From the IMG/VR virus record IMGVR_UViG_3300048999_000166, positions 58,430-122,429 of that record: a DNA stretch of 64,000 bases; one strand, given 5' to 3'. The notes beneath the pieces were generated by a model, which saw only the letters and a program-made list of their open reading frames with translations, had not been told where the DNA came from and ran no database searches. Below are positions 1 to 64,000 of the stretch, piece by piece. Source of the DNA: a virus. Made by a program: the position numbers and the translations under genes. Position 1 is the first letter of the stretch; each line of letters starts with the position of its first letter.

Positions 1-161
1 ACCCTCACCAGTCCGGTAATCAATAGTCCAACCGGAATAGTGAAGGGCGACGTTGGTCTCGGGAATGTTGATAACACTTCTGACGCCACCAAGAATTCCG
101 CAACCGCCACACTCACTAACAAGACCCTCACCAGTCCGGTAATCAATAGTCCAACCGGAAT
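1..161 (+). repeat. 38-bp perfect direct repeat (1-38 and 124-161), a 41-codon intragenic repeat
   Basis: accctcaccagtccggtaatcaatagtccaaccggaat occurs twice, 123 bp apart, in frame. Confidence 0.9.
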
Positions 162-612
162 CGTGGCGAGTGACGTCGGAGCGCAACCGCTCGATGGCGA
201 TCTCACCGCGATCGCGGCATTAACTCAGACTTCCGGGTATGTTATCACCAGTAATGGCACGACGTGGACGGCGGCTGCGCCCACCGCATCGTGGTCCACT
301 TTCGTTGAGACGCTAGCGGACGGTTCCACCCTCTCTCCCGACTGCCAGAATGGCTTGATTAGGGTGGGTTCATGCTCTTCATTGAGCCAGAACACTACGC
401 TGAACGCCCCCGCGAACGGATCGGTAGGAGCGACCTATCGGGCGCAAATCACTGCATTCAGCGGTAACTGGGTCGTTACGTTTTCGGGTTGGTTGGGCAC
501 CACGGATAACGCAACATCCTCCATCACCGTCCCGACGGGGAAGACGGCCAGCATCCTCGGGGAGTACTGCGCGGCCGGGTGGATGTATGGCGGCTATACC
601 TTGCAAGCCTAG
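1..612 (+). CDS. Tail fibre/minor tail protein, C-terminal part (5' truncated)
   Basis: Frame open from base 1; repeated TLTNKTLTSPVINSPTG motif and GLGNVDNTSD, typical of phage tail-fibre repeats; Thr/Ser/Gly-rich. Confidence 0.6.
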   Translation, partial: TLTSPVINSPTGIVKGDVGLGNVDNTSDATKNSATATLTNKTLTSPVINSPTGIVASDVGAQPLDGDLTAIAALTQTSGYVITSNGTTWTAAAPTASWSTFVETLADGSTLSPDCQNGLIRVGSCSSLSQNTTLNAPANGSVGATYRAQITAFSGNWVVTFSGWLGTTDNATSSITVPTGKTASILGEYCAAGWMYGGYTLQA

Positions 613-623
613 GGGGATCAGTT

Positions 624-2459
624 ATGGCAACTCCAGCCGCGACCTTCTGCAATATTGGAGTCGGAGCCGGGAAGTCTAACTATCAGCTGGACTACAGCAC
701 GGCCACTGGCGCTGGGATTACCACCGCGACTCCCTCCACGCTGGCCAGCTCCACCGGTATCAGTAGCATTATGTATTCCTCTACTGACGGCAGCGCGATG
801 ATGCTGCGCTCGGACGTGGACGTCGATGTGATCGCCACCAACGGCTACCCGCGTTCGGAGTTCCGGGAGCGTCAGCAGGATGGTTCAACGCTGCGCGCGT
901 TCACCCCGACCAGCGGAGATCACTGGGCCGAGGTGTGGGAGTGTCCCACGCACCTGCCTCCGATCAAGCCCTCCTACGTCATGCTGCAGATGCACGACAA
1001 CAACGACGACATCATCGAGATCGCGTTGCAGCGGCGGACGGACTTCGCCACCACCGGCCTGTTGGAAATCGTCGCTCGGGTTAATGGCTCCAGTCAGGTC
1101 CAGATCGGCGTGGATGGCGGCGGTAACCCGGTCTACTACACCTGGCCGAAGCTGGTGACCACACACGTGTGGGGCACCTGGTACCGACTCAAGATCTACG
1201 TGGGAGCCATCCACTCGGGATCCACGGGATATGAGATCAGCTGTAATTCAGTGACCGTCAAGAATACTGACAACGTGAACATGCCAGCTATGAACACTTC
1301 GGGGGCGAACAGTTACTTCAAATGTGGTATGTATTTGCAAACGAAGTGGACTGGGAGTGGTACCCTAGGTCTAGAGACAGATCGAAATGAATACGGAGAG
1401 GCCGCGTTCCGCGATTTCCGTACTCATCACAATGGAGAAACCGACACTTCGATACAGACACGCGGAACAGATACGCCCGATACGGTCTCTAGCGTGGTGT
1501 GGGGAGCTAAGGCATCTGGTCACCAGACTACCCCACTGTCGTCGGGAGGTACCGGAATTACGCTTACTCCCGCGCTCCCCACTGGACTTGTCCTCGGAGA
1601 TATGGTGTTCTGCATTACTAGGACTAGTCGAGGTATCAATACCACTAGCGCTACGGCTGCCACCTCGGAAGCTCCCGGGCCACCTACCGCTCCATCGACG
1701 CCGAGCATCACCACTGGGTGGACAAAGCTGATCAGCACTCATATGCCTTTTGCGGCGGGGGACACCAATAGTGCGTATCCTGGTAGCCCCAATCTCCAAG
1801 CTCATACGATTCGGTGGCTACTGTTCGGTAAGCCCTGGGTATCGGGGGATACCGCTCCCACTGTGACATACGCGGCTGGTAATACTCTTACGGACACCAT
1901 GACCGCGCACGTGTTTAAGTGTTCCGGGTCTAAATACTCTACAGTGTTCGCGGAGGTAATTGATCAACCACCCAATGGCCTCGATCTGTCCAATCCGGCG
2001 GACAACAACAACACGATCACCGGCATCAACTATGCAGCCGCGACTAGCACGACCGTGCTCGGCCCCACTGCTGCCCTGGCCAGTAACGCCGAGGCAGGCT
2101 CGCTGGCCATCGCATGTGTCTACCACGAGACCAACACGACCAACACGACTATTGGCGTGGTGACCGGTGGATCGGATGGCCTAACGTGGGCCGCGGGGGG
2201 CGTCTCGAACACTACTACGGTGACACCGGCTAGCGGGTCCGGGGCGGAGTGCGATGAACCGGCCTTCGCGCACGACTGGGCTATCGTCCCCTCCAACGCT
2301 GGACAGGCCATCCCGGCCAAGCAGGCCGCAGCGACGATCAGTGGTGACGCGAACAAGCCCTCTACATCGCTCACCACCCCAGGCAGTGGGTGGGGCGTCC
2401 TGTTCACGATCGCGGCAGCTAGGAACCGCCGTAAGTGGATGCGGGCGGCGAGTTACTAG
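624..2459 (+). CDS. Virion-associated polysaccharide lyase family 7 (alginate lyase-like) domain protein, putative depolymerase/receptor-binding protein
   Basis: PL7 signature motifs RSEFRE, QMH (QIH-like) and YFKCGMYLQ (YFKAGxYxQ-like) in the N-terminal half; Thr/Gly-rich C-terminal half; RBS ggggga before ATG 624; follows the tail gene. Confidence 0.7.
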   Translation: MATPAATFCNIGVGAGKSNYQLDYSTATGAGITTATPSTLASSTGISSIMYSSTDGSAMMLRSDVDVDVIATNGYPRSEFRERQQDGSTLRAFTPTSGDHWAEVWECPTHLPPIKPSYVMLQMHDNNDDIIEIALQRRTDFATTGLLEIVARVNGSSQVQIGVDGGGNPVYYTWPKLVTTHVWGTWYRLKIYVGAIHSGSTGYEISCNSVTVKNTDNVNMPAMNTSGANSYFKCGMYLQTKWTGSGTLGLETDRNEYGEAAFRDFRTHHNGETDTSIQTRGTDTPDTVSSVVWGAKASGHQTTPLSSGGTGITLTPALPTGLVLGDMVFCITRTSRGINTTSATAATSEAPGPPTAPSTPSITTGWTKLISTHMPFAAGDTNSAYPGSPNLQAHTIRWLLFGKPWVSGDTAPTVTYAAGNTLTDTMTAHVFKCSGSKYSTVFAEVIDQPPNGLDLSNPADNNNTITGINYAAATSTTVLGPTAALASNAEAGSLAIACVYHETNTTNTTIGVVTGGSDGLTWAAGGVSNTTTVTPASGSGAECDEPAFAHDWAIVPSNAGQAIPAKQAAATISGDANKPSTSLTTPGSGWGVLFTIAAARNRRKWMRAASY

Positions 2460-3142
2460 TCCGACTCTATCCACGTGGCCTGTCGTGCGTTCGGGAACAT
2501 CGATTCGCTCAAGGGTTCCGTCACGAAGAACCCCGCGATAGAGATCCGGTTGGCCCCCTCTACCTTCGTCACGAAGTGCAACGCGTCCGCCGCCATGAAC
2601 ACCAGCCGATTGGGCTTGGGGAAGATGAACAACCCATGCCCCGGTGACAACGCGCGCCGCGCCTCCTCTCGATCGTCGAGCCACGGAAGGATGTCTCCGC
2701 AGGACGGGGTATCGCGATCGAGGACGCAGAGGATGCCTCCCCAGTGCGGGCGCCACTCCGGGTGCGCGAAGTAGATGTACGACCCGGCCCCGCCTGGCTC
2801 GTCCGCGTGCAGGGAGAGACCGCTACCTGGCGGGTACACCCACGGAGCGAAGTTGACGAACTCATGATCGTCCACCACCGTCTTGAGTAGCTCGTGTTCG
2901 TGGGCGGACCCGACAAGCGTGCAGAACCGATCGAGCACGCGCGGTCCGGGCATCGGAGCGCGTTGTCCCGTCAAGGGGAAGCCATCGTGCGGACGCCACA
3001 CCTTCGACACGGTCGTCACATGGACATTCTGGAAGGTGCTGGAGCTGATCCAGTTGAACAGCTGGGAAGCGTAGTCGGCGTCGAACACGTCGTCGAAGAC
3101 CGCGACCTTGTCGGTGAGCAGCGCGGGCTTATCGAAGTCCAT
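2456..3142 (-). CDS. 2OG-Fe(II) oxygenase (prolyl-4-hydroxylase-like)
   Basis: HAD (HxD) motif, W..HWGG.L, distal H (ALHFV) and R.SIAGF. Confidence 0.85.
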   Translation of the reverse strand: MDFDKPALLTDKVAVFDDVFDADYASQLFNWISSSTFQNVHVTTVSKVWRPHDGFPLTGQRAPMPGPRVLDRFCTLVGSAHEHELLKTVVDDHEFVNFAPWVYPPGSGLSLHADEPGGAGSYIYFAHPEWRPHWGGILCVLDRDTPSCGDILPWLDDREEARRALSPGHGLFIFPKPNRLVFMAADALHFVTKVEGANRISIAGFFVTEPLSESMFPNARQATWIESD

Positions 3143-3151
3143 GTGCTCACT

Positions 3152-3415
3152 CTATCGGCGCTGACCGCAGCTGCGGCAGCCCTCGAAGTCAGCGGGCCGA
3201 TGCTTCCACGGCCGGCGCTCCTCGGGGCGCCCCTCCCACACTTCGGCCCAGCGGTGGCGACCGACTCTGCACAGGGTCGCGGCCAGGAGCTGATCCTTGC
3301 GCCGGTAGGACCACGTCATCTGCAGGTGGTTGCGCGTCCCGCCGTAGAGGCCGCGGCAGTACGCGGACCCGGGCCAGTGATCGAGCGGGTGGAACTGGGA
3401 GAAGTCGAGCTTCAT
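3152..3415 (-). CDS. Hypothetical protein
   Basis: 87 aa ORF, same strand and adjacent to the oxygenase, GC3-rich codons. Confidence 0.55.
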   Translation of the reverse strand: MKLDFSQFHPLDHWPGSAYCRGLYGGTRNHLQMTWSYRRKDQLLAATLCRVGRHRWAEVWEGRPEERRPWKHRPADFEGCRSCGQRR

Positions 3416-3458
3416 GTGGTTACCCCGTGACGTGGGTCAGCCGGTGAGGTAGTAGTCC

Positions 3459-3532
3459 AGCCGGGTCCGGAGATCAGCCCTTCGCCATCGTGGGTGCACC
3501 CAGAGAATGACCGCGCAGAGGCGCGCCCGGCT
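3459..3532 (-). ncRNA. Candidate structured RNA (74 nt, closed by a 7-bp stem) abutting tRNA-Trp
   Basis: AGCCGGG...CCCGGCT terminal stem with internal hairpins CGCGC/GCGCG and TGGG/CCCA. Confidence 0.3.
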
Positions 3533-3536
3533 AGCG

Positions 3537-3604
3537 CACGGGCGGAAGGAATCGAACCCTCGCCTGGCGGTTTTGGAGACCGCCGGCTCGCCATGAGCGC
3601 CCAT
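3537..3604 (-). tRNA. tRNA-Trp(CCA), compact D region
   Basis: Acceptor ATGGGCG/CGCCCGT, anticodon arm GCGGT-CTCCAAA-ACCGC, T arm GAGGG-TTCGATT-CCTTC; no encoded 3' CCA. Confidence 0.8.
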
Positions 3605-3609
3605 CTGGT

Positions 3610-3667
3610 GACGACAGGGCCCCGACCAGAAGGAGTTTGGGACGCCCCGGTTCGAGGCCCTGTCATC
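3610..3667 (-). ncRNA. Candidate structured RNA (58 nt, 12-bp terminal stem) between the two tRNAs
   Basis: GATGACAGGGCC...GGCCCTGTCGTC; the one non-Watson-Crick pair is G.U only on the minus strand. Confidence 0.35.
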
Positions 3668-3668
3668 G

Positions 3669-3744
3669 TAGCGGTTCCGAGATTCGAACTCGGGATCTCA
3701 AGGTTATGAGCCTTGCGGGGACGGCCGAACTCCCCTAAACCGCT
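3669..3744 (-). tRNA. tRNA-Met(CAT) (Met/fMet/Ile2 identity not resolved)
   Basis: Acceptor AGCGGTT/AACCGCT, D arm GGGG...CCCC, anticodon arm CAAGG-CTCATAA-CCTTG, T arm CCGAG-TTCGAAT-CTCGG. Confidence 0.92.
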
Positions 3745-3748
3745 CTGT

Positions 3749-3811
3749 GCGACACCCCCGCCAGCTAGCTGTTCAGCAGGGCCCAGGGGCCCTTTCGCCA
3801 GCGGGGGTCGC
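3749..3811 (-). ncRNA. Candidate structured RNA (63 nt multi-stem) just 5' of tRNA-Met
   Basis: GCGAC-CCCCGC...GCGGGG-TGTCGC outer stem enclosing GGGCC/GGCCC and GCT/AGC hairpins. Confidence 0.35.
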
Positions 3812-3826
3812 GTCGGTGAGCTTAGC

Positions 3827-4102
3827 TCAAAAGCCGCGCTCGCGCTTCATATCAGCGGTGAGATCGTCGAGCTTCCGGATGAACTCACCGAGGTCGATGT
3901 TGTGCAGGATGTGCGTGGTCCGGGCGGTGGTCTCGTCCTCGTAGACGATGTGCACCTCGATGTCGGAGTAGGAGCACGTCTCGCAGTAGCCGCCCCAGGT
4001 GGTCTCCTGGTCGACGGACAGGACGCGGTCGATGCGCGTGACACCCTGGCGCTCCAGGTAGCGCTTGACTACCTCGTAGAACCCCAGGGTGCCCTCGCTC
4101 AT
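3827..4102 (-). CDS. Hypothetical protein
   Basis: 91 aa; ATG abuts the Ro60 stop codon; CxxC (YCETC). Confidence 0.65.
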   Translation of the reverse strand: MSEGTLGFYEVVKRYLERQGVTRIDRVLSVDQETTWGGYCETCSYSDIEVHIVYEDETTARTTHILHNIDLGEFIRKLDDLTADMKRERGF

Positions 4103-5767
4103 CTAGATCGCTCCTCGTGCGAAGTCGGCCAGCAGGTTCGGGACGTTCGAGTCGAAGCCCGAGACATCCAGCGTTCCCTCGTCGGCCGGGTCCGCGATCG
4201 TGAACTCAGTCGGCGTCAGCGCGACCACCGCCAGCCGGGTGTTGATGCCGGAGGTCTCGCGGTAGCGCTTCAGAGCCTGCTGCGGGTGGATCGCCCCCGC
4301 CCACGTCTCGTTGTCGGTCAGCACCTCGATGACGTCGTACTCCTTCTTCAGCGCGCCCGCCCACAGCATGGGCAGCGCACAATCAGTGGAGCCGAACGGG
4401 AGCCGCTCGATGGTGCGTACCGCATCGTCGAGCCGCTGACGCGGGCTGAGCGCCAGCTCGCTCACGTCGGTGAACTGCTGGCTCCGACCCCAACCGCCAC
4501 CGGTGAAGCCGATGACGTCGCACGCGGGCTCCGTCGCCATCGTGAACAGCGCCAGCGCCGCCGTGACCTCCCGGCAGGTGATCGCCGAGTAGTTCGGCTG
4601 GCGGTAGCCGCCGCGACCCTTGCGGGGCGCGCCCTGAGCCGGGCTACCCATCGAGCCGGACACGTCCAGCGCGAGCAGGTGCCGCTTGTTCGAGGGCTCG
4701 AAGGTCCCGAAGGTCCGGTAGAACGCGGAGTCGAGCGCGTCCACGATCTGACGCTTCGGGCTCCAGGTGTTCTCCCCCATCATCGACTGGCCGCGGCTGT
4801 AGGTACGCAGCGCGACCAGCGCGTTGATCGGGTGGATCCGGGCCTTGCGCAGCTTGTCGGTGTCCTGCAGCTGCGCGGTCACCGTCGCCAGCGACTGCGC
4901 CGAGTTGAACACCCCCAGGTTCGTCAGCCGCGGCAGCTGCCGGATCAGCGCGGTCATCGGGACACCAGCGGCGATCAGGGCGTGCCACACCTCCGCCTGA
5001 GTCACCGCGGCGTCGGGCAGCGCCTCCCAGGGCAGCCGGAAATTAGTGACCAGCTCGACCCACTGCGCGACGGTGGTCGCCTCCTGCGCCTTCTCGAACG
5101 CATCCACCAGCGCGGGCTTGACCTTCGGGTCGCTGTCCTTGCCCTCGTGCTTGACCATCCAGTCGAACAGCGCCTTGCGCTCCGGCTCGTCGGTCTGCGG
5201 GTGGGACAGGCGCAGCAGATCGCGGTGGCTCCAGCCCTCGCGCTGCCGGTACTTGATCGCCTGGTAGGCCACGGACTCGACCGGCTTATCGAGGTACCAG
5301 TTGCGCACCGCCCGACGCAGCCCACCGCCCCAGCCGCGGAACTGCTCCGCGTAGCGGGTGAACAGGTAGAGGTGCGTGCCGGTGCGGCACACCTTCGAGA
5401 CCGCATCGTTGGCCGCCCGCCGGGCCGCCTCTGTGCCGCCCAGCGCCGACACAGCGGCGAGCGCGAAGATGGCCGGGTTCTGTCGCGGCGCTCGACCCGC
5501 GACCGAGATCTCGACGATGCGCTCGACCAGCCACTCACCTCGGTCACGCGCGGCGGCCAGGATGACCTGCGCGTTGTCCTTGGTGAGGTCGGCCTCGGTC
5601 ACGTAGTAGGTACCGCCATCGGTGCCGAGGGTGAGGAAGCGGTTGACCCGCGTCTCATCGCCGACCTGGAAGACATAGCCGCCCGCGTTGTTCTTGACCT
5701 GGCGGGGGTCAGCCTTCTCCGACTGGGGAGTCTTGCGGGTACTGATTGCGGTCAGTGCGTCGGCCAT
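4103..5767 (-). CDS. rsr: Ro60/Rsr RNA-binding protein (TROVE + vWA domains)
   Basis: QVKNNAGGYVF, RFLTLGTDGGTYY, KYRQREGWSHRDLLRLSHP, LRNL-like IRQLPRL, vWA DVSGSM and TDNETWAG motifs; RBS GAGAGGAAAG before ATG 5767. Confidence 0.95.
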   Translation of the reverse strand: MADALTAISTRKTPQSEKADPRQVKNNAGGYVFQVGDETRVNRFLTLGTDGGTYYVTEADLTKDNAQVILAAARDRGEWLVERIVEISVAGRAPRQNPAIFALAAVSALGGTEAARRAANDAVSKVCRTGTHLYLFTRYAEQFRGWGGGLRRAVRNWYLDKPVESVAYQAIKYRQREGWSHRDLLRLSHPQTDEPERKALFDWMVKHEGKDSDPKVKPALVDAFEKAQEATTVAQWVELVTNFRLPWEALPDAAVTQAEVWHALIAAGVPMTALIRQLPRLTNLGVFNSAQSLATVTAQLQDTDKLRKARIHPINALVALRTYSRGQSMMGENTWSPKRQIVDALDSAFYRTFGTFEPSNKRHLLALDVSGSMGSPAQGAPRKGRGGYRQPNYSAITCREVTAALALFTMATEPACDVIGFTGGGWGRSQQFTDVSELALSPRQRLDDAVRTIERLPFGSTDCALPMLWAGALKKEYDVIEVLTDNETWAGAIHPQQALKRYRETSGINTRLAVVALTPTEFTIADPADEGTLDVSGFDSNVPNLLADFARGAI

Positions 5768-5789
5768 GGTCTTTCCTCTCATGAGTGGA

Positions 5790-5902
5790 CCCGCGCGGGC
5801 ATGCACATATCGAGACTGGAGGTCCCACCTCCAGCAGGTAAAGCCTGCCTTGGTGCGACTCCCGAAGCCGGAAGATAACCAGCCTCGTCCGGCCCGCGCG
5901 GG
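5790..5902 (-). ncRNA. Y RNA-like unit 1
   Basis: 11-bp terminal stem, GGGCCGG 5' motif, CTGGTTATC, CCAG, 3' CATGCCC. Confidence 0.7.
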
Positions 5903-5913
5903 CCCGTGTAGGG

Positions 5914-5978
5914 GATGGGCATGTGAGCGACAACCGGTTCAAGTGAGAGTTGTGTTAACCGACTGTCTCCGGCCCATC
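5914..5978 (-). ncRNA. Y RNA-like unit 2 (minimal, no tRNA-like domain)
   Basis: GATGGGC/GCCCATC stem, CCGG, TCGGTTAAC, CCGG, CATG. Confidence 0.7.
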
Positions 5979-5999
5979 TTCACTATAGAATTGTATTGC

Positions 6000-6114
6000 G
6001 ACAGCGGGCATGTTGTGACGTACCGGGGTTAAGCGGCATCCAGCCCGAGCGAGGAATCGAACCTCGACCTTCTTTTTCGCAGAAAGATAACCGATGTGTC
6101 TCCGGCCCGCTGTC
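6000..6114 (-). ncRNA. Y RNA-like unit 3 (with T arm)
   Basis: 10-bp terminal stem, scaffold motifs, T arm GAGG-TTCGATT-CCTC. Confidence 0.8.
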
Positions 6115-6134
6115 CATTATCTAGTTTTATAGGG

Positions 6135-6201
6135 GGACAGGCATGTGATGATGACCGGTGTTTGTCCGTTACAAGGGTAACCGACCATCTCCGGCCTGTC
6201 C
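6135..6201 (-). ncRNA. Y RNA-like unit 4 (minimal)
   Basis: GGACAGGC/GCCTGTCC stem, TCGGTTACC, CCGG, CATG; only a GTTAC/GTAAC hairpin as cargo. Confidence 0.7.
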
Positions 6202-6221
6202 TTCAATATCGAGTTGTAGAG

Positions 6222-6352
6222 GGATGGGCATGGAGTTCGACGACCGGTACGGAGGCCTAGGGGTGGGAGTCGAACCCACGCCTCGGGACCGGAGTCCCGC
6301 GTGCTCCCGGACTGCACTACCCCAGAGGTAACCGACTGCCTTCGGCCCATCC
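6222..6352 (-). ncRNA. Y RNA-like unit 5 carrying a complete non-permuted tRNA cloverleaf (6256-6326)
   Basis: Scaffold motifs plus acceptor TCTGGGG/CCCTAGG, D arm GTGC/GCAC, anticodon arm with 6-nt loop CTCCGG, T arm GTGGG-TTCGACT-CCCAC. Confidence 0.8.
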
Positions 6353-6362
6353 TTGGCTATGC

Positions 6363-6496
6363 GAACGCGGACATGTAAGTGACTGCCGGGGAAAGTGACT
6401 TACCAATTCGTCCACACTGTGTGCTAACACAGCGGCGGGACTCGAACCCGCATCCCCACCTTTCGAGGGTAACCGACCGTCGTCCGGCCCGCGTCC
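6363..6496 (-). ncRNA. YrlA-type Y RNA unit 6 (permuted tRNA: T arm, acceptor hairpin, D arm)
   Basis: T arm GCGGG-TTCGAGT-CCCGC, hairpin CGCTGTGT/ACACAGTG, Leu-like D arm GAC-GAATTGGTAA-GTC; terminal stem has two G.U pairs on the minus strand. Confidence 0.85.
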
Positions 6497-6508
6497 AATA
6501 TTGAGTTA

Positions 6509-6588
6509 TAGGAGCCCGGACTCGCATCCCATCGGTGTTAGTTCCTCCGCCCGGGCGGAGAGGCACCGTGTGCCTGGGGCTAGTCCTA
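6509..6588 (-). ncRNA. Atypical multi-hairpin RNA inside the array, lacking the Y scaffold motifs
   Basis: TAGGA..AGCCC/GGGCT.CCTA outer stem, AGGCAC/GTGCCT and CTCCGC/GCGGAG hairpins. Confidence 0.35.
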
Positions 6589-6592
6589 GGTA

Positions 6593-6704
6593 GAACGGAC
6601 ATGGTGAGCAGCACCGGAGTGCGGACTCGAACCGCTCGAAACTCAGGTGTTATCCCTCGTCTCCGTCAGCCAGATGCGATAACCGATACTCGTCCGGCCC
6701 GTTC
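6593..6704 (-). ncRNA. Y RNA-like unit 7 (T arm near 3' side)
   Basis: GAACGGGC/GTCCGTTC stem, TCGGTTATC, T arm GCGG-TTCGAGT-CCGC, CCGG, CATG. Confidence 0.75.
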
Positions 6705-6725
6705 CTAATATGAAATTGTTTAGTT

Positions 6726-6825
6726 GGACAGGCATGTTCAGGCAGAACCAGATCTACCATGAAGGCGATCCTCGCGGAGCCTTTCACCGGAGTCGAACCG
6801 ATAACTGATTCCAGTCGGCCTGTCC
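6726..6825 (-). ncRNA. Y RNA-like unit 8
   Basis: 8-bp terminal stem; TCAG/CTGG compensatory variant of the TCGG/CCGG helix; T arm CGG-TTCGACT-CCG. Confidence 0.75.
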
Positions 6826-6834
6826 TCATTAGGC

Positions 6835-6971
6835 GGATGGGCATGTTTGTGGCTGCCGGAAAAATTTCTATTGCTCTACCAACTGAGCTACGCTCCCACG
6901 CGAGTGAAAACGACTGGACTCGAACCAGCGACCCACAGATTATTGGTTAACCGACGACCGCCGGCCCATCC
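6835..6971 (-). ncRNA. YrlA-type Y RNA unit 9 (permuted tRNA)
   Basis: T arm GCTGG-TTCGAGT-CCAGT, acceptor hairpin CGTTTTCAC/GTGGGAGCG, canonical D arm TAGCTCAGTTGGTAGAGC. Confidence 0.85.
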
Positions 6972-6988
6972 TCACTATTGAGTTAGAC

Positions 6989-7125
6989 GAGGGCGGGCAT
7001 GTAATGACCGCCGGAATAAACGCGTGCTACCGTTACACCACCCCGAGTTGTGGTCCCGGGGCCAGGAGTCAAACCTGGTCTACGCCCTCCAAATGGGTAA
7101 CCGACATGTCGTTCGGCCTGCCCTC
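6989..7125 (-). ncRNA. YrlA-type Y RNA unit 10 (permuted tRNA)
   Basis: T arm CCAGG-TTTGACT-CCTGG, hairpin CCCCGGG/CTCGGGG, D arm TGGTGTAACGGTAGCAC. Confidence 0.85.
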
Positions 7126-7179
7126 GCGGGTAACGGTAGCGTGTTGCCGTTCAAGATCGCCACCGGGTTACCCTTCTGG

Positions 7180-7713
7180 CTAAAACTGCAGCTCAGGCAC
7201 ACCTTCCAGCTCGATGCCGTAGCGTCGGTAGACCTTGACCGTGTTCTCCCCGGTGAGGTCCGTTTCGGAGTACCCGAGCAGCCCCGCGACGCGGATCACC
7301 TCCGCCTTCGTCGGCGCCTCGATCTCGGCGTAGGGCGGAATGCCCGGCCAGTGGTCCACCTCGACGCTGGCGCTGCCTACTAGATAGCTGGTGCGACGAT
7401 TCTCCTGGTAGGCCTTCGCCCGGAACCCCATCATCGTGAGCATCGTGTTGGTGCCCTCGAAGTCACTGACCTCGATCTCGATCTCGTGAGTACCGTCGAT
7501 GCCATCGTGCAGGATGTGCTTGACGGTGAGGGTGGCGTTCCCACCGTCGTCGCGCAGCCGGATCCACCGTGAAGGATCGTCGCGCGCGATGTCGTAGACG
7601 TAGCGGCGCATCAAGCGCGTATCCCCGAACCGGTAGCCCCCGTTGTCGTGGATCTTCCGCTCGAACGCGTCCGGGTCGATGTTCAGGATCTTGGCTTCAT
7701 GCTCGATTGGCAT
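7180..7713 (-). CDS. CYTH/triphosphate-tunnel metalloenzyme (class IV adenylate cyclase-like)
   Basis: N-terminal EHEAK (ExExK), WIRLR, LTVK, EIEIEV, YQENRRT, EVDHWP..PPYAEIEA. Confidence 0.88.
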   Translation of the reverse strand: MPIEHEAKILNIDPDAFERKIHDNGGYRFGDTRLMRRYVYDIARDDPSRWIRLRDDGGNATLTVKHILHDGIDGTHEIEIEVSDFEGTNTMLTMMGFRAKAYQENRRTSYLVGSASVEVDHWPGIPPYAEIEAPTKAEVIRVAGLLGYSETDLTGENTVKVYRRYGIELEGVPELQF

Positions 7714-7742
7714 GATGGTGCTCCTTCGGCTGAGGTTCGTAC

Positions 7743-8807
7743 CTATGCTACCGCTAGGGCGCTGGCTTCGGTGGTGCGCAGCCCGACGATCTCGTCGGGC
7801 AGTGAGCTGGCCAGGAACTCCTCCAGCGGCAGGCAGAGGTCCATCCGCTGAATGCACACCCCGACCTGGTAGGTGCCCACCCGGTCGACGTAGAGCCGGA
7901 CCCCGTAGAAGCCCTCCTGGCAGTCCTTGTCGTTGTTGAACCGGCAGCTCGCGCACGTCTCCGGCAGTCGCACCGGCCGGATCTCCTTGAAGTAGACGGT
8001 GCGCCCGTCGGGCAGCTCGTAGCTGGTGCGCGCGCCCGACACCCCAGCGGTTACGTAGTGGGCCCGCGCGACGGCCCCACGCTCGGCGAGGATGGCCTCG
8101 ATCGCCTCGATGGAGATCGCCCCGTGGTCGAGGGAGTTGAGCAACCGCACGGACAGCTGGGGCGAGTACTCGTCCAGTAGCCGGTGTACCCGGGCGGCGT
8201 GGCTGTGGTCGAGCACCACGATGTTGGCGTCCGCCCGCACCCCGTGCGCCTCGCAGGTAGCGATCGACTCCTTCAGCGCCGCGATCTTGCGCTCCGCCAG
8301 CTCGACGTTACGGAAGCGGGTGTGCTGCACCTCCGCCAGCTCCGCCGCCGTCGTGCCGAAGACCGAGAAGTTGACCTTACGCAGCCCAGCGGAGGCAGCA
8401 GCCGGGATGACCGCCGCACCCCGCTCCCCATTCGAGGTCATCCGCACCCCGTAGCCGGCGTCGGACGCGAGCTGGGTCAGCTGCGCCAGCGATGGATGCA
8501 GCGTGGGCTCACCGCCGGTGAAGTGCACCTCCGACAGATCGAGCGCCTCGCGCAGCGAGGTGAGAGCTTCGGTGAAGCGCTCGTCGGGCCGCACCACTCC
8601 GGGCAGGAACGTGGCGCCATTGGTGGCCGCGTAGATGGACATCCGGCCGCTCGGACCGGCGGTGGTGAAGTCGCCCACGGGGCGCCGACGGTTGTCGGCG
8701 ACGACCGGGGTTCCTTCGTTGTGGCAGAACGTGCAGGTGAACCCGCACGGATCGTGGATCTTGATACGGAGAGTGGCGTCCTTCTCGACGATGGTGGGCA
8801 AGTCCAT
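7743..8807 (-). CDS. Radical SAM protein, MoaA-like
   Basis: LRIKIHDP-CGFTCTFC-HNEG, FTGGEPTL, TSNG, C-terminal CASC-x7-C cluster; RBS AGGA before ATG 8807. Confidence 0.88.
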   Translation of the reverse strand: MDLPTIVEKDATLRIKIHDPCGFTCTFCHNEGTPVVADNRRRPVGDFTTAGPSGRMSIYAATNGATFLPGVVRPDERFTEALTSLREALDLSEVHFTGGEPTLHPSLAQLTQLASDAGYGVRMTSNGERGAAVIPAAASAGLRKVNFSVFGTTAAELAEVQHTRFRNVELAERKIAALKESIATCEAHGVRADANIVVLDHSHAARVHRLLDEYSPQLSVRLLNSLDHGAISIEAIEAILAERGAVARAHYVTAGVSGARTSYELPDGRTVYFKEIRPVRLPETCASCRFNNDKDCQEGFYGVRLYVDRVGTYQVGVCIQRMDLCLPLEEFLASSLPDEIVGLRTTEASALAVA

Positions 8808-8847
8808 GGCTGGGATCCTTTGATCGGTTGATGTGCTGCAGCGCGAA

Positions 8848-8878
8848 GCAACCCCCCGAGCTGTGCTCAGGGGGTTGC
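8848..8878 (-). terminator. Terminator-like hairpin downstream of whiB
   Basis: 13-bp stem GCAACCCCCTGAG/CTCGGGGGGTTGC (G.U on the minus strand). Confidence 0.55.
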
Positions 8879-8889
8879 TCGCCGGGGCG

Positions 8890-9129
8890 CTAGGCGGCTG
8901 TCCGCTCCAGTCGAAGCAGCCGGCGCCCATCCGCGGTCACGCCACCCCAGATGCCGACGTCGATGCCCTCATCAAGGGCCATCGAGAGGCACTCTTCGCG
9001 CACCGGGCATGCCGAGCAGACCGCCAGGGCTTCCTGGGCGAACTCGGGCTTGGTGGACACCGGGAAGAAGATCTCCGGGTCGACGCCGGTACGGCAGCTG
9101 GCGCGGTGACGCCAGTCAAAGGTGGTCAT
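8890..9129 (-). CDS. whiB: WhiB-family Fe-S transcriptional regulator
   Basis: W...ASC, PEIFFP, CxxCPV.xEC, GIWGG motifs. Confidence 0.95.
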   Translation of the reverse strand: MTTFDWRHRASCRTGVDPEIFFPVSTKPEFAQEALAVCSACPVREECLSMALDEGIDVGIWGGVTADGRRLLRLERTAA

Positions 9130-9203
9130 GTCCCGTCGCTTTCTCGTGAGCAGTGATTCGTGGGCTTGTGAATGTTGGGGGCTGCAACCAATTTGCGCAA
9201 CCC

Positions 9204-9692
9204 TTAAATGCGACCTATGTGACTGATCAGGTTGTCCGCCGGAGGCGCGGGGATGGTGCAGGTCCAGCCACTGCGCTTCGAGGTGATCGTGATGTTGCCG
9301 CGCGGCCAGATGTAGACGAAGTCGAACTTCGCGCCGTCGTAGCCATGGGTGACCTGCTGAATGCCCCGGGCATGGAACGCTCCGTAGACGTCGACCTGGA
9401 TCGGGTCGGTGCCTGGCGAGCGTACGAAGACCGAGACTCCGTCGCGGGCGTTCGGGTACGCCACCGCCACGCTGGCGGCGCAGGTACCCGCTGCTCGGGC
9501 CGGGGTAGCGGATGCCCGAGTCGAGTCTTCGTAGCGAACTATTCCGTAGGCCGCGACCACGAGCCCCGCCGCGATCACCCCGATGATGGCGGCCAGGGTG
9601 AGCAGCACGCCCCAGTTGATCCGCTGTTTCGGCAGAGACTTGGCTGCCGGAACGGGAAAGGGCGGCGGGGCGTCGAGGGTCAGGTTCGTCAT
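9204..9692 (-). CDS. Membrane-anchored hypothetical protein
   Basis: One hydrophobic segment; RBS AGGAG before ATG 9692. Confidence 0.65.
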   Translation of the reverse strand: MTNLTLDAPPPFPVPAAKSLPKQRINWGVLLTLAAIIGVIAAGLVVAAYGIVRYEDSTRASATPARAAGTCAASVAVAYPNARDGVSVFVRSPGTDPIQVDVYGAFHARGIQQVTHGYDGAKFDFVYIWPRGNITITSKRSGWTCTIPAPPADNLISHIGRI

Positions 9693-9704
9693 GGTCTGGC
9701 TCCT

Positions 9705-9770
9705 GGTGAGTGTAATGAGTGTTTTGCTCGTTTCTACACTACACAACAAGAGCCCCGCGCGGTACATTCC
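9705..9770 (-). promoter_or_regulatory. ECF (SigR/SigH-type) promoter GGAAT-N18-GTT plus conserved leader motif
   Basis: GGAAT (9770-9766), 18 nt, GTT (9747-9745); leader CAAAACACTCATTACACTCACC (9726-9705). Confidence 0.55.
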
Positions 9771-9919
9771 CTCCATGGCAGAGATGCTGCGTGCCAGCCG
9801 CTACCAGGGCTGGAAGGCGTGTCCGTGTCGGTACTGCCGACGCGAACGCCCCGGCGGTGACGCACGCGCTCGCCGGGCCGCTCGCGCTCACGAGAACAGC
9901 GACTGGCGGCGTGAGGTCG

Positions 9920-10039
9920 TCAGCGACCTCGGTCCAGGCACACGTTGCAGATGACCTGACCCCGCCGGATGAGGCGCCCGCACTCCGCGCACTGCTCGAA
10001 CCCGAACTTGTGCAGCAGCCCGACCCACCAGCGGCTCAT
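9920..10039 (-). CDS. Small Zn-finger-like hypothetical protein
   Basis: ATGA overlap with the deacetylase stop; CxxC...CxxC. Confidence 0.45.
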   Translation of the reverse strand: MSRWWVGLLHKFGFEQCAECGRLIRRGQVICNVCLDRGR

Positions 10040-10827
10040 CGTCGGTCCCAGGGCGCGACACCCGCGTTGTAGGTCAGGCCCTCCCAGACGTACACCGGGA
10101 CGTTGGTGGGCACGATCCGACCGGCGCACAGATCCTTCGCGGCCAGGGTCTGCGCGATCAGCGGCACCGCGGTGACCGCGGCCTGATCGGCGTCGTGCAT
10201 CAGGATCACGTCACCGGCCTTCATGCCGGCGACCACCTTCGTCGTCTGGGCAGCGGTCTCCCCGTCGACCCAGTCATCGGGGTCAGTCGTCCAGATGACC
10301 TCGGTGAGCCCCTGGCTAGCCGCGATTGTCCGGATGCCCGGGTTGGTGTCGCCGTAGGGCGGTCGGAACAGCGTCGGGGTGTAGCCGGTGGCCGCCTTGA
10401 TCTGATCGACGGTGGACGAGATCTGCCAGTTGATGACGTCGGGGCTCAGCGTCGGAAGGTGCGGGTGGTCCCAGGTGTGCACCCCGATCTCCATGCCGGC
10501 GTGGCGCACATAGGCCGCGTAGCCTGGAGTGTCGCGCACCTTGTAGCCGATCATGAAGAAGGTCGCGTGCAGCCCGTTGCGCTTGAGCGCATCCACCAGC
10601 GGCTGGGTGAACTCGGTCGGTCCGTCGTCGTAGGTGATTCCGACGTAGCCCTTGCACACCGGCGCCGTCACCGTGTGGATGACCACCGGCGCCGTCTCGA
10701 CGGCCAGGTTCGGCCGCAGCGTCTTGAGCGCGACCACGAACATGCTCGACGTCAGCACCACCGCCGTCACGAGCACGATGGCGACCATCCACGCCGAGTG
10801 CGGACCCCAACGTTGCTTCATGATCAC
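10036..10827 (-). CDS. Polysaccharide deacetylase (NodB/CE4), N-terminal membrane anchor
   Basis: TYDDGP, ATFF, HTWDHP, LFRPPYG, ILMHD motifs. Confidence 0.93.
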   Translation of the reverse strand: MIMKQRWGPHSAWMVAIVLVTAVVLTSSMFVVALKTLRPNLAVETAPVVIHTVTAPVCKGYVGITYDDGPTEFTQPLVDALKRNGLHATFFMIGYKVRDTPGYAAYVRHAGMEIGVHTWDHPHLPTLSPDVINWQISSTVDQIKAATGYTPTLFRPPYGDTNPGIRTIAASQGLTEVIWTTDPDDWVDGETAAQTTKVVAGMKAGDVILMHDADQAAVTAVPLIAQTLAAKDLCAGRIVPTNVPVYVWEGLTYNAGVAPWDRR

Positions 10828-11855
10828 TCCCTGTGTCGAAGCGAGAGCTGGTGGCGGTAGGCCTCCAGGGCGCGGGGAGCGTCCCCGATCGGGAGCCGAG
10901 TACCGGTCACGTCATCATCGAAGTAGCCGGAGTAGCTGACCTTGTTGTTGGCCAGGATGGTGGAGATCCCATCCACGAACTGCGGGTTGTCGCCACCGCC
11001 CGGAGCGGCTGGGCGGTCCATCGGGACGAGCCCCCACTCCGGGATCGAGATCGGTTTGTGGTGGGCGGCGGCGAACGCGATCATGACCGCCGGTCCGTTG
11101 GCGCGCGCGTACTCCTGGTCCCACCGAGCGAGATCGCCAGAGGGTGCGCCGGCTGTCATCTGATCGAGGTCGTAGAAGTCGAAGCCGATGATGTCCACGA
11201 CATCATCGCCGGGGTAGTACCAGTCGAGCGGGACGTTGTCGAAGCCCGCCGCCACATTCCAGTCGAAGACGAAGGAACTGTTCGGGACCGCCTTCATGGC
11301 CAGCGCCGCGTGTCGCCATCCCGCGACCCACTGGCGCTGCGCCGCTCCGGTATCCCCGAACCAGTAGCGCTGCCAGTTCCCGTTGCCCTCGTGGGCGAGA
11401 CGGATCACCGAGTCCCCCATGCCCGCCTTGACCAGCTCGACGCCGAGCGCGGTGAAGTAGCTGTCGTACTCACCAGCCGCGGCCCTGGACCGCCAGTCCG
11501 GCGGTGCGTTCTCCGGCACGAACCCGGGCGAGATCACGACGCGGCGGTTGGGGTCGGCCTTCTTCCAGCTGACCCAGTCCTGGTCGCCCTTCGAGGTGGT
11601 GAACCAGGGGTGCGACCAGTTGTCCCAGCTCGTTGCCTCGTCGTTGAACAACATCGAACAGTCGTAGTCGTGCCCGACGAGGTGCCCCAGGTTGGCCAAG
11701 CGACTCACCGAGTGCTGGCTGTAGGCGCAGTAGCGTCCGGTAGCGGTGGTCCAGCCGCTACCGGACGCCCACGCCGACGTGGTCAGCACCAGGGCCGCCG
11801 CAAGGGCCACCGTGATCGCCGCCCAGAGTCCATGGCGACGAGTAATGCCGTACAT
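10824..11855 (-). CDS. Secreted glycoside hydrolase, GH26-like
   Basis: Signal peptide; IRLAHEGNG.W, WYYPGDDVVDIIGFDFYD, KPISIPEWG. Confidence 0.85.
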   Translation of the reverse strand: MYGITRRHGLWAAITVALAAALVLTTSAWASGSGWTTATGRYCAYSQHSVSRLANLGHLVGHDYDCSMLFNDEATSWDNWSHPWFTTSKGDQDWVSWKKADPNRRVVISPGFVPENAPPDWRSRAAAGEYDSYFTALGVELVKAGMGDSVIRLAHEGNGNWQRYWFGDTGAAQRQWVAGWRHAALAMKAVPNSSFVFDWNVAAGFDNVPLDWYYPGDDVVDIIGFDFYDLDQMTAGAPSGDLARWDQEYARANGPAVMIAFAAAHHKPISIPEWGLVPMDRPAAPGGGDNPQFVDGISTILANNKVSYSGYFDDDVTGTRLPIGDAPRALEAYRHQLSLRHRE

Positions 11856-11884
11856 GGGGTTCCCCTCATGATCAGATCGGGAGA

Positions 11885-12022
11885 TCAGGGCCGCGGGTGG
11901 TCGCCGGAGGGCCGCACGAGCTGGTACATGGAGATCAGCACGAACGCGACCGTGATCGCGGCGAAGACCATCCAGACCGAGTCGAGCAACAGGTTCGCGC
12001 CCGCTCCGGCGGGTAGTGCCAT
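11885..12022 (-). CDS. Small single-pass membrane protein in the polysaccharide cassette
   Basis: 45 aa MALPAGAGANLLLDSVWMVFAAITVAFVL..., fills the GT2-GH26 gap; not in the ORF track. Confidence 0.5.
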   Translation of the reverse strand: MALPAGAGANLLLDSVWMVFAAITVAFVLISMYQLVRPSGDHPRP

Positions 12023-12042
12023 AGCGCTCTTCTGGCCGTACA

Positions 12043-13113
12043 TCAGCGATCAACTCCTTCAGCTACGTACTGCATGGCCCAGCGGTCCTTGCGCCGTCGG
12101 GTAACTCGGCTGGTCAGTACCGAGCACCACGCGGCGAGGAACCAACCAGCCCTCAACCACGCGAAGAACTCCTGGGGCAACAGCAGCGCCGCGAGCAGTA
12201 CGTCGCGGCGGTCCCGGTGCGGGATCCGCAGCGCCTGCTTGACGTCGTTAGCGATGAAGAACGCCGGGGCGACCAGCCAGAGCCAGGCCATGTGCAATGA
12301 CCCGTTGGCCAGCGCCAACAGCGTGAAAGCCACCCAGCTGACCCGAACCGCCGCGGCGAGCATCCCGGCGGCCTGTTGCCGCCAGTCGGTGTAGGTCAGC
12401 TTGGTGACGCCGAAGGACAGCAAGTCCTCGACAGTCCCGACCTGCCACTTCATCCGCTGCGCCCACAACGAGCGCACTGTGCGCATCGCATCGGTGTAGG
12501 CGCGGACGGTGGGCGAGATGTGGCAGTGGTAGCCGAGTTGCCGGATCCGGTAGGTCAGCTCGAAGTCCTCCACCATGCTGGCGTAGGTCCACGGGCCCTC
12601 CCGGTCTGCGCGGTACGCGATCTCGCGTAGCGCCGCGTTCCGGATGACGCAGCCGGTGCCCGCCAGCACGCTGGTCCAGCGCCTGCGCAGTCCGGTGTCC
12701 GTCCACTTGGAGAACTCGGCACGCTGCAGCCTGACGAGCAGGCCGGTTCCGAGCATCGTGAATTTTGATGAAGAGCCACCGAGGTAGGGGTCGGCGGCGA
12801 ACTCGGACTCCCAGTCGCGCACCGCGTGCGGCGGCAACTCGGTGTCGGCGTCGAGGCACATCACCAGGTCGGCGTCACGGCACGTGGCGTGCCAGGCCAT
12901 GTTGAGCGCACCCGACTTGCGGTGGAGGTTTCCGACGGTCTTGAACACCGTGACCAGCGAAAACTCGGACGCGCGCTCGAAGGTGTCGTCGGTGCAGTTG
13001 TCCGCGATGACGACGATCTTGTCGGGGATGCGCTCCTGCGCGAGCAGCGCTCGCAGGGTCGCTTCGATGGATCCGGCCTCATTATGGGCAGGGATCAGCG
13101 CAACGATCTTCAT
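12043..13113 (-). CDS. Processive GT2 glycosyltransferase (polysaccharide synthase-like)
   Basis: PAHNE, DAD, EDFELT, QRMKW (QxxRW-like) and C-terminal TM helices. Confidence 0.9.
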   Translation of the reverse strand: MKIVALIPAHNEAGSIEATLRALLAQERIPDKIVVIADNCTDDTFERASEFSLVTVFKTVGNLHRKSGALNMAWHATCRDADLVMCLDADTELPPHAVRDWESEFAADPYLGGSSSKFTMLGTGLLVRLQRAEFSKWTDTGLRRRWTSVLAGTGCVIRNAALREIAYRADREGPWTYASMVEDFELTYRIRQLGYHCHISPTVRAYTDAMRTVRSLWAQRMKWQVGTVEDLLSFGVTKLTYTDWRQQAAGMLAAAVRVSWVAFTLLALANGSLHMAWLWLVAPAFFIANDVKQALRIPHRDRRDVLLAALLLPQEFFAWLRAGWFLAAWCSVLTSRVTRRRKDRWAMQYVAEGVDR

Positions 13114-13136
13114 GGTGATCGGTGTCCCGGGGGTCA

Positions 13137-13204
13137 GGTGAGTGTAATGAGTGTCTTGGTGGTTTGCATGCCTACAGTAGCACGAGGATGGGTAATTTAA
13201 TTCC
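13137..13204 (-). promoter_or_regulatory. Near-consensus ECF promoter GGAAT-N18-GCT plus leader motif upstream of GT2
   Basis: GGAAT 13204-13200; leader CAAGACACTCATTACACTCACC 13158-13137, 21/22 identical to that at 9726-9705. Confidence 0.5.
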
Positions 13205-13213
13205 CATCTGGTC

Positions 13214-14005
13214 CTACCGGCCTAGCAGTACTGCTCCAGCGAACTCCGGGGCGCGACCGCGATGCACGTTGGCGATCCGCACGAAGTTCTGCTCGTCGGT
13301 CATCAGCGCCAACATCTGCGCCAACGCGACGTCTTGATCAGGTAACCACTGCTCACTCATGCTGGGGTGGGCGCACAGCCTGCCCGCAGCCTCACCTCGT
13401 TCATCCAGGTACACCACGTTGCCGGCGTTACCGCGCTCGATGCGGTAGCGGTTGCCCTCCGACCCGGTGCACACGAAGTGACCTTCAGCTTCGTACTCCG
13501 CCCGCTGCTCGGGGGTCAAGAACTCCATCAAGGTGTTACGCGCTCGTGTCCGAGCGGCCTCCTGCGCGGCGATGCGCGCGGTGCGCTCCTCGTTCTGCCG
13601 CAGGATGCGCGCGGCGCGGGCCGCCTCTTCCTCGGGGGTGCGCACGCGAGGAGGGTCGTAGTAAGGGACCTGGAGCGGCGGGGGGTCGTAGAAGATGGTG
13701 TTATTGCCGGTGCCCATGGTCGTCCCCCAGGTGACGTTGGCGAGGTTGCCGAACGCGGTGGTCGCGGTGGTGATGGCGCCGGAGAACCCCTGCATCGCGG
13801 TGGCCAACGAGTAGGTCACCGTGGAACCGGCGTTCTGCCAGTCGGTCCACTCCACGCCTCCGGCGGTCAGTCGCCGTACGCCCCACGCCCGCTCGGCGAG
13901 CTGTTCGGTGCGCCGGGCGAGCCGCGGGCCAGGCTCGTCAGCAGGATGAAGCGGCGCCCGTACCAATGGGTACGAGCGCCGCTTCATCACCCTACGAGGG
14001 GGCAT
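13214..14005 (-). CDS. Uncharacterised conserved-Cys domain protein (paralog 1), partner of a GG-terminated protein
   Basis: C-terminal domain LTPEQR..GSEGNRYRI..GNV..GRLCAHP..LPDQD..LAQML.L.TDE..F..IAN, shared with three ORFs at 36845-39116. Confidence 0.8.
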   Translation of the reverse strand: MPPRRVMKRRSYPLVRAPLHPADEPGPRLARRTEQLAERAWGVRRLTAGGVEWTDWQNAGSTVTYSLATAMQGFSGAITTATTAFGNLANVTWGTTMGTGNNTIFYDPPPLQVPYYDPPRVRTPEEEAARAARILRQNEERTARIAAQEAARTRARNTLMEFLTPEQRAEYEAEGHFVCTGSEGNRYRIERGNAGNVVYLDERGEAAGRLCAHPSMSEQWLPDQDVALAQMLALMTDEQNFVRIANVHRGRAPEFAGAVLLGR

Positions 14006-14014
14006 CGTGAGTTC

Positions 14015-14233
14015 CTACCGGGCCCGACGTTCCTGGACCCACCGAACGACGTCGCGGGTGCAGTACCAGGCGAGGAATGCCACCCCTCCGAGGCACAGCA
14101 AGACCCCGATCAGGTGCACCAGCGGTGCCGCGATCAGCACGAGAAAGCCGAGAACGAGCGCACCTACGCCCATGAGGGTCGGGATGTCGAGCAGCTTGCG
14201 GGAGTAGGACTTCGAAGGCTGGGGCTCACTCAT
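14015..14233 (-). CDS. Small two-TM membrane protein
   Basis: 72 aa, hydrophobic, between the GG protein and paralog 1. Confidence 0.65.
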   Translation of the reverse strand: MSEPQPSKSYSRKLLDIPTLMGVGALVLGFLVLIAAPLVHLIGVLLCLGGVAFLAWYCTRDVVRWVQERRAR

Positions 14234-14236
14234 CTC

Positions 14237-14464
14237 TCAGCCACCCACAAGCTGCGGGCTCATCAGGATGCGCTCCGCGTCCGGGTCGAAGTTGCGCAGC
14301 AGCTCACCGCGTGAACCGTCCGTGCGCGTCTTGTAGGCCAGATAGCGCTTCGCCTTGTGCTCGTCGAAGTTCTTCCGGGCCAGCTCGACCTCGGTGGCGT
14401 TGTTCTTGTCCCACTCGATCCGGGTGTCCCCGGTGTTGTTCTGGATCAGCAGTGTGCTCGTCAC
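14237..14464 (-). CDS. Small ubiquitin-like (beta-grasp candidate) protein A ending in VGG
   Basis: 75 aa; GTGA-coupled to the phosphoesterase; ends PQLVGG-stop; paralog at 39150-39464. Confidence 0.7.
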   Translation of the reverse strand: MTSTLLIQNNTGDTRIEWDKNNATEVELARKNFDEHKAKRYLAYKTRTDGSRGELLRNFDPDAERILMSPQLVGG

Positions 14465-15057
14465 GCGCTCTCCTTCATTGGTTGCTCGGCGGAGCGGAAA
14501 GCCTCCACCAACTCATCGAGGTGCATGGGGGTGAAGTCCCGCACGTCTACCCCGACGTTGACCTGTCGGCCGCTCTTGGCCCACGCGTCGTGGACGTGTC
14601 CGTGGGCCAGCCACAGCCCGTCGTCGCGCAGCCGGTACTGGTTGTAGCGTTCCTGGCTGGTGTGGTCGCCCGCATAGGGGAAGTGGCTGAGCATGATGTT
14701 CTGGTTGCCGTCGAGGCGGCGCCGCGCGTAGGTCTGCACGGAGTCGAAGAACGACATCCACAGCCCGATGTGCTTGTAGGCGTCGCGCTCGCCTGACCAG
14801 CACTTATCGTGGTTGCCCGCGATCAAGTGCTTGCTGCCGTTGCACCGGGAGATCTTCTCTAGGATCCCCATCTCCGAGCCCATCCCGACGTCACCGAGGT
14901 GCCATACCTGATCGTCGTGCTTGACGACCTTGTTCCAGTTCTCGATCAGGGTCTCGTCGTGCTCCTCGATGGTGGCGAACGGCCGCCAACCCTTGCCGGT
15001 GGCCGCCATCGCTCGGTGCCCGAAGTGGCTGTCCGCGGTGAACCAGACGTTGCTCAT
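14461..15057 (-). CDS. Calcineurin-like metallophosphoesterase
   Basis: DSHFGH, LGD, GNHD, HGHVH motifs. Confidence 0.92.
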   Translation of the reverse strand: MSNVWFTADSHFGHRAMAATGKGWRPFATIEEHDETLIENWNKVVKHDDQVWHLGDVGMGSEMGILEKISRCNGSKHLIAGNHDKCWSGERDAYKHIGLWMSFFDSVQTYARRRLDGNQNIMLSHFPYAGDHTSQERYNQYRLRDDGLWLAHGHVHDAWAKSGRQVNVGVDVRDFTPMHLDELVEAFRSAEQPMKESA

Positions 15058-15218
15058 TCGTCGTCCTTCAGACTTTCGAGGAGCTGCTGGTGCTCCTCCT
15101 CAGTGAGGCAACCCGGCCACCGGCACGGGTTGGAACACACGTGGTCGAGCGGCACGAACAGATCGAGTGACTGCGTGCAGTCCCGGTGGCAGCCGCACTC
15201 GTCGCGCTTGTCCTTCAC
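15054..15218 (-). CDS. Small Cys-rich hypothetical protein
   Basis: 54 aa; GTGA/ATGA overlaps on both sides. Confidence 0.5.
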   Translation of the reverse strand: MKDKRDECGCHRDCTQSLDLFVPLDHVCSNPCRWPGCLTEEEHQQLLESLKDDE

Positions 15219-15496
15219 CAGTGCTTGTTGTCGTCGCGCATCTGCTCACCCCCTCGCGGGGCCTGGTACATGTCCGGGATGCCGTCGAACGTGGCGCTCT
15301 CCTCGATCGCGGGCTGGATCGCCACCACACGATCGACCGACAGGAACTCATCGTCGTCATCGTCAGCGAACGTGGTCGGCTCCTCGGCGTAGTGCTGCTC
15401 GTCGAGAGCCTCGGCTGCCTGGCGTCGCTTCCAGTAGATCGCTGCGGCGATCGCTACCGCGAGGAGTACGACGATTCCGATGATGATGACCGTCAT
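15215..15496 (-). CDS. Single-pass membrane protein with acidic tail
   Basis: N-terminal TM followed by KRR, then D/E-rich region. Confidence 0.6.
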   Translation of the reverse strand: MTVIIIGIVVLLAVAIAAAIYWKRRQAAEALDEQHYAEEPTTFADDDDDEFLSVDRVVAIQPAIEESATFDGIPDMYQAPRGGEQMRDDNKHW

Positions 15497-15509
15497 GAGA
15501 CGTCCTTCG

Positions 15510-15719
15510 TCAGGCGCTGAGCGCGTAGGTATTCGGGTTGGCGATGTGCGGTGCACCGTCGGCGTTACACGTGATCCGACCGGACGCGACGTGCTTCCAC
15601 CAGGCGACACCGTCGTTGTTGGATGAGGAGAAGGTGGTAATGACACACCGGCAGTGTCGGCAACGCTGGCGGGGGTGCGGCTGGCCGAGCGCCTCGTTGT
15701 ACTGCGCAGACTTGGACAC
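15510..15719 (-). CDS. Hypothetical protein
   Basis: RBS AAGGAG before GTG 15719. Confidence 0.55.
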   Translation of the reverse strand: MSKSAQYNEALGQPHPRQRCRHCRCVITTFSSSNNDGVAWWKHVASGRITCNADGAPHIANPNTYALSA

Positions 15720-15723
15720 GGGA

Positions 15724-15802
15724 CTCCTTGGCTGGGGGCGTGAGTTGTGAGTATTGAGTGTCTTGCTGCAGTTCGCAACCATCATATCGGTCGTTACATT
15801 CC
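15724..15802 (-). promoter_or_regulatory. ECF promoter GGAAT-N18-GTT, leader motif and start-associated sequence
   Basis: GGAAT 15802-15798, GTT 15779-15777, CAAGACACTCAATACTCAC, then CACGCCCCCAGCCAAGGAG (identical at 30167-30149). Confidence 0.55.
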
Positions 15803-15827
15803 CATGCGGTCGGTAGGGTAGCGCGCC

Positions 15828-16244
15828 ATGGGCAGCAAGAAGTACAAGGGCTGGGACACGAAGCCCAAGCTCGACGAGGCCCGGGTCATCGCTCCCGAGG
15901 CTCCCCCCACTCCCCGCGCCAAGAAGGACCGTCGCCGCTGGTGCAAGGGCAAGGTCGGCGTCGATCACAAGCTGGTCATCCAGAAGAGCAAGAACAGCCA
16001 CTACGCGCGGGTCCGCTGCGGTTGGCAGTGCGAGCACCACTGGATGGCGTTCCTGCACGGGAAGCGTTGGACGGCGACCGGTGAGGCGTTCTGGTCGTGC
16101 CGCCACCAACGCGCCTGTGTCAACTGCGGGAAGATCTTGGAGCACTACGGCGTCGGGCGTGAGTGCCCCGACTGGACGCCGAAGCCCGAGAAGCTGGTCT
16201 GCGACTGCTGGTCGTGCACGCACCGCTACGCCAAACAGACGTAA
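15828..16244 (+). CDS. Hypothetical Cys/His-rich phage protein
   Basis: 138 aa, GC3-rich codons, several CxxC-like pairs. Confidence 0.65.
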   Translation: MGSKKYKGWDTKPKLDEARVIAPEAPPTPRAKKDRRRWCKGKVGVDHKLVIQKSKNSHYARVRCGWQCEHHWMAFLHGKRWTATGEAFWSCRHQRACVNCGKILEHYGVGRECPDWTPKPEKLVCDCWSCTHRYAKQT

Positions 16245-16377
16245 CGAAAACTAAGATGAATCCGAAAGCAACGTAACGGGACCCCGTGCGTCTCGTTAGA
16301 CGTTAGGTCCCAGCCGGAATCAGACCGGATGGGTCGGGCTCTTCCAACCCAGACGTAGACGAGAGGCTTAAAAGATC

Positions 16378-16815
16378 ATGATTCGCAAGCTTTGTACGGC
16401 CGTTGCCACCGCCGCGGTCCTGGTTGGCGGGACCCTGGGCATGGCTGGCGTGGCCAACGCCGCGACTCCGGCCCCCACCAACTTCGGTGGCATCGGTAAC
16501 GGCAACATCGTGTGCTCCCTGACCAGCAACATCCTGAGCGGCAGCAACTGCGGTTCCGGTCGCGGCCACCGGCTCGGCGGGCACTTCCGTGGCGGGCGCT
16601 GGGACGGCGACCAGACCATCATCCTGAACGGCGCTAACTACGGCGTCAGCGACTGCGGCTGCGGCACCGACTCGGTGGTCCTCACCCCGCAGGTGGTGCA
16701 GGTCCCGACCGTCGTGCGGGGCATCGAGACCGGCGACGGTAGCTGCGGCCTGTCCGGCGCCTACTTCGGCCGCCTCGGAGGCCTGCGCGGCATCCACCGT
16801 GGCCTGCACTTCTAA
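16378..16815 (+). CDS. Secreted Gly-rich protein, putative sortase F substrate
   Basis: Signal peptide; C-terminal PTVVRGIETGDGS motif; directly upstream of the sortase. Confidence 0.6.
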   Translation: MIRKLCTAVATAAVLVGGTLGMAGVANAATPAPTNFGGIGNGNIVCSLTSNILSGSNCGSGRGHRLGGHFRGGRWDGDQTIILNGANYGVSDCGCGTDSVVLTPQVVQVPTVVRGIETGDGSCGLSGAYFGRLGGLRGIHRGLHF

Positions 16816-16821
16816 ATAATC

Positions 16822-17724
16822 ATGGACGCAGCCGAGCGTGATCGGGTGCGTCGGAGGCAAGACACTCGACGAAGCCGGGGGTGGTGGGGCATGACGCTCC
16901 ACCGCTTCCGGCTTCATCGTCCCCGGGCCCTGTCGCTGGTCGATACGTCCGGGATGCCCTTCGCTGTTTCACGTAAGGTCGGCCGGCGCTTCGCCTTCGG
17001 TACGGCCCTCGTGATCGCGCTGGTTCTGATCATCTTGCCCCGCGTAGCCCTGACCCCCGCATCAGTACCCACTCCCCCTGACCTCACCTCTCCCGGCGCC
17101 TCGACGGTCAGCATTCCGCTACCGACGCAGTCCCCGGTCGCGCCATCCAGAGTCACTACTGTTCAACCGCCCGTTACCGTCGTGCAAACCGCCACGGTCA
17201 CCGTGCCGGCACCCCCCGAAGCGACCACCGCCTCCGCCGCGACGAGCACCCCGGTGAAGGTCCACCCCGTCGCTATCAGAATCCCCTCGATCCAGGTATC
17301 GTCTCGTGACGTCGTCCCTGTCGGGCGCAACCCCGACAAGAGCATGGCGGTCCCGCCACTGTCCGCGGTGGGAGAGCTGGGCTGGTACAAGTACGCACCC
17401 GTACCGGGCGACATCGGTCCAGCGATCGTGGTGGCTCACGTTGATCAGAATGGTCATCAGGGGCTGTTCGCCAAGCTGAACCAGCTCCAAGCCGGGGAGA
17501 TCGTGGAGATCGACCGCAGCGACGGTCAGACCGCGACCTTCCAGGTGACCCGCAACGAGACGTTCCCCAAGACCCAGTTCCCCGCCTCAATCTTTCACAA
17601 CACTCCTGACTCAGAACTTCACCTGATCACCTGCACCGGCACTGTGGACAAGGTCCATCATCGGTATCTAGATCAGGATGTCGTGAATGCCGTCCTCGTC
17701 TCCATGCGTCCCACCGCTGGCTGA
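16822..17724 (+). CDS. Class F sortase
   Basis: TM + Pro/Thr linker; IRIPSIQV, GWYK..P.PG..G, AHVD, F..L..L..G, EL.LITCTG..Y. Confidence 0.9.
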   Translation: MDAAERDRVRRRQDTRRSRGWWGMTLHRFRLHRPRALSLVDTSGMPFAVSRKVGRRFAFGTALVIALVLIILPRVALTPASVPTPPDLTSPGASTVSIPLPTQSPVAPSRVTTVQPPVTVVQTATVTVPAPPEATTASAATSTPVKVHPVAIRIPSIQVSSRDVVPVGRNPDKSMAVPPLSAVGELGWYKYAPVPGDIGPAIVVAHVDQNGHQGLFAKLNQLQAGEIVEIDRSDGQTATFQVTRNETFPKTQFPASIFHNTPDSELHLITCTGTVDKVHHRYLDQDVVNAVLVSMRPTAG

Positions 17725-17959
17725 CTGGTACCACACCGATGAGGCATATGACCCCATCGTCGAGTTCTTGCGCGCCGATCTGAAGCGAGCACGGTGGATG
17801 CTGCAGCAGCACATCCCCGACCACTGCGGCTGGTGCTATCACCAGGGCGCCTTCGAGCAGTACCGCTGGCCCTGCCAGCTGTTTCAGTGCGCGCACGACG
17901 CCATGATGTCGGCACTTCCCCCCGCTCGGGACTTCCTCAAGAGAGTGAGTGGCACATGA
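17687..17959 (+). CDS. Hypothetical protein (start uncertain)
   Basis: H..CxxC...WPC motif; ATGA overlap with the next ORF. Confidence 0.45.
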   Translation: MPSSSPCVPPLADWYHTDEAYDPIVEFLRADLKRARWMLQQHIPDHCGWCYHQGAFEQYRWPCQLFQCAHDAMMSALPPARDFLKRVSGT

Positions 17960-18327
17960 ACCATCACCCACCGCCGCCGCCTCCGCATCACCCCCCGGAA
18001 CCACCGAGTTGGAATCCCTTCACGAACATCAATCACCGGCTTTCGGCGATTGAGGAGAAGCTCACCCAGATTGGAGTCTCGATGGCCACCCAGGCCGATG
18101 TTGATGCTCTTACCCAGGCCGTTTCCGACCTGACCGCCAAGGTGACTGCCGACGACAGCCAGCTCCAGGCTGGGGTCGCGGCGGTCCAGGCGTGGATCGC
18201 TAACCAGCCGGCTGATGTGGATGTCAGCGGGCTGCAGGACGCGGTCAGCCAGCTCTCCGCTGGCGTGGACGCGGTCGGCGCGGACGCCGCGAACGTGGCG
18301 AACCTCGTACCGCCGGCCACGAGCTGA
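17956..18327 (+). CDS. Hypothetical coiled-coil protein with His/Pro-rich N-terminus
   Basis: GC3-rich heptad-like region. Confidence 0.6.
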   Translation: MNHHPPPPPPHHPPEPPSWNPFTNINHRLSAIEEKLTQIGVSMATQADVDALTQAVSDLTAKVTADDSQLQAGVAAVQAWIANQPADVDVSGLQDAVSQLSAGVDAVGADAANVANLVPPATS

Positions 18328-18407
18328 AGTTAGTTTCATGATGGACCGCCAGCCGGTCGGGTTCTGTGGTGGTACCCGGCCGGCTGGCCCCTTCTACGGG
18401 GAGCGCC

Positions 18408-19361
18408 GTGGCTGATCTCGTGCAGGGTGTCGATGTCAGCAAGTGGCAGGGCGCGGTCAACTGGACCTCGGTCAAGGCCGCCGGCAAGGCGTTCACTTAT
18501 GTCAAGGTCAGCGACGGAACCTCCTCGTCCTACTCGACCGCCGCCGCCCAGTTTCATGAGGCAACAGCCGCGGGACTGGTCACCGGTGCCTACCACTACG
18601 CGCAGACCAGCTACTCGGCCGAGGCCAACGCCGATGCCTTCGCCTCGCAGATCAATGCCCTCGGAGCGATCGTCGGACACTTGCCCCCGTGCCTTGACTT
18701 AGAGGCCGGCAGTGGATCGCTCGGAGTCTGGGCCAACACCTTCTTCAGCGAGCTTCGCCGGTTGACCGGCGTGACGAGGGTGATGCTCTACTCCGGCGTC
18801 TCGTTCTTCACCCACCAGATCACCGAGACTTGGATGGATGACGACGTACTGCTCTGGCTGGCCCACTACGGGGTGCCGGCGGGACAGCCGGGCTACTCCA
18901 GCCCGCGACTGGTGATGCACCAGTACTCGCAGAGCGGACAGGTCTCCGGAGTCGCCGGAGCGGTCGACCTCGATGTCGCGCTGCGGCCGCTCGATCAACT
19001 GACGGGAGACGACCCTATGGCCGGCTTGACCCCGGATCAGGACGCGAAGCTCACCGCCGCCTACCAGTTCATCACCGGGAGCGCTGACGTCGTGCCGCAA
19101 GGCGAGGACTGGCCGGGCTGGCCTACGTGGCCGGGCGGGACGGATGAGCACCTCACGGCGACTGACTACCAGCGCCGCACCAACGTCCAGCTCAACGCGC
19201 TCGCCTCGGCGGTCGCGGAGCTGGCGAACCAGACTTCGATGCTGTCGAAGCGCACCAGCACGCCACCGCCGCACCTGACCAACACGGACATCAACCGTAT
19301 CGCGGCGGCCGTTGTCTCGTTACAAGAATCGAAAGAGTCCCCAGCTAAGGAGCCTGAATGA
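18408..19361 (+). CDS. Endolysin, GH25 muramidase
   Basis: GVDVSKWQG, YVKVSDG, GAYHY, LDLE, LWLAHY, HQYS..G.V.GV.G.VDLD; RBS GGGGAG before GTG 18408. Confidence 0.92.
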   Translation: MADLVQGVDVSKWQGAVNWTSVKAAGKAFTYVKVSDGTSSSYSTAAAQFHEATAAGLVTGAYHYAQTSYSAEANADAFASQINALGAIVGHLPPCLDLEAGSGSLGVWANTFFSELRRLTGVTRVMLYSGVSFFTHQITETWMDDDVLLWLAHYGVPAGQPGYSSPRLVMHQYSQSGQVSGVAGAVDLDVALRPLDQLTGDDPMAGLTPDQDAKLTAAYQFITGSADVVPQGEDWPGWPTWPGGTDEHLTATDYQRRTNVQLNALASAVAELANQTSMLSKRTSTPPPHLTNTDINRIAAAVVSLQESKESPAKEPE

Positions 19362-19741
19362 ACACTATCCTCGCCTACCTCGGGCGTGAACCAGTCAAGA
19401 TCGGAGCCCTGATCGCCGCCATTCTCGGCCTCGTGTCCGGGCTCGGGCTCGACGTCTCGGTCGACCAGCAGGGTCTGATCAACGGAGCGGTGGTTCTGAT
19501 CATCGGCTTCATCAACACGCTCGTGGTCTCCGAGGAGAGGGCGCTCCCGCTGATCTCCGGAGTCGTGCAGGCGACGCTCTCGGTCGCGCTGAGCTTCGGA
19601 CTCCTGCTCTCCCCGCAGGTGCAGGCTTCGATCATGACCTTCGTGGTCGCTCTGGTGGCAATGTGGCAGCGCACCCAGGTCACCGCTCCGGTGCCGGCTG
19701 AGATGGTCTCCAGCCGCGGCTCCCACGCACTGCTCGACTAA
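19358..19741 (+). CDS. Holin
   Basis: ATGA overlap with the lysin; EPV motif and multiple TM segments typical of actinophage holins. Confidence 0.8.
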   Translation: MNTILAYLGREPVKIGALIAAILGLVSGLGLDVSVDQQGLINGAVVLIIGFINTLVVSEERALPLISGVVQATLSVALSFGLLLSPQVQASIMTFVVALVAMWQRTQVTAPVPAEMVSSRGSHALLD

Positions 19742-19763
19742 CTGAAACGAAGATGACACCCGG

Positions 19764-19797
19764 CCCCCGCTCCGAAATCGGAGCGGGGGTTTCTTCT
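19764..19797 (+). terminator. Intrinsic terminator after the holin
   Basis: CCCCCGCTCCG-AAAT-CGGAGCGGGGG followed by TTTCTTCT. Confidence 0.85.
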
Positions 19798-19814
19798 GCC
19801 CAAAGGAGATTTCG

Positions 19815-19961
19815 ATGGTTATTTTGATCTTGGTCATCATCGCGTTGCTGTTGGCGATCTTCAGCCTGGTCCCGTTCGCTAACAACTGGCCGCTGCTCGC
19901 GGTCGCGGTCATCCTGCTGTCGGTGGCGATGCTGGCCGGCAGCGCGGGAGTGTTCCACTGA
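19815..19961 (+). CDS. Small two-TM protein
   Basis: 48 aa, RBS AAGGAG, almost entirely hydrophobic; not in the ORF track. Confidence 0.6.
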   Translation: MVILILVIIALLLAIFSLVPFANNWPLLAVAVILLSVAMLAGSAGVFH

Positions 19962-20031
19962 TCGCGTTGCGTGTGAGCTAGCTGCCCCAGCTCGGCCCAG
20001 TTTCAAAGCTCGTGAACGGGGGTAGCTAGCT

Positions 20032-20364
20032 TTGTTTCCCGACTTGTTCCGTCAGGCGGCCACGACCGGCACTGACAATGGGATCGATCTGTCCCAGCCT
20101 TTGGTGCAGTACGGTGCGGTAGGAGTCCTGGCAACAGCGGCGATGTTCTGGGCATGGACCCTCTACAAGCAAGCGCAGGACAACATGAAGCGCGAACGAG
20201 ATCGAGCCGATCGACTCGAAGCTGAGATCGCCAAGCTCAACGCCGACATCCACGGGAAGTACATTCCCGTGTTGACCCGTGTCACCGACGTGCTGCAGGA
20301 CTTCCTCTGGAACGCCCGCGATGATGGCCGTGGCCACCATCCCAGCGGTCGGGGCCGCACATGA
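20032..20364 (+). CDS. Membrane/coiled-coil protein (lysis-cassette associated)
   Basis: One TM (QYGAVGVLA) then coiled coil. Confidence 0.6.
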   Translation: MFPDLFRQAATTGTDNGIDLSQPLVQYGAVGVLATAAMFWAWTLYKQAQDNMKRERDRADRLEAEIAKLNADIHGKYIPVLTRVTDVLQDFLWNARDDGRGHHPSGRGRT

Positions 20365-20522
20365 GCCCACTCCACCGACGGAACCACAGCGTAGACAAAA
20401 TCATCTTGGACTCCGAGGAGCTGCGCGCCCAGCTGGTAGCTACCGTGGAGCAGCTGGAGTTGTTCGTGGCCGAGTTCGCCAAGGAGCTTGAAGAAGGCCA
20501 CGTGGGGGAGGACGACGAGTGA
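20361..20522 (+). CDS. Small acidic hypothetical protein
   Basis: ATGA and GTGA overlaps on both sides. Confidence 0.5.
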   Translation: MSPLHRRNHSVDKIILDSEELRAQLVATVEQLELFVAEFAKELEEGHVGEDDE

Positions 20523-20977
20523 GCCAAGATGAACACGAGGGCCCGGCACGCGAACAGGGAGAGGCCGGTGCGCGCGGTGCAGCCGCGCTGGTCACCCCCC
20601 TGATCGAGGCGATCGGGGCACTACGCGTTGCCATCGAAGGCCTGGAGGCTCGGGCCGATCGAGCGCGACGCAACATCACCGGCATCGTGATCGCGGTCAT
20701 TATCGACGTGATCTTCACGGCCTGCATCACGATCGTGTACATCGGACAGGAGCAAACCGCTGCTCAGGTGGCGGATACGCGCAACGAGATCTTGTGTCCG
20801 CTGTACGCAAGCTGGCTCGGGACCTACAACCCGAACACCCGCGCGCCGGGACTTGATCGTGCCACCTACGAGAACGTGTTCGGCCAGATGCGCGTCCAGT
20901 ACCAGCACCTGAGCTGCACCACTCCGCTCGTACCCAAGCCGACTCCGACGACGCCGAGTGCACCACCGTCGAAGTAG
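20519..20977 (+). CDS. Membrane protein
   Basis: Coiled coil, TM, periplasmic-type Cys pair. Confidence 0.65.
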   Translation: MSQDEHEGPAREQGEAGARGAAALVTPLIEAIGALRVAIEGLEARADRARRNITGIVIAVIIDVIFTACITIVYIGQEQTAAQVADTRNEILCPLYASWLGTYNPNTRAPGLDRATYENVFGQMRVQYQHLSCTTPLVPKPTPTTPSAPPSK

Positions 20978-20993
20978 CGCCCTGGGAGGCCTC

Positions 20994-21971
20994 ATGCAGC
21001 GACCCGCCTGGTTACCCTGGCCGCACTCGCCGGGCACCTCGCTCGGGGTATTCCTCACTCTCGGTGTGGTCGCGGTCGGCCTGATCACCTGGGTGGGGGT
21101 GTCGGCCTCGCATCGCCAAGCGTCGCAGACCTCCGCCGCGGTGGCGCAAGGCCAAGGACTGGCTGACCCCATCCTGCAGCTGTGCGGCCAGGGTGGGGAC
21201 GTCGCGTTGCGGCTACAAGGCGCGGGGCTCTGCGATGCGGCGCAGAACGTAAAGGCCGATCCGGTAGCTCCGCCCGCCGCGTTGTCGGGTCCGCAAGTCC
21301 AGACCATGATCGATAACGCGGTACGCAACCGAGCCGCGGCGCTCCCGCCTCCGAGCACCGCGCCCGCGACTCCGGCACCCACCCCTCAGCAGATCCAGGA
21401 CATGATCAATAACTCCATCGATAGCCGTCGTCCGCCAGCGCAGGCGGCGGCACCCAGCCCGCGACAGCAGCCGGCGCCTCCGCCGTACTACCCGCCTCCG
21501 GCACCGCAGTACCAACAGCCCGCGTACCAGCAGCCGCCGCAATACCAGCAGCCGCAGTACCCGAACTACCCGCCGACTCGGGGCTACCCGTCGGGCGGTG
21601 GTTGGCCCTCAGACGGTGGTACGCGTCCACCGGGCGGTCGCCCTCCCCGTGGTGGCGGTGGAGGCCAGTGGCCGCCCGTGGGCGGCTCAGGCGGCGGCGA
21701 GTGGCCGCCTCGTGGCGGTGGTGGATACCCGGGCCAGCCGCCGTATCAGTATTCGAGCGGGTACCCGGGCGGCTACGGCGGCGCAGGTTATCCGTACCCG
21801 GGCTACCCGTCGTACCCGAGCTACCCACAGCAGCCCTACCCGTATCCGGCGCAGCAGCCGACCTACCCGAGCTATCCACAACCGCGTCCACAGCCTGTGG
21901 AACGGGGAGGCGGTGGCCGGCAGTCCGACGGCGGAGGACTAATCGGGCAGCTCGGCCTGCACGTCGGCTAG
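20994..21971 (+). CDS. Membrane-anchored Pro/Gly/Tyr/Gln-rich protein
   Basis: RBS GGAGG, TM, LC...C motif, long low-complexity YP/GG tail. Confidence 0.6.
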   Translation: MQRPAWLPWPHSPGTSLGVFLTLGVVAVGLITWVGVSASHRQASQTSAAVAQGQGLADPILQLCGQGGDVALRLQGAGLCDAAQNVKADPVAPPAALSGPQVQTMIDNAVRNRAAALPPPSTAPATPAPTPQQIQDMINNSIDSRRPPAQAAAPSPRQQPAPPPYYPPPAPQYQQPAYQQPPQYQQPQYPNYPPTRGYPSGGGWPSDGGTRPPGGRPPRGGGGGQWPPVGGSGGGEWPPRGGGGYPGQPPYQYSSGYPGGYGGAGYPYPGYPSYPSYPQQPYPYPAQQPTYPSYPQPRPQPVERGGGGRQSDGGGLIGQLGLHVG

Positions 21972-22175
21972 CGGCGGCTCGACGAACATCGGCATCAGAC
22001 CGTCGCTCGGTGCCACCTTGGTCACTTCGGTCCAGCCGCTCGCGGTCCCGCGGTTGTTGAAGGTGCGGGTGCTGTTGTCAGCGAACCGGTAGACCCTTGT
22101 TCGATTGCCGTTGAACATCGCGTCCGAGTACTCGTCGACGCGCACGTGATCCTGGGGTAGGTCGGACAGCCACAC
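21939..22175 (-). CDS. Hypothetical protein
   Basis: RBS AGGAG before GTG 22175. Confidence 0.45.
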   Translation of the reverse strand: MWLSDLPQDHVRVDEYSDAMFNGNRTRVYRFADNSTRTFNNRGTASGWTEVTKVAPSDGLMPMFVEPPLADVQAELPD

Positions 22176-22546
22176 GGCGTCTCCTACTGTCTCGGGGGGC
22201 GGGGTGCGAGTGCTGCATCTCGATCGAGTCGATGGTCTGTGGCGTCCGTTGGCACACCAGGCGCCCGAACCAGATCGAGTTCGGATGGTAGTTGCGTCGG
22301 TGCTCCCACGAGGCCTTGCACATGAGCGAGTAGCTGTGGAAGTTGCCGGAACGCGCACCGCAGCCTGGGTAGGAGCACCGCCAGTCCCAATTGAGGGCCA
22401 TGGGTCCTCCGTCCCAGCGCGTAGCGGCGCAGATCGCAGCCGTCGCAGTTCTCGTCCGGCGGGCAGCGGCGCCACCTCATCACGGGACTCACCTTACTTG
22501 TTGCGCCATGCCCAGCAGAAGAACACCACGAGGGCCAGCACGGTGA

Positions 22547-22741
22547 TCACAGCGGTGGCGTGAATCCGGACACCCAGCCTTCACCGTCGCAGTTTGGACA
22601 CGGGGTGTCCTGGCAGCCGTTCCCGAAGCGGTCGGGGTCGGCCATCGCCTGTTCCAGCGGCAGCCCCCCGCAGTACACCGCCATTCGGTAGGTGTGCACG
22701 TGCCGCAGCCCGTTACAGTCCGCACACCGGCTGCGTGTCAC
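22547..22741 (-). CDS. Small Zn-finger-like protein
   Basis: CxxC pairs; coupled to the upstream ORF. Confidence 0.55.
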   Translation of the reverse strand: MTRSRCADCNGLRHVHTYRMAVYCGGLPLEQAMADPDRFGNGCQDTPCPNCDGEGWVSGFTPPL

Positions 22742-22938
22742 GGCAGCCCGTGGCCGTCGTCGTAGCAGGCCAGCACGAACCCGTACTTCTGCTCACCGCT
22801 GAAGGAGTCGTGGACGTAGGGCATCGGCTCGACGCCCTCGATCGCCAGATAGCGGTCGTAGCCGTTGCCGTGGTAGACGAACACCTCCGCGCGGGGATCG
22901 TAGGTGTTCAGCAGCGCCTGCAGCTCCGCGACGTTCAT
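22738..22938 (-). CDS. Hypothetical protein
   Basis: ATGA overlap; MNVAELQALL. Confidence 0.6.
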   Translation of the reverse strand: MNVAELQALLNTYDPRAEVFVYHGNGYDRYLAIEGVEPMPYVHDSFSGEQKYGFVLACYDDGHGLP

Positions 22939-23426
22939 CGAATGTCGTGGAGCTGCAGGGCGAGCCGCTCGCACTCGGCGCGCACGTAGGTCAGTGTCTT
23001 GTAGGTCGCCCCGGTGCGCGCGTAGAGGTCCCACATCTCCGGCGCGTGGGTCCGGTAGGCCGGCATGATGTCGTTGTAGTGACCGCAATCCCAGCCGAAC
23101 CACCAGACATCGCCCGGCTGTCCGGGCTCCGGCACGTGGCAGACCGCGTGCTCGATCGGTCCATCGTCGTTGCAGCTCGCCGCGAAGGTCAGCCCACCGT
23201 GCACGGACACGTCCGCCTCTTCGTAGCCTTCGCCGTGCAGCGGATGGCCGGGGTCCACCGCGACATAGCCGCACCAGCTTCCCTGCCACGGGTTGGCCCG
23301 CACCGCCAAGCACGGCATGCCGGTCACCGCGTCGGTCCAGCTGACCTTGTCGGGCTCACCATCCCAGGGCCCCGGTCCCCAGCCGGTGCGGTCCATCTCC
23401 GGGTTGATGTAGGTCTTCTCAGTCAT
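22935..23426 (-). CDS. Conserved phage hypothetical protein
   Basis: GPW..EPD, WCGYVAV..GHP, VHGGLTF, WWFGWDCGH pattern common in phages. Confidence 0.75.
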   Translation of the reverse strand: MTEKTYINPEMDRTGWGPGPWDGEPDKVSWTDAVTGMPCLAVRANPWQGSWCGYVAVDPGHPLHGEGYEEADVSVHGGLTFAASCNDDGPIEHAVCHVPEPGQPGDVWWFGWDCGHYNDIMPAYRTHAPEMWDLYARTGATYKTLTYVRAECERLALQLHDIR

Positions 23427-23637
23427 GGTCCCTCGCATGAAATTCGCGGTGCACGGGCCGCAGCGACCCGAGCACCATCGCGCCGCAGAGGCGGCACGGC
23501 CAAAGGTTGAGTTCTTGTTCGAGGATCTCCAGGCCGAGGGCTTCCCGGATCTCACGCTCCTCGTCGGTCTCGATCTTGTTCGGGACCTTGACCGTCAGGA
23601 ACCAGTAGAAGGTCTCGTCGCACACCCGTAGTGCCAT
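23419..23637 (-). CDS. Hypothetical protein
   Basis: Coupled ORF; C-terminal CxxC..H..H. Confidence 0.55.
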   Translation of the reverse strand: MALRVCDETFYWFLTVKVPNKIETDEEREIREALGLEILEQELNLWPCRLCGAMVLGSLRPVHREFHARDHD

Positions 23638-23885
23638 CAGGCCGGCGGGTCTTCCGTTACCGGCGCTCCCAGGTACACCGTGACCGCAGCGGCGCCTTGA
23701 GGGCGGTCGAGGTCGCGCTCCGCCATCCAGGCCACCTCCAGCACGCGACGAGGGTGTTCGATGTCGAGGTCGTTGATGTACACCAGCTCACCCTTGCGCG
23801 GGATGAGGCTCATCCGACGTGGCGCCGAACAGCGCTGGTCCTGCTGGTCGCGGTAGCGGAAGATCACGAACGCGTTCTCGCTCAT
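23637..23885 (-). CDS. Hypothetical protein
   Basis: Coupled ORF. Confidence 0.55.
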   Translation of the reverse strand: MSENAFVIFRYRDQQDQRCSAPRRMSLIPRKGELVYINDLDIEHPRRVLEVAWMAERDLDRPQGAAAVTVYLGAPVTEDPPA

Positions 23886-24085
23886 CGTGGGTCTCTCATG
23901 CTGCGGAGCCGAATAACGGATCGGACGATGAGCGCGATGGCGGGCAGGAGAGCGAGCGCGGCGTAGGTGTAGCCCAGCGGGCTCTTCGCGTGAGCGATGA
24001 GCCCCGCCCCCAGCACCCAAAGCGGGATCGTGATCACCAGGTTGAATATCAAGTCCGCGTGTTCTCCGCTCGCTTCGTTGTCCAT
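23882..24085 (-). CDS. Two-TM membrane protein (start uncertain)
   Basis: Hydrophobic; ATGA overlap downstream. Confidence 0.5.
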   Translation of the reverse strand: MDNEASGEHADLIFNLVITIPLWVLGAGLIAHAKSPLGYTYAALALLPAIALIVRSVIRLRSMRDPR

Positions 24086-24126
24086 GCTGCGCACCAACCG
24101 AAGCTCCGGCACCTGGCGGGGAACGT

Positions 24127-24255
24127 TCACTTCGTGCCGATGATCATTGTGCAGTCGTCGCACACGATGTGCCACGCCACGACGTTGCCCTTCCCGTCCA
24201 TGATCGGTACTTCGTGCGTGGATCCGTGCGTGCAGTTGCGTGGCGCGATCGCCAT
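24127..24255 (-). CDS. Small hypothetical protein
   Basis: 42 aa, RBS AAGGGG, C..H and CxxC; not in the ORF track. Confidence 0.45.
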   Translation of the reverse strand: MAIAPRNCTHGSTHEVPIMDGKGNVVAWHIVCDDCTMIIGTK

Positions 24256-24289
24256 CTAGTTCACCCCTTCATGCAAAATTGGACGATGT

Positions 24290-25333
24290 TCAGTTCAGCA
24301 GGAGGTTGTCGTTCGTTTGCGCCCGCTTCCGAGTGACGCTGGTCGCCAGCGCCGCACCGATGAACACGATGCCCAGCGAGCCGGTCAACCACTCCGGCAG
24401 ATCCACCCCGTAGAGCTTCAGCATCATCACCATGCCCAGGAACAAGATCGCCCAGTGCGCGCCGTGCTCCAGGAACTCGTACTTGGCCAGCGTGCCGGTG
24501 CGGACCAGGTGCACGGTCATCGACCGCACCCACATCGCACCGGCGCCCAGTCCGGCCATGATCACTAAGACGCTGGTCGTAATGGCGAACGCGCCGATCA
24601 CCCCGTCGAAGGAGAAGCTGGCGTCCAGCACCTCCAGGCGTACGAACATGACAGCCGCGGCGGCACCGACCAGGGTGGTCAGCTTCGCGTGCCCGTCCTC
24701 GTCGTCGCTGTCGAACACCGCACCGAACAGGTCGAGTCCGACGTGCAGCAGCACCCCGATGATCGCGGCGGCGAACACCGCTGTGCGCTGCGCCGGCTCG
24801 ACCGTGAAGAACGCGATCACCGCGACCAGCAACATCACGAAGATGGTGATGTTGTCGAACCGACCCAACGGCGCCAGCCGCGACTCCAGCCAGCCGATCC
24901 AGTGGAGATCTTTCTCGCTGTCGAGGAAGTAGCTCACTCCGATCATGAGCAGGAAGGTGCCGCCGAACGCGTCGATCATCGGGCCGGCCTCGGCCAGGTG
25001 CTGCGCGTATACGGCCGGCTGGTGCACGGCGAGGCTGACAACCTCGGTGAAGCCCAGCCCGGCCGCCACCTGCACGATGAAGATCGGTAGGGCGAAGCGG
25101 ACCACGAACACGGCGAACACGATGCCGACGGTCATGAAAGCCCGCTGCCAGCCCGGGGACAGGCGCTGGATCAGCTTCGAGTTGACGACAGCGTTGTCGA
25201 AGCTGAACGTCACCTCCAGCGCGGTCAGGATCATGACGGTGAGCAGGCTGAGCCAGCCGCCGAACGACGCCACGGCTGCCCAGGCCAGCAGGGTGATGAC
25301 TGCGGAGGGCCCGTAGATGGCCCACAGATTCAC
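24290..25333 (-). CDS. terC: TerC-family (DUF475-like) integral membrane protein
   Basis: LEVTFSFDNAVVN, LEVLDASFSFDGVIGAFAIT, GLGAGAMWVRSMT, LEHGAHWAI. Confidence 0.9.
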   Translation of the reverse strand: MNLWAIYGPSAVITLLAWAAVASFGGWLSLLTVMILTALEVTFSFDNAVVNSKLIQRLSPGWQRAFMTVGIVFAVFVVRFALPIFIVQVAAGLGFTEVVSLAVHQPAVYAQHLAEAGPMIDAFGGTFLLMIGVSYFLDSEKDLHWIGWLESRLAPLGRFDNITIFVMLLVAVIAFFTVEPAQRTAVFAAAIIGVLLHVGLDLFGAVFDSDDEDGHAKLTTLVGAAAAVMFVRLEVLDASFSFDGVIGAFAITTSVLVIMAGLGAGAMWVRSMTVHLVRTGTLAKYEFLEHGAHWAILFLGMVMMLKLYGVDLPEWLTGSLGIVFIGAALATSVTRKRAQTNDNLLLN

Positions 25334-25359
25334 CCGGGCCGAAGCCTCGGTCTCTGCGA

Positions 25360-26139
25360 TCACGACAGCACTCCGGCCTTCGTCGCGGCGGCGACCCAGG
25401 AGTCCCACTCGTCGGCCATGGCGTCGGCGAACTCCATGTCGGACACGGACGCGGGGTCGGCGAACGACTTCGCGTCTACGTTGTCGACGAGTCGGAGATC
25501 GGGGTTCATGTCGTCGAGGTCGTTCAGGTAGGGGACGTCACGGATGGCCAGGAACTTCACGAACACCGGATAGCCGGCCAGCTCCACCACGATCCTGGTC
25601 GCGGCGGACTGAGAGTCTGGGTTCCCGTCGGTGATGACCACACAGAAGATCGGCTCGTCGGTGGTCTTCGCCAGGTCCCGGACCGCGACCAGGGCCTTCG
25701 CCAGGTCGGTGCTGCCCATCTGGCGTGGCTGCCAGATCTGGTTGTCGACGACGCCACGGTAGTTCTCGACGGTCACATCGACGGTGGGGTGCAGGACCGA
25801 GTCGAACGGGATCACCGGGACGGTGCCATCGACGTCGATCTGCAGCGCGAAGCCGAGCACACGCTCGACCAACGTCTGCACCTTGCCGTTGGAGTAGTCA
25901 GCGTGCATCGAGCCGGAGTGATCGAGCACCAGCACGGCCTGCGCGCGGATGCCGGCCAGGCCCCGCTTGCTCAAGGCGATACCGGCCTTGTCGGCGCGCT
26001 TGGCCAGATCGATGTGGCCGGCGTCGCGGACCTTCGAGAGGTTGATCGCGGAACTGCCGGTGGCGTCCTTGGTGAGGTTGATGGTCCGTGCCGGACCGGA
26101 GGTGGGAGTGGGTTCGGACTTGCGGCTGAACAAGCTCAT
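25360..26139 (-). CDS. vWA domain protein, Ter-associated (vWA-TerF-like)
   Basis: LVLDHSGSM, VQTLVERVL, VVITDG, FVKF, LDDM..R.VDN..F. Confidence 0.85.
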   Translation of the reverse strand: MSLFSRKSEPTPTSGPARTINLTKDATGSSAINLSKVRDAGHIDLAKRADKAGIALSKRGLAGIRAQAVLVLDHSGSMHADYSNGKVQTLVERVLGFALQIDVDGTVPVIPFDSVLHPTVDVTVENYRGVVDNQIWQPRQMGSTDLAKALVAVRDLAKTTDEPIFCVVITDGNPDSQSAATRIVVELAGYPVFVKFLAIRDVPYLNDLDDMNPDLRLVDNVDAKSFADPASVSDMEFADAMADEWDSWVAAATKAGVLS

Positions 26140-26174
26140 GGTCTTGCCTCTCTGACTGGGGTGGGGGCTGAGAA

Positions 26175-26756
26175 TCAGCCGATGTGGTACGCGGTCACGA
26201 GCCCCTGCAGCTCGTCCTTGAAGCCGTCTCCGATGGCCCGGAAGTTCCAGGACTGGTCGCGGCGGTAGAGCTTCCCGAACACCAGCGAGTTGACTCCGGC
26301 GTTGGTGTCCTCGGTGAGGTCGTACCGAGCGAGTTCGGTGTTGCTGGACTCATCGATGACCCGGACGAACGCGTTCTCGACCAGCCCGAAGTTCTGGTCT
26401 CCGCGTGCCTTCGCCTCATGGATGGTCACCGCGACCACCAGCTCGGTGACCTCCGCCGGCACCCGGGCGAGATCGACCACGATCTGCTCGTCGTCGCCGT
26501 CGCCACCGCCGGTGAGGTTGTCGCCCTGGTGCACAACCACGTTGTCCGGGGCCGCCATGTGGTTGTAGAAGACGAACCACTCGGGGCTCACGCACGCGCC
26601 CGAGGCGTTGAGGCCGATGACGGAGGCGTCGAGGTCGTAGGCGGCACCGTCGGTGCGTCGAACGTCCCAGCCGAGACCGACGCGGACCTTGGCGAGGGTG
26701 CCGCCCGCCTCCTTGGTGAGGTCGACCTTGCCGCCCTTGCTCAAGTTGATAGCCAT
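26175..26756 (-). CDS. terD: TerD-family protein (frame stays open upstream to 27191)
   Basis: INLSKGGKVDL, VGLGWD, YDLDAS, FVFYN, H.GDNLTG.GDGDDEQI, NFGLV.NAFVRV. Confidence 0.95.
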   Translation of the reverse strand: MAINLSKGGKVDLTKEAGGTLAKVRVGLGWDVRRTDGAAYDLDASVIGLNASGACVSPEWFVFYNHMAAPDNVVVHQGDNLTGGGDGDDEQIVVDLARVPAEVTELVVAVTIHEAKARGDQNFGLVENAFVRVIDESSNTELARYDLTEDTNAGVNSLVFGKLYRRDQSWNFRAIGDGFKDELQGLVTAYHIG

Positions 26757-27194
26757 GGGAAATCCCTTCGTTGGTTTGCCGCTGATGACCACGCCCGATG
26801 GAGCGGTGGCCAGGGTCATGCCGATCTCACTCAGCCACGGATGCAGCGGGGTGTCGGTGAGCTTGGAGAGTTCGTGAGTATCGCGGTAGGGATCGGCGTC
26901 CGATGCTCGACAGATTCCGGTCGCTACCACAGAGGTGCCGTTCCATTGCCCGATCTGCATCCAGTCGGCGGGGTCGGCGGCCATGATGACCGCGCCCCAG
27001 TGGTTGGTCAGGGAGGTGGGGATGTAGGCGTCGCGGCCCGCCATCAGATCGGCGGAACGACCGCCGGCCCTGCTGACGAACTGGTGGAGCAGGTACCAGC
27101 CTCGGTTGGTGACCAGGAGTGATCGAGCCGCGAAGTCGCGGGCGGTGAGGCCGAGGTCAGTCCGGTTGGCGGGCGTCCAGTGAGTAACCATGGG

Positions 27195-27338
27195 TCATGC
27201 CGCGCTGCTCTTCAGCGCCGCCTCGGCCTCGGCGACCAGCTCCTTCGCCTGCCGGCGAAAGGCGAGCTGCCCGATGATCTCCCAGACGCCCCAGCAGGCC
27301 GCGAGTGCCCAGATGATCAAAGCGAGCCAGCCCCACAT
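27195..27338 (-). CDS. Small single-pass membrane protein
   Basis: 47 aa MWGWLALIIWALAACWG...; not in the ORF track. Confidence 0.5.
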   Translation of the reverse strand: MWGWLALIIWALAACWGVWEIIGQLAFRRQAKELVAEAEAALKSSAA

Positions 27339-27339
27339 C

Positions 27340-27864
27340 TCAGGACTCTCTCGTCGGAGGGTCCATCATGTCGGAGAGCGATGCGACCAGCCGGTCACCG
27401 AACTCCCGCTGCTCGGGCGTGAGCGGACCCTTCCCGACCGCCTCGATGCCGCGCTGCCAGCGCTCGTCGGTGTCGACGGCCACGGGCAGCATCAGCTTGG
27501 TCTTCAGGGCGGCGCGGATCTCCTCGGGCAGCCACGGGGGCAGCTTGAACCAGATCCGGGCGTACGTGCAGTCGAAGCCATCGTCTTCGTCGCGGATGTA
27601 GAGCGGGTGGTTGACCACCGACTGCATCGCGCACGCCGGACAGTGCGCCTGCGGAGCTACTTCGAGGTGCTCGCAGGTGCGGTTGCCGCCACCGTTACGG
27701 GTGTAGGTGCAGACCACCGGCTCACCGTCGCGGTCCGGCTCCAGCCAGGCGTCACGCAGACGACCGACGTCCACCGGAGCGTGGGCGTGGACGAACCCCA
27801 GCAGCAGCGAGACGCGCTCGGGGCGCTTCGGGTCCGGGAACACCAGCCCGTACATGCCGCTCAT
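27340..27864 (-). CDS. Conserved phage hypothetical protein
   Basis: RLRDAWL, YTRNGGGNR, HPLY.RDEDD.FD.TYA pattern. Confidence 0.7.
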   Translation of the reverse strand: MSGMYGLVFPDPKRPERVSLLLGFVHAHAPVDVGRLRDAWLEPDRDGEPVVCTYTRNGGGNRTCEHLEVAPQAHCPACAMQSVVNHPLYIRDEDDGFDCTYARIWFKLPPWLPEEIRAALKTKLMLPVAVDTDERWQRGIEAVGKGPLTPEQREFGDRLVASLSDMMDPPTRES

Positions 27865-28391
27865 CAGACCTCTCCCTTCTTGATGGCCTCGGCGACCGCA
27901 TCGAGCGTCGACCGATCGACGGCCTCGCAGAGTGCGTTGATCCAGGGCACCATGTTCTCGGTGCCGTCCCAGTCCCTCCAGCGGATCGCTAGCTTGACGG
28001 CCGCCTCGATGATCGGCTTATCGCGCTCCAGCTTCTGCAGCGCGGCGTGCAAGCTCTCATCGAGCGCCGTGGCCTGTTGCTCCCACTCGGCGTTGGTGTG
28101 CACTTCCTCGTCCGTCGCGGCCGCCTGCTCCTCGTGGCACGGGCACTCGCAGATCTCGCCAGCCGGGTCCGAGCACTCGTCGTGGTAGCCGATCGAGCAC
28201 TGGCGGTTGCGACAGTGGTCATACGGGCGCCGCTCGGTCCGATCGGCGCCGGTGAGCCGGTCGGTGTACTGCGCGTCGGTCTCGCCCGGCAACCCCGGCG
28301 GCATCTCCGGGTAGTAGCGGGCGCGCACCACCATCATCGGTTGCTCGGCGCGGATGTGGATGCCCACGCCGGGCACGGGCTGCTCAGTCAT
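27864..28391 (-). CDS. Hypothetical protein (Cys/His cluster + coiled coil)
   Basis: Coupled ORF, GC3-rich. Confidence 0.6.
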   Translation of the reverse strand: MTEQPVPGVGIHIRAEQPMMVVRARYYPEMPPGLPGETDAQYTDRLTGADRTERRPYDHCRNRQCSIGYHDECSDPAGEICECPCHEEQAAATDEEVHTNAEWEQQATALDESLHAALQKLERDKPIIEAAVKLAIRWRDWDGTENMVPWINALCEAVDRSTLDAVAEAIKKGEV

Positions 28392-28585
28392 GCGATCTCC
28401 ACCCACTCCTGGATCGTGGCGAGGACGGTGTCGTAGTCGCCGGACGTTGCCTGCTTGGTGAACTCGGTGATCTCCTCGGCAGGCACGCGAGCCCGCCGAA
28501 GGGCTCTGCGAACCGTCCCGATCAGCATCATGGCGTTGCCGTCGGTGCCGACCAGCTCGACCGTGATGTCCGGGTGCTTAGGCAT
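28388..28585 (-). CDS. Conserved small phage protein
   Basis: V.LVGTDGNA...G.V.RAL, SGDYD.VL pattern. Confidence 0.75.
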   Translation of the reverse strand: MPKHPDITVELVGTDGNAMMLIGTVRRALRRARVPAEEITEFTKQATSGDYDTVLATIQEWVEIA

Positions 28586-28946
28586 CGACGCTCTCCTTCA
28601 GCGTGATCCGCAGCCTCTGGCTGGAGTGGCCCTCGATCGCGCCCTCCCACTCCTGGAGGTTGGCGAAGTCCCGGGGCGACCAGTACCCGTACGCGAACTC
28701 CTTCAGCTCACCGGCCGGGTGATCGAGCGGGTTCGTGACCGCGAACAGCCCCGCTTCCAGCCTCTCGAAGGAGCCCGGCGTGCGATGGCTGGAGCGCCCG
28801 GTCATCAGGAACGAGACGTGCTTGTCGGGGTGCCGCAGCACCGGGTAGGTGCCGGGTTCGACGAACATATCGCCGCTGTCGGTCTTGTAGACCCGCGACC
28901 GCAGCACCTCGACGGTCCCGATCTCCACGGATAGCCGCTCACTCAT
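28578..28946 (-). CDS. Hypothetical protein
   Basis: Coupled ORF. Confidence 0.6.
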   Translation of the reverse strand: MSERLSVEIGTVEVLRSRVYKTDSGDMFVEPGTYPVLRHPDKHVSFLMTGRSSHRTPGSFERLEAGLFAVTNPLDHPAGELKEFAYGYWSPRDFANLQEWEGAIEGHSSQRLRITLKESVDA

Positions 28947-29394
28947 CGCGGGGCACCTCCGACAGGTAGAGCGTGGCGGGTTCGGCGCCCAGCCACTGCT
29001 CGACGTCCAGGTAGTCGGCGTCGAACTCCGGCGGCATCTGGATCTCTCCGTCGGTGACCACCTCCGCCATCTGGTAGAGCACCGCCACCGCTTGACGCCC
29101 CTTCAGGGCGGCGGTGTGATAGAAGAACGCGTTTCGTAGGGCGGTGCTGGACAGTCCCAGCACGTCCGCGGCGACGTACTCGATGGACCGGTACTCCCCG
29201 TCCACCTCAACGAGGCCTGCGTTCGCTAGACCATCGACGTAGTCTCCGACCAGCGTCACGGCATGGCCCGCGAAGCAGGCGGTGGTTCCGCACGAGGTGG
29301 GCCTCCACCAGGTGTCCATGTTCACGAGGCTCGTATCCGCCGCCATGATCTCCAGCGTCTTGCGGAAGTTCGGGATGTTCAGTCCCTCGATCAC
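28939..29394 (-). CDS. Conserved actinophage hypothetical protein
   Basis: WW....CGTTACFAGH motif; GTGA overlap. Confidence 0.7.
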   Translation of the reverse strand: MIEGLNIPNFRKTLEIMAADTSLVNMDTWWRPTSCGTTACFAGHAVTLVGDYVDGLANAGLVEVDGEYRSIEYVAADVLGLSSTALRNAFFYHTAALKGRQAVAVLYQMAEVVTDGEIQMPPEFDADYLDVEQWLGAEPATLYLSEVPRDE

Positions 29395-29702
29395 GACTGG
29401 TCCTCCTTCTTCTCGGCCAGCTCGGTCGCGCGGCGCAGCGAGGCAGCGAGCCCGGAGAAGTCGTTGCCGGGAGCGATGACCGAGGAGTTCTCGTTCACCA
29501 CCTGGTCGAAGCCCCCAACCCTGGGCAGGTCCGGGATCGCGTCGTGCGTGCCCGGCGGGCAGTCGCACTGGGTGAGGTTGTACTCCGAGGCGAGTCGCAT
29601 GGCGGCCTCGATGAGCATCCCCATGGCCTCCTCGGGTGGCATGCCGAGACCCATGGTCACGTTGCCGTTGTCGTCCTTGGTCAGCATGATCACACCGGAC
29701 AT
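29391..29702 (-). CDS. Hypothetical protein
   Basis: Coupled ORF. Confidence 0.55.
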   Translation of the reverse strand: MSGVIMLTKDDNGNVTMGLGMPPEEAMGMLIEAAMRLASEYNLTQCDCPPGTHDAIPDLPRVGGFDQVVNENSSVIAPGNDFSGLAASLRRATELAEKKEDQS

Positions 29703-29703
29703 G

Positions 29704-30138
29704 TCAGCCCTCCTCTACCTTCTCGATCGAGCCCGCGCTGACCCACCAGGTGTGGACCTGCTGGACGCGTACTTGCTTAACGTCGGCCTCCAGCACGGTG
29801 ATGCCGGCGTCGGAGCGGTCCAGAATGATCTTGAACCGCACTTTGTCGCCGACCTCGAACTTCGGCTTGGCGCGGTGCTCCAGCAGCGCCTTGATCCACC
29901 GACCGACGACCTTCTTGATTAGTTCGTCGTGCAACGTACGCGGAGTGACGTCGATGTCGAACGATTCGGCGGCGCCGCGCAAGGTGCTGAAGTTCTCGGT
30001 GCGCCAGTGCTCCAGCATCCGTTGCACGAACGTTCCGCGCTCGACGTCAGAGCTGAGGTCGTACTCCTGCTCGAACCTCCGCAGGTCGTTCTCCAGGGCG
30101 CCAGCGGTCGGCATGAGCCGTGGGTAGGGGACGTTCAA
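29704..30138 (-). CDS. Hypothetical protein (C-terminal SH3/KOW-like PKFEVGDKVR)
   Basis: RBS AAGGAG, TTG start. Confidence 0.6.
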   Translation of the reverse strand: MNVPYPRLMPTAGALENDLRRFEQEYDLSSDVERGTFVQRMLEHWRTENFSTLRGAAESFDIDVTPRTLHDELIKKVVGRWIKALLEHRAKPKFEVGDKVRFKIILDRSDAGITVLEADVKQVRVQQVHTWWVSAGSIEKVEEG

Positions 30139-30148
30139 TGCGGTTGTG

Positions 30149-30193
30149 CTCCTTGGCTGGGGGCGTGGTGTTAAAGTTCGTATTGCACGAGTT
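30149..30193 (-). promoter_or_regulatory. Start-associated repeat elements
   Basis: CACGCCCCCAGCCAAGGAG identical to 15742-15724; AACTCGTGCAATAC identical to 35919-35906. Confidence 0.6.
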
Positions 30194-30744
30194 TAGTGTA
30201 GCGCGTTTTCGCCCACCGCGTCGACGTGTGCCTCGATCTCCGGTAGCGACATGAGCTGGGTGACGGTTGGCAGTTGATCGAGGAAGGAACGAGCCGCCTG
30301 CGTCTCCAGCGCATCGAGCGCGAGGTTGCGCAGCAGGTCCGCCTCCTGGCGCTCCAGCGTCACACGCGCGGTCTTCGCCTGTGCCCTGATGCCGGCCGCC
30401 AGCGCGCGCCGCAGCTGGTCACGGTCCTCGTACTTGCGGTAGACCTGCGGGGCGTTGTAGTTACCGACGCGGTCCCACTTCCCGCCCTCGAAGAGCTTCT
30501 CGTGCTTGGCCACGACCTTCTTGAGCTTTGCGTTGACCTCCTCAGTCACCGCCGCGATCTCCCGGCGCAGGTCGTCGGCCTTCGCGTCCTCCTCGCGGAA
30601 GCGATCCATGATCCGAACGCCCGCTTCGGCCATCATCTCCGCCTCGCGCTGCGCCACCTCCGCGCGCAGCACCTTCATGTGGTGGCGCACGATGGAGCGC
30701 AGCTCGGTGCGCTCGCGGGTGGTGATCTTTGCTGGCGCGCTCAC
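30193..30744 (-). CDS. Helical coiled-coil hypothetical protein
   Basis: 183 aa; GTGA overlap with vWA stop. Confidence 0.65.
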   Translation of the reverse strand: MSAPAKITTRERTELRSIVRHHMKVLRAEVAQREAEMMAEAGVRIMDRFREEDAKADDLRREIAAVTEEVNAKLKKVVAKHEKLFEGGKWDRVGNYNAPQVYRKYEDRDQLRRALAAGIRAQAKTARVTLERQEADLLRNLALDALETQAARSFLDQLPTVTQLMSLPEIEAHVDAVGENALH

Positions 30745-31379
30745 TTCTTGTCGCCCTTCATCGCCTCAGTACGCTGCTCCTCGGTGAAGCCCACCGACTG
30801 TCCGCCTGCGGCCTGCGCCACATAGCCGCCCATCGCCGCGAGTCCCGAACGCGTACCGACCGAAGATGCGCTGTAGCTCATCGAGCGGTCGCGGCGGATG
30901 CCGAGGCGCCCTCCGACCTCGATCGCGTCCTGGTTGGCGCCGAGGTAGATGATCTGCCAGCCGTAGTTCTCTTCCTGGTGCAGCACCATCTTCTTGATCG
31001 CGTCCCAGCTGTACTCCTGCGACCAGTTCTCCATGCCGTCGGTCATGATCGCCACGATCACGGTGCCGGGGCGCTGCTCCTCGGGCAGCGCCGCCAGCTC
31101 CTCCCCGAACTCGGTGATGGAGCGCCCCATCGCATCGAGCAGCGCGGTGTTGCCGCCGGGACTCAGCGCGAACCTCGGGGCGTTCTTGGCGTCGAGCGAC
31201 TCGTGCACCAGCACGTAGTCGTGGTTGAACTGCGCGACCCGGATGGTGCGTCGATCGTCGGCCTTCGCTTGGTCGGCGATGAAGGCGTTGACGCCACCCT
31301 CGGCGTCGGCCTTGATCGACTGCATCGATCCGCTGCGGTCGACGAGCAGCATGATGGCGGTGTAGCTGGCGTCGGTCAT
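30741..31379 (-). CDS. vWA domain protein
   Basis: LLVDRSGSM, GGNTALLDAMG, IMTDG.EN.S.EY, YLGANQDA. Confidence 0.9.
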   Translation of the reverse strand: MTDASYTAIMLLVDRSGSMQSIKADAEGGVNAFIADQAKADDRRTIRVAQFNHDYVLVHESLDAKNAPRFALSPGGNTALLDAMGRSITEFGEELAALPEEQRPGTVIVAIMTDGMENWSQEYSWDAIKKMVLHQEENYGWQIIYLGANQDAIEVGGRLGIRRDRSMSYSASSVGTRSGLAAMGGYVAQAAGGQSVGFTEEQRTEAMKGDKK

Positions 31380-31394
31380 GGCTGGGCTTCTCCT

Positions 31395-31889
31395 TCAGTT
31401 GGCGGGTACTTCGATCGGAACCAGATCGCCACGGCGGCGGCTGGAGCGGGTCATGTGCCGGTGTGCCAGCACGATCGAGCCGGCGGTCGCCACGTTGAGC
31501 GAGAACGCCCGCGGCGTCGGGATCTGTATGACATCGTGGCAGCGCGTCAAGATGGAGGCCGGGATCCCCTCGGTCTCCGAGCCGAGCAGGTAGAGCGCGC
31601 GCTCTCGGTGGACGTAGTGGTCCAGCGGGACGGCGTCGTCGGTCATTTCCACCGCCACCAGCGCGCACCCCCACGGCAGCCGCATCACCATGTCCTCCAT
31701 GTCGGCGTAATGCAGCAGCGGGACGTGGCGCGCGGTGTCGGGGGTGTCGCTGGACTGCTTCTGGTAGCGGGTACCCCCGACGGTCGCCACGAACGCGGCC
31801 TCGTAGCAGGCCGCGGTGCGCCACAGCCCTCCCACGTTCTCTTCGCGACGCGGCCGGTAGATCGCCGTTCCGAAGTAGCCCCTGCTCAT
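31395..31889 (-). CDS. SpoU/TrmH-family RNA 2'-O-methyltransferase
   Basis: NVGGLWRTA, LLGSETEGI, IQIP...SLNVA.AGSI SPOUT knot motifs. Confidence 0.88.
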   Translation of the reverse strand: MSRGYFGTAIYRPRREENVGGLWRTAACYEAAFVATVGGTRYQKQSSDTPDTARHVPLLHYADMEDMVMRLPWGCALVAVEMTDDAVPLDHYVHRERALYLLGSETEGIPASILTRCHDVIQIPTPRAFSLNVATAGSIVLAHRHMTRSSRRRGDLVPIEVPAN

Positions 31890-32097
31890 CCCGTTACCTC
31901 TGCTCGTCGGAGCCGTTGTGCTGAGGGAGCAACCACAACGGCCTCCCCGCGTCCTTATGTAGAACCCATCCCCGCCCGATGCTCGCGGGCGCGGATGGAA
32001 AATGGCCCTCGGCCAGCGCTTTGTAGCCTCTTCCCACGTGTCGTGGGTTGGTGGCTCGGTGCTGGCCGAGGGCCCCTTTCTTCGTTTCTGGCCCGAC

Positions 32098-32229
32098 TCA
32101 GTCGTCGGATTTGGCCGCCTCGCGGTAGAGCCGGGTGTACATCCGGCGCCGCGAGTCGTAGGTCGCCCAGGCATCGAGCACGACGAGGACGACGATCAGT
32201 GCGATCTTGTGGTTCTTGGACAGGGCCAT
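32098..32229 (-). CDS. Small single-pass membrane protein
   Basis: 43 aa, TM; not in the ORF track. Confidence 0.45.
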   Translation of the reverse strand: MALSKNHKIALIVVLVVLDAWATYDSRRRMYTRLYREAAKSDD

Positions 32230-32232
32230 GAG

Positions 32233-32427
32233 TCAGCTCTTCCTGTTGTTGCTGGCGGCTTCCTGCTTATCGACCTCACCCTGGCGGATGCGCGCGACCT
32301 TGTCCTGGTGGGACTGGGGAGCCTTGCCCTGGTCGTCTTTCTCCTGGGCCTCGTGCGAGTCGCGGGTGCGGTAGTCCTGTTGCTTGTCGCCGGTGTGCGG
32401 GTCGTACTTGCCGAAGTGGAAGGCCAT
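32233..32427 (-). CDS. Small hydrophilic hypothetical protein
   Basis: RBS AGGAG plus CCCAGCC before ATG. Confidence 0.55.
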   Translation of the reverse strand: MAFHFGKYDPHTGDKQQDYRTRDSHEAQEKDDQGKAPQSHQDKVARIRQGEVDKQEAASNNRKS

Positions 32428-32639
32428 GGCTGGGTTCTCCTAGATGCTGAGCGTCATGTCGTAGAGGTCGAGGGTAGCGAGCGGAAGCTGGTAGGTCGGT
32501 GGAATTCCGAGCGGTGCGAGCGGAATCAAGATTCCCCGGTGGAGGGAGGATGCCGGCGCGTAGCTCGGGGGGCTCGCGTCCGCGCCGGCACCCAGTACGA
32601 GCACTCCCCCGATGAGTAGTGCTCGTACGACTTTGAGGG

Positions 32640-33020
32640 TCACGCTGGAGGGATCACCGCGACGATCGCCCTCCAGCACGCCATGCAGAACATGTTGAGT
32701 GGCTCGTTGTGGCCGGCGACTTCGTTGTGGGGCTCGTCGGCGATCCAGTGGACCACCGTGACGCTCTCGACCTCCAGCGAGTCCACCTCGGCTCCGCACC
32801 GACCGCACCGCGTCTGGCAGCCGCAGCCCTCCTCACAGCCCTCGGCCTCAACGGTGACTGCCACGTCGGACATCTCGATGTCCTGATCGGAGGCGATCAC
32901 TCCACGTGCCATGGTCTCTACTTCGTCCCACGAAGTCGCTTGTGTGAGTAGGTTCAGTTCGGGGATGCGGATCATCCACCAGCCATCTTCGCGGGTTACT
33001 TCGGCGCGGTAGGTGTTCAC
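32640..33020 (-). CDS. HicB-like N-terminal domain protein with Cys-rich C-terminus
   Basis: TYRAEVTREDGWWMIRIPEL..TQA...EVE.MAR..IA resembles the HicB antitoxin N-domain. Confidence 0.6.
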   Translation of the reverse strand: MNTYRAEVTREDGWWMIRIPELNLLTQATSWDEVETMARGVIASDQDIEMSDVAVTVEAEGCEEGCGCQTRCGRCGAEVDSLEVESVTVVHWIADEPHNEVAGHNEPLNMFCMACWRAIVAVIPPA

Positions 33021-33565
33021 GAGGTCTTCTCCATGCTCGGGTCGGGCACGGGCGTCAGCTCCTCCTCGCCGTCACCATCCCAGCCACGACACCACGGACA
33101 CCACGGGCGCAGCAGCCGGTGCTCACGCCAGGAGGCCAGGAAGAACACGGTCTCCAGCGGCCACACGATCTGGACGATGTAGAAGTCGGTGAACGCCACC
33201 ACCGCATCGACGCCCAGCAGCAGCGGGATGATGAACTTCCAGCTGACCGCCAGATGGAAGTACCAGAGCAGACGCCGCGGCCAGCCGGGCACCGTCGCCC
33301 GGACTGGTCCGTCGGCGGGCACCGCGCTCATGCACGGCAGGCACATGACGTTGCGTTCGTGGTAGAGCGCGCCCACGATCGAGGTGAAGACCAGCACCTG
33401 CGGGATCTGCGACCACCAGGTGAACGGCAGGATCTGGGTCGGATGCATCCCGTACCACCAGGCGTGCATGAACAGGTTGGTCACGCCCAGCCAGATCGCG
33501 GCGTGGGTGACTTTCGCGCTCATCCCGGACAGGTGGCGCTTGAACTCGCCGGAGCTGGTGGTCAT
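33017..33565 (-). CDS. Multi-TM protein with H..LC..C and CPWC motifs
   Basis: Four hydrophobic segments; coupled ORF. Confidence 0.65.
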   Translation of the reverse strand: MTTSSGEFKRHLSGMSAKVTHAAIWLGVTNLFMHAWWYGMHPTQILPFTWWSQIPQVLVFTSIVGALYHERNVMCLPCMSAVPADGPVRATVPGWPRRLLWYFHLAVSWKFIIPLLLGVDAVVAFTDFYIVQIVWPLETVFFLASWREHRLLRPWCPWCRGWDGDGEEELTPVPDPSMEKTS

Positions 33566-33870
33566 TCGAGCACGCCCTTCGCGCGCAGGTGTTTCACGAG
33601 CCTAGCGTGCTCGGCATCCAGGCGCGGGAACTCGCGCTCCAGCTCCTCGATCCGGGCGATGTCATCTCGACGGAGCCGCGCGTGACTGGACTTCAGGATG
33701 CGCACGGCGGTGAAGATCTGGTCGTTCGTAACGCCGTACGGCAGCCCGAGGATGGAGGCGAGCCCCTCTCGGAGATCGCGACCCGCATCAATCTTGGCGG
33801 TGATCATCTCGACCGCGCCCGCGATATCGATGTTGAGGTCAGGACGCCGCGGATCTCCGAGAGGGGACAT
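33562..33870 (-). CDS. Hypothetical coiled-coil protein
   Basis: Coupled ORF. Confidence 0.55.
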   Translation of the reverse strand: MSPLGDPRRPDLNIDIAGAVEMITAKIDAGRDLREGLASILGLPYGVTNDQIFTAVRILKSSHARLRRDDIARIEELEREFPRLDAEHARLVKHLRAKGVLE

Positions 33871-33872
33871 CG

Positions 33873-35357
33873 TCAGTTCCTCGCGGCGCTACGGCCGACT
33901 TCGAGCTGCGGGCGACGCAGCGTGAACGCCGGGTCACCGTCGTCGTCGAGCACTCGGAAGTCGTCGACCGTGTCGGTGATCGTGTCGCGCAGCACCCGAT
34001 CGAAGGTGGGCAGCGGCTCCGGGTCGGCGGCGTCCTTGTGGAGCTTGAGCTGGGCGTGCAGGCTCTTCGCCGCGTACACCAGGTCTTCGGTCTCCAGCCG
34101 GTAGCCCAGCTCCCCGCCGATCCGGTTGATGGCGAAGCTCCGTGCGCGGTCGGCGGTCGCCTTCACGAACGCCGGCAGGAACCTACCGGGCGCCTTCGGC
34201 TCGCACATCTGCTCGTGCACGGCGTCGAAGTCGATCTCACCCATCTTGTTGGGGTCGATCACCTTGCGCAGCAGCTCCTCGGTGGCCGGGGCATCGAGTT
34301 CCGCGATCTCGATGACGTAGTCCAACCGTCCCGGACGCAGCATGCCCGGCGGGATCCGCTGGATGAAGTTCGAGGAGAGCGCGACCATGATCTCGCCGCC
34401 ACCCTTGGCGGTGATGCCATCGAAGGCGTCCAGCATCTCGGAGATCTTGCGTGGGTTCGAGGAGCCGGACGTCTCAACGTCCACGTCCTCGATCCACACC
34501 ACGGCCGGAGCGTAGAGGCGCGCGGTCTGCAGCACGTCCTGCACGGAGTCGCGGCCTGGGCGAGCCATCACGAAGGTCCAGCCGTTGGCGACGGCTTCCT
34601 TGGCCAGCATCTGCCCGATGCTGGTCTTGCCGGTCCCGTAGGGGCCGTGGACCAGCACCGCCCGCTTCAGCGGGATCTTCTCCGCGCGGTAGGAGTGCGG
34701 GTAGCGCATCGCCGCGAACAGCGCGACGTCGAGCTGCGCCTTCACGTCCTGGGCGAAGACGATTTGGGACGGATCGAACGACTCCAACCCCTCGATGAAG
34801 TCGAGCCGGCTCGCGCCCGCGACAGCCTTGCCGCGGTAGATGGAGCCGTTCTTGAGCTGCTCGGAGACATCGGCGAAGAAGGCCTGGACCTCCTTCTCGT
34901 AGCGCTTCTTGGCCTCGACCTTGATGGCGAATACCTCACCCAGGTCACGGTCGTTGGTGCCGGTCAGGTAGACCTCGGCGTTGTCGAGCACCGGGATGCT
35001 CATCAACCCCCACGGGGCCTGCACGGTCTTACCGTTCGGTCCGATCGGGACTTCCAGCACCTGCGGAGGCTGCGGCCCGAACATGGTCATCATGTCCTTG
35101 CCCATGGTGATCCCGTAGCGGGACTTGAGCACCACGGCGGTGGCCACCGCTCCGTCGTAGCAGCGGTATTTGAAGATCTTGGTGAAGTTCGAGACGCGGG
35201 ACTCTTCCTCGCGCTTCGCCTCGAAAATCTTGATGGCCTTGGAGTAGGTCATCTCGCGGGGGAGCGTAAACAACTGCAGTTCGTCAGTGCGGAACTCGAT
35301 CTCATCACCAGTGATGATGTCGTCCTTGTCGATCGAGTCAGCGGCAATGCGGGCCAT
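33873..35357 (-). CDS. AAA+ ATPase (classical AAA clade, single ring, no protease domain)
   Basis: Walker A GPYGTGKT, Walker B WIEDVD, SRH RPGRLD; RBS AAAGGA. Confidence 0.93.
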   Translation of the reverse strand: MARIAADSIDKDDIITGDEIEFRTDELQLFTLPREMTYSKAIKIFEAKREEESRVSNFTKIFKYRCYDGAVATAVVLKSRYGITMGKDMMTMFGPQPPQVLEVPIGPNGKTVQAPWGLMSIPVLDNAEVYLTGTNDRDLGEVFAIKVEAKKRYEKEVQAFFADVSEQLKNGSIYRGKAVAGASRLDFIEGLESFDPSQIVFAQDVKAQLDVALFAAMRYPHSYRAEKIPLKRAVLVHGPYGTGKTSIGQMLAKEAVANGWTFVMARPGRDSVQDVLQTARLYAPAVVWIEDVDVETSGSSNPRKISEMLDAFDGITAKGGGEIMVALSSNFIQRIPPGMLRPGRLDYVIEIAELDAPATEELLRKVIDPNKMGEIDFDAVHEQMCEPKAPGRFLPAFVKATADRARSFAINRIGGELGYRLETEDLVYAAKSLHAQLKLHKDAADPEPLPTFDRVLRDTITDTVDDFRVLDDDGDPAFTLRRPQLEVGRSAARN

Positions 35358-35457
35358 GCGTCAATTCCTTTGATTGAGTGATGGGGGAAGCGCGGTAATG
35401 CAAGGCTCGGGGGACGCGCGGGCGGATGAATGATCCTTTTCGTTGGCTGGGGCTAGA

Positions 35458-35510
35458 GGCACGGAGCGGGAATAGTGGAACGTCCGATCCCCGTATTCCC
35501 ACTCCGTGCC
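35458..35510 (-). terminator. 17-bp hairpin downstream of the His-rich secreted protein
   Basis: GGCACGGAG-TGGGAATA...TATTCCCG-CTCCGTGCC. Confidence 0.5.
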
Positions 35511-35524
35511 CGAGGGAGGTTACC

Positions 35525-35872
35525 TCAGTGCTTGGTGTCCTTATGCACCGGCCCCTTGTGAATGGGGCCGTGGGACACCGGGTGGTGACGAATGGGGCCG
35601 TGGAAGATCGGGTGCCCCCGGTGGATAGGACGCGGGTGGAAGGCGGGCTTGCACACGAAGTGCCAGCGTCCGCCCCAGAAGCGCCAACAGCGATCGCCGC
35701 GATGGTCGCCACGGCGATCAGCAACGAACGCGACCGTGGTCACCGAGGTGGCCACCGGCGCGGACGTCGGGGTGGAGGCCTGCGCCACCGGAGCGGTGAG
35801 CACGGCGGCGAGCGCCATCGCGGACACCACACCGCCCAGCGCCAGGCCGCGAGACTTCAGATGAGAGAGCAC
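35525..35872 (-). CDS. Secreted protein with His/Pro-rich (HGPI-like) repeats
   Basis: RBS AAGGAG, signal peptide ending AQA, repeats HRGHPIFHGPIRHHPVSHGPIHKGPVHK. Confidence 0.65.
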   Translation of the reverse strand: MLSHLKSRGLALGGVVSAMALAAVLTAPVAQASTPTSAPVATSVTTVAFVADRRGDHRGDRCWRFWGGRWHFVCKPAFHPRPIHRGHPIFHGPIRHHPVSHGPIHKGPVHKDTKH

Positions 35873-35988
35873 TACGTTCTCCTTGCTGGATGTCGTGCTG
35901 AGTGAGTATTGCACGAGTTGGGGGAGTTTTGCCACCGGGGGGTCCGGGTGCCATCTACGTCGCTCAAGAGCGCCTCGGCGTTACCGGG

Positions 35989-36027
35989 ACTACTTCAAAC
36001 TGTCCAGACTGGGCAGCTTGAAGTAGT
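35989..36027. promoter_or_regulatory. 39-bp imperfect palindrome (operator/parS-like site), copy 1
   Basis: ACTACTTCAA-ACTGTCCAGACTGGGCAGC-TTGAAGTAGT; its reverse complement matches 54802-54840 at 34/39. Confidence 0.65.
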
Positions 36028-36042
36028 TCACACCGAGAGGCG

Positions 36043-36076
36043 CGGAATTTGGTGCAGGTACGCACCAAATTCCGCA
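36043..36076 (-). terminator. 14-bp hairpin after the STAS gene
   Basis: GCGGAATTTGGTGC/GCACCAAATTCCGC perfect stem. Confidence 0.6.
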
Positions 36077-36077
36077 C

Positions 36078-36455
36078 TCATCCAGCGTCGACACCGTGGT
36101 TCTCCCGTACCCGTTGGTAGATCTTGAACAGATCAGTGAGGGGCTGAGCGGTGATGTCGCCGGGCAGCGGCACCAGGGTGGACTCGGTGAGCAGCAGTCC
36201 CTCTCGGACACTCAACATCGAAGAGGCGTACGACAACAGCTCCGACAGTCCGGGGTCGAGATCGTAGGCGTCCACCAGATCGACCAGGAGATCGGTGATA
36301 CCTGAATCGAGCAGGGTCTCCACCTGGGAGCGCAACTGGTGCATGGAGTGAACGTCCAGTCGTCCGGAGACCTGAATATTCGCCCGTCTATCGTCGATAA
36401 ACACCGTTATAGCCGCCACGTCTTTCACTCTCCAATCGAGTAGGACGGCGGCCAC
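36078..36455 (-). CDS. STAS-domain (anti-anti-sigma-like) protein
   Basis: IQVSGRLD......LR..V..LL..G...LLVDL....D.D..G pattern; lower GC3. Confidence 0.7.
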   Translation of the reverse strand: MAAVLLDWRVKDVAAITVFIDDRRANIQVSGRLDVHSMHQLRSQVETLLDSGITDLLVDLVDAYDLDPGLSELLSYASSMLSVREGLLLTESTLVPLPGDITAQPLTDLFKIYQRVRENHGVDAG

Positions 36456-36515
36456 CGGTTGGCTCGCCGCCAGGGTCTAGGGCGGTTCGTCAAGGGTTCC
36501 CGGGATTTGCCCGGG

Positions 36516-36761
36516 TCAGGTCTCCGCGGTGTTGATCGGCGCCTCCCCACCGGATTGTTCCGGCGCTAGGTGCCGGATCCATAGCTCTACCGAGCAGGGA
36601 GAGGTCTTACCGCAGTCGCGGCATAGCCCATCCTTGGCGGCGCGATGCTGTTTTCGAGCCCGGGGTAAACATTCCGGGAACAACCGGAAAAAGTGCACGA
36701 TAAAATCCGGCACCCGCTCCGGGTGTGCTCGCTCCGGTTGTGTGTCCATCAGATCGGTCAC
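36516..36761 (-). CDS. Hypothetical protein with H..CxxC...PC motif
   Basis: 81 aa, lower GC. Confidence 0.45.
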   Translation of the reverse strand: MTDLMDTQPERAHPERVPDFIVHFFRLFPECLPRARKQHRAAKDGLCRDCGKTSPCSVELWIRHLAPEQSGGEAPINTAET

Positions 36762-36844
36762 AATTCACCACGGAGCTGACAGGTATTCTGTCTCGGCATT
36801 GCTGCGTGTCACTTCCTCCAGTAAAATGTTCTCCGCTTTACTAC

Positions 36845-37321
36845 CTACCGTCCGAGGATTCCTTCGCAGGCCTCTCGGAAGAACTGTCGGATATGCCAGA
36901 GCCAGCCAGCCTTGACGCACGGAGGCCAGTATCCCCCCATCTCCAGGTTGGCCTTGCGCACGAACGCCCGCTCGTCGGTGACCAGCGCCAGGAACTGCCC
37001 GAGCATCAGATCCTCATCGGGGATCGGGCGGCGAGCCCCGTTGGGCCACTGATCGGGCGCCGCGCAGAGCGACCCGCGAGTTCGTCCGGCGCTGTTGAGC
37101 CACGCGACGTTGAAGATGTGTCCTCGGGAGATCCGGTAACGAGTCCCCCGCGAGCCGGTCAGCTCGAAGTACCCGAGCCGCGCATAGTCCTCGCGCTGCG
37201 CGTCGTCGAGCATCCGCATCAGCAGGGCGAGCGCGTTGCCCTGCGGGGTGCCGGGGTAGGCGTGCATCCACCATCGGCGGTGTTCGTCGCGCACATACTC
37301 GTCGAGGGAGAAGCTCACCAC
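36845..37321 (-). CDS. Conserved-Cys domain protein (paralog 2, essentially domain only)
   Basis: GSRGTRYRI, NV.WL, GSLCAAP, IP.ED..LGQFL.L.TDE..F...AN. Confidence 0.8.
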   Translation of the reverse strand: MVSFSLDEYVRDEHRRWWMHAYPGTPQGNALALLMRMLDDAQREDYARLGYFELTGSRGTRYRISRGHIFNVAWLNSAGRTRGSLCAAPDQWPNGARRPIPDEDLMLGQFLALVTDERAFVRKANLEMGGYWPPCVKAGWLWHIRQFFREACEGILGR

Positions 37322-38217
37322 GGCCCCCCGATGCGGCCGATCCGGTTGAACTGGTAATACCGGCCACCGGGATACGGGATGCCCGCGTAGTTGTCAGGTC
37401 GGCGCACCATGGTCGCCACCAGCTCCTTGCACACCGCGCAGTCGCACGGGGCGACATCGGTCAGCCGCCCCTCCGCGGCCATGCGACGAGCGTAGGCGGC
37501 GTGCTTGGGGTGGTGCGTCGGGTAGTTGCCCGAGAACAGGTTCGCACTATCGAGGAAGGAGTCCTCGTCGGTGATCAGCTGCAGCATCTGCCCGAGGAAC
37601 TGGTCCTCCACCGGCAGGTAGCGCCCATCGGGGGTGTAGCCCTTCGGATAGGCGCAGTACCTGCCGGCATCGATGCGGGAGCTGCCGCCAAGAGCAACGG
37701 ACCTGCGCCAGAGGACGTTGCCGCTCGCGTTGCCGTCGGTCTTGATCCGGTAGAGCGTGCCCTTCGAGCCGACCACCTCGAAGTACTTCCAGTCCCGGTA
37801 GGTCTTGCGCTGGTCCTCGTTCAGGAAGCTCCTCAAGGTCTCCTGGGCCTTCGCCTGGGCGGCGGAGCTATCCTCCGTGATCCGCGCCCGCGCCTGCATA
37901 GGCGCACCACCGATACGGACATCGACCCAGCCGTTGTCCAGCCCGACGAGTCCAGCCCGCAGTCGATCTATCTCTCGGGTGAAGGCCTCCAGGGCATTGA
38001 CGGCCGGGTAGTTGTCGAACCGAATCTCGACGCGCGCTCCGTCGACGAGAGCGTGCTCGGCCGTGCCGGTCACCGTGTCGTTGTCGTTGAGCCGCAGCCC
38101 AAGCGCGACCAACCGGGTATCGCGCGCCCGCTTCCTGGCGGCGGTCTGGCGGGCTAGCTCCCGAGCACGTTCCCGATCTCGTTGCCGCTGCTGCCCCATC
38201 CCGAACATCGCGCTCAC
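37315..38217 (-). CDS. Conserved-Cys domain protein (paralog 3)
   Basis: GSKGTLYRI, GNV, GRYCAYP, LP.ED..LGQML.L.TDE..F...AN; GTGA-coupled to paralog 4. Confidence 0.8.
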   Translation of the reverse strand: MSAMFGMGQQRQRDRERARELARQTAARKRARDTRLVALGLRLNDNDTVTGTAEHALVDGARVEIRFDNYPAVNALEAFTREIDRLRAGLVGLDNGWVDVRIGGAPMQARARITEDSSAAQAKAQETLRSFLNEDQRKTYRDWKYFEVVGSKGTLYRIKTDGNASGNVLWRRSVALGGSSRIDAGRYCAYPKGYTPDGRYLPVEDQFLGQMLQLITDEDSFLDSANLFSGNYPTHHPKHAAYARRMAAEGRLTDVAPCDCAVCKELVATMVRRPDNYAGIPYPGGRYYQFNRIGRIGGPW

Positions 38218-39116
38218 CACCGTGCCGAGTACTTGCGCTTGTGCAGCGGGTGCACCTCGCCATCGAGGTGGTGTGCGATCCCCATCCAGCGCCCCTCGTC
38301 GGTCACGATCTCCAGCATCTGGGCGAGGATGTGATCGGCCAGCGGGAGGTTGCGTGCGGCGAGAGTGTTGTAGGTGTCGGAGTGCGCGCAGAGCTGTCCG
38401 CGCTTCTTGTCGTCCTTGTCCAGCCACCACACGTTGCCCGAGGGGGAGCCGTAGGTCTTCGCGCCGAACACCCGGAAGCGGGTACCCAGCGAGCCGGTGA
38501 TCACGAACCAGTCGTTGACGTCCAGCGAGGTGCGCTGCTCCTCGGTCAGGTAGCGGCGCAGCGTCGCCCAGGCGGTCTTGTCGGCCTTCGTGACCGCCTC
38601 TCGGCGCTCGCGCTGGTGGTGTTCGCGCAGTGCATCCTCGCGGTCGCGCTCGGCCTTCCAGGCGTTGAAGCGACGGGTAGCCCAGCCGCGCTGGGCGGGC
38701 GTCGCGGACGGGCGGGGGAGGCTGATCTTGACCATCGTGTAGCTCTGGCGGTCGTAGCGGTCGACGTCATCACCGCGGGAGACGCCGTGCTCGACGGAGT
38801 CGACGTCGCCGCGGATCGCGGCGCGCAGGTCGTCCGCGGTGATGATGTAGCCGGGGGCGGCGGTGGAGAACCGGAAGCAGAAACGGCGTACTTCTTGGCC
38901 GTCCTCCTCCGCGAACAGCAGATCCCCGATCGGGTTCATGTACGCGGAACGGATGTCGGGCGAGCAGAGCACGAACTTCAGGTCTTCCCGAATGGTCATG
39001 CGGCCGATGACCGCTTCGGGGTCGTAGGCCAAGGGTGGGTGGGGAGCGGCCGACGGGCCCGTGGCATCCACGGGCCCGTCGGTTCCGTCCGCTCCCCCCG
39101 AAGGAGGTTCGGTCAT
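38214..39116 (-). CDS. Conserved-Cys domain protein (paralog 4)
   Basis: GSLGTRFRV, GNVWWL, GQLCAHS, LP.AD..LAQML...TDE. Confidence 0.8.
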   Translation of the reverse strand: MTEPPSGGADGTDGPVDATGPSAAPHPPLAYDPEAVIGRMTIREDLKFVLCSPDIRSAYMNPIGDLLFAEEDGQEVRRFCFRFSTAAPGYIITADDLRAAIRGDVDSVEHGVSRGDDVDRYDRQSYTMVKISLPRPSATPAQRGWATRRFNAWKAERDREDALREHHQRERREAVTKADKTAWATLRRYLTEEQRTSLDVNDWFVITGSLGTRFRVFGAKTYGSPSGNVWWLDKDDKKRGQLCAHSDTYNTLAARNLPLADHILAQMLEIVTDEGRWMGIAHHLDGEVHPLHKRKYSARW

Positions 39117-39149
39117 CGTGCTACTCTCTGTTGTTAGGTAAGGCTACGC

Positions 39150-39464
39150 TCAGCCGCCCACGGTCTGGGGGACCATGATGACGGCCGCGGCGGTGCTCGC
39201 CTCATCCCAGCTGCGGGTGATGACCGCGTCGTTACCGGTGTCGGTCTCGCTCGCGGTCATGTGGGCCCGGTAGCCCAGCGCCAGCATCTCCTTGAACTTC
39301 GCCTCGGCCAGCGCGAGGTCGTGAGCGACCACCGCGTCGGCGACGCGACCGGCGTCGGAGCGCCCGTCGGCGAACGCCTCGTCCACCGCGGCGATCAGCT
39401 CGGGGCTGGCCTCCCAGGTGAGAGTGGTGTCTCCGGTCGAGTCCAGCACGTGCAGAGTTGCCAT
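39150..39464 (-). CDS. Small ubiquitin-like (beta-grasp candidate) protein B ending in VGG
   Basis: RBS AGGAG; TLHVLDSTGDTTLTW...A...F..M...GY.A...VIMVPQTVGG-stop; paralog of 14237-14464 with an insertion. Confidence 0.7.
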   Translation of the reverse strand: MATLHVLDSTGDTTLTWEASPELIAAVDEAFADGRSDAGRVADAVVAHDLALAEAKFKEMLALGYRAHMTASETDTGNDAVITRSWDEASTAAAVIMVPQTVGG

Positions 39465-39538
39465 GGTCAGTCTTCTCCTGTGATTGGGTTTACGGGGAAG
39501 CCACCGCGCTGGGTCGCACGGCGCGATTAGTTACTCGA

Positions 39539-39679
39539 CTTTGAGCAACTAGGAAGGGACCGAGGTCGAGGGAGTCAGCCTCTCGCCTCCGCACGGACGG
39601 TTGACAACGTCGCCCGCGTTAAATCCGGTAGACCGCGCGCCTATTGCCGCGCCTCGGCCCACTTCCTAGTTGCTCAAAG
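39539..39679 (-). ncRNA. 141-nt element bounded by an 18-bp perfect inverted repeat (candidate ncRNA/leader)
   Basis: CTTTGAGCAACTAGGAAG (39539-39556) / CTTCCTAGTTGCTCAAAG (39662-39679), extendable by about 9 bp with a G.U on the minus strand. Confidence 0.5.
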
Positions 39680-39833
39680 GACAGCGTTAATTCCAGCGGA
39701 TAAGGGAGGGCCAGAGGCGGAATCAACACACGTCGACAAAGCGCACATGGCCCTGCCCGGTGGTTGGCGCTCTGGCCCTCCCGTATCCGCTGGACAAAAC
39801 ACTCAGGGGCTGATGATGCTAGCGCGAGAATCG

Positions 39834-40232
39834 CTAACTAGCGGAGTGCAATTGGGTGACATTGTCGTCCGCCGCGGACGCGCGCACCCGACCCTCGGTC
39901 AGCGCCTTCTCGAAGTCCTCGTTGTACGCGCCGGCCGCGAAGTCCGCCTGGACGAGTCCGCTGCGCGGCACCAGATAGCCGGGCTCGTAGTGGCGGCGGC
40001 GCCCGTAGTCGAGCCGGTGACCGCTGTTGTCGATCAGGAAGGAGCGGGTGGCCGCGCAGCGCGGGCAGACCTCGGTACGCTCCCGCACCCCGGCGGAGAC
40101 GATCGTGTAGATCGCTCGCGGTGACCAGGAGTGGCGGTTCGTGCGACAGTCCCGGAAGGGCTTCGGGTACATGCCGAGGATCTCGCCCTGCGATTTACCT
40201 CGGTAACTAAGCCTGCGGTTACGTACTGCCAT
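39834..40232 (-). CDS. Conserved actinophage hypothetical protein
   Basis: CR...H.W, C.RC...R, Y..GY pattern; CCCAGCC-ATG start. Confidence 0.7.
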   Translation of the reverse strand: MAVRNRRLSYRGKSQGEILGMYPKPFRDCRTNRHSWSPRAIYTIVSAGVRERTEVCPRCAATRSFLIDNSGHRLDYGRRRHYEPGYLVPRSGLVQADFAAGAYNEDFEKALTEGRVRASAADDNVTQLHSAS

Positions 40233-40389
40233 GGCTGGGGACCTCGCTTAGTCAGGGAACGTGGGACCGCCGAACCGAGGTGCTGAGTAGCAGTGTCAGC
40301 CCGGCGGTGAGAGCAACCATAGTGCGTTTTGGGGGGAATGCAAGTAGTGATGTTTGCGCACGTCTCGCACACCTGTCACGATACGTGGC

Positions 40390-40659
40390 ATGAGGCCGAG
40401 ACAACCACAAGATCCAGACTGGGTGACCACCGGCCCCGCAGCTGAGGCTCTCGGTGTGCACCCCAACACGCTGACCCGTTGGTACCGGGAAGGTCTGGTC
40501 ATCCCCGCGGCCACGACCGCCCGCGGTCAGACGCGCTGGAACATTCCCGATCTTCAGCGGCAAATTAATACACTCAATGCCCGTCGAGCGCGCGCGAAAA
40601 GCGGCGAACAAGACGATGAGTCCCCACCCGAAGAAGCCCCGATAGAGGCGGTGGGGTAA
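40390..40659 (+). CDS. MerR-type/excisionase-like HTH protein
   Basis: TTGPAAEALGVHPNTLTRWYREG.V......GQ.RW. Confidence 0.85.
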   Translation: MRPRQPQDPDWVTTGPAAEALGVHPNTLTRWYREGLVIPAATTARGQTRWNIPDLQRQINTLNARRARAKSGEQDDESPPEEAPIEAVG

Positions 40660-40679
40660 CTTGCGCGCCAGCCCCACAT

Positions 40680-40720
40680 ACAAGTAGCGGGCCGTCCCAT
40701 GGGAACGACCCGCTACTTGT
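40680..40720 (+). terminator. Hairpin after the MerR-type gene
   Basis: ACAAGTAGCGGG/CCCGCTACTTGT 12-bp stem. Confidence 0.6.
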
Positions 40721-40924
40721 TAGGTGCCCCAGCCATGAAGCAACCAAAGGATCCGCATCGAGAAAGTGAACCTCGACCAGCGGGCAGCAGCCCCAGACCA
40801 TGACGAAGAGGGCCGCTGACATCACTGTAACCCGGCGTTCACCCCACGCGCCAGGCACTCGTCCGAAACGTGACCCGTATCGCGGACGGTCGTTGACCAC
40901 AGTGACTCAACTCCAACCCCGAGG

Positions 40925-41191
40925 ATGTGCTCCCCCGTGCAAGATCAGACCACTCTTTTCCAGCTCCCCATGCTCACCCTGGACATCACTAACAGCTGGG
41001 AGTTCACCGACCCGTACGGGGTCGTCGAGGACCCGCAGAAGAACACCACCATCGAGTGGCTACGCGAGTGCCCGCACGCGGAGACCGAGTGCGCCGCCAA
41101 CGAGTGCCGCGACTGCGGCACCCCGATCGGGTGGGCGCTGGTCAGCGAGTTCCTGGCCCGCGAGCGTGGACGTGCTGATGAAGGTGAGTAA
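40925..41191 (+). CDS. Hypothetical Zn-finger-like protein
   Basis: CPH...C..ECxxC. Confidence 0.55.
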   Translation: MCSPVQDQTTLFQLPMLTLDITNSWEFTDPYGVVEDPQKNTTIEWLRECPHAETECAANECRDCGTPIGWALVSEFLARERGRADEGE

Positions 41192-41363
41192 GCTAGAGGG
41201 CGTTCTGTACGTTTTGCACTTCTTCCAGTGGGTGGGCGTCGCCATCTGCCTGCCGCTGCTGCTCTTCTTGCTCTACGCCCTAGCCATCCACCTGCGTCGC
41301 AGCCGCACCAAAGACAAGGCAAACCATGACCCCGCCGGAATCGACCGACCGCCACGACCATGA
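41178..41363 (+). CDS. Single-pass membrane protein
   Basis: TM segment. Confidence 0.45.
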   Translation: MKVSKLEGVLYVLHFFQWVGVAICLPLLLFLLYALAIHLRRSRTKDKANHDPAGIDRPPRP

Positions 41364-41574
41364 CAGCGAGAGTGTGTCGCAGCGCAAGCGCGACCGGCTC
41401 AACCTGCTGAACCTCGCCGTCACCACCGCGCACGACGATGAGGCGCGCCCGCTCGACCTGCTGCGGCGCTTCGAGAGCGCGCGGATCGATGTGATGGTGG
41501 ACGCGGTGATGGACCGTACGCTGTCCGCACTCGATGAAGCGTCGGACTATCTGCTGGACAAGGGGAACCTATGA
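41326..41574 (+). CDS. Hypothetical protein
   Basis: GC3-rich, coupled downstream. Confidence 0.5.
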   Translation: MTPPESTDRHDHDSESVSQRKRDRLNLLNLAVTTAHDDEARPLDLLRRFESARIDVMVDAVMDRTLSALDEASDYLLDKGNL

Positions 41575-41954
41575 CCGAGGCGAAGATCTGGGTGCTCACC
41601 GTCTGGTCGAAGGTGTGGGAGCTGCGCACCGTCGTGCTGTTGTGGGCCAGTTTTCTGGCGACCTTCATCGCGCTGTTCGAGCTGATTACCGACAACAACG
41701 CCTGGCGCAGCTTCGGGTGGGCGTTCATCGCCGCAGTGCTCATCGTCGCACGTTGGTTGGCCCTGCACGACGAGCAGATCGCCAATATGAACGTCGTTCA
41801 AAAGGCCGATCAACAGCTGCGCGAGGCGGTGGTGGCGCACCAGGCGAAGCTTGAGCGCGACATCGCGCTGCTGCGGTCGCAGCTCGACATCCATATCCGC
41901 TCCACTACCGCCGGGGTCCGCCCTCGCCCGACTCCCTACAAGCGCACTCACTAA
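41571..41954 (+). CDS. Two-TM coiled-coil protein
   Basis: ATGA overlap. Confidence 0.6.
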   Translation: MTEAKIWVLTVWSKVWELRTVVLLWASFLATFIALFELITDNNAWRSFGWAFIAAVLIVARWLALHDEQIANMNVVQKADQQLREAVVAHQAKLERDIALLRSQLDIHIRSTTAGVRPRPTPYKRTH

Positions 41955-41969
41955 GGAGGTTCCCCAGCC

Positions 41970-42269
41970 ATGGCTAGACCGCCCTTCGAGAGCTGGTCGC
42001 AGTCCAAGCTCGTCGGATACCAGGACATCCTGCTGGTCATGCGGCAGAAGCAGGCCTTCCCGCCCGACGCCTGGCAGTGCCAGTGGCTCGATGACCGCAT
42101 CAGCGCCATCGACAAGGTGCTCGACGCGCGTGTGCAGCAGCTGTGGAGCGAACTGGTCGGGGTGATCGAGAAGAGCATCGACACCGAGGCTGGCCTGGAG
42201 GCGGCCATTCAGGCCGCAATGAAGCGCCACCCCGCCGGCTCCGCGCTGCCCCCGAAGGACACGCCGTGA
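41970..42269 (+). CDS. Hypothetical protein
   Basis: RBS AAGGAGG plus CCCCAGCC-ATG. Confidence 0.65.
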   Translation: MARPPFESWSQSKLVGYQDILLVMRQKQAFPPDAWQCQWLDDRISAIDKVLDARVQQLWSELVGVIEKSIDTEAGLEAAIQAAMKRHPAGSALPPKDTP

Positions 42270-42565
42270 TCGAGGTGCTCTACGACCACCAGCCGTGGCC
42301 CATCGGATTCCCCGAGGAGATCGCGGTCCCCGGCCGGACGCTGGTGGCACGCGACAAGAACGGCGTCGAGGTGGCGCGGTGGGACCAGGACCCGGGCAAC
42401 GATGCGCGGCGGGCCACCGGCGTGCTGCCCGACACCATCATCTGGGAGAGCAAGGTGGAGACCACCCCGAAGCTGCGTCAGTGGTGGCTGTGGCACCAGA
42501 TCATCTCCGAGTGCATGCATCGCGGCTGGACGCTGACGTCGATGCCGCCGGGGGAGAAGCCATGA
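42266..42565 (+). CDS. Hypothetical protein
   Basis: GTGA/ATGA overlaps. Confidence 0.6.
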   Translation: MIEVLYDHQPWPIGFPEEIAVPGRTLVARDKNGVEVARWDQDPGNDARRATGVLPDTIIWESKVETTPKLRQWWLWHQIISECMHRGWTLTSMPPGEKP

Positions 42566-42759
42566 CGAGCGACAGCCGTTACAACGTCACCTGGATGTGC
42601 AGCGAGTGCGGTGAGAAGTGGGCCGACCCAGAGCAGTCGGACACACCGTGCACGGCTACCGCGGGGTGCTCGGGAGAGCCGTTCGGGGTCGCGTACTGGG
42701 CGGGCGAGGCGGACGGTAGCGAGACCCGCTACAACTCCGACGGGACGCGTGCCTCGTGA
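42562..42759 (+). CDS. Small Zn-ribbon-like protein
   Basis: CxxC...C...C. Confidence 0.55.
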   Translation: MTSDSRYNVTWMCSECGEKWADPEQSDTPCTATAGCSGEPFGVAYWAGEADGSETRYNSDGTRAS

Positions 42760-43001
42760 CCGTGCTCAACGCCATCACCTGGTTCTTCATCCTCACCACC
42801 TGGCAGATGAACCTCATGACCCTAGCGGTCGGGTGTATCTCGCAGGCGGAGTTCTCGGCCACGATGGGGGACATGGAGGGCATCTACATCAACCTGCGCA
42901 GGGCGCGCAGGTTGCGGCGCTTCGGGTGGCCGTGGGTGCGGCTCGTGCCCTACTTCCGGGAGCGGCTCTACCCACCCAGAGTGGAGGCGAAGAAGTGGTA
43001 G
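42756..43001 (+). CDS. Hypothetical membrane protein
   Basis: GTGA overlap. Confidence 0.5.
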   Translation: MTVLNAITWFFILTTWQMNLMTLAVGCISQAEFSATMGDMEGIYINLRRARRLRRFGWPWVRLVPYFRERLYPPRVEAKKW

Positions 43002-43873
43002 CGATCGAGTTTTCGGAGGGACGAGTGCTGGTAGGGGCTGAGATCGTGCACCCAGCGGCGAAGATGTTCCCGACCGGCGACGAGGAGTACGTGCACGAGC
43101 TGGCCGCGAGCATCAAGATCGAGGGTCAGCTCACCGCGATCGTGCTCACCCCCGACGGCCAGATGCTGGAGGGCCGCGGGCGGTGGGCGGCCTGCAAGAT
43201 AGCGGGCATCACGCCGGTGACCAGGGTCGAGCGAACGGTCAACCCCTGGAACTACATCCTGGCGTCGAACTCCGAGCAGCTGAAGAACCTGCCGGAGTCG
43301 CAGCGAGCGATGGTGCTGGGGCAGGTCCCGATGTTGGGCTTCGTCGGGACCCCCACTGGGGGTGTAGGTGAACCCCCGTCGCGACGCGGGTTGGAGGAGC
43401 TGACCGGCGTCAGCTCGACCACCATCTACCGCGCGCAACTCATCCACCAGCACGGGGTGCCGGGACTCATCGAGCTGACCGCTGAGGGGTCGGTTCCGTT
43501 GACCACCGCGTGTCGGATGAGCGAGGCCGACGTCGCGGTGCAGCAGCGCTTCGTCGAGCGCGTACGCGCTGGTGAGAACCCTCGTTTCATCGCCAAGCCC
43601 ACCGAGCGCAGGCTCGCACGCATCCCGAAGGAGCCGCGCTCCCCCGCCCGCGCCCCGATGCGCAACCGCCACCGCTTCGTGCGCAAGCAGACCGTCACGC
43701 AGTTCCTGGACACGCTGTCCTCGCTGAGCACGATCATCGACGCAGCCGAGGCGCTCGACCCCGGCATCACCCCCGAGGAAGCCCGCGCTTTCCTCTACGA
43801 ACTGTCCCGTAAGCACATCGCGTATCGACGTATCTGCGATCTACTCAAAGAGCGGAAGGAACAGCAGTCATGA
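42995..43873 (+). CDS. ParB/Srx N-terminal domain protein with HTH
   Basis: HPAA.MFP, ELA.SIK..GQL.AI, LEGRGRW.AC, SN...NL.ESQRAM. Confidence 0.8.
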   Translation: MVAIEFSEGRVLVGAEIVHPAAKMFPTGDEEYVHELAASIKIEGQLTAIVLTPDGQMLEGRGRWAACKIAGITPVTRVERTVNPWNYILASNSEQLKNLPESQRAMVLGQVPMLGFVGTPTGGVGEPPSRRGLEELTGVSSTTIYRAQLIHQHGVPGLIELTAEGSVPLTTACRMSEADVAVQQRFVERVRAGENPRFIAKPTERRLARIPKEPRSPARAPMRNRHRFVRKQTVTQFLDTLSSLSTIIDAAEALDPGITPEEARAFLYELSRKHIAYRRICDLLKERKEQQS

Positions 43874-44769
43874 GTTCACCATTGACCACCGAATTCTCTG
43901 GAATACCCGAAGCCCTCCAGGCCAAGATCGTCGAGGCTCCGACGGTGGCCTCCCGGCGCAAGTTCATCGATAGCTTCATCGCCACCGACCTCTCGGTCGA
44001 TCCGGTCGTGCAGCGGACCATCGACACGAACTGGGTCAACGCCCGCAAGGGGAGCTTCACGCCCAACGCTCTGCACGTGCTGACGGTGTCGCTGCGGGGC
44101 AACGGCCTCAAGCACATCATCGATGGCCAGCACCGCCACGCGCTCGCCCTCGCGGTCGACTACCACGAGCCCCTGACCTGCGAGGTCTACATCGGAATGA
44201 CGCTCGCCGAGGAGGCGCTGCTCTTCCGTCTGCTGAACGACCGCAAGAAGGTCACCCCGATCGACAACTTCCGGATCAGGGTGATCGAAGGCGAGAAGAT
44301 CGCCACCGATCTGACCGAGATCCTGACCCGCTACGGGTGGATCGTGCAGCCCAACAAGTCCCGCCACAGCCTCCAGGCCGTCACCGCGCTGGAGCGCATC
44401 TACACCGGCTGGGGCCCGAAGAAGTCCCAGAACCTCTCGACGGTCGAGTCCGTCATCTCGATCATCACCGCCGCCTGGGACGACAACCCCGACGGGGTGC
44501 GCGCGGAAATCATCACCGGCCTGGGCATGGTGCTGATGCGCCACGGAGACAAGATCAACGTACGTCGCCTCGTCGCGCAGATGAAGGCGGTGCCCGGCGG
44601 ACCAGCGGCGTTGTCGCGGAGGGCGAAGGCGCTGCGCGAGATGTCGGGCGGCATGAAGATCGGGGACGCGGTCGCCACAAACTTCGTCCATATGTCGAAC
44701 TCGAACTTGACCAAGGACTCGAAGAACCGGCTCCCCAGCTGGATGGAAGAAGAGGACTACGACGAGTGA
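43870..44769 (+). CDS. ParB-superfamily DGQHR-motif protein
   Basis: VDP.VQR, IIDGQHR..LA, EEA.LF..LN..K. Confidence 0.8.
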   Translation: MSSPLTTEFSGIPEALQAKIVEAPTVASRRKFIDSFIATDLSVDPVVQRTIDTNWVNARKGSFTPNALHVLTVSLRGNGLKHIIDGQHRHALALAVDYHEPLTCEVYIGMTLAEEALLFRLLNDRKKVTPIDNFRIRVIEGEKIATDLTEILTRYGWIVQPNKSRHSLQAVTALERIYTGWGPKKSQNLSTVESVISIITAAWDDNPDGVRAEIITGLGMVLMRHGDKINVRRLVAQMKAVPGGPAALSRRAKALREMSGGMKIGDAVATNFVHMSNSNLTKDSKNRLPSWMEEEDYDE

Positions 44770-45050
44770 CCCCTTCGGACTACGTACTGATCGTGTGCAC
44801 CGCGATCCTGCTCGCGGTGGTGATCCACCTCTACTTCTACTGGCCGAAGCGCATCGCCGCGATACGGGAACTCACCGAGGTCGAAGTGCAGCTCTGCGAG
44901 ACGATCCGCCTGACCATGCAAGACCTGGAGTCGCGCGATCCGCAGCTGGTCGAGCACATGCAGCTCGGCTACGCGGAGCTGGACAAGATGGAGGCGACGC
45001 TGCGGCGCACCACCCTCGCGCTGACCGTGTTGAAGAAGGGTGGGATATGA
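44766..45050 (+). CDS. Single-pass membrane coiled-coil protein
   Basis: GTGA/ATGA overlaps. Confidence 0.55.
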   Translation: MTPSDYVLIVCTAILLAVVIHLYFYWPKRIAAIRELTEVEVQLCETIRLTMQDLESRDPQLVEHMQLGYAELDKMEATLRRTTLALTVLKKGGI

Positions 45051-45253
45051 GCGGAGAGCACCTCCCTGGTCGAGTCCAGGTGCGGCGCAGCGGGGCGACG
45101 ATGTCGGTCCGCAACTCCGACTATCCGTCGGTGGCGGTGTTCTTTTCCCCGACGGTGTGGATCAAGTTCGTGGAGCAAATAAAAGCAGGAGAGTTCGATA
45201 GCATTTCGGTGCTCGGATCATCCGCCATCCAGGACTGGGAAGAGAGCGCGTAA
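45047..45253 (+). CDS. DUF397-like protein (degenerate N-terminus)
   Basis: V.VRNS..P..A.FF...W..FV..IKAGEFD. Confidence 0.6.
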   Translation: MSGEHLPGRVQVRRSGATMSVRNSDYPSVAVFFSPTVWIKFVEQIKAGEFDSISVLGSSAIQDWEESA

Positions 45254-45456
45254 TGGCCGTGAACAAGGAACTCCACAAGTCGAGCTACTCCGGCAACGGA
45301 GGATGCGTCGGCGTCAAGCTCAGCGACGACGGTGAGCGCGTCGAGGTCTGGGACTACAAGGACTTGTCCAAGAAGTCGGTGCTCAGCACGGTCACGACCG
45401 AGAGCTGGGCGCACTTCATCCAGGAGTGCAAGGACGGGGAGTTCGACCTCCCGTGA
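45253..45456 (+). CDS. DUF397 protein
   Basis: KSSYSG..GCV.V, V.V.D.K, W..F....K.GEFD. Confidence 0.88.
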   Translation: MAVNKELHKSSYSGNGGCVGVKLSDDGERVEVWDYKDLSKKSVLSTVTTESWAHFIQECKDGEFDLP

Positions 45457-45626
45457 CCGCACGCCTCGGCGCGAACCCCGACTACCAACGCGGATGGGTC
45501 GATGGGGTGCGCTGGCAGCGCCAGCGCATGGCCGCGCTGCTCATCGCCGCCGAGCAGAACCCGGCCGCGCGCGTGCTGCTGAACGAACTACTGGCTGGAG
45601 ACGAGGAAGAGGTGGCTACGACATGA
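45453..45626 (+). CDS. Hypothetical protein
   Basis: GTGA/ATGA overlaps. Confidence 0.5.
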   Translation: MTARLGANPDYQRGWVDGVRWQRQRMAALLIAAEQNPAARVLLNELLAGDEEEVATT

Positions 45627-45847
45627 CCGGGATCGTGCTGTGCGCGTTGGCGGGGCTGTGCGCGCTGGCCGGGTTGGTGCTGTACCTGCTGCCCCCGCTG
45701 GCCGGCGCCTCGATGCCTCCGATCAAGCAGAGGCTGCTCGGCTCCGGGTTCTGGTACGGCGTCGCGCTGTTGTTGCTGGTGGTCGCGCTGGAGTGGGGCA
45801 ACATCGGGGTGATCTACAGCCATGCCGGGCTCACCGGATACCGCTGA
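45623..45847 (+). CDS. Two-TM membrane protein
   Basis: Hydrophobic, coupled. Confidence 0.55.
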   Translation: MTGIVLCALAGLCALAGLVLYLLPPLAGASMPPIKQRLLGSGFWYGVALLLLVVALEWGNIGVIYSHAGLTGYR

Positions 45848-46679
45848 TCCCACCGAGGTGCTGCTGTGCGGGGACTGGCACGGCAACACCCGCTGGGCCA
45901 CCAGCGTCATCGATATGGTGCCCGAGTTCATTCCGGAGGGTCCTCGGGTCTTGCTGCAGCTCGGGGACTTCGGGATCTGGCCGGGCCGTGCCGGCGAGGA
46001 CTACCTCTACGACGTCACCGAGGCGCTCAAGGAAGCCGATGCGCAGCTCTGGTTCGTGGACGGCAACCACGAGGACCACTCACAGCTCTACCAGCTACGC
46101 CAGACCCGCACCGGGACCGACCGCTACACCGCTCCCTACGAGATCACCGAGCGCATCACCTGGCTGCCGCGTGGCTACCGGTGGCGCTGGCACGACCGGA
46201 CGTGGCTCGCGCTCGGTGGCGCGACCTCAGTAGACCGGACGCTGCGCACCGTCGGTGTCGACTGGTGGGCCGGTGAGGCGCTCACCTACGAGGACGTGAC
46301 CGCGGCTCGCGCCGGAGGTCAGGTCGATGTGATGGTCACCCACGACTGCCCCGACGGCGTACCGAACGCGTTGCGCCACGGCAACGAGACCGTGCCGGCC
46401 TGGTGGGAGCTGGGGCCCGCCATCGAGCACCGGCGCGTGCTGCGCGCCGTCGTCAACGATGTGCGCCCGGAGTGGCTGTTCCACGGGCACTTCCACCACC
46501 TGCACGACAGCTCCGTCGACTTCGGGTACGGGCCGCTGCGGGTGATGGGGTTCGACTGCGATGGTGTGCTGACCGGCAACAGCCTGCTGTTGAACGTCGA
46601 GACGATGAAGATCACCAACCCGTGGGATAACTCCGCCGCGACGTGGGCGAGCCGCCGCCGGCAGAGGGGGTCTCGATGA
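45822..46679 (+). CDS. Metallophosphoesterase (actinophage type)
   Basis: GDWHG, QLGDFG, VDGNHED, THDCP, HGHFH. Confidence 0.9.
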   Translation: MPGSPDTADPTEVLLCGDWHGNTRWATSVIDMVPEFIPEGPRVLLQLGDFGIWPGRAGEDYLYDVTEALKEADAQLWFVDGNHEDHSQLYQLRQTRTGTDRYTAPYEITERITWLPRGYRWRWHDRTWLALGGATSVDRTLRTVGVDWWAGEALTYEDVTAARAGGQVDVMVTHDCPDGVPNALRHGNETVPAWWELGPAIEHRRVLRAVVNDVRPEWLFHGHFHHLHDSSVDFGYGPLRVMGFDCDGVLTGNSLLLNVETMKITNPWDNSAATWASRRRQRGSR

Positions 46680-46960
46680 GAATCTCCCGGCCTTGCTACG
46701 ACAAGATGCATCGCTGCCCCGGGTGGGCGGGCGGCGGCATGCGGTTCGCAAAGGTCGATCGCTGCGAGAACGGGCGCGTCTCGGTGCCCTACGGACAGCC
46801 GTACTGGAAGTGGCGCACCTGCCGCTGCTCCACGTGCAACGTACTCGTGCTGCCCTACAACGTCCGCTGGGTCGACATCCGCTGGCTGGGCTACTACCTG
46901 CGACCCACCTACTGGGTGCGCGAGGTGCGCTACCGGTACGACAGAAGGAAGAACCGATGA
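46676..46960 (+). CDS. Cys-rich hypothetical protein
   Basis: ATGA overlap. Confidence 0.55.
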   Translation: MRISRPCYDKMHRCPGWAGGGMRFAKVDRCENGRVSVPYGQPYWKWRTCRCSTCNVLVLPYNVRWVDIRWLGYYLRPTYWVREVRYRYDRRKNR

Positions 46961-46976
46961 AGTGGTCGGCGCGGTC

Positions 46977-47195
46977 ATGACGTTGCGACACGAGCTGCAC
47001 CGGATGCTCACCGAGCCCAGCCGCTACGTCAACCCGCGCGTGTTCGCGGTGGTGTCCATCATGTGGATCATCATGGCGTTCGGGTTCGTGGTGGCCGTCT
47101 CGCTCGGGTGCTGGTGGCCCGCCGCGATCTACTTCGTGGTCGGCGCCGTCTACACGGTGCTGGTCTACCGGCACTGGCCCTGGAGGAAGTCATGA
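46977..47195 (+). CDS. Two-TM membrane protein
   Basis: Hydrophobic. Confidence 0.55.
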   Translation: MTLRHELHRMLTEPSRYVNPRVFAVVSIMWIIMAFGFVVAVSLGCWWPAAIYFVVGAVYTVLVYRHWPWRKS

Positions 47196-47521
47196 CCGAC
47201 CACAGCTGCTCGGTGTGCGGAGGACCCTTGCGCGACCCCGCGACGCCCATCGATGAGCACTCGTCCGCCTACGACCACACGCCCGACTGTCGCATCGCGC
47301 AGCGTCGTGAATACAACAAGGGCGTCAAGCGCATGAAGGAGCTGATCGAGGCCTCCTCGCTCGGTACTCCCGGCGCGCAGGCCTTGATCAAGATCGGGCG
47401 ACTCTCCGTGCAGGGCCTGAGCAACGAGGAGATCGAGGCGGCGCTCACCCCCGCCGAGCGCAAACTCGCTCGCGATGAACTCAACTGGCTGCAACGCCAG
47501 ATGGAACGACCGCAGTGGTGA
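47192..47521 (+). CDS. Hypothetical protein
   Basis: ATGA overlap; CxxC..H..C. Confidence 0.55.
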   Translation: MTDHSCSVCGGPLRDPATPIDEHSSAYDHTPDCRIAQRREYNKGVKRMKELIEASSLGTPGAQALIKIGRLSVQGLSNEEIEAALTPAERKLARDELNWLQRQMERPQW

Positions 47522-47527
47522 TCCCCG

Positions 47528-47860
47528 ATGGCTGAGCAAAAGTTCGAGATCTGCCCGCGCTGCGGGCGCACCGTCCATGTGCTGCTCAACGGCACCCTCG
47601 GGCGGCACCGGTACGCGATCAACCGCGTCGAGTATCCGTGCGTGGAAGGCACCAAGCCTCCAGCTCCGACGGGTGAGCTGGCGCGCAAGCGCGGCGTCGT
47701 CGCGCGTGCCCTCGCGCGAGCGGAGCGGGCTGAGGCGGAGTGCGACCGGCTCACCGAGGAGAACGAACGGCTGCGCGCACAGCTGAAAGTGTGGGAGGCG
47801 AAGCGCACCGTGGGCGGACCGCCCCGTCCCTACACCCCGAACTGGAAGGCGTCGACATGA
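47528..47860 (+). CDS. Zn-finger/coiled-coil hypothetical protein
   Basis: CPRCG...H...C. Confidence 0.6.
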   Translation: MAEQKFEICPRCGRTVHVLLNGTLGRHRYAINRVEYPCVEGTKPPAPTGELARKRGVVARALARAERAEAECDRLTEENERLRAQLKVWEAKRTVGGPPRPYTPNWKAST

Positions 47861-48156
47861 GCCACCACAAGCCCTGGGCGCTGGTGAAGGCCGAGAGACT
47901 GATCCGGTCGGGGCGCATTCCGCTGGACGATATGCGCTCCTACGGGGCGGCGCTGACGCTGTTCCTCGCCGAGTACGACCGACTCCAGGAGCAAGAGTCT
48001 GACGTGGCCCTGCTCATGGAGAACTACGACCGGCTGCTCAAGGTCGAACAGAGCCTGCGCACGCTGATCAACCTGCGTCGCAACCCCGGAAACGTCAAGG
48101 GAGCGGAGAACTTGGAGCAGGTGCTGTGGGACAAGCTGACGAGGTTGATCGGGTGA
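47857..48156 (+). CDS. Hypothetical protein
   Basis: Coupled ORF. Confidence 0.55.
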   Translation: MSHHKPWALVKAERLIRSGRIPLDDMRSYGAALTLFLAEYDRLQEQESDVALLMENYDRLLKVEQSLRTLINLRRNPGNVKGAENLEQVLWDKLTRLIG

Positions 48157-48365
48157 ACGATCCGATGGAAATTGATCTCGACAAAGAGGACACCTGCGAG
48201 TGCGGGCATGCCATGGGTCCGCACCGGCTGCTCGGGTATCCCGACGAGCAGGTCGGGATGCCGGTCTCCGGCTGGATGCAGTGCCCGGAGTGCGACTGCG
48301 TTAAGACCTGGGAGATCAGCCCGGAGATGCTGCAAGCGGTGCGGAACGCGACCAATGGCAACTAA
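48153..48365 (+). CDS. Small Zn-finger-like protein
   Basis: CECGH...H, CxxCDC. Confidence 0.55.
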   Translation: MNDPMEIDLDKEDTCECGHAMGPHRLLGYPDEQVGMPVSGWMQCPECDCVKTWEISPEMLQAVRNATNGN

Positions 48366-48990
48366 CCTGCCACCCGACGTCCGGGGCCGCGCCGCCCTAC
48401 AGGCGATGGCCGCCTACTTCTCCGCGAAGAACGCCCTGGCCTCGAAGCCGTGGCCAGCAGTGGTCGACGCCGTGACCTCCGTGGTCGCCGAGGAGATCGA
48501 GCGCCCGCTCCAGGCCCGGATCGAGGCGCTGGAGGAGAAGCTGGAACGCGACGCGTTCACGATCGAGCATCAGCGGCAGCTAATTAACCAGCAAGCCGCA
48601 GCTGGCATGGCACCCACGGTCAACGACTGGCCGGCATTCGACAGCGAATGGTCGGTGAACATGCGTGCCCATCTGGGCAAGAACGTCACGGTGGTTCTTC
48701 AGGATGAGCCAAACAGGGCCTCGATCACCGGCACGTTGCTGTCGTTCAGCGAGGACGGCGAGGTAGTGGTCCGCGCGGGCGACGGTACCGCGCACTGGTG
48801 TTGGCCCAACCTGCGTACTGAATCAGCGCGGGACACGCTCCAGACCCGGGTCGAGGTGCTCACCGCCGCGCTGACCGAGATCGCGGACGAAGCGGATCCG
48901 TGCACCGACGAGCGCACCGCCAGGCACTTCGTCGACTGCCCCGTGTGCGGCGCCCGTGCGGTGCTGGCTGCCGGCAAGGAAGAGTCGTGA
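48355..48990 (+). CDS. Hypothetical protein with Sm/LSm-like segment
   Basis: HLGK.V.V.L....ITG.LLSF. Confidence 0.55.
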   Translation: MATNLPPDVRGRAALQAMAAYFSAKNALASKPWPAVVDAVTSVVAEEIERPLQARIEALEEKLERDAFTIEHQRQLINQQAAAGMAPTVNDWPAFDSEWSVNMRAHLGKNVTVVLQDEPNRASITGTLLSFSEDGEVVVRAGDGTAHWCWPNLRTESARDTLQTRVEVLTAALTEIADEADPCTDERTARHFVDCPVCGARAVLAAGKEES

Positions 48991-49223
48991 CCACCTGGGT
49001 GACCATCGACAACAGCCGGCGCACCCCGAACGGAACCTACGCGGACCTCGCGGACTGCTACGGAGGCGGCATCGAGGTGGGCGACGTCGTCCACGTGATC
49101 GAGCGGAAGTCGCGGCGGATCGGTGGGGCGCTGGTCACCGGGATCGATGAGGAGTTCGTGTACCTCTCGCTGGCCTGGCACACACTCACCGACGCGTATT
49201 CGAGAAGAGGATCTACACCATGA
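48987..49223 (+). CDS. Hypothetical protein
   Basis: GTGA/ATGA overlaps. Confidence 0.55.
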   Translation: MTTWVTIDNSRRTPNGTYADLADCYGGGIEVGDVVHVIERKSRRIGGALVTGIDEEFVYLSLAWHTLTDAYSRRGSTP

Positions 49224-49480
49224 CCGAAGAGTCACTAGTCATCAACCAATCGCACTACGACCGCTACCTGAAGTGCACCACCTGCGGGGCGAAGCGCGGC
49301 TCCCCCTGCTTCAGCCTGCGCACCCGCTTCCCGAAGCCACTGATCGGGGTGCACCCCGGCCGCCCGATGAACAGCGGTCGCCCGACGGTCATCCGACCCG
49401 GCCGTCGACCGACGAAACCCGACAACGGGGGCGTGTCAGTGGAGGACTGGCTGTCGCAGCACGGAGAACCCGATGACTAA
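49220..49480 (+). CDS. Zn-finger-like hypothetical protein
   Basis: C.TCGA..G.PC...H..R. Confidence 0.6.
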   Translation: MTEESLVINQSHYDRYLKCTTCGAKRGSPCFSLRTRFPKPLIGVHPGRPMNSGRPTVIRPGRRPTKPDNGGVSVEDWLSQHGEPDD

Positions 49481-49555
49481 AACTCGACCGTAACGAAACT
49501 ATGATGGGGCCGTTAGTGCCAGTGAACGAGCAAATCCGAGCGCAAGGAGCATTCA

Positions 49556-49879
49556 ATGGCCCAGAAGATTCAGGTCGAACTCATCGATGATCTCGACGGA
49601 ACCGTCGCCGACGAGACTGTCTACTTTGGACTCGACGGGAAGAGCTACGAGATCGATCTTTCTCACGACAACTCGAAGCTGTTGCGCGAGGGCTTGACGG
49701 AGTGGACGAACGCCGCCCGCAAGGCGGGCGCGAGCCACAAGCCCCGTTCGGCACCGCGCAAGTCTTCGCAGGTCACCTCGGCCGTGCGGGACTGGGCGAA
49801 CAGCAACGGCTACAAGGTCGCGGAACGCGGCCGCATTCCGGCTCAGGTGCAAGCAGCCTACGAAGCCGCGCAGGGGTGA
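49556..49879 (+). CDS. lsr2: Lsr2 nucleoid-associated protein
   Basis: MAQKIQVELIDDLDG..ADETV.FGLDG..YEIDLS, VRDWA..NG..V..RGRIP. Confidence 0.96.
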   Translation: MAQKIQVELIDDLDGTVADETVYFGLDGKSYEIDLSHDNSKLLREGLTEWTNAARKAGASHKPRSAPRKSSQVTSAVRDWANSNGYKVAERGRIPAQVQAAYEAAQG

Positions 49880-50019
49880 CCTACTTCGGGTGGCGGGGCG
49901 TTGCCGTTGGTGGCGCCCTGCTAGCCGGCGGATTACTCGGCATCGGCGCCTACTTCTCCGCGAAGATTCTCGTCGAGCTGTTCGTCGGTTATAAAACCAT
50001 GAGGGGCTCCCGGCCATGA
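49876..50019 (+). CDS. Small membrane protein
   Basis: GTGA/ATGA overlaps, TM. Confidence 0.5.
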   Translation: MTYFGWRGVAVGGALLAGGLLGIGAYFSAKILVELFVGYKTMRGSRP

Positions 50020-50324
50020 GCATCGTGAACACCTTCCGCACCCCGGCGGCAAAAGTGATCTTCGTACTCGGGGGATTGCTGTCGCGGGTGAAGACCTACC
50101 AGCGGGTGTACTCGATGAACTGGGACGAGCCCGATGACAAGCCCGAGTTCACCTCGGCCGGACGGCGCTGGATTTCCAGCCGCCTCTCGATGCAGCTGCT
50201 GCACCTATCCGAGAAGGTCGATCCGGGCCATTGGGAGCACTGGGCGCTCGATCACGAGGACTGCCCGTCCGATGTGCGCTGCCCGCGCTGCGGCGGACAG
50301 CTCTGTCCCGATGATGAGGAGTAA
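50016..50324 (+). CDS. Hypothetical protein
   Basis: Coupled ORF. Confidence 0.55.
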   Translation: MSIVNTFRTPAAKVIFVLGGLLSRVKTYQRVYSMNWDEPDDKPEFTSAGRRWISSRLSMQLLHLSEKVDPGHWEHWALDHEDCPSDVRCPRCGGQLCPDDEE

Positions 50325-50523
50325 CCCCTTGACCGGCGTCATCCCGAGGCCCCCGGATGTCTTCGCCAACCCCTACATCCGTTGCATGGACTGCCAGGAG
50401 CGGGTGACCAACGTCCGCTACCCGGGCAGCCTCAACGTCCCGTGCGGGCACCTCGACTGGGAGTCGAGCTGCCTGTCCTGGAGCGTCATCGATGGCTGCA
50501 CCTGCACCGAGGACCACGAATGA
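50311..50523 (+). CDS. Small Cys-rich protein
   Basis: CxxC, PCGH, C.SW...GC.C. Confidence 0.55.
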   Translation: MMRSNPLTGVIPRPPDVFANPYIRCMDCQERVTNVRYPGSLNVPCGHLDWESSCLSWSVIDGCTCTEDHE

Positions 50524-50696
50524 AGATCGAGTTCAAGCTCCCCTGCTGCCCGAAGTGCATGATCAAAAGACTCGGGCGCTACACCATCGTCTGGGTGCTC
50601 GCGCTCTCGACGCTGGCCGGGCTCGCGGCGCTGCGGGCGCTGCGCTGGTTGAACGGCGACGACTACTACAGCTCGGTGGGTAAGGACGGCCGCTAG
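50520..50696 (+). CDS. Small membrane protein
   Basis: ATGA overlap, TM. Confidence 0.5.
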   Translation: MKIEFKLPCCPKCMIKRLGRYTIVWVLALSTLAGLAALRALRWLNGDDYYSSVGKDGR

Positions 50697-51110
50697 ATGA
50701 ACCCTCGGCTCACCCAGTGTCGATCCGGGCACACCCGCCGCTCCGACAACACGCGGGTGTACGTCCACCCCAAGGACGGGTATACGCGCTTGATCTGCCG
50801 AGACTGCGAGACCCGGCGTACCCAGACCCACCGCGCCAAGATCGCACCGCGTACCGCCCTCGTCGGTGAGCACACCGGCCTCCCCACCTGGACGCAGGAG
50901 GCGGACGAGCTGCGCGAGAACCCGGGTGAGTGGCGGATGCTCACCGATCGTGAAACTAACAGCCGCGCCTACACGATGGCGAACCAGATCAATCGCGGTG
51001 TGCTGTTCTCCTTCCGGCCCGCCGGTGACTTCGAGGCGGAGCGCCGCGGCACGCAGGTGTGGGCGCGCTACCTCGGTGACGGTGAGCTGCCCGACGAGCC
51101 AGAGGACTAG
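50697..51110 (+). CDS. Zn-finger (C..GH..NT..CxxC) plus C-terminal domain protein
   Basis: QCRSGH...NT...ICRDC. Confidence 0.6.
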   Translation: MNPRLTQCRSGHTRRSDNTRVYVHPKDGYTRLICRDCETRRTQTHRAKIAPRTALVGEHTGLPTWTQEADELRENPGEWRMLTDRETNSRAYTMANQINRGVLFSFRPAGDFEAERRGTQVWARYLGDGELPDEPED

Positions 51111-51113
51111 ACC

Positions 51114-51713
51114 ATGTTCGAGCGCTTCACCGACCGCGCCCGGCGCGCCACCGTGCTGTCCCAGGAGGAGGCGCGCACCCTCAACCACAACTACCTCGGC
51201 ACCGAGCACATGCTGCTCGGACTGCTGCACGAGGGGGAGGGGATCGCGGCGCAGGCGCTGGTCTCGGTGGGTCTCACCCTGGAGAGCGCCCGCGAGGCGG
51301 TGACGGAGCTGGTCGGGTCGGGGTCGTCCCCCAGCTCCAGCCACATCCCCTATACGCCACGCTCGAAGAAGGTGCTGGAGCTGGCGCTGCGGGAGGCGCT
51401 GCAGCTCGGCCATAACTACATCGGAACCGAGCACCTGCTGCTCGCGCTGCTGCGCGAAGGGGAGGGGATGGGAGCGCAGGCGATCGCCAAGCTCGGCTCC
51501 GACCTGGGCGGCGTACGGAAGGCGGTGCTGGCCATCCTGCGCGAGAGGCCGCGGGTGTCGGTGACGCTCAACGCCACCGACCTGCGGGTCAGCTCCGTCG
51601 ACCCGGAGCTGAAGGCGATGCGGCTGATGCTCGAAGCGCTGGAGGCACTCACCCCGGCGGCCCGCGAGCGCGTCATCACGTGGGCGTGCGCGCGGCTGCA
51701 GGGAGAGAGCTAG
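51114..51713 (+). CDS. Stand-alone ClpC N-terminal (Clp repeat) domain protein
   Basis: MFERFTDRARR...QEEAR.LNHNYLGTEH.LLGL, IPYTPRSKKVLELALREALQLGHNYIGTEHLLL; no ATPase domains. Confidence 0.93.
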   Translation: MFERFTDRARRATVLSQEEARTLNHNYLGTEHMLLGLLHEGEGIAAQALVSVGLTLESAREAVTELVGSGSSPSSSHIPYTPRSKKVLELALREALQLGHNYIGTEHLLLALLREGEGMGAQAIAKLGSDLGGVRKAVLAILRERPRVSVTLNATDLRVSSVDPELKAMRLMLEALEALTPAARERVITWACARLQGES

Positions 51714-52583
51714 TCAGTCTCTCAGCTCCTCCAGCACGTCGCGATCGGCGTCCTCCTGCGTGATCTGCGCCTCGTAGGCGGGCTCGTCCCAGAAGATCCC
51801 GATCGCGTCGACGAACAGCTGCTGCAGGTCGACCGGGTCGAGCGCGTCGAGTTCCACCTGCACTGGCACGCGTTTGCCGCCGATGTGCCCGAAGTCGTGC
51901 GCCGCATGGATCTCCGGGTGGCGTGCGATGAAGCCGGGCGCCCGGCTGTCGGTGACCTTCCCGGCCTGCACTACGAGATCGTGCGCCTCGATCAGCTCCT
52001 CGCTCAGCCCGATTCGGATCGCCTCGTCCCAGCAGCCGGTGGTCTCGATGAACGAGCGTCCGATGTCCATCCCGGACGCATCGAAGTCTCCGGCGTAGAT
52101 CAACACGGCCTTGCGTCCATCGTCTCGGATCTCCCTCAGCACATCGCGCTCCAGCGACTCCGAGGAGTAGCCGCCCAGCGGCAGCACTGGCACCCCGAGA
52201 TCTCGGAACCACTCCTGCATCAGGCCCGCGAGCGCGTTCTTCTCCACACCCAACCACAGGCTCACCGGCTGGGTGGCCGCTCGATCGACGCGGTAGCTCC
52301 GCGCGACCCAGTCGATGGCGTCGGCCGGACTAGTCCACGCCAGCGGCTTGCGGATCGATCGACCGGCATCGAACAACGCCGGAAACTCACCGCGCCGCCT
52401 TGGCTTGGCGGTCTTCGCGGACAGCGTCTTGTAGGCCTGCTGGGTGTTGGGGATCAGCTGTTCGACGACGAGTCGGTAGAACAGCTGCCGCAAGGTGATC
52501 GGGATGTCGTAGGAGTCCACGATCTCCGCCGCTCGCGCGATGATCGGTGGCCAGTTCAGGAGTGGACTAGTCCGCGTTGTCAT
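51714..52583 (-). CDS. Top6A/Spo11-like TOPRIM-domain protein
   Basis: TLRQLFYRL (winged helix with Tyr), VEKNAL, GGYSS, YAGDFDASG.DI, VELDALDP..L. Confidence 0.7.
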   Translation of the reverse strand: MTTRTSPLLNWPPIIARAAEIVDSYDIPITLRQLFYRLVVEQLIPNTQQAYKTLSAKTAKPRRRGEFPALFDAGRSIRKPLAWTSPADAIDWVARSYRVDRAATQPVSLWLGVEKNALAGLMQEWFRDLGVPVLPLGGYSSESLERDVLREIRDDGRKAVLIYAGDFDASGMDIGRSFIETTGCWDEAIRIGLSEELIEAHDLVVQAGKVTDSRAPGFIARHPEIHAAHDFGHIGGKRVPVQVELDALDPVDLQQLFVDAIGIFWDEPAYEAQITQEDADRDVLEELRD

Positions 52584-52748
52584 GCCGCCAGTATGCGCTA
52601 GGTGACTGGCTGGCCGCCAGTACCCGTTCTCTATCTAGCCTGGTGTGCGATCTGGAAGACTGCCTTGCGAAATACGGAGATATTCTGCTACCTTGTGTTG
52701 ACGCCCAGGAAAGTAGACGGGCTACACACACACAAAGGAGCAAGTTCA

Positions 52749-53732
52749 GTGGCTACACACATCACCGACCACAACAAGCTGCCCGACGAGGCTCGCCAGA
52801 CCGCCAACCTGATCAAGCGTCTCGGTTTCGACTGGGCGCTCGACCAGCGCTACCCCACCCCCGACGTCAGCAAGCGCGTCCAGGTCAGGCAGATCGCGCA
52901 CTACGCGCCGCCCGCGGAAGTCACGAAGTACGCGGCCGCGATGGCCCGCAACGACGCCTTCCCGCCCATCGTCGTGACCAAGGACGGATACCTGCTCGAC
53001 GGCAACACCCGCGCGGAGGCCGCCCGGCGCAACAAGTACCCGACGCTGCCGGCCTTCATCCTGGACAGGGAGTACGAGGGCGCCAACGACGCGGTACTGC
53101 GTCGGATGCACCTGCTCGGGGCGGGCTTCAACGTCCGCAACGGTCGCGGCATCGACCGGGCCGAGCAGATGAGCGCGGTTCTCGCGGTGGGCACCGGCAC
53201 CGACTACGACGCGAGCCGCATCGCGGCCCTGCTCGGGGTGTCGGCGGGCTTCGTCAACGGTGTGCTGTCCGAGCAGAAGGCCCGTGAACGCGCGGAGCGC
53301 ATCGGGGTGCACGTCAACGGTTCGGTGCCGTCGAGTCAGCTGCGTCGCCTGGGCCAGTCCGGGCTCAACGATGAGCCGTTCGTGGCCCTGCTCAAGCTCG
53401 CCCAGGATGCGGGACTCTCGGTCGGGGAGATCAACGAACTGATCAAGAAGGTCAAGGACGCCGGCAGCGACGCCGCCGCCCTTGAGCTGCTCTCGAAGGT
53501 CCGCGACGACCGCAAGGAGCAGATCGCGGAGTACTCCGCGATCGGTAAGTCACGTCCGGCGCACAGCTCGCAGCTGCGCCAGCGGCTTGGCTTCGTGCTG
53601 GGCTACGAGGACAATGCACGCGCCCTGGTGGAGCTGAACCCCACCCTGGCCGACACCCACACCGATGTGCTGACCCGGGCGATCGCGGTACTGACCGCCG
53701 CGCGGGCCTTCCAGGAAGAGAAGAAGGACTGA
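52749..53732 (+). CDS. ParB/Srx N-terminal domain protein
   Basis: FPPIVV, LLDGNTR..AA, N..NG; HTH-like IAALLGVS; RBS AAAGGAG. Confidence 0.8.
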   Translation: MATHITDHNKLPDEARQTANLIKRLGFDWALDQRYPTPDVSKRVQVRQIAHYAPPAEVTKYAAAMARNDAFPPIVVTKDGYLLDGNTRAEAARRNKYPTLPAFILDREYEGANDAVLRRMHLLGAGFNVRNGRGIDRAEQMSAVLAVGTGTDYDASRIAALLGVSAGFVNGVLSEQKARERAERIGVHVNGSVPSSQLRRLGQSGLNDEPFVALLKLAQDAGLSVGEINELIKKVKDAGSDAAALELLSKVRDDRKEQIAEYSAIGKSRPAHSSQLRQRLGFVLGYEDNARALVELNPTLADTHTDVLTRAIAVLTAARAFQEEKKD

Positions 53733-53734
53733 CC

Positions 53735-55258
53735 ATGGCACAGCCCACCATCGCGGCCGCCCGGGTTAGCCGACTCACCGGACGCGGTCGTAATGACGAC
53801 CGCGGTGGTGGGCTGGCCCTGGTTGAGCTGTTCGAACCCATCCTGCGCACCCTCCACGAGAAGGGTGACGCCTCCGAGGAGACCCTCATCGCGGCTGTTC
53901 GCTCCGGGCAGCTCGGTCAGAAGACCGCCCGGCTGCAGGCCATCTACGACAGCGCGAACCCCTGGTCGGCGTTCATCACCGACGCGCTGGAGCAGCTCAT
54001 CGCCCGGGGATTTGTGACCGCGTACGCCTCCGGGCGCTACGCGGTCACCCCGAAGTTCTCCCCCGGCAAGGCGCTGACCGTGATCACCGCCGGTGGCGGA
54101 CAGCAGCCGGTCCGAGTCACCGTCCACACCGACGAGCAGCGCGCTGAGCGTGCCGGTGAAGCGACCTCGATGTACATCACGGAGCTGGCCAGCGAGCTGG
54201 ACGCGCGCCGCGGCGGCATCCGCCCGCTCGATCTGCGGCGCGTCGAGGAGCTGACCGCCTCGATGGACGCGTTCGGGTTCCGCAAGGAGTCGATCTTCAA
54301 CATCCTCAAGGACCAGCACGGGCGCGTACTCGATGGCCGCCACCGAATCGCCGCGGCGGAGAAGCTCGGCATCGAGTGGGACAACAAGCTCTACGTGCAG
54401 ACGGTCAAGGTCGCCGATGACCGGGAGGCGCTCGCGCTGACCTGGACGGCCAACGTCGGGCAGGCGGGCTGGACAAAGTCTGATCTTGATCGCATCACCC
54501 GCGCGCTCGGCGGAGAGTCTCCGGCGACGGTGCTCGGCATCAGGGTGCAGATCCGCAACCTGCTGCTCGACCGACTCGGTCGCGTGTCCGACCGTGAGGT
54601 CGCTCGGCTCGTCGGGTGCTCGGCCACCACGGTCGGGGCCTACCGCTCCGAGATGGAGGTGGCCGGCGACCTCGTCCCGTATGACCCAGAGGGGGAGAAG
54701 CGAGCCGCCATCCGCGCTGAGATCGAACGCGACCCAGAGGCGAGTGACTACTCGATCGGGAAGACGTTGGACGTCTCGCAGAACACGGTGAAGGCGGTTC
54801 GAGTACTTCAAGCTGTCCAGTCTGGACAGACTGAAGTACTCGAACCGGAGTCCGCCTCCGTGCCCGAGCCCGCCGCGCCCGCGAAGCCGTGGTCGAAGGC
54901 GCAGCTGATCGACAGAGAGTTGCTCGCGGACCCGGACCGCTCCGACAAGGAGATCGCGGCTCACCTGGGCTTCGAGGGCCCGAGGGCCAGCAGCTCGGTG
55001 TGGCGTCGGCGCAAGAAGCTCGAAGGCCAAGACCCGTACAACGGCTCGATCGAGGGCCCCAGGCCGAAGCCTGAGCCCGTCAAGGAGGTGTCGGCACCCG
55101 AACCTACCCCGGCCTCTCCGGACTCGCTGGAGCTGGCCTGGACCGAGGACGCGCGCGTGCTGGCCGCGCAGCTCTCGGCGTGGATGACGAACGAGAACGT
55201 GCTGCTAGAGCTGGGTACGCGTCTCGTCACCACCGCCCGACGGAGGGGCGCGAGCTGA
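53735..55258 (+). CDS. ParB/Srx domain protein with three C-terminal HTH-like repeats
   Basis: VEEL..SM..FG, VLDGRHRI.AA..LG; repeats SDREVARLVGCS..TV, SDYSIGKTLDVS..TV, SDKEIAAHLG. Confidence 0.8.
   Translation: MAQPTIAAARVSRLTGRGRNDDRGGGLALVELFEPILRTLHEKGDASEETLIAAVRSGQLGQKTARLQAIYDSANPWSAFITDALEQLIARGFVTAYASGRYAVTPKFSPGKALTVITAGGGQQPVRVTVHTDEQRAERAGEATSMYITELASELDARRGGIRPLDLRRVEELTASMDAFGFRKESIFNILKDQHGRVLDGRHRIAAAEKLGIEWDNKLYVQTVKVADDREALALTWTANVGQAGWTKSDLDRITRALGGESPATVLGIRVQIRNLLLDRLGRVSDREVARLVGCSATTVGAYRSEMEVAGDLVPYDPEGEKRAAIRAEIERDPEASDYSIGKTLDVSQNTVKAVRVLQAVQSGQTEVLEPESASVPEPAAPAKPWSKAQLIDRELLADPDRSDKEIAAHLGFEGPRASSSVWRRRKKLEGQDPYNGSIEGPRPKPEPVKEVSAPEPTPASPDSLELAWTEDARVLAAQLSAWMTNENVLLELGTRLVTTARRRGAS
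54801..54841. promoter_or_regulatory. 41-bp palindrome inside the ParB-like gene (operator/parS-like site), copy 2
   Basis: GAGTACTTCA-AG-CTGTCCAG-T-CTGGACAG-AC-TGAAGTACTC; matches 35989-36027. Confidence 0.65.
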
Positions 55259-55321
55259 ACGAGCGGGGGAGCGTTAAGATCGGCGTGAAGTTGCCGCATC
55301 TCAAGCGCTCCCCCGCTCGTT
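55258..55321 (+). terminator. Long hairpin directly after the ParB-like pair
   Basis: 16-bp perfect stem AACGAGCGGGGGAGCG/CGCTCCCCCGCTCGTT. Confidence 0.65.
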
Positions 55322-55354
55322 TGAGCATGTAAGTCCCCAGCCTCGGAGTTCCCT

Positions 55355-55600
55355 ATGTCAGCAGTTCCCCCGCTCCCCGCGCACCTGCTCTACCAGGCCG
55401 ATCAAGCCCGCGCTCTCGTGGACGACTCCGTCTCCCGGATGCTCGCCGAGATGCGCGAAGACCTCACCCGCCTCGACCCAACCACCCTGTGGTGGGCGAT
55501 GGCGCACACCTGGTCGCACAACAACAGCAAGCACGAGCTGGCCACCGCGTTGGCCGCGGCGATGATGCGCCTCGCCCAGCAGCAGCCGCGGGAGAACTAG
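55355..55600 (+). CDS. Hypothetical protein
   Basis: RBS GGAG. Confidence 0.55.
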   Translation: MSAVPPLPAHLLYQADQARALVDDSVSRMLAEMREDLTRLDPTTLWWAMAHTWSHNNSKHELATALAAAMMRLAQQQPREN

Positions 55601-55683
55601 GTGCGCGCTCCGTGCGAGTGCGCGACGCTGTGCGATGGCTGTCGCGCTGACCTAGAAGACCTCAAGAGCAAGGAGGACTGACC

Positions 55684-55974
55684 ATGCCCGCGGATCTTGG
55701 ACCTTACCTACAGCCTTTCGGCATGCGATTCGACGCCGGGAGGTACCTCGAACAGTTCGAACGCATCGTCTGGACGGCGCACCGCAACGAGCGCAACCAG
55801 CTCGTGCTGACCGGCGCGCCCACCTACCCGGGCAAGTACGTGATCGCCAGGATCCCGGACGCTCCGAGAAACCCTCCCGCGCCCACCGCTGACACTCCCC
55901 CGACGGTCACGGTCGATGTCCGGCACTCCACGGACGGCACGAACTGGACCGACCTCATCACCTTCGCGGAGTGA
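55684..55974 (+). CDS. Hypothetical protein
   Basis: RBS GGAGG. Confidence 0.55.
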   Translation: MPADLGPYLQPFGMRFDAGRYLEQFERIVWTAHRNERNQLVLTGAPTYPGKYVIARIPDAPRNPPAPTADTPPTVTVDVRHSTDGTNWTDLITFAE

Positions 55975-55977
55975 GAC

Positions 55978-56241
55978 GTGGACCGCGAGGAGATGAGACC
56001 GCGCTCCGACGATGAGATGTCGCACGACGACGAGGAGTGGTCGAAGGCTGGGCGCTCCCCGGAGTTCGCGCGCATCTCGCTGATCAACCAGACCTATAAG
56101 GCCGGGTTCAAGACCATCGAGGAGTGGTTGGCGAGCCTGCCTGAGGAGCGTCAGTCCAAGTGGCGCAAGGTCTACGAGACCCCGCTGCCCAAGCGACGCG
56201 GTCGCCCACGCAAACCGAAGCGAGAGGACCGACCGTGGTGA
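55978..56241 (+). CDS. Hypothetical protein with AT-hook-like KRRGRPRK
   Basis: Basic C-terminus. Confidence 0.5.
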   Translation: MDREEMRPRSDDEMSHDDEEWSKAGRSPEFARISLINQTYKAGFKTIEEWLASLPEERQSKWRKVYETPLPKRRGRPRKPKREDRPW

Positions 56242-56519
56242 ACCCCTGGCCCGGCTATCTGTTCACCCGCGCGGACTGCCCGGAGATCCACCGAGGTCCG
56301 GAGGGCCCCAACGAGGACTTCGGGGCGTGCCCGCAGTGCGGCTCGATCAGCTGGGAGCTACGACCGGAGGGCCAGACCTACGGCCACCACCTGCCCGACT
56401 GCTCGCTGCCCAGCCGGCACGAGCGCTACTGCGTGGGCGGCGGCAGTGGTCACGCCCCGGCCGCGCTCATCCGCGGCTACTGGCCCGGCGACCACGCGGC
56501 GCTCGATGACAGTCTCTAG
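56235..56519 (+). CDS. Cys/His-rich hypothetical protein
   Basis: Coupled ORF. Confidence 0.5.
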   Translation: MVNPWPGYLFTRADCPEIHRGPEGPNEDFGACPQCGSISWELRPEGQTYGHHLPDCSLPSRHERYCVGGGSGHAPAALIRGYWPGDHAALDDSL

Positions 56520-56889
56520 CGCCAACCGGGCCACCCGCGAGCTGCACATGGCGCTCGCTATGGCGGCGCTGCGCGGCGAGATCACCGACTTCCGCTCCCG
56601 CGCCAGCGAGGGCTACGTGCAGACGTTGGTCTACATCCCGGACGCGACCGACCTGGAGACACTCGCGCACGTCAAGGAGGTCTGCCTGACCGCCTTCGAC
56701 GACATCTTCCGGACCTACGAGATCCACCCTGATACCCGACGGCCGTGGACAAATTACAACCGCAAGCTCGGGTTCGCGTTCGAGCGGCCGCTGACCGGAT
56801 GGTCGATCTGCGAGGACGGTCCCTGCTCCAGCTGTCCGCACCACCCAGACCACTGGGACGTATCGAGGAGGACAGACAAGGGGGAATAG
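56506..56889 (+). CDS. Hypothetical protein
   Basis: Coupled ORF. Confidence 0.55.
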   Translation: MTVSSANRATRELHMALAMAALRGEITDFRSRASEGYVQTLVYIPDATDLETLAHVKEVCLTAFDDIFRTYEIHPDTRRPWTNYNRKLGFAFERPLTGWSICEDGPCSSCPHHPDHWDVSRRTDKGE

Positions 56890-56891
56890 CG

Positions 56892-57137
56892 ATGACCCAC
56901 GAGTTCCACCGACCGAAGTGGCACCCGAGTTCCGAGCAGCGCTGGGAGCGCTGCCCGCTGTGCGGTAAGCGCGGCTACCCGAACCGTGCGGTGGCACGCG
57001 AGCGGCGGCGCGCGCAGATCAGGCAGTACGGAGAAAAGATCAGCGACCTGTCCGTCTACAAGTGCGACTCCGGGATGTTCCACCTCGGGCACCCGCCCGG
57101 CCACCACTACGTGAAGGAGAACCTCGATGCCGGATGA
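56892..57137 (+). CDS. Conserved actinophage Zn-binding protein
   Basis: C..CGKRGY...A, VYKC..G.FHLGH. Confidence 0.65.
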   Translation: MTHEFHRPKWHPSSEQRWERCPLCGKRGYPNRAVARERRRAQIRQYGEKISDLSVYKCDSGMFHLGHPPGHHYVKENLDAG

Positions 57138-57324
57138 ACTGTTCACCTGCCCGACCTGCCAGTGCCCCGGCTACGTCCACAAGATCGATGGGATGCGTGC
57201 CCTCATCGCGCACCCGGGACGGCACTACCCGTGCCGGGTGGAACCGGAGAACTACACCTCGGACATCACGCTGGTGGCGTCCGACGAGCTGACGCGCCTC
57301 GACCAGGAAATGGAGCTGAGCTGA
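57127..57324 (+). CDS. Small Zn-finger-like protein
   Basis: CPTC...H..R..PC. Confidence 0.55.
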   Translation: MPDELFTCPTCQCPGYVHKIDGMRALIAHPGRHYPCRVEPENYTSDITLVASDELTRLDQEMELS

Positions 57325-57508
57325 CCTGGGCACCGCCGCCCTTGGAGCCGTGCGAGAACTGCGGCGCGAAGGTGGCCGTGTACCCGTGGGGGTTCGAGCA
57401 GGAGAAGACACTGTGTGAGTTCGACATCCACGAAGCGTGGGATCAGTTGTTCGCCAGTTGGGGTGAGCACACCCCCGAGCAATGCCGGAACCGACGAAGG
57501 GAACGAGC

Positions 57509-57718
57509 ATGACCACGCAAGAGATCATCGCCGAGCAGCTGTCGGAGATCTACGGGTTCTCCCTGGAGCAGGTGCAGGGCAGCGCGACCCTGATCGCGGA
57601 GGCGCTGAACAGCCACACGATCGATACCGTCAACCTGTCTGGACGAGAGGCGCGCGCGGACTGGCAGCGCCTGCGCGAGCTGCAGCAGGAGGCGCAGGCC
57701 GCGCTGGAGAGCGAGTGA
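57509..57718 (+). CDS. Hypothetical protein
   Basis: RBS AAGGGA. Confidence 0.55.
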   Translation: MTTQEIIAEQLSEIYGFSLEQVQGSATLIAEALNSHTIDTVNLSGREARADWQRLRELQQEAQAALESE

Positions 57719-58152
57719 GCGCCCCACTCCCTCTCGTGCTGTCTGAGCGCGACGTGATCCGGTTTGTCTCCAAGGTCGACGCGCCGAATGAGAATGGCTG
57801 CCGACTGTGGAATCACAGCCTGGACACCAGTGGCTACGGCCAGTTTCACCTAGCTCGCCGAACCGTTAAGTCGCACCTGGTCGCGTGGGCACTGGAGCGC
57901 GGGTCGTTCCCCTCGGGCCTGGAGCCTGACCACACGTGCAACGTGCGCAGCTGTACAGCGGTCGAGCACCTGGAATGGGTCACGCACCGAGAGAACAATC
58001 GGCGCATCGCGGAACGCTCGACCCACTGCCGCCGCGGAGAGCACGCTTGGTCAGAACCCGGCGTCGCTATCGTGCGCCCGAACGGTCGTGAATGCCGGCC
58101 CTGTCGCCTCGCTAGACGGCGCCGACGCTATGCAGAGACAGGAAGGGCCTGA
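57715..58152 (+). CDS. HNH endonuclease with C-terminal Zn finger
   Basis: GC.LW, GYGQF, H.VAW, DHTC.VR.C....HLE.VT..EN, THCRRG.H..CRPC; lower GC3. Confidence 0.85.
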   Translation: MSAPLPLVLSERDVIRFVSKVDAPNENGCRLWNHSLDTSGYGQFHLARRTVKSHLVAWALERGSFPSGLEPDHTCNVRSCTAVEHLEWVTHRENNRRIAERSTHCRRGEHAWSEPGVAIVRPNGRECRPCRLARRRRRYAETGRA

Positions 58153-58406
58153 TGACCACCCCTTCGGTAGGGCGGATTTGTCATTACGTGAGCTACGGGA
58201 CGCCCGTGCAGCCAGGTGGCTCGCAGGCCTTCACCAGCGAGTGCCGAGCGGCGGTCATCACCGAGGTCGGGGAGGAGACCGGCTTCGGGGTGCTGGTCGG
58301 GCTCGCGGTGCTCAACCCGACCGGCATGTTCTTCAACCGCGGCGTCGAGCAGGACGAGGAGTCGAAGGCCGGCGGGACCTGGCACTGGCCGGAGCGGATC
58401 GACTAG
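58152..58406 (+). CDS. Conserved phage hypothetical protein
   Basis: PSVGRI.HY, RAAVITEV, GL.V.NP.G.FF, GTWHWPER. Confidence 0.7.
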   Translation: MTTPSVGRICHYVSYGTPVQPGGSQAFTSECRAAVITEVGEETGFGVLVGLAVLNPTGMFFNRGVEQDEESKAGGTWHWPERID

Positions 58407-58855
58407 TGGTGAAGAAGCCGAAGCGGCTCACACTCCCGATCAACATCGACTACGAGTACACCAGCCCCGATGGCGCCCACGTCGTGGTGAACATGGTGGG
58501 CGCGACGCCCGAGCAGGCGGCGGTGGTGACCTGGCTGCGCGCGGAGGAGGCCTGGCGTAGCAAGCAGGACTGGAAGAACCGCGAGCGCGAGCGGAAGCTC
58601 AAGGAGAAGCAGGCGAAGGCCGAACTCAAGCTCAAAATCAAGCGCGCCGAGGCCCAGCACAAGGTGCTGATCGAGCAGGCCACGGGCTTCCGGCGCTCGG
58701 TGCTGGAACGCCACGCTCCGCAGGAGTCCTACGGCTACGACCGTGGACTGAAATGCTCCTACTGCGATGACGGGAGCCGCTACGAGCCCGAGCGGATGCC
58801 CTTCCCGTGCGCGGAGTACCAGTTCGCCCGCGAGTGGGAAGAGGAGAACCCATGA
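58406..58855 (+). CDS. Coiled-coil protein with H..CxxC..PC motif
   Basis: GC3-rich. Confidence 0.6.
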   Translation: MVKKPKRLTLPINIDYEYTSPDGAHVVVNMVGATPEQAAVVTWLRAEEAWRSKQDWKNRERERKLKEKQAKAELKLKIKRAEAQHKVLIEQATGFRRSVLERHAPQESYGYDRGLKCSYCDDGSRYEPERMPFPCAEYQFAREWEEENP

Positions 58856-58934
58856 TCGGGTGCGTAGGTGTGCTCCGCGCGATTGTGCGCCCCCGCGACC
58901 TATATTGCATCGTTAGCTGTACGAACCAATTGGA

Positions 58935-59228
58935 TTGGTGATGGTCAGTAGATTCCGCATCACGTGGCCGCTGCTCGCTCGCTGGGGACTGGCGGTCATG
59001 ATCACCGCGTGTGCGTTGGTCGCGTTCGTCTACCTGTTCACCGACAACAGCTCGTTGGCCCGCTTCTGGACGCTGACCGCGATCGTGCTGTTGGCGCTGC
59101 GGCAGCTGCTGGTGAACAGCGACAACCTCGCGGGGCTGCACGCCCGCCTCGACACCCTCGACCGCGGGCAGGGGCAGCTGACCGAGCTATACCGACGGCG
59201 TGCCTGGGGAGAGAGGCACGAGGAGTGA
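58935..59228 (+). CDS. Two-TM membrane protein
   Basis: Hydrophobic plus coiled coil. Confidence 0.55.
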   Translation: MVMVSRFRITWPLLARWGLAVMITACALVAFVYLFTDNSSLARFWTLTAIVLLALRQLLVNSDNLAGLHARLDTLDRGQGQLTELYRRRAWGERHEE

Positions 59229-59283
59229 TCTAGTACTGTCCAGACAGATCCCCCGTTCACTAAATTAGGAGCAACCAACGATC

Positions 59284-59775
59284 ATGAGTAGTGGATTCTT
59301 CTCCACCCGCGGACGGGCCTTGAAGTTCCCGGCGGTCGGCACCTCGCACGTGCTGCACATCAGCCAGCCCACCGAGGAAGAGCAGCAGGTCGAGGACGGC
59401 AAGTTGCTGTGGTGGGACGCCAACCAGACGCGCCCCCGGATGCAGGCGATCGTGTCCGGCTACGTCGAGCTGCCGGATGGGATGACCAGCGACGATGACG
59501 GGTTCCGGTCGCTCTACGTGCGAGCTGGCATCCAGCGCGCGCTCGGCGTCGCCTGCCGCAAGGCGGGCGTGCGCGAGCCCGGCTTCGGGATGATCCTGAC
59601 CGTCACCTACACCCACGATGGCCGCCAGCCCGACCCCGCCAAGAAGCCTCCGAAGGAGTATTCGGCGACGCTGGAGGTGGTCGCGGGCGCCGAGGATGAC
59701 CCTCGATTTCAAGCCCCCGCCGGACGGTCGTTTCCGGCGACGAGAGGCATAGTCACCGACCGGTCCGGCCGCTAG
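59284..59775 (+). CDS. Putative ssDNA-binding (OB-fold) protein, actinophage type
   Basis: KF...G, PRMQ.IV, DDG.R.LYV, AL..A...AG, LTVTY..DG, PPKEY.A; RBS AGGAG. Confidence 0.6.
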   Translation: MSSGFFSTRGRALKFPAVGTSHVLHISQPTEEEQQVEDGKLLWWDANQTRPRMQAIVSGYVELPDGMTSDDDGFRSLYVRAGIQRALGVACRKAGVREPGFGMILTVTYTHDGRQPDPAKKPPKEYSATLEVVAGAEDDPRFQAPAGRSFPATRGIVTDRSGR

Positions 59776-59809
59776 TATTCGTTTCACCACGCGCTCGACT
59801 CACTAGATC

Positions 59810-60067
59810 AGCAAGCTCCCCCAGGACCAGTGCAACGAGACGTGGAAGCTCCCCAGAATCCCGGAGCGGGCACGAGCAAGACAGGGCGTGCGCGCCGTAG
59901 TCGTTCGCTCCCCGGCACCACGATAGAAAGAAGTGGAGACCAGCGCGGGCCAGGTCGCTCCCCAGCACCTTCAACACACCGCGCTGGTCTCCACAACACC
60001 CGTCAAGATGCTCGCCTGACGGGCACATCATGATCGGTTAGCGGGTTCGAGCCGCTGACGCGATCGG
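59810..60067 (+). ncRNA. Non-coding, hairpin-rich region with four GCTCCCC repeats
   Basis: GCTCCCC at 59815, 59848, 59907, 59957; 16-bp perfect stem 59933-59948/59979-59994; further hairpins to about 60067. Confidence 0.4.
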
Positions 60068-60097
60068 CACATCTCCCTCGCGTGAGGACGTGGAGAC

Positions 60098-60355
60098 ATG
60101 CACTCGCAATGTTGCACCAACAATGCGCCCGCCGCAAGTGGAAAGTCGCCCAGCCGCGGTAATAAGTGTGACGAATGTGGTCAACCTAACACCGGTAACG
60201 CGACGGTCGTTCTAGGGTTTGGCACATTCCACCCGGAATGCGTGGAGACCTGTCCGCACGGGTGGCTCTGGCCTTTGTCAGTGATCCATTCCGATGAGGT
60301 CACCTGGTACTGCGGAGCATGCGCGATCGAGGCCGGCCGAGATGAGCCGGCATGA
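60098..60355 (+). CDS. Cys-rich hypothetical protein
   Basis: RBS GGAG; multiple CxxC; lower GC. Confidence 0.45.
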   Translation: MHSQCCTNNAPAASGKSPSRGNKCDECGQPNTGNATVVLGFGTFHPECVETCPHGWLWPLSVIHSDEVTWYCGACAIEAGRDEPA

Positions 60356-60555
60356 GCCGCTTCGTGGAGGGCTACACCGTCGCTGGCCTGTTCGGGAGCA
60401 CCGAGGTGTTCTCCTGCGAGGGCTGCGGCGGGCTCGTCGCCGACCGGGCGCGCCACGACATCTTCCACCGTGCGCTGCGGCTGACCACCGGTTTCAACGC
60501 CGGCTACCGGCGCTCCAAGGAGTGGCTACGCATCCGTGAGGAGCGCGGCGCATGA
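60352..60555 (+). CDS. Hypothetical protein
   Basis: ATGA overlaps; CxxCG.LV.D...H..FH. Confidence 0.6.
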   Translation: MSRFVEGYTVAGLFGSTEVFSCEGCGGLVADRARHDIFHRALRLTTGFNAGYRRSKEWLRIREERGA

Positions 60556-60737
60556 CCGGCGCGGAGGTGTTGCGCTTCACCGCCGACGCGGAGCTGCTGG
60601 GCGAAAGAGTGGCCTATTGGCTCTCACGCGAGTCTCAGGGCTGGTCGGCGCTCGATGAAACGATCTACTGGCTGCGCGTCGACAAGACCGAGACCAAGAA
60701 CCCTAAGGCGATGTGGTCGCCGTATGAGGCGGCCTAA
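60552..60737 (+). CDS. Hypothetical protein
   Basis: ATGA overlap. Confidence 0.5.
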   Translation: MTGAEVLRFTADAELLGERVAYWLSRESQGWSALDETIYWLRVDKTETKNPKAMWSPYEAA

Positions 60738-60739
60738 CA

Positions 60740-60931
60740 ATGCCCAAGGGAGAAGTGCAGGCGGCCCGCACGCATTGTCCGGCCGGTCACGAGTACTCGT
60801 TCGCCAACACGCTCGTATCGCACGGGCGCGACGGCTACACGCGACGTACCTGCCGACGCTGTCGTCGCGACCGTCAGCGCGACGTCTACCGAGCGGTCAT
60901 GGCCGCGGCTCGCTTGCGAGGTAGCTGGTGA
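60740..60931 (+). CDS. Stand-alone Zn finger (THC..GH..NT..CxxC)
   Basis: RTHCPAGHEYSFANT...R.CRRC. Confidence 0.65.
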   Translation: MPKGEVQAARTHCPAGHEYSFANTLVSHGRDGYTRRTCRRCRRDRQRDVYRAVMAAARLRGSW

Positions 60932-61308
60932 GCCCGGAGCGCATCGAGTTCGACTTCAGCCAGAGCGTCGCGGTGATGCCTCAGGTCAAGGCGATGGAGG
61001 CGTGGCTGACCGGCCACGGCTTCCCCACCAAGCAGGTGCCGCTCGCCGGCTGGGTCGAGCGCGACGTCGAGGCGCGCACCGTGACCGCGCTCGTGATGGC
61101 GTGGCGTCCGGGCGAAGAGGAGAAGTTCACCGCGGATCGGCCGATGTCGATCTGCTACGCGGGACGACACGCGACCCCGGTCGTCGCCTACTCCTACGAC
61201 AACAAGACGCTGACCTACCTGACCCCCGACCCGCGCGACACCTGGAGGGCGGTGCTGACCATCCAGCTCGACCGGGAGCCGGCGCCCTTCCCGGAGGTGA
61301 CGCGGTGA
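60928..61308 (+). CDS. Hypothetical protein
   Basis: GTGA overlaps. Confidence 0.6.
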   Translation: MSPERIEFDFSQSVAVMPQVKAMEAWLTGHGFPTKQVPLAGWVERDVEARTVTALVMAWRPGEEEKFTADRPMSICYAGRHATPVVAYSYDNKTLTYLTPDPRDTWRAVLTIQLDREPAPFPEVTR

Positions 61309-61592
61309 GGGACTACCACTGCGGGCCCTACATTCCGCGCGTCGATGACGACCACAGCCCCGAGCACGTGCGGCGGCTGTGCGACTGGTGGGTGGGGAAC
61401 CGGGCCGACTGGTTCCGCACCGAGCTAGACCTCGATGACCCTCAGGTCTGGTGGGACACCACCGAACAGGTGCTCGCCCCCTCCGGCGATCGCGTCATGG
61501 TCATCCAGTCACAGCTGCTCGCGTCGGCGCTGTTCAAGATCGCGCAGCTGGAGCAGGCAGCGATCGATAGCAGCGCGGAGCGTGACGCGTGA
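61305..61592 (+). CDS. Hypothetical protein
   Basis: GTGA overlaps. Confidence 0.55.
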   Translation: MRDYHCGPYIPRVDDDHSPEHVRRLCDWWVGNRADWFRTELDLDDPQVWWDTTEQVLAPSGDRVMVIQSQLLASALFKIAQLEQAAIDSSAERDA

Positions 61593-61876
61593 GGCGCATC
61601 GGGTGCTGGCCGCACATCGTGGCGGTGCCCGGACACCTGCAGCCGCGGGACGCGAACGACACCTTCTGCACGTGTCCGCGGTGCGAGTGCCTCGGTCACC
61701 ACCCGATCACCGAGCACGGCCACTACCGGCCGAACCTGCTGGCTGACGCCGACGGTCGGCTGACCATCGAGGCGTCGGGCTTCGGGCAACGCACCAGCGG
61801 CCCCTACACAGAACGCACTTGCACGTTTTGCAAATTCACCTGGCGTAGTTCCGAGAATTACGCGCCCGAGGAGTAG
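61589..61876 (+). CDS. Zn-ribbon-like hypothetical protein
   Basis: CPRC, R.C..C...W. Confidence 0.55.
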   Translation: MRRIGCWPHIVAVPGHLQPRDANDTFCTCPRCECLGHHPITEHGHYRPNLLADADGRLTIEASGFGQRTSGPYTERTCTFCKFTWRSSENYAPEE

Positions 61877-61879
61877 ACC

Positions 61880-62128
61880 ATGGCCAATACCCCCACCCCG
61901 TATATGGAAGACCCGGTCAGGCTTCCGTGCAGCCGCTGCTGCGCGCTCGACTTCCTGTGGCTGGTCGATACCTGGGAGCCGTTGTGCCTGGTGTGCGCCG
62001 CGGCGTCCACCCGCTCGCGCTTCCTCGCGGAGCTGCTCACCCGCCGGGTGGCGACCCGCGCCTCGAAGCGCGCGCTCGCCATCGAGCACCGGCGCACCCA
62101 CCCCGAAGACCTTCCGAAGGCGGGCTGA
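61880..62128 (+). CDS. Zn-finger-like hypothetical protein
   Basis: RBS GAGGAG; CxxC pairs. Confidence 0.55.
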   Translation: MANTPTPYMEDPVRLPCSRCCALDFLWLVDTWEPLCLVCAAASTRSRFLAELLTRRVATRASKRALAIEHRRTHPEDLPKAG

Positions 62129-62234
62129 TGTGCACCTGCGGCCACGCGCACGACGACCACGCTCAGCTCTTCGGCAACGCCTGCGAAGTCAGGGGCTGCA
62201 TGTGCCAGTTGTTCACGCCCGTGTCGGAGCAGCA

Positions 62235-62543
62235 ATGAACGAGGACTACCTGCGCGTCACCCTCGATACCTACATGGTCGGGGTGGACAGCACCCTCGAC
62301 GGACACCGTTGGTGGTCGCAGCTCGGGTCGCCCGTCGCGCTGCACTTTCTGCCCGACGGGAGCTGCTCGGCGACGGTGATGGGTGAAACCAGCACCGTGA
62401 CGCTGCCCGAGGCGCAGCGGCTGCTGATCGAGCACGGGCTCATCGACCCGGATCTCGATGACCCGAGCATGCCGGTGAACGCGTTCGTGTCGGAGGTGCG
62501 CCGCCGGCAGCGGCTGCTCGATGGCGTAACACCCGATGAATGA
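62235..62543 (+). CDS. Hypothetical protein, paralog of 62713-63027
   Basis: V.LD.Y, RWW...G.P, T.TL..A.R.LIE.GLIDP.LDDP..PV.A. Confidence 0.65.
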   Translation: MNEDYLRVTLDTYMVGVDSTLDGHRWWSQLGSPVALHFLPDGSCSATVMGETSTVTLPEAQRLLIEHGLIDPDLDDPSMPVNAFVSEVRRRQRLLDGVTPDE

Positions 62544-62712
62544 CCGTGAAGCGCTCATCGAGCGCATGCGGAAGGCCGCGAACCGGATCTATCCGTGGTC
62601 GCGGCCGATCGCGCCCGAGCCCGTTGATCCGGACGTCACGCGCGCGGAGCCGCGGCGTCACGAGTACCCGATGAGCGGCGCACCTACAGACACCCAAGAA
62701 TCGGATATCTAA

Positions 62713-63027
62713 ATGAGCGAGTTGACTTTTCCCCGGCACGAAGAATGCTACGTGAAACTGGACAAGTACACGATCAACGTTGTTGTTGGTTCGGCGCCTT
62801 ACGAACGTAGATGGTGGGCGCCATTCAGCGGTCCTGTTATCTGTTTTCCGTCCTTCGAGGCACAGAAGGAAAGTTGCGACATTACGCTGAACGATGGGAC
62901 GCGTACGATCACCTTGGCGCAAGCCGAGAGAATTTTGATCGAATTCGGGTTGATTGATCCGGAGTTGGATGACCCGGAGATCCCCGTCTACGCGTGGACG
63001 GCCTTCGCCAGAGGACAGGCTGCGTAG
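62713..63027 (+). CDS. Hypothetical protein, paralog of 62235-62543 (lower GC)
   Basis: Same motifs as 62235-62543. Confidence 0.65.
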
Positions 63028-63035
63028 GTGAATTC

Positions 63036-63557
63036 ATGACGCCTCGAACTCATGGTATGACGGGCACCTCTATCCACAACCGCTGGATGAAGATCTTGAC
63101 TCGCTGTCAGAACCCGCAGAGCAAGGACTACGCGTACTACGGCGGACGCGGGATCACGGTGTGCGAGCGCTGGCAGACCTTCGAGAACTTCTACGAGGAC
63201 ATGGGTGACCCCCCGCCCGGACTGTGGATCGAGCGCATCGACAACGACGGCCCGTACAGCCCAGAGAACTGTCGCTGGGCCACCATCAGCGACCAGGTAA
63301 AGAACCGCCGTCCGCTGGCCTGGGCCAAGATGTCGCACGGCTCCGCGCACTACAAAGCGAAGCTCACCGAGGGCGACGTGCGCGCCATGCGCAGGGAGTA
63401 CGCGGCCGGCGCGACGCTCGGCGACCTGAGCAGCAAGTACGGCGTCCAAAAGCCCGCGATCCATCGGATCGTTAATCGAACCGCGTGGAAGCGCGTCACA
63501 GACACCCCGACCGTCGACCTGGCGAGTACGGGTAGTGAAACACCCACCAAGGAGTAA
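63036..63557 (+). CDS. HNH-type homing endonuclease (YGGRGI family) with C-terminal HTH
   Basis: HGM, W....RC.NP...[38 protein letters not shown]. Confidence 0.85.
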
Positions 63558-63563
63558 ATAGCC

Positions 63564-64000
63564 ATGGCACTAAAGGGAGCGTCGACCACGGTCGACCAGG
63601 ACTGGATCGACTGGGAAGGGCTGGCGCGTGAAGGAGCGGCGGTGGTCTGCACCGTCAAGTCCATCGAGCCTGTCGAGGATTTTGGCAATGGAGAGGTCGC
63701 TCCGGTCCGGGCGCGGGTAATTGTCCTCACCGGAAGTAAGGCCGGGGAGGTGTACCCGGACGAGCGCATTCTCAAGGCCGGAATTCGGCTGAAGCTGCAG
63801 GAGATCGGCGATGACGTCGTCGGTCGACTTGGGGTGTACGGAAAGCGCAACCACGTCGGCCTGAATTCCGAGGCCGATGGCGACATCGAGCTGGCGGAAC
63901 GCGCGCTGGCGAAGTTCGGCCGCAACGATGAAGGCGGCGCCGGCAAGACGAAGGCGAAGGTCACCACCAAGAAGGCCGTGGCCGACGACGAGGACGAGGA
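63564..64000 (+). CDS. Putative OB-fold/SSB-like protein with acidic tail (3' truncated)
   Basis: RBS AAGGAG; beta-rich core then K-rich and DDEDE tail; family assignment weak. Confidence 0.45.
   Translation, partial: MALKGASTTVDQDWIDWEGLAREGAAVVCTVKSIEPVEDFGNGEVAPVRARVIVLTGSKAGEVYPDERILKAGIRLKLQEIGDDVVGRLGVYGKRNHVGLNSEADGDIELAERALAKFGRNDEGGAGKTKAKVTTKKAVADDEDE

What the first reader, a model, noticed from the sequence alone, without database searches (positions are those of the whole stretch)
4103..7125. Ro60 preceded by a tandem array of ten Y-RNA-like genes sharing one covarying scaffold but carrying different cargo domains
Seen: ten units in 5790-7125, all on the minus strand, directly upstream of the TROVE gene. 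Scaffold: [7-11-bp terminal stem]GGC-CG(G/A)-N7-9-(T)CGGTTA(T/C/A)C-[cargo]-CCGG-N9-11-CATG(C/T)CC[stem]. The terminal stems differ in sequence but keep their pairing. The TCGG/CCGG helix covaries (TCAG/CTGG in unit 8, CTGG/CCAG in unit 1). G.U pairs in units 6 and 7 occur only on the minus strand, which fixes the orientation. Cargo ranges from almost nothing (units 2, 4) through a T arm (3, 7, 8) and full permuted T-acceptor-D mimics (6, 9, 10) to a complete cloverleaf (5). Units 5 and 10 contain GCCGAAG/GCCGAACG, matching the GNCGAAN0-1G Ro-binding motif as I recall it. Known: Ro60/Rsr with YrlA tRNA-mimicking Y RNAs occurs in bacteria and some phages, usually with few RNAs, often near rtcB. 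Inference: a modular library of Ro-tethered tRNA decoys or adaptors, e.g. against several host anticodon nucleases or tRNA-sensing defences. No RNA ligase gene is in this window.
Basis: partly seen in the sequence, partly recalled or inferred. Interest (0 to 1): 0.85.

Follow-up and report, generated by a model that had tools for sequence, protein, structure and literature searches.

The report
Ten Y-RNA genes before phage Ro60
A 122-kb uncultured actinobacterial phage carries ten back-to-back genes for small Y-type RNAs, all with the same docking handle but different (mostly tRNA-like) inserts, just in front of the gene for the RNA-binding ring protein Ro60; rows of 2-8 such RNAs turn out to be usual beside this kind of Ro60, which I found described in no paper.

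Summary
Ten units lie head-to-tail on the minus strand (5787-7127), ending 19 nt before the Ro60 start codon. All share one scaffold: terminal stem, invariant GGCCG/CAUG internal loop, second helix, invariant UUAYC. These ten are the only matches in the whole 122-kb genome.

The scaffold is a real RNA family. Across 60 units from 16 loci, 92% of cells pair against 68% after shuffling, and 17 of 19 pairs show compensatory changes.

It is tied to Ro60 in both directions:
- RNA first: 43 of 46 model-positive viral loci encode Ro60, against 0 of 71 model-negative loci.
- Protein first: 73 of 79 viral Ro60 loci carry units, always on the Ro60 strand and mostly just upstream.

The published mycobacteriophage ET08 YrlA is one such unit, so these are YrlA/YrlB-type Y RNAs. 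Arrays hold 1-8 units in other viral loci and 2-5 in cellular Actinomycetota. Ten is the largest seen.

Unit 5, a complete cloverleaf inside the scaffold, is unique among about 300 units checked.

The modular Ro60-adaptor reading is supported. The anti-defence decoy idea is untested and partly contradicted.

This scan has noted analogous Ro60-like RNA arrays on other DNA. I rate it a new variant of a known kind.

The parts
4103..5767 (-). Ro60 (Rsr) gene, 554 aa, TROVE plus vWA domains
   Evidence: Pfam TROVE E 1e-44 and vWA_Ro60 E 1.9e-51. Full-length match to D. radiodurans Rsr 2nvo (E 5e-110) and to Xenopus and human Ro60. Start set at ATG 5767, preceded by GAGAGGAAAG.
6987..7127 (-). Unit 10: scaffold plus permuted tRNA mimic (T arm, acceptor-like hairpin with loop ACCACAA, D-like arm); carries GCCGAACG
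   Evidence: R1 84.9 bits, R2 66.6 bits; fold and cargo
6835..6971 (-). Unit 9: scaffold plus permuted tRNA mimic with a canonical D arm (YrlA type)
   Evidence: R2 68.4 bits. Rfam YrlA 34.3 bits, E 6.6e-5. T- and D-arm blocks are identical to a unit of L071.
6726..6825 (-). Unit 8: scaffold (helix top AUCAG/CUGGU) plus a T arm that starts in the UUAUC, plus one hairpin
   Evidence: R2 45 bits
6592..6705 (-). Unit 7: scaffold plus hairpins and a T arm; two G.U pairs in the terminal stem
   Evidence: R2 52.4 bits
6498..6591 (-). 94-nt gap between units 7 and 6 with GC-rich hairpins and no scaffold; possibly a decayed tRNA. Its last ~16 nt carry the spacer motif.
   Evidence: Fold z-score -1.46. 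No tRNA or model hit. L071 has tRNA-Arg(ACG) at the equivalent place.
6362..6497 (-). Unit 6: scaffold plus permuted tRNA mimic (T arm, 8-bp hairpin, D-like arm)
   Evidence: R1 96.4 bits, R2 79.3 bits; Rfam YrlA 20.9 bits
6222..6352 (-). Unit 5: scaffold enclosing a complete, non-permuted tRNA-like cloverleaf (6255-6326) with a 6-nt anticodon loop and a 4-nt variable loop; carries GCCGAAG
   Evidence: Rfam tRNA 47 bits. ARAGORN gives a 2-nt 'anticodon'. R2 48.3 bits. It is the only unit of about 300 with an internal cloverleaf.
6135..6201 (-). Unit 4: minimal unit, scaffold plus a 17-nt loop
   Evidence: R2 56.3 bits; fold
6000..6114 (-). Unit 3: scaffold plus a hairpin, a T arm and a small hairpin
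   Evidence: R2 74 bits
5914..5978 (-). Unit 2: minimal unit, scaffold plus a 16-nt loop
   Evidence: R2 49.9 bits; fold
5787..5905 (-). Unit 1: scaffold (14-bp terminal stem, helix top CUGG/CCAG) plus two GC-rich hairpins and no tRNA part; ends 19 nt before the Ro60 ATG
   Evidence: R2 47.4 bits
3538..3744 (-). tRNA-Met and tRNA-Trp genes downstream of Ro60 on the same strand (context)
   Evidence: ARAGORN; Rfam tRNA 58.1 bits

Best explanation
The ten units are genes for Y RNAs of the actinobacterial and phage YrlA/YrlB type.

Each RNA closes its 5' and 3' ends into one shared handle. The handle has a terminal stem of 7-14 bp ending in GGC/GCC. Next comes an invariant asymmetric internal loop (5' CG(R)A opposite 3' (C)AY), then a second helix of 8-11 bp topped by NUCGG/CCGRN, then an invariant single-stranded UUAYC. 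The handle is the docking site for the phage's own Ro60. The part beyond it is a free module: nothing, a T arm, a permuted tRNA body, or in unit 5 a whole cloverleaf.

The array and Ro60 are most likely made as one transcript, which host RNases then cut in the AT-rich spacers. The phage then fields a set of Ro60 particles that differ only in their adaptor RNA.

By analogy with known Y RNAs, the modules tether Ro60 to host RNA enzymes. Candidates are PNPase and, for T-arm or tRNA-shaped modules, enzymes that grip the tRNA elbow. The modules would also gate access to Ro60's cavity, redirecting structured-RNA handling during infection.

Shown: the units, their fold and covariation, the two-way linkage to Ro60, and family membership through ET08 YrlA.

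Inferred: Ro60 binding, co-transcription and processing, and the tethering partners.
For: Uniqueness: ten units and nothing else in the genome match the scaffold models. The motif occurs 9 times against 0.05 expected.

Covariation across 60 units from 16 loci: 92.4% paired against 68.1% shuffled and 28-43% slid. 17 of 19 pairs have double changes. U.G occurs at one pair in 42 of 60 units, which fixes the strand. Within the array the figure is 92.5% with 12 of 19 pairs.

Linkage to Ro60:
- A scan of IMG/VR by RNA motif alone gave 46 model-positive loci, of which 43 encode Ro60. None of the 71 model-negative loci does.
- A scan by Ro60 protein gave 79 loci, of which 73 have units. All units are on the Ro60 strand. 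In most loci the last one ends 20-60 nt before the Ro60 start.
- No other neighbouring gene is conserved.

Link to described Y RNAs:
- The ET08 YrlA of Chen et al. 2014 (PMC4201824) is a unit of this family (R2 68 bits). It scores 37.4 bits on Rfam YrlA, and unit 9 scores 34.3.
- The 5' strand GGGCCGRA resembles the GGUCCGA and GNCGAA Ro-contact motifs quoted in that paper.

Ro60 itself is full length and orthologous to solved Ro60/Rsr structures.

Precedents: a Thermus phage Ro60 binds two upstream Y-like RNAs and host PNPase in vitro (PMC12135203). M. smegmatis YrlA and YrlB co-precipitate with Rsr.

The phage has no PNPase or RNase PH domain, RtcB, Rnl ligase or CCA enzyme of its own, so any partner is a host protein.

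Processing: short spacers are 33% GC against 61% in the units. No intrinsic terminators or sigma-70-type promoters were found between units. Only 19 nt with a ribosome-binding site separate unit 1 from the ATG.
Against: - No expression or binding data exist for this uncultured phage.
- No unit reaches the Rfam YrlA gathering score (best 34.3 against 69).
- Only units 5 and 10 carry the published GNCGAAN0-1G motif exactly. Seven have GCCGGNN and unit 8 has GCCGACU.
- The conserved spacer motif (ACAACTCGATATTGAA-like) contains -10-like ATAnT hexamers. Separate promoters for each unit therefore cannot be excluded.
- Which host proteins the modules bind is unknown.
- The alignments used for pair counts were fitted to the model, which favours the structure somewhat.
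Confidence: 0.8

Rival explanations
1. Anti-defence decoys. The tRNA-like cargos soak up host tRNA-cleaving or tRNA-sensing defence enzymes, and Ro60 stabilises or presents them.
For: Seven of the ten units carry a T arm or a fuller tRNA body. Unit 10's acceptor-like hairpin loop begins with ACCA. Relatives place arrays inside or beside large tRNA arrays, which are often read as counter-defence.
Against: - Units 1, 2 and 4 have no tRNA part.
- Units 6, 9 and 10 lack an anticodon arm, which is the target of PrrC, RloC, VapC and AriB-type nucleases.
- Only unit 5 has an anticodon arm, and its loop is one base short.
- Rows of 2-5 units with the same handle sit beside Ro60 in cellular Actinomycetota contigs, so the design is probably not phage-specific (prophage origin not excluded).
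- No defence or anti-defence gene is linked to the array.
Confidence: 0.12
2. tRNA-type precursors. The scaffold is a leader-trailer duplex that helps make or stabilise tRNA-like RNAs. RNase P and 3' processing release the cargo, most plausibly for unit 5, and Ro60 acts only as a quality-control chaperone for them.
For: Unit 5 is a complete cloverleaf with all core tRNA elements, flanked by 5 and 8 unpaired bases inside the handle. M. smegmatis YrlA is cut by RNase P and receives CCA in vivo (PMC4201824). True tRNAs are interleaved with units in L071 and in phage Forza.
Against: Minimal units have nothing to release. Permuted units cannot yield a normal tRNA. Unit 5 has a 6-nt anticodon loop and no encoded CCA, and it is the only such unit among about 300. 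The most conserved part of every unit is the handle, not the cargo.
Confidence: 0.06
3. The array is not a set of trans-acting RNAs. It is either a long structured 5' leader that controls Ro60 expression, or a DNA-level repeat.
For: The array abuts the Ro60 start (19 nt). There are no terminators between units.
Against: Compensatory changes and strand-specific G.U pairs show selection on an RNA fold in separate units. Unit number varies from 1 to 10 while the unit design stays constant. In some distant relatives and in Forza, units lie downstream of Ro60 or among tRNAs. Published family members are discrete Ro60-bound small RNAs.
Confidence: 0.02

Closest known systems
YrlA and YrlB Y RNAs with Rsr (Ro60) of Mycobacterium smegmatis and of cluster C mycobacteriophages such as ET08 (Chen et al. 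2014, PMC4201824; Rfam RF02553)
   Same: They are encoded next to Ro60 on the same strand. The 5' and 3' ends pair into a stem that carries a CG(A/G)A motif near the 5' end. The YrlA type has a T arm, an acceptor-like hairpin and a D arm in permuted order; the YrlB type has a T arm only. The ET08 YrlA is hit by the scaffold model built here (68 bits), and it sits in a three-unit row.
   Different: The published accounts describe one or two RNAs per locus. Here there are ten, including minimal units with no module, one unit with unrelated hairpins, and one with a whole non-permuted cloverleaf. The shared handle (GGCCG/CAUG loop, second helix, UUAYC) and the row arrangement are described in none of the papers I could search. 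No unit reaches the Rfam gathering score, but neither does ET08 YrlA.
Thermus phage phiLo Ro60 with Yrl1 and Yrl2 (PMC12135203; PDB 9KOP, 9L5Y)
   Same: A phage-encoded Ro60 has Y-like RNAs just upstream. The RNAs have a stem-bulge-stem design with a CGAA motif. Binding to the phage Ro60 and to host PNPase was shown in vitro.
   Different: There are only two RNAs, the host phylum is different, and no tRNA-like cargo series is reported. Sequence similarity of its RNAs to the handle found here was not tested.
Deinococcus radiodurans Rsr with Yrn1, and the Rsr-Y RNA-PNPase (RYPER) machine
   Same: Ro60 is orthologous (2nvo, E 5e-110). The Y RNA is a two-part adaptor: a stem binds Ro60 and a distal module binds the effector. 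Several small RNAs are encoded upstream of rsr.
   Different: The Yrn1 module binds PNPase, and its T- and D-like arms are arranged differently. No PNPase gene exists in this phage, so any such complex would use the host enzyme.
Arrays of small RNAs with a shared handle beside Ro60-like DUF2828 proteins in other phages
   Same: They share the same logic: a ring-protein gene plus a row of RNAs with one handle and tRNA-like parts.
   Different: Those notes describe a different protein family and a different handle (for example a helix plus ACAGCAA). Here the protein is a bona fide TROVE plus vWA Ro60, and the RNAs connect directly to published YrlA.

Membership tests
Y RNA (Ro60 partner RNA), bacterial/phage YrlA-YrlB type sensu Chen et al. 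2014 | Encoded within a few kb of a Ro60 ortholog, on the same strand | tested here: met
   All ten units lie 19-1360 nt upstream of Ro60 on its strand. Across relatives, 43 of 46 and 73 of 79 loci show the linkage.
Y RNA (Ro60 partner RNA), bacterial/phage YrlA-YrlB type sensu Chen et al. 2014 | The 5' and 3' ends form a long stem interrupted by a conserved loop or bulge that holds the Ro60 site | tested here: met
   Folds. Covariation in both helices. Invariant G8, G11, U29, U30 and A31 in 60 units.
Y RNA (Ro60 partner RNA), bacterial/phage YrlA-YrlB type sensu Chen et al. 2014 | GNCGAAN0-1G motif near the 5' end | tested here: inconclusive
   The motif is exact in units 5 and 10 only. Seven units have GCCGGNN and unit 8 has GCCGACU. 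The family consensus is GGCCGRA. ET08 YrlA itself reads GCCGAGAG.
Y RNA (Ro60 partner RNA), bacterial/phage YrlA-YrlB type sensu Chen et al. 2014 | At least one RNA per locus has a tRNA-like domain (T arm, acceptor-like stem, D arm) | tested here: met
   Units 6, 9 and 10. The Rfam YrlA alignment of unit 9 covers the T, AS and D elements.
Y RNA (Ro60 partner RNA), bacterial/phage YrlA-YrlB type sensu Chen et al. 2014 | Physical binding to Ro60, and existence as discrete small RNAs | not testable with these tools
   The phage is uncultured and no RNA or binding data are available.
Rfam RF02553 (YrlA) | Score at or above the gathering threshold of 69 bits | tested here: not met
   The best scores are 34.3 bits (unit 9) and 20.9 bits (unit 6). 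The published ET08 YrlA also fails with 37.4 bits. Eleven related loci gave no YrlA hit at gathering. The threshold is therefore too strict for the actinobacterial and phage branch.
tRNA (for unit 5 cargo) | Cloverleaf with a 7-nt anticodon loop, and free or processable acceptor ends | tested here: not met
   Rfam tRNA scores 47 bits and all core elements are present. However, the anticodon loop has 6 nt, the variable loop has 4 nt, there is no CCA, and both ends run on into the Y handle.

The most novel reading that the evidence does not exclude
The handle is a universal dock, and the phage uses the array as a ready-made library of Ro60 adaptors. Each module would aim the Ro60 ring, with host PNPase or other nucleases, at a different class of host RNA or RNA enzyme. 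Alternatively, each module would hold a different tRNA-binding host factor away from its substrate. Unit 5 would be a whole tRNA body carried on Ro60. Expansion from 2-5 units in cells to 6-10 in large phages would then mark an arms race fought through RNA adaptors.
Probability: 0.2. Interest if true: 0.85.

Novelty: new variant of a known kind. Interest (0 to 1): 0.64.

Why it matters
Y RNAs are thought to work as two-part adaptors: one end holds Ro60 and the other end chooses the partner. Only one or two have been studied per bacterium or phage.

This array shows ten natural variants of the 'other end' on one constant handle, in one genome. The comparative data show that such rows are the normal state of this Ro60 clade. 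IMG/VR holds 468 stretches that encode a Ro60 relative, and GTDB genomes hold at least 586. Of the 80 best-matching loci kept from each collection, most carry units.

This gives:
- a defined handle whose Ro60 binding can be tested by mutation;
- a natural panel of modules for pull-downs to find Ro60's partners;
- cultured phages (ET08/Bxz1, Forza, Cashline, Belfort, Magritte) in which to test what phage Ro60 does, which is still unknown.

It also flags mis-annotated 'tRNAs' and small ORFs in deposited phage genomes.

Tried and rejected
- Megablast of the region against GenBank phages gave no match.
- Rfam at gathering score found only tRNAs in the window. YrlA appears only below threshold.
- MAFFT misaligned the 3' halves of units 1, 4 and 8. 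I fixed this by giving a hand-drawn structure and realigning to the model.
- My first tblastn for Ro60 used a frame-shifted translation and found nothing. It was corrected.
- The 5' motif alone is not specific in 596 Gb of genomes. Only 6 of the first 100 genome hits were confirmed by the model, so the rest are best read as chance matches.
- The sigma-70 promoter and intrinsic terminator scan found nothing convincing between units.
- The spacer motif is not a general promoter of this phage, because it occurs only in the array.
- The loops of minimal units 2 and 4 have no sense or antisense match elsewhere in the phage genome at up to 3 mismatches. A guide-RNA role against phage transcripts is therefore unsupported, and host targets could not be tested.
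- Cargo sequences match other loci only in the T- and D-arm blocks. Orthology is visible for units 9 and 10 (with L071) but not for units 1, 2, 4, 5, 7 and 8.
- The neighbouring genes (CYTH, radical SAM, a 91-aa ORF, 2OG oxygenase) are not conserved beside Ro60 elsewhere.
- The 94-nt gap between units 7 and 6 is not a significant fold (z -1.46).
- Two reviews on bacterial Y RNAs (PMC10870794, PMC6047535) and the supplement of Chen et al. 2014 are not held. An earlier mention of arrays there cannot be excluded.

Full report
**What is there**

The window is the right-hand 64 kb of a 122,429-bp IMG/VR virus record with direct terminal repeats, 64.8% G+C and five tRNA genes.

On the minus strand, a 554-aa Ro60 gene runs from ATG 5767 to 4103. 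It has TROVE and Ro60-vWA domains. It matches D. radiodurans Rsr (2nvo, E 5e-110) and Xenopus and human Ro60 over its full length.

Directly upstream lie ten units, from 7127 to 5787. Unit 1 ends 19 nt before the ATG, and a GAGAGGAAAG ribosome-binding site sits in between.

The motif GGCCGR-N6-10-GGTTAHC occurs nine times in the window, all in the array and all on the minus strand. Shuffles predict 0.05.

**The scaffold**

Folding the two minimal units (2 and 4) shows the design:
- a terminal stem ending in GGC/GCC;
- an asymmetric internal loop, 5' CG(R)A opposite 3' (C)AY;
- single-stranded UUAYC, followed by the cargo.

Within the array, 92.5% of cells pair, against 77.6% shuffled and 33-39% slid. 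12 of 19 pairs change on both sides.

One correction applies. Units 9, 5 and 2 share one terminal stem, and units 8 and 4 share another, so part of the array arose by duplication.

**Cargo**

| Units | Cargo |
|---|---|
| 2, 4 | Loops of 16-17 nt only |
| 3, 7, 8 | A T arm plus other hairpins |
| 6, 9, 10 | T arm, a 7-9-bp hairpin and a D-like arm, the permuted order of YrlA |
| 1 | Two GC-rich hairpins, no tRNA element |
| 5 | A complete non-permuted cloverleaf |

Unit 5's cloverleaf scores 47 bits on Rfam tRNA. It has U8, A14, GG in the D loop and UUCGA in the T loop. It also has a 6-nt anticodon loop, a 4-nt variable loop and no CCA.

ARAGORN run on the 150 best units from each of two samples found no other internal cloverleaf.

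**It is a family, and it travels with Ro60**

A covariance model from the ten units (R1) found rows of the same scaffold upstream of Ro60 in GenBank phages and IMG/VR contigs. The GenBank phages are ET08, Cashline, Forza, TomSawyer, Belfort, Magritte and Naboo.

On 60 units from 16 loci:
- 92.4% of cells pair, against 68.1% shuffled and 28-43% slid;
- 17 of 19 pairs show compensatory changes;
- one pair is U.G in 42 of 60 units, which fixes the strand.

The alignment was fitted to the model, which favours the structure somewhat. The stems nevertheless differ almost completely in sequence between loci.

A second model (R2) finds exactly ten hits in the whole genome of this phage.

Two independent censuses were run.

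| Census | How loci were found | Result |
|---|---|---|
| RNA first | Scan of IMG/VR for the 5' motif, 117 loci | 46 had R2 hits, and 43 of these encode a Ro60 homolog. The three exceptions include two short loci. None of the 71 R2-negative loci encodes one. |
| Protein first | A Ro60 alignment retrieved 468 viral stretches. Of the 80 best kept, 79 were searched; the 80th, L004, was already known to carry four units. | 73 of 79 have R2 units, all on the Ro60 strand. In most loci the last unit ends 20-60 nt before the Ro60 start. |

No other neighbouring gene is conserved.

**Array sizes**

| Source | Units per array |
|---|---|
| Other viral loci | 1-8, typically 3-5. Eight in L052/L259, seven in L298 and L321. 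|
| Cellular Actinomycetota contigs (Nocardia, Nocardioides, Cellulomonas, Promicromonospora, Arachnia, Mycobacterium) | 2-5. I did not check whether these are prophages. |
| This phage | 10, the largest seen |

**Relation to known Y RNAs**

Chen et al. 2014 reported YrlA-like RNAs beside Ro60 in 254 bacteria and 22 phages, including ET08. They reported at least two Y RNAs in S. Typhimurium and M. smegmatis.

ET08's YrlA lies inside the R1/R2 hit L015:4705-4850 and is flanked by two minimal units. It scores only 37.4 bits on Rfam YrlA (gathering 69), about the same as unit 9 with 34.3. No relative reached gathering. Failing Rfam's cut-off therefore says little about this branch.

The 5' strand GGGCCGRA resembles the Ro-contact motifs GGUCCGA and GNCGAA quoted in that paper.

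A Thermus phage Ro60 was shown to bind two upstream Y-like RNAs and host PNPase (PMC12135203).

I found no paper that describes rows of more than two units or the handle as defined here. Two reviews and the 2014 supplement were not available.

Earlier notes of this scan report analogous arrays beside Ro60-like DUF2828 proteins in many other phages. Those involve a different protein family and a different handle.

**Expression**

Short spacers are 33% G+C against 61% in the units. They share a motif, ACAACTCGATATTGAA-like, which recurs in the spacers of L071 and L003. In this genome it occurs only in the array.

No sigma-70-type promoter pairs or intrinsic terminators separate the units.

Three relatives have a good promoter-like TTTGCN-N17-18-TACAGT just before their first unit. 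The window has a weaker TTGAAC-N16-TACCCG.

With only about 20 nt between the last unit and Ro60, one transcript cut at the spacers is the simplest reading. Separate promoters that use the ATAnT in the spacers cannot be excluded.

**Mechanism**

The phage encodes none of the following: PNPase or RNase PH domain, RtcB, Rnl ligase or CCA enzyme. Any effector must therefore come from the host.

The best-supported model is that each RNA docks on phage Ro60 through the common handle and presents its own module, as known Y RNAs tether Ro60 to PNPase.

The decoy idea has no direct support. It is weakened by the units without tRNA parts, by the absence of an anticodon arm in the permuted mimics, and by the same arrays in cellular genomes.

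**Host hint**

A contig binned with a Mycobacterium sp. MAG carries a Ro60 that is 98% identical, together with units 4-1 at 98% identity. The differences fall mostly in loops or give G.U pairs. The contig ends inside the array.

**Verdict**

The feature is real and robust. It belongs to a known kind (Ro60 with Y RNAs). The array architecture, the defined handle and the cloverleaf unit make it a new variant that is worth experimental follow-up in cultured relatives.

Noticed in passing
L012:165-516 (IMGVR_UViG_3300046517_002960, 190-kb phage contig): A phage-borne bacterial class A RNase P RNA (Rfam 261 bits). It sits beside about 30 tRNA genes and a six-unit Y array upstream of Ro60.
   Followed up: no
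L014:7552-7619 (Gordonia phage Forza NC_070763 88866-88933) and L018:4434-4510 (Microbacterium phage Magritte OR553905 76028-76104): The annotated 'tRNA-Gln' and 'tRNA-Arg(tct)' get no Rfam tRNA hit at gathering and coincide with Y-scaffold units (R2 56-61 bits). They are probably mis-annotated Y RNAs. Forza also has four units scattered among the true tRNAs downstream of Ro60.
   Followed up: partly
L015:4806-4979 (Mycobacterium phage ET08 gp219): This annotated 57-aa ORF lies on top of Y units 2 and 3 upstream of Ro60. It is probably not a gene.
   Followed up: no
window 6498-6591 (-): A 94-nt interruption between units 7 and 6 has GC-rich hairpins and no scaffold. The related array in L071 has a true tRNA-Arg(ACG) plus a long hairpin at the same place, so this may be a decayed tRNA.
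   Followed up: partly
L336 (DATAZN010000619.1, 'Mycobacterium sp.' MAG contig, 22 kb): A near-identical strain of this phage: Ro60 98% identical and units 4-1 98% identical. It is binned with a Mycobacterium MAG, and the contig breaks inside the array. This is a host hint only.
   Followed up: partly
window spacers 5979-5999, 6115-6134, 6202-6221, 6498-6513, 6972-6986; L071:5096-5116, 5326-5340, 5630-5645: A conserved AT-rich spacer motif (ACAACTCGATATTGAA-like) precedes most units. It is shared with related arrays but absent from the rest of the genome. It could be a processing site or a unit promoter.
   Followed up: partly
L003:5580-5616, L013:4686-4722, L052:715-751: A conserved promoter-like TTTGCN-N17-18-TACAGT, overlapping a TGTAAC...GTTACA palindrome, lies just upstream of the first unit in three related arrays.
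   Followed up: no
window 3827-4102 (-), 7180-7956 (-), 7743-8930 (-), 2456-3142 (-): Neighbours of the module: a 91-aa ORF (phrog_5993) that starts right at the Ro60 stop codon, a CYTH-domain protein, a radical SAM protein and a 2OG-Fe(II) oxygenase. None is conserved beside Ro60 in other loci.
   Followed up: partly
L188 (Methylobacterium fujisawaense NZ_JACJIM010000004.1), L415 (Bacteroidales MAG), L406 (Bathyarchaeota MAG): The same handle and Ro60 also appear on contigs assigned outside Actinomycetota: four units in the Methylobacterium, five in the Bacteroidales MAG and one in the Bathyarchaeota MAG. This could reflect transfer, a prophage or mis-binning.
   Followed up: no

Follow-up and report, generated by a model that had tools for sequence, protein, structure and literature searches.

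A complete tRNA cloverleaf nested in a phage Y-RNA scaffold and attached through its acceptor end

In this study, a 64-kb window constituting the second half of an uncultured IMG/VR virus genome (122,429 bp, 64.8% GC, with 127-bp direct terminal repeats) was analyzed, and the sixth of ten tandem Y-RNA units beside a phage rsr gene, unit F, was found to hold a complete tRNA cloverleaf in its natural order with the Y stem on the acceptor end. YrlA is the widespread tRNA-mimicking design of Y RNAs and Yrn1 is the second described one; to our knowledge, Yrn1 is the only Y RNA described in the acceptor-end orientation, is confined to Deinococcus, and bears a tRNA likeness that is considered weak. 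While tRNA-mimicking Y RNAs and, through Yrn1, the orientation itself were already known, a complete tRNA in the Yrn1 orientation is new here. By analogy with Yrn1, unit F may well be a Y RNA that serves as a Ro60 tether or gate with a non-decoding, tRNA-shaped handle, a reading to which we give about even chances.

Genomic setting and scaffold of unit F

The rsr gene adjoins the Y-RNA array immediately on its downstream side, both being on the minus strand (Table 1), and the ten paralogues are probably co-transcribed with this phage Ro60 gene. Since the closest cultured relatives of the Rsr protein were the Ro-like proteins of Gordonia and Mycobacterium phages (51–55% identity), the host of the phage is probably an actinobacterium.

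The units share a scaffold with the consensus ...GGGCC-G-R-N-GUCGGUUAYC in the 5′ strand, which is followed by the payload and then by the 3′ strand CCGG-N-CAUGCCC.... Nine of the ten units were found by both strand motifs and were aligned for covariation, unit J being missed by the 3′ motif. Among these nine paralogues, the basal stems co-varied (GAUGGGC/GCCCAUC, GACAGGC/GCCUGUC, AACGGGC/GUCCGUU, CGCGGGC/GUCCGCG, and CAGCGGGC/GCCCGCUG), and so did the upper stems (GUCGG/CCGGC, AUCGG/CCGGU, and AUCAG/CUGGU). With their long end-to-end stem, bulged helix, and GNCGAAN0-1G motif, the array units are, judged from sequence, of Y-RNA architecture. Their payloads differ: A, B, and E are arranged as YrlA is, with T arm, acceptor hairpin, and D arm; G and I each form a short hairpin; and D, which has a counterpart in another locus (L020), bears its T arm next to the 3′ strand. 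The YrlA model RF02553 matched units B and E, the former with 34 bits, and gave no match on unit F at E<=10.

Unit F retains the scaffold in full, its flanks reading GGAUGGGC-C-GAAGGCAGUCGGUUACC on the 5′ side and CCGGUCGUCGAACUCCAUGCCCAUCC on the 3′ side, and the basal helix GGAUGGGC/GCCCAUCC occurs unchanged in units B and I. As is general for Y RNAs, the two ends of the unit form a long stem, here supported by covariation. As in YrlA, the GNCGAAN0-1G motif stands near the 5′ end (GCCGAAG) and rsr lies within 4 kb, its start being 455 nt downstream of unit F on the same strand. Between the scaffold strands lies a payload of 81 nt, in which the tRNA starts two nt past the GGUUA of the 5′ strand, and the CCGG of the 3′ strand starts eight nt past the discriminator.

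Table 1. Coordinates of the rsr locus and of the elements of unit F within the window
Feature	Position	Strand	Basis
rsr / Ro60 gene	5767-4103	minus	TROVE PF05731 1e-44, Ro60 vWA PF25045 1.9e-51 (Pfam); full-length protein
Array of ten tandem Y-RNA units A-J	7128-5797	minus	Shared scaffold; unit F is the sixth
Unit F, whole Y RNA with nested tRNA, 131 nt	6352-6222	minus	Sequence, scaffold motifs on both sides, collinear with RF01053 model 1-126
Basal Ro-binding stem, 5′ strand GGAUGGGC, then bulged C at 6344	6352-6345	minus	Pairs with 6229-6222; helix co-varies in nine aligned units
GCCGAAG, exact match to the bacterial Y-RNA motif GNCGAAN0-1G	6346-6340	minus	Read from sequence; motif defined in PMC4201824
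Upper Y stem, 5′ strand GUCGG, then conserved UUAC junction	6336-6332	minus	Pairs with CCGGU 6247-6243; co-varies in units C, D, H
tRNA-like cloverleaf, 72 nt, natural order, discriminator C	6326-6255	minus	RF00005, ARAGORN, cloverleaf energy equal to MFE
Anticodon-position arm, predicted 6-bp stem and UCCG tetraloop (6293-6290)	6299-6284	minus	RNAfold
Upper Y stem, 3′ strand CCGGU	6247-6243	minus	Covariation alignment
Basal Ro-binding stem, 3′ strand GCCCAUCC, CAU before it	6229-6222	minus	Covariation alignment

The nested cloverleaf and its anticodon-position arm

The Rfam tRNA model RF00005 matched the cloverleaf with 47 bits against a gathering threshold of 29 (E 6.6e-7 for the 64-kb window), spanning the full model from position 1 to 71. 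The elements follow one another as acceptor, D arm, anticodon arm, variable loop, T arm, acceptor, and discriminator. A 7-bp acceptor stem, UCUGGGG (6326-6320)/CCCUAGG (6262-6256), is combined with U8 and A9, the D arm GUGC-AGUCCGGGA-GCAC, the anticodon arm CGGGA-CUCCGG-UCCCG with six nt between the strands of its 5-bp stem, the variable loop AGGC, and the T arm GUGGG-UUCGACU-CCCAC. In addition, all nucleotides of the tertiary contacts were present (U8, A14, G15/C48, G18, G19, A21, U54, U55, C56, and A58). Because the tRNA sits between intact GGUUA and CCGG strands, its nesting in the Y scaffold was regarded as real. The discriminator is not followed by CCA (the sequence reads C-CUCCG), and both ends of the tRNA run on into the Y stem. 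The initial annotation had described a complete, non-permuted cloverleaf within a Y scaffold, with ends that continue into the scaffold rather than ending in CCA; the coordinates, the arms, the model score, and both flanks bore this out.

ARAGORN reported a tRNA-??? at 6326-6254 with the two-letter anticodon (cc), which is its notation for a 6-nt loop. The loop is thus one nt short, as had been observed at the outset: where a canonical decoding tRNA has a 7-nt loop with U33 and a purine at position 37, unit F has the six nt CUCCGG. An assembly artefact, in which a one-base deletion turned an ordinary 7-nt loop into one of six, might be considered for an uncultured viral genome assembled from a metagenome. 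However, a loop of 7 nt would leave the tRNA just as nested in its complete Y scaffold, and the remaining array reads cleanly; we hold such an artefact to be very improbable.

RNAfold predicted that C32 and G37 pair with each other and thereby close the loop to a UNCG-type tetraloop, C(UCCG)G, which is among the most stable tetraloops. With this pair, the energy of the cloverleaf changed from −27.8 to −32.6 kcal/mol, a gain of 4.8 kcal/mol, as compared with an unconstrained MFE of −32.8 kcal/mol. The anticodon arm of unit F is thus predicted to be sealed and to display no anticodon, and the RNA would be unable to decode because the tetraloop seals this arm. The earlier proposal that an anticodon-like loop is displayed conflicts with this prediction, the sealed form being 4.8 kcal/mol better than the open one. 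As for the whole unit, its MFE favoured an alternative pairing by 6 kcal/mol, and the folding z-scores of unit F against shuffles were not significant.

Among 644 phage tRNAs, those of the Met type came out closest to the tRNA body in a global alignment (top score 24; mean 7.6, standard deviation 4.3), and blastn agreed. The designation "Arg(CCG)-like" given in the initial annotation holds for the letters of the loop but fails for the tRNA body. Arg(CCG) ancestry was rejected, since the body is nearest to Met-type tRNAs and has no A20, and CCG comes from the loop letters alone. Loops of 6 or 8 nt were also found without a Y scaffold in about 1.6% of the ARAGORN tRNAs in phage loci; the notion that 6-nt loops are specific to Y-embedded tRNAs was rejected on account of these scaffold-free tRNA-like genes, and the odd loop by itself is thus no evidence of Y function.

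Comparison with known Y RNAs and search for relatives

Yrn1 of D. radiodurans was treated by Chen et al. in 2000, 2013, and 2014 and is represented by the Rfam family RF01053. Its orientation is opposite to that of YrlA: a stem-loop (stem of 5 bp, loop of 6 nt) takes the anticodon position between the T arm and a D-like region, a V arm is lacking, and a D arm is not evident; BLAST with Yrn1 gave no orthologues (Chen et al. 2014, PMC4201824). This precedent for the opposite orientation (PMC4201824) was missing from the interpretation in the initial annotation.

Unit F displays the Yrn1 layout, having both strands of the bulged helix, a T arm next to the 3′ strand, and a 5-bp stem with a 6-nt loop. 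It was the only one of the ten units matched by RF01053, collinearly over model positions 1-126 (UGGGCCGAAG...CGGUUAC...GGGUUCGAnUCCC...CCG...CGA...GCCCA). The score was 19 bits against a gathering threshold of 80 (E 0.26 for 161 nt and 2.9 for 1.8 kb), and the whole-genome run with RF01053 gave no match; by the curated test, unit F is thus not a member of the Yrn1 family, its 19 bits standing against the 80-bit cut-off. Both RNAs lie upstream of rsr on the same strand and keep the strands of the metazoan-like bulged Ro-binding helix. In Yrn1, a D arm is not evident, a variable loop is absent, and the acceptor position holds only a short helix; unit F, a textbook cloverleaf whose acceptor stem has 7 bp, is by far the more complete tRNA. 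It resides in a phage as one of ten units, whereas Yrn1 resides in Deinococcus as one of two or more. By this analogy, unit F would work like Yrn1, albeit without curated family membership.

YrlA (RF02553), found in S. Typhimurium, M. smegmatis, and mycobacteriophages, resembles unit F in its tRNA-mimic effector module, its GNCGAAN0-1G motif, and its vicinity to rsr. In YrlA, the acceptor stem is closed, the Ro stem is located where the anticodon stem would stand, and no anticodon loop exists (PMC4201824; Wang 2018, bioRxiv 10.1101/312249). Its order is T arm, closed acceptor hairpin, and D arm, the Ro stem standing in for the anticodon stem, whereas unit F runs from acceptor through D arm, anticodon arm, V loop, and T arm back to acceptor and bears the Ro stem on the acceptor end; the initial annotation was thus right in calling the topology opposite to that of YrlA. 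As for phages, Yrl1 and Yrl2 of the Thermus phage phiLo bind the phage Ro60 and, together with Ro60, the host PNPase (PMC12135203). Like the array containing unit F, these phage Y-like RNAs lie upstream of a phage Ro60 gene; unlike it, they are two RNAs rather than ten, with no tRNA-like module reported for either (PMC12135203). A 2026 preprint on tRNA mimics did not cover Y scaffolds.

To search for relatives, about 165 Rsr-linked loci were collected, 85 from viral contigs and 80 from metagenomes, and examined with ARAGORN and the scaffold motifs; no orthologue of unit F was found among them. The closest Rsr proteins were 59–60% identical, and their arrays comprised 3 to 8 units with no nested tRNA. 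Likewise, all matches of unit F in a blastn search of 50,697 phage records were generic ones to T arms or tRNAs. The pattern TCGGTTACC...GTAGYNCA gave 70 matches, all by chance; T loop...CCGG...CATGCC gave 90, only the Myrnavirus units described below being real; and T loop...CCGG...CACGCC gave 100, only known units of loci L020 and L021 being real. The pattern CGGTTAYC...TAGNNCA...GGTTCRA gave seven matches on viral contigs, none of them real, and on genome contigs none was real among the listed matches that were fetched. The scaffold of unit F (AGGAUGGGCC...GGUUACCUCU...) resembled scaffolds that carry YrlA-order payloads in loci L010 and L022.

A census of 130 distinct scaffold-verified units comprised 60 in YrlA order, 41 short ones, 20 without a T arm, and nine in tRNA order, defined as a T arm adjoining the 3′ strand. 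The last group includes units D and F of the window and units in L020, L021, L329, and L339. In the L021 unit, GAAA caps the stem at the anticodon position, so that a sealed stem at this place was seen twice. With nine of the 130 verified units in tRNA order, attachment at the acceptor end is a recurrent minority design.

One of the pattern scans also uncovered Y-scaffolded RNAs in tRNA order within the tRNA arrays of Myrnavirus mycobacteriophages. Like unit F, these have complete Y scaffolds around an anticodon arm and a T arm in tRNA order; they lie in a tRNA array about 36 kb from rsr, whereas the array of unit F adjoins rsr. Gene 161 of Myrna is annotated as tRNA Sup TTA, and its homologues as tRNA-Ser in Phabba and as tRNA-Sup(cta) in ScoobyDoobyDoo (gene 159). 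Its layout, predicted as the RNAfold MFE fold (z = −3.0 for Myrna), consists of the Y 5′ strand, a closed acceptor hairpin, D arm, anticodon arm, V loop, T arm, and the Y 3′ strand. The acceptor hairpin has 7 bp by inspection and 8 bp in the MFE fold, and its loop in Myrna holds N-CCA. In contrast to unit F, this hairpin is closed, with the Y stem joining at the boundary of T stem and acceptor. Among the three homologues, compensatory changes were found in the Y upper stem (GUCGG/CCGGC to AUCGG/CCGGU) and in the anticodon stem (CCACC/GGUGG to CCGCC/GGCGG). Their loops varied in sequence and length (CUUUAA, ACUAUG, and CUUGAUC; six nt in two of the three), against an unchanged D arm, V loop, and T arm.

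In Myrna gene 163, annotated as tRNA-Met, the Y stem replaces the acceptor stem, as in Yrn1 and unit F, and is followed by a small hairpin, an anticodon arm, and a T arm. Unlike unit F, it has neither acceptor nor D arm, and it keeps a 7-nt CAU loop of canonical sequence (CUCAUAA), the arm and loop being identical in Phabba. Beyond generic tRNA and scaffold motifs, no sequence homology was found between the Myrnavirus RNAs and unit F; these RNAs are analogues of unit F rather than homologues. Their sequences imply that whole or nearly whole tRNAs on putative Ro-binding stems are maintained in cultured phages.

These comparisons bear on whether unit F is a neutral chimera or a decaying tRNA, in which a Met-like phage tRNA recombined into the loop of a short Y unit and lost a loop nucleotide. 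Such an origin accords with the uniqueness of unit F, for which neither the Rsr-linked loci nor four pattern scans yielded an orthologue, with the suitable loop offered by the short units G and I, and with the incidence of 6- and 8-nt loops outside scaffolds noted above. However, all four stems and the tertiary nucleotides are intact, the sole departure lies in the loop, and the conversion of a Met-type CUCAUAA into CUCCGG needs several changes, not one deletion. Moreover, L021 offers a second capped stem, and Yrn1 and two Myrnavirus units likewise have loops of 6 nt. Simple decay is disfavoured because the tRNA core is perfect and the lesion yields an especially stable tetraloop, and we consider this origin unlikely.

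The initial annotation had proposed a decoy for an anticodon nuclease. In such a case, the Ro-tethered tRNA body would soak up an anticodon nuclease or another tRNA-directed defence protein, or deliver it to degradation. The anticodon arm would indeed be exposed at the end far from Ro60, the anticodon loop is the only hypervariable part of the Myrnavirus gene-161 RNAs, and Myrna gene 163 displays its canonical loop, conserved in Phabba, on a Y stem. In unit F, however, the loop is predicted to be closed, so that a nuclease would find no 7-nt loop with U33 and R37, the related array in L021 has its GAAA-capped stem at the same position, and a scan of the eight neighbouring ORFs revealed neither an anticodon nuclease nor a repair gene. 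A decoy is thus quite improbable for unit F and the most weakly supported of its readings, and the idea fits Myrna gene 163 better.

Proposed role of unit F and its meaning for Ro60

As a Y RNA of the Yrn1 type, unit F would bind Ro60 through its two ends, which pair into the conserved bulged helix. The proposal of the initial annotation that Ro60 is tethered through the acceptor end fits this layout, in which the Y stem stands on the acceptor end. The place of the payload would be taken by a whole tRNA body, joined to the Ro stem via the open end of its 7-bp acceptor stem, and the part presented would be an L-shaped body with elbow, D/T core, and capped long arm. By analogy with Yrn1, this tRNA-shaped end would most likely form a nuclease-resistant effector-binding module that tethers Ro60 to a partner, much as the module of YrlA would, and also help to gate the Ro60 cavity. 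The host PNPase offers a precedent for such a partner in Deinococcus, Salmonella, and the Thermus phage phiLo (PMC4201824; bioRxiv 10.1101/312249; PMC12135203). From the anatomy described above we infer Ro60 binding, the stability of the RNA in one piece, the tethering, and the partner.

The main rival to a one-piece Y RNA is a processing cassette, in which RNase P would cut 5′ of U6326 and RNase Z or exonucleases would trim after C6255 to release a free, non-decoding tRNA-like RNA, perhaps CCA-tailed, leaving the Y strands as a nicked duplex or to be degraded. A 7-bp acceptor stem and a canonical T arm are the main determinants of RNase P cleavage; unit F has both, and in the scaffold model its acceptor stem is flanked by unpaired nucleotides, UUACC on the 5′ side and CCUCCGUA on the 3′ side. 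Such a stem with unpaired flanks predicts RNase P cleavage, which counts against a one-piece RNA. In M. smegmatis YrlA, the one YrlA whose acceptor stem likewise has 7 bp, both RNase P cleavage and CCA tailing occur in vivo (PMC4201824); in D. radiodurans, Y RNAs and tRNAs are co-transcribed and processed together (PMC4201824), and in the Gordonia phage Forza they are interleaved. On the other hand, RNase P did not cleave Yrn1 (PMC4201824), CCA is not encoded after the discriminator of unit F, and a sealed-arm RNA, once released, would have no evident use. Furthermore, release alone would need neither a complete scaffold nor a basal helix identical to that of units B and I. Taken together, we assign processing a low but appreciable probability.

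If unit F is instead the one-piece Y RNA preferred here, Ro60 would be held at the acceptor end of the L, while in units A, B, and E it would be held at the anticodon end. Since one phage array holds both orientations, it offers a natural test of which side of the tRNA shape Ro60 function depends on. The Myrnavirus RNAs are directly testable, as they are carried by cultured M. smegmatis phages, and their annotation as suppressor, Ser, and Met tRNAs matters for censuses of phage tRNAs.

In a broader and, in our estimation, unlikely scenario, actinobacteriophages would use the Ro stem as a universal socket for whole or partial tRNAs in at least three topologies. The point of attachment would be the anticodon end in units of YrlA order, the acceptor end in unit F, Yrn1, and Myrna gene 163, and the junction of T arm and acceptor in Myrna gene 161. 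In that case, unit F would form a stable chimera of Ro60 and a tRNA body that docks the phage Ro60, and via Ro60 the host PNPase or another nuclease, onto a host factor; candidates recognising the tRNA elbow or long arm would be a tRNA-directed defence protein and a tRNA-modifying or tRNA-processing enzyme.

Unit F supports the view that Yrn1-type modules are tRNA-derived, and its topology places acceptor-end attachment beyond Deinococcus, in phages. If the socket scenario were true, Ro60 would be a programmable, tRNA-guided trap for RNA or protein during infection.

Type of the scaffold and surroundings of the array

As summarized in the table, units I and B of the Y-RNA array each gave a full-length but sub-threshold match (24-26 bits) to RF01656, the nematode stem-bulge/Y-like RNA family. 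In addition, unit F, which encloses a whole tRNA cloverleaf, has a 5' strand (GGGCCGAAGGCAGUCGGUUACC) presumably similar to the 5' end of Y RNAs in vertebrates. If this likeness holds, the phage scaffold would belong to the two-strand type of metazoa and Deinococcus, not to the Salmonella type.

Unit D resembled unit F in that its T arm adjoins the 3' scaffold strand, but unlike unit F it possessed no recognisable D or acceptor arm. Since a counterpart was present in locus L020, unit D is conserved between phages whose Rsr (Ro60) proteins are 58% identical. The 85-nt spacer between units D and E was predicted to fold into three GC-rich hairpins (-33.8 kcal/mol). Directly upstream of the array and on the same strand lie the radical SAM and CYTH-domain genes, while rsr is followed by tRNA-Met and tRNA-Trp genes, with a 2OG-Fe(II) oxygenase gene downstream of both tRNAs.

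Features discussed in this part (L-numbers denote fetched phage or metagenome loci, numbered locally; other positions refer to the window)
Feature	Position	Strand	Remark
Unit I	5912-5981	-	RF01656 match
Unit B	6834-6973	-	RF01656 match
Unit D	6590-6707	-	T arm GCGG-UUCGAGU-CCGC
Unit D counterpart	L020:3250-3348		matching T arm and layout
D-E spacer	6508-6592	-	not a Y scaffold
Radical SAM (395 aa) and CYTH-domain (258 aa) proteins	7180-8930	-	
2OG-Fe(II) oxygenase gene	2456-3142		
Y-scaffolded tRNA, Myrna	L259:604-738 (NC_011273 94667-94801)		annotated tRNA-OTHER/Sup(TTA)
Y-scaffolded tRNA, Phabba	L260:604-740		annotated tRNA-Ser
Y-scaffolded tRNA, ScoobyDoobyDoo	L258:600-736		annotated tRNA-Sup(cta)
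Second Y scaffold, Myrna gene 163	L259:824-928		annotated 'tRNA-Met'
Second Y scaffold, Phabba	L260:820-940		unannotated
Four Y units, Gordonia phage Forza (NC_070763)	L164:5900-6540		two short, two YrlA-order
False ARAGORN calls (Arg-tct, Ile-gat)	L009:2579-2653, L010:3613-3687, L029:3359-3436, L051:2660-2733		
Odd-loop tRNA calls without Y scaffold	L180:7618-7690, L221:5439-5511, L251:1192-1262		
Further such calls	L217 (two sites), L174, L183, L202		

Y-scaffolded tRNAs of Myrnaviruses

The Y-scaffolded tRNAs of the mycobacteriophages Myrna, Phabba, and ScoobyDoobyDoo share one layout, in which the Y stem leads into a closed acceptor hairpin, followed by the D and anticodon arms, the V loop, and the T arm; their stem changes are compensatory. 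The anticodon loops measure 6, 7, and 6 nt in Myrna, Phabba, and ScoobyDoobyDoo, respectively, the remainder being conserved, and in Myrna the acceptor stem is capped by the loop G-CCA-ACCUU, in which a discriminator is followed by CCA.

In the second scaffold of Myrna (gene 163) and Phabba, the Y stem takes the place of the acceptor stem, and a T arm is carried together with an identical anticodon arm having the canonical loop CUCAUAA; a small hairpin is present in Myrna and absent from Phabba. Neither is likely to be a decoding tRNA-Met.

Misread tRNA annotations and odd anticodon loops

The Forza Y units, located downstream of Ro, are interspersed with true tRNAs and the tmRNA, and gene 161 of this phage, annotated as a 68-nt 'tRNA-Gln', in fact consists of a Y unit's 5' scaffold strand and T arm. 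In units of YrlA order (T arm, closed acceptor hairpin, D arm), the false Arg-tct and Ile-gat calls of ARAGORN cover the V hairpin and T arm together with the Y 5' strand. Such calls are a systematic pitfall in annotating phages that encode Ro.

Anticodon loops of 6 or 8 nt occurred in 12 of the 733 ARAGORN tRNAs (about 1.6%) from the fetched phage loci, a count including unit F and the Myrna calls. Some of the scaffold-free cases resemble tetraloop-capped stems, such as CCGCC-ACAC-GGCGG. Phage tRNA arrays may more widely contain non-decoding tRNA-like genes.
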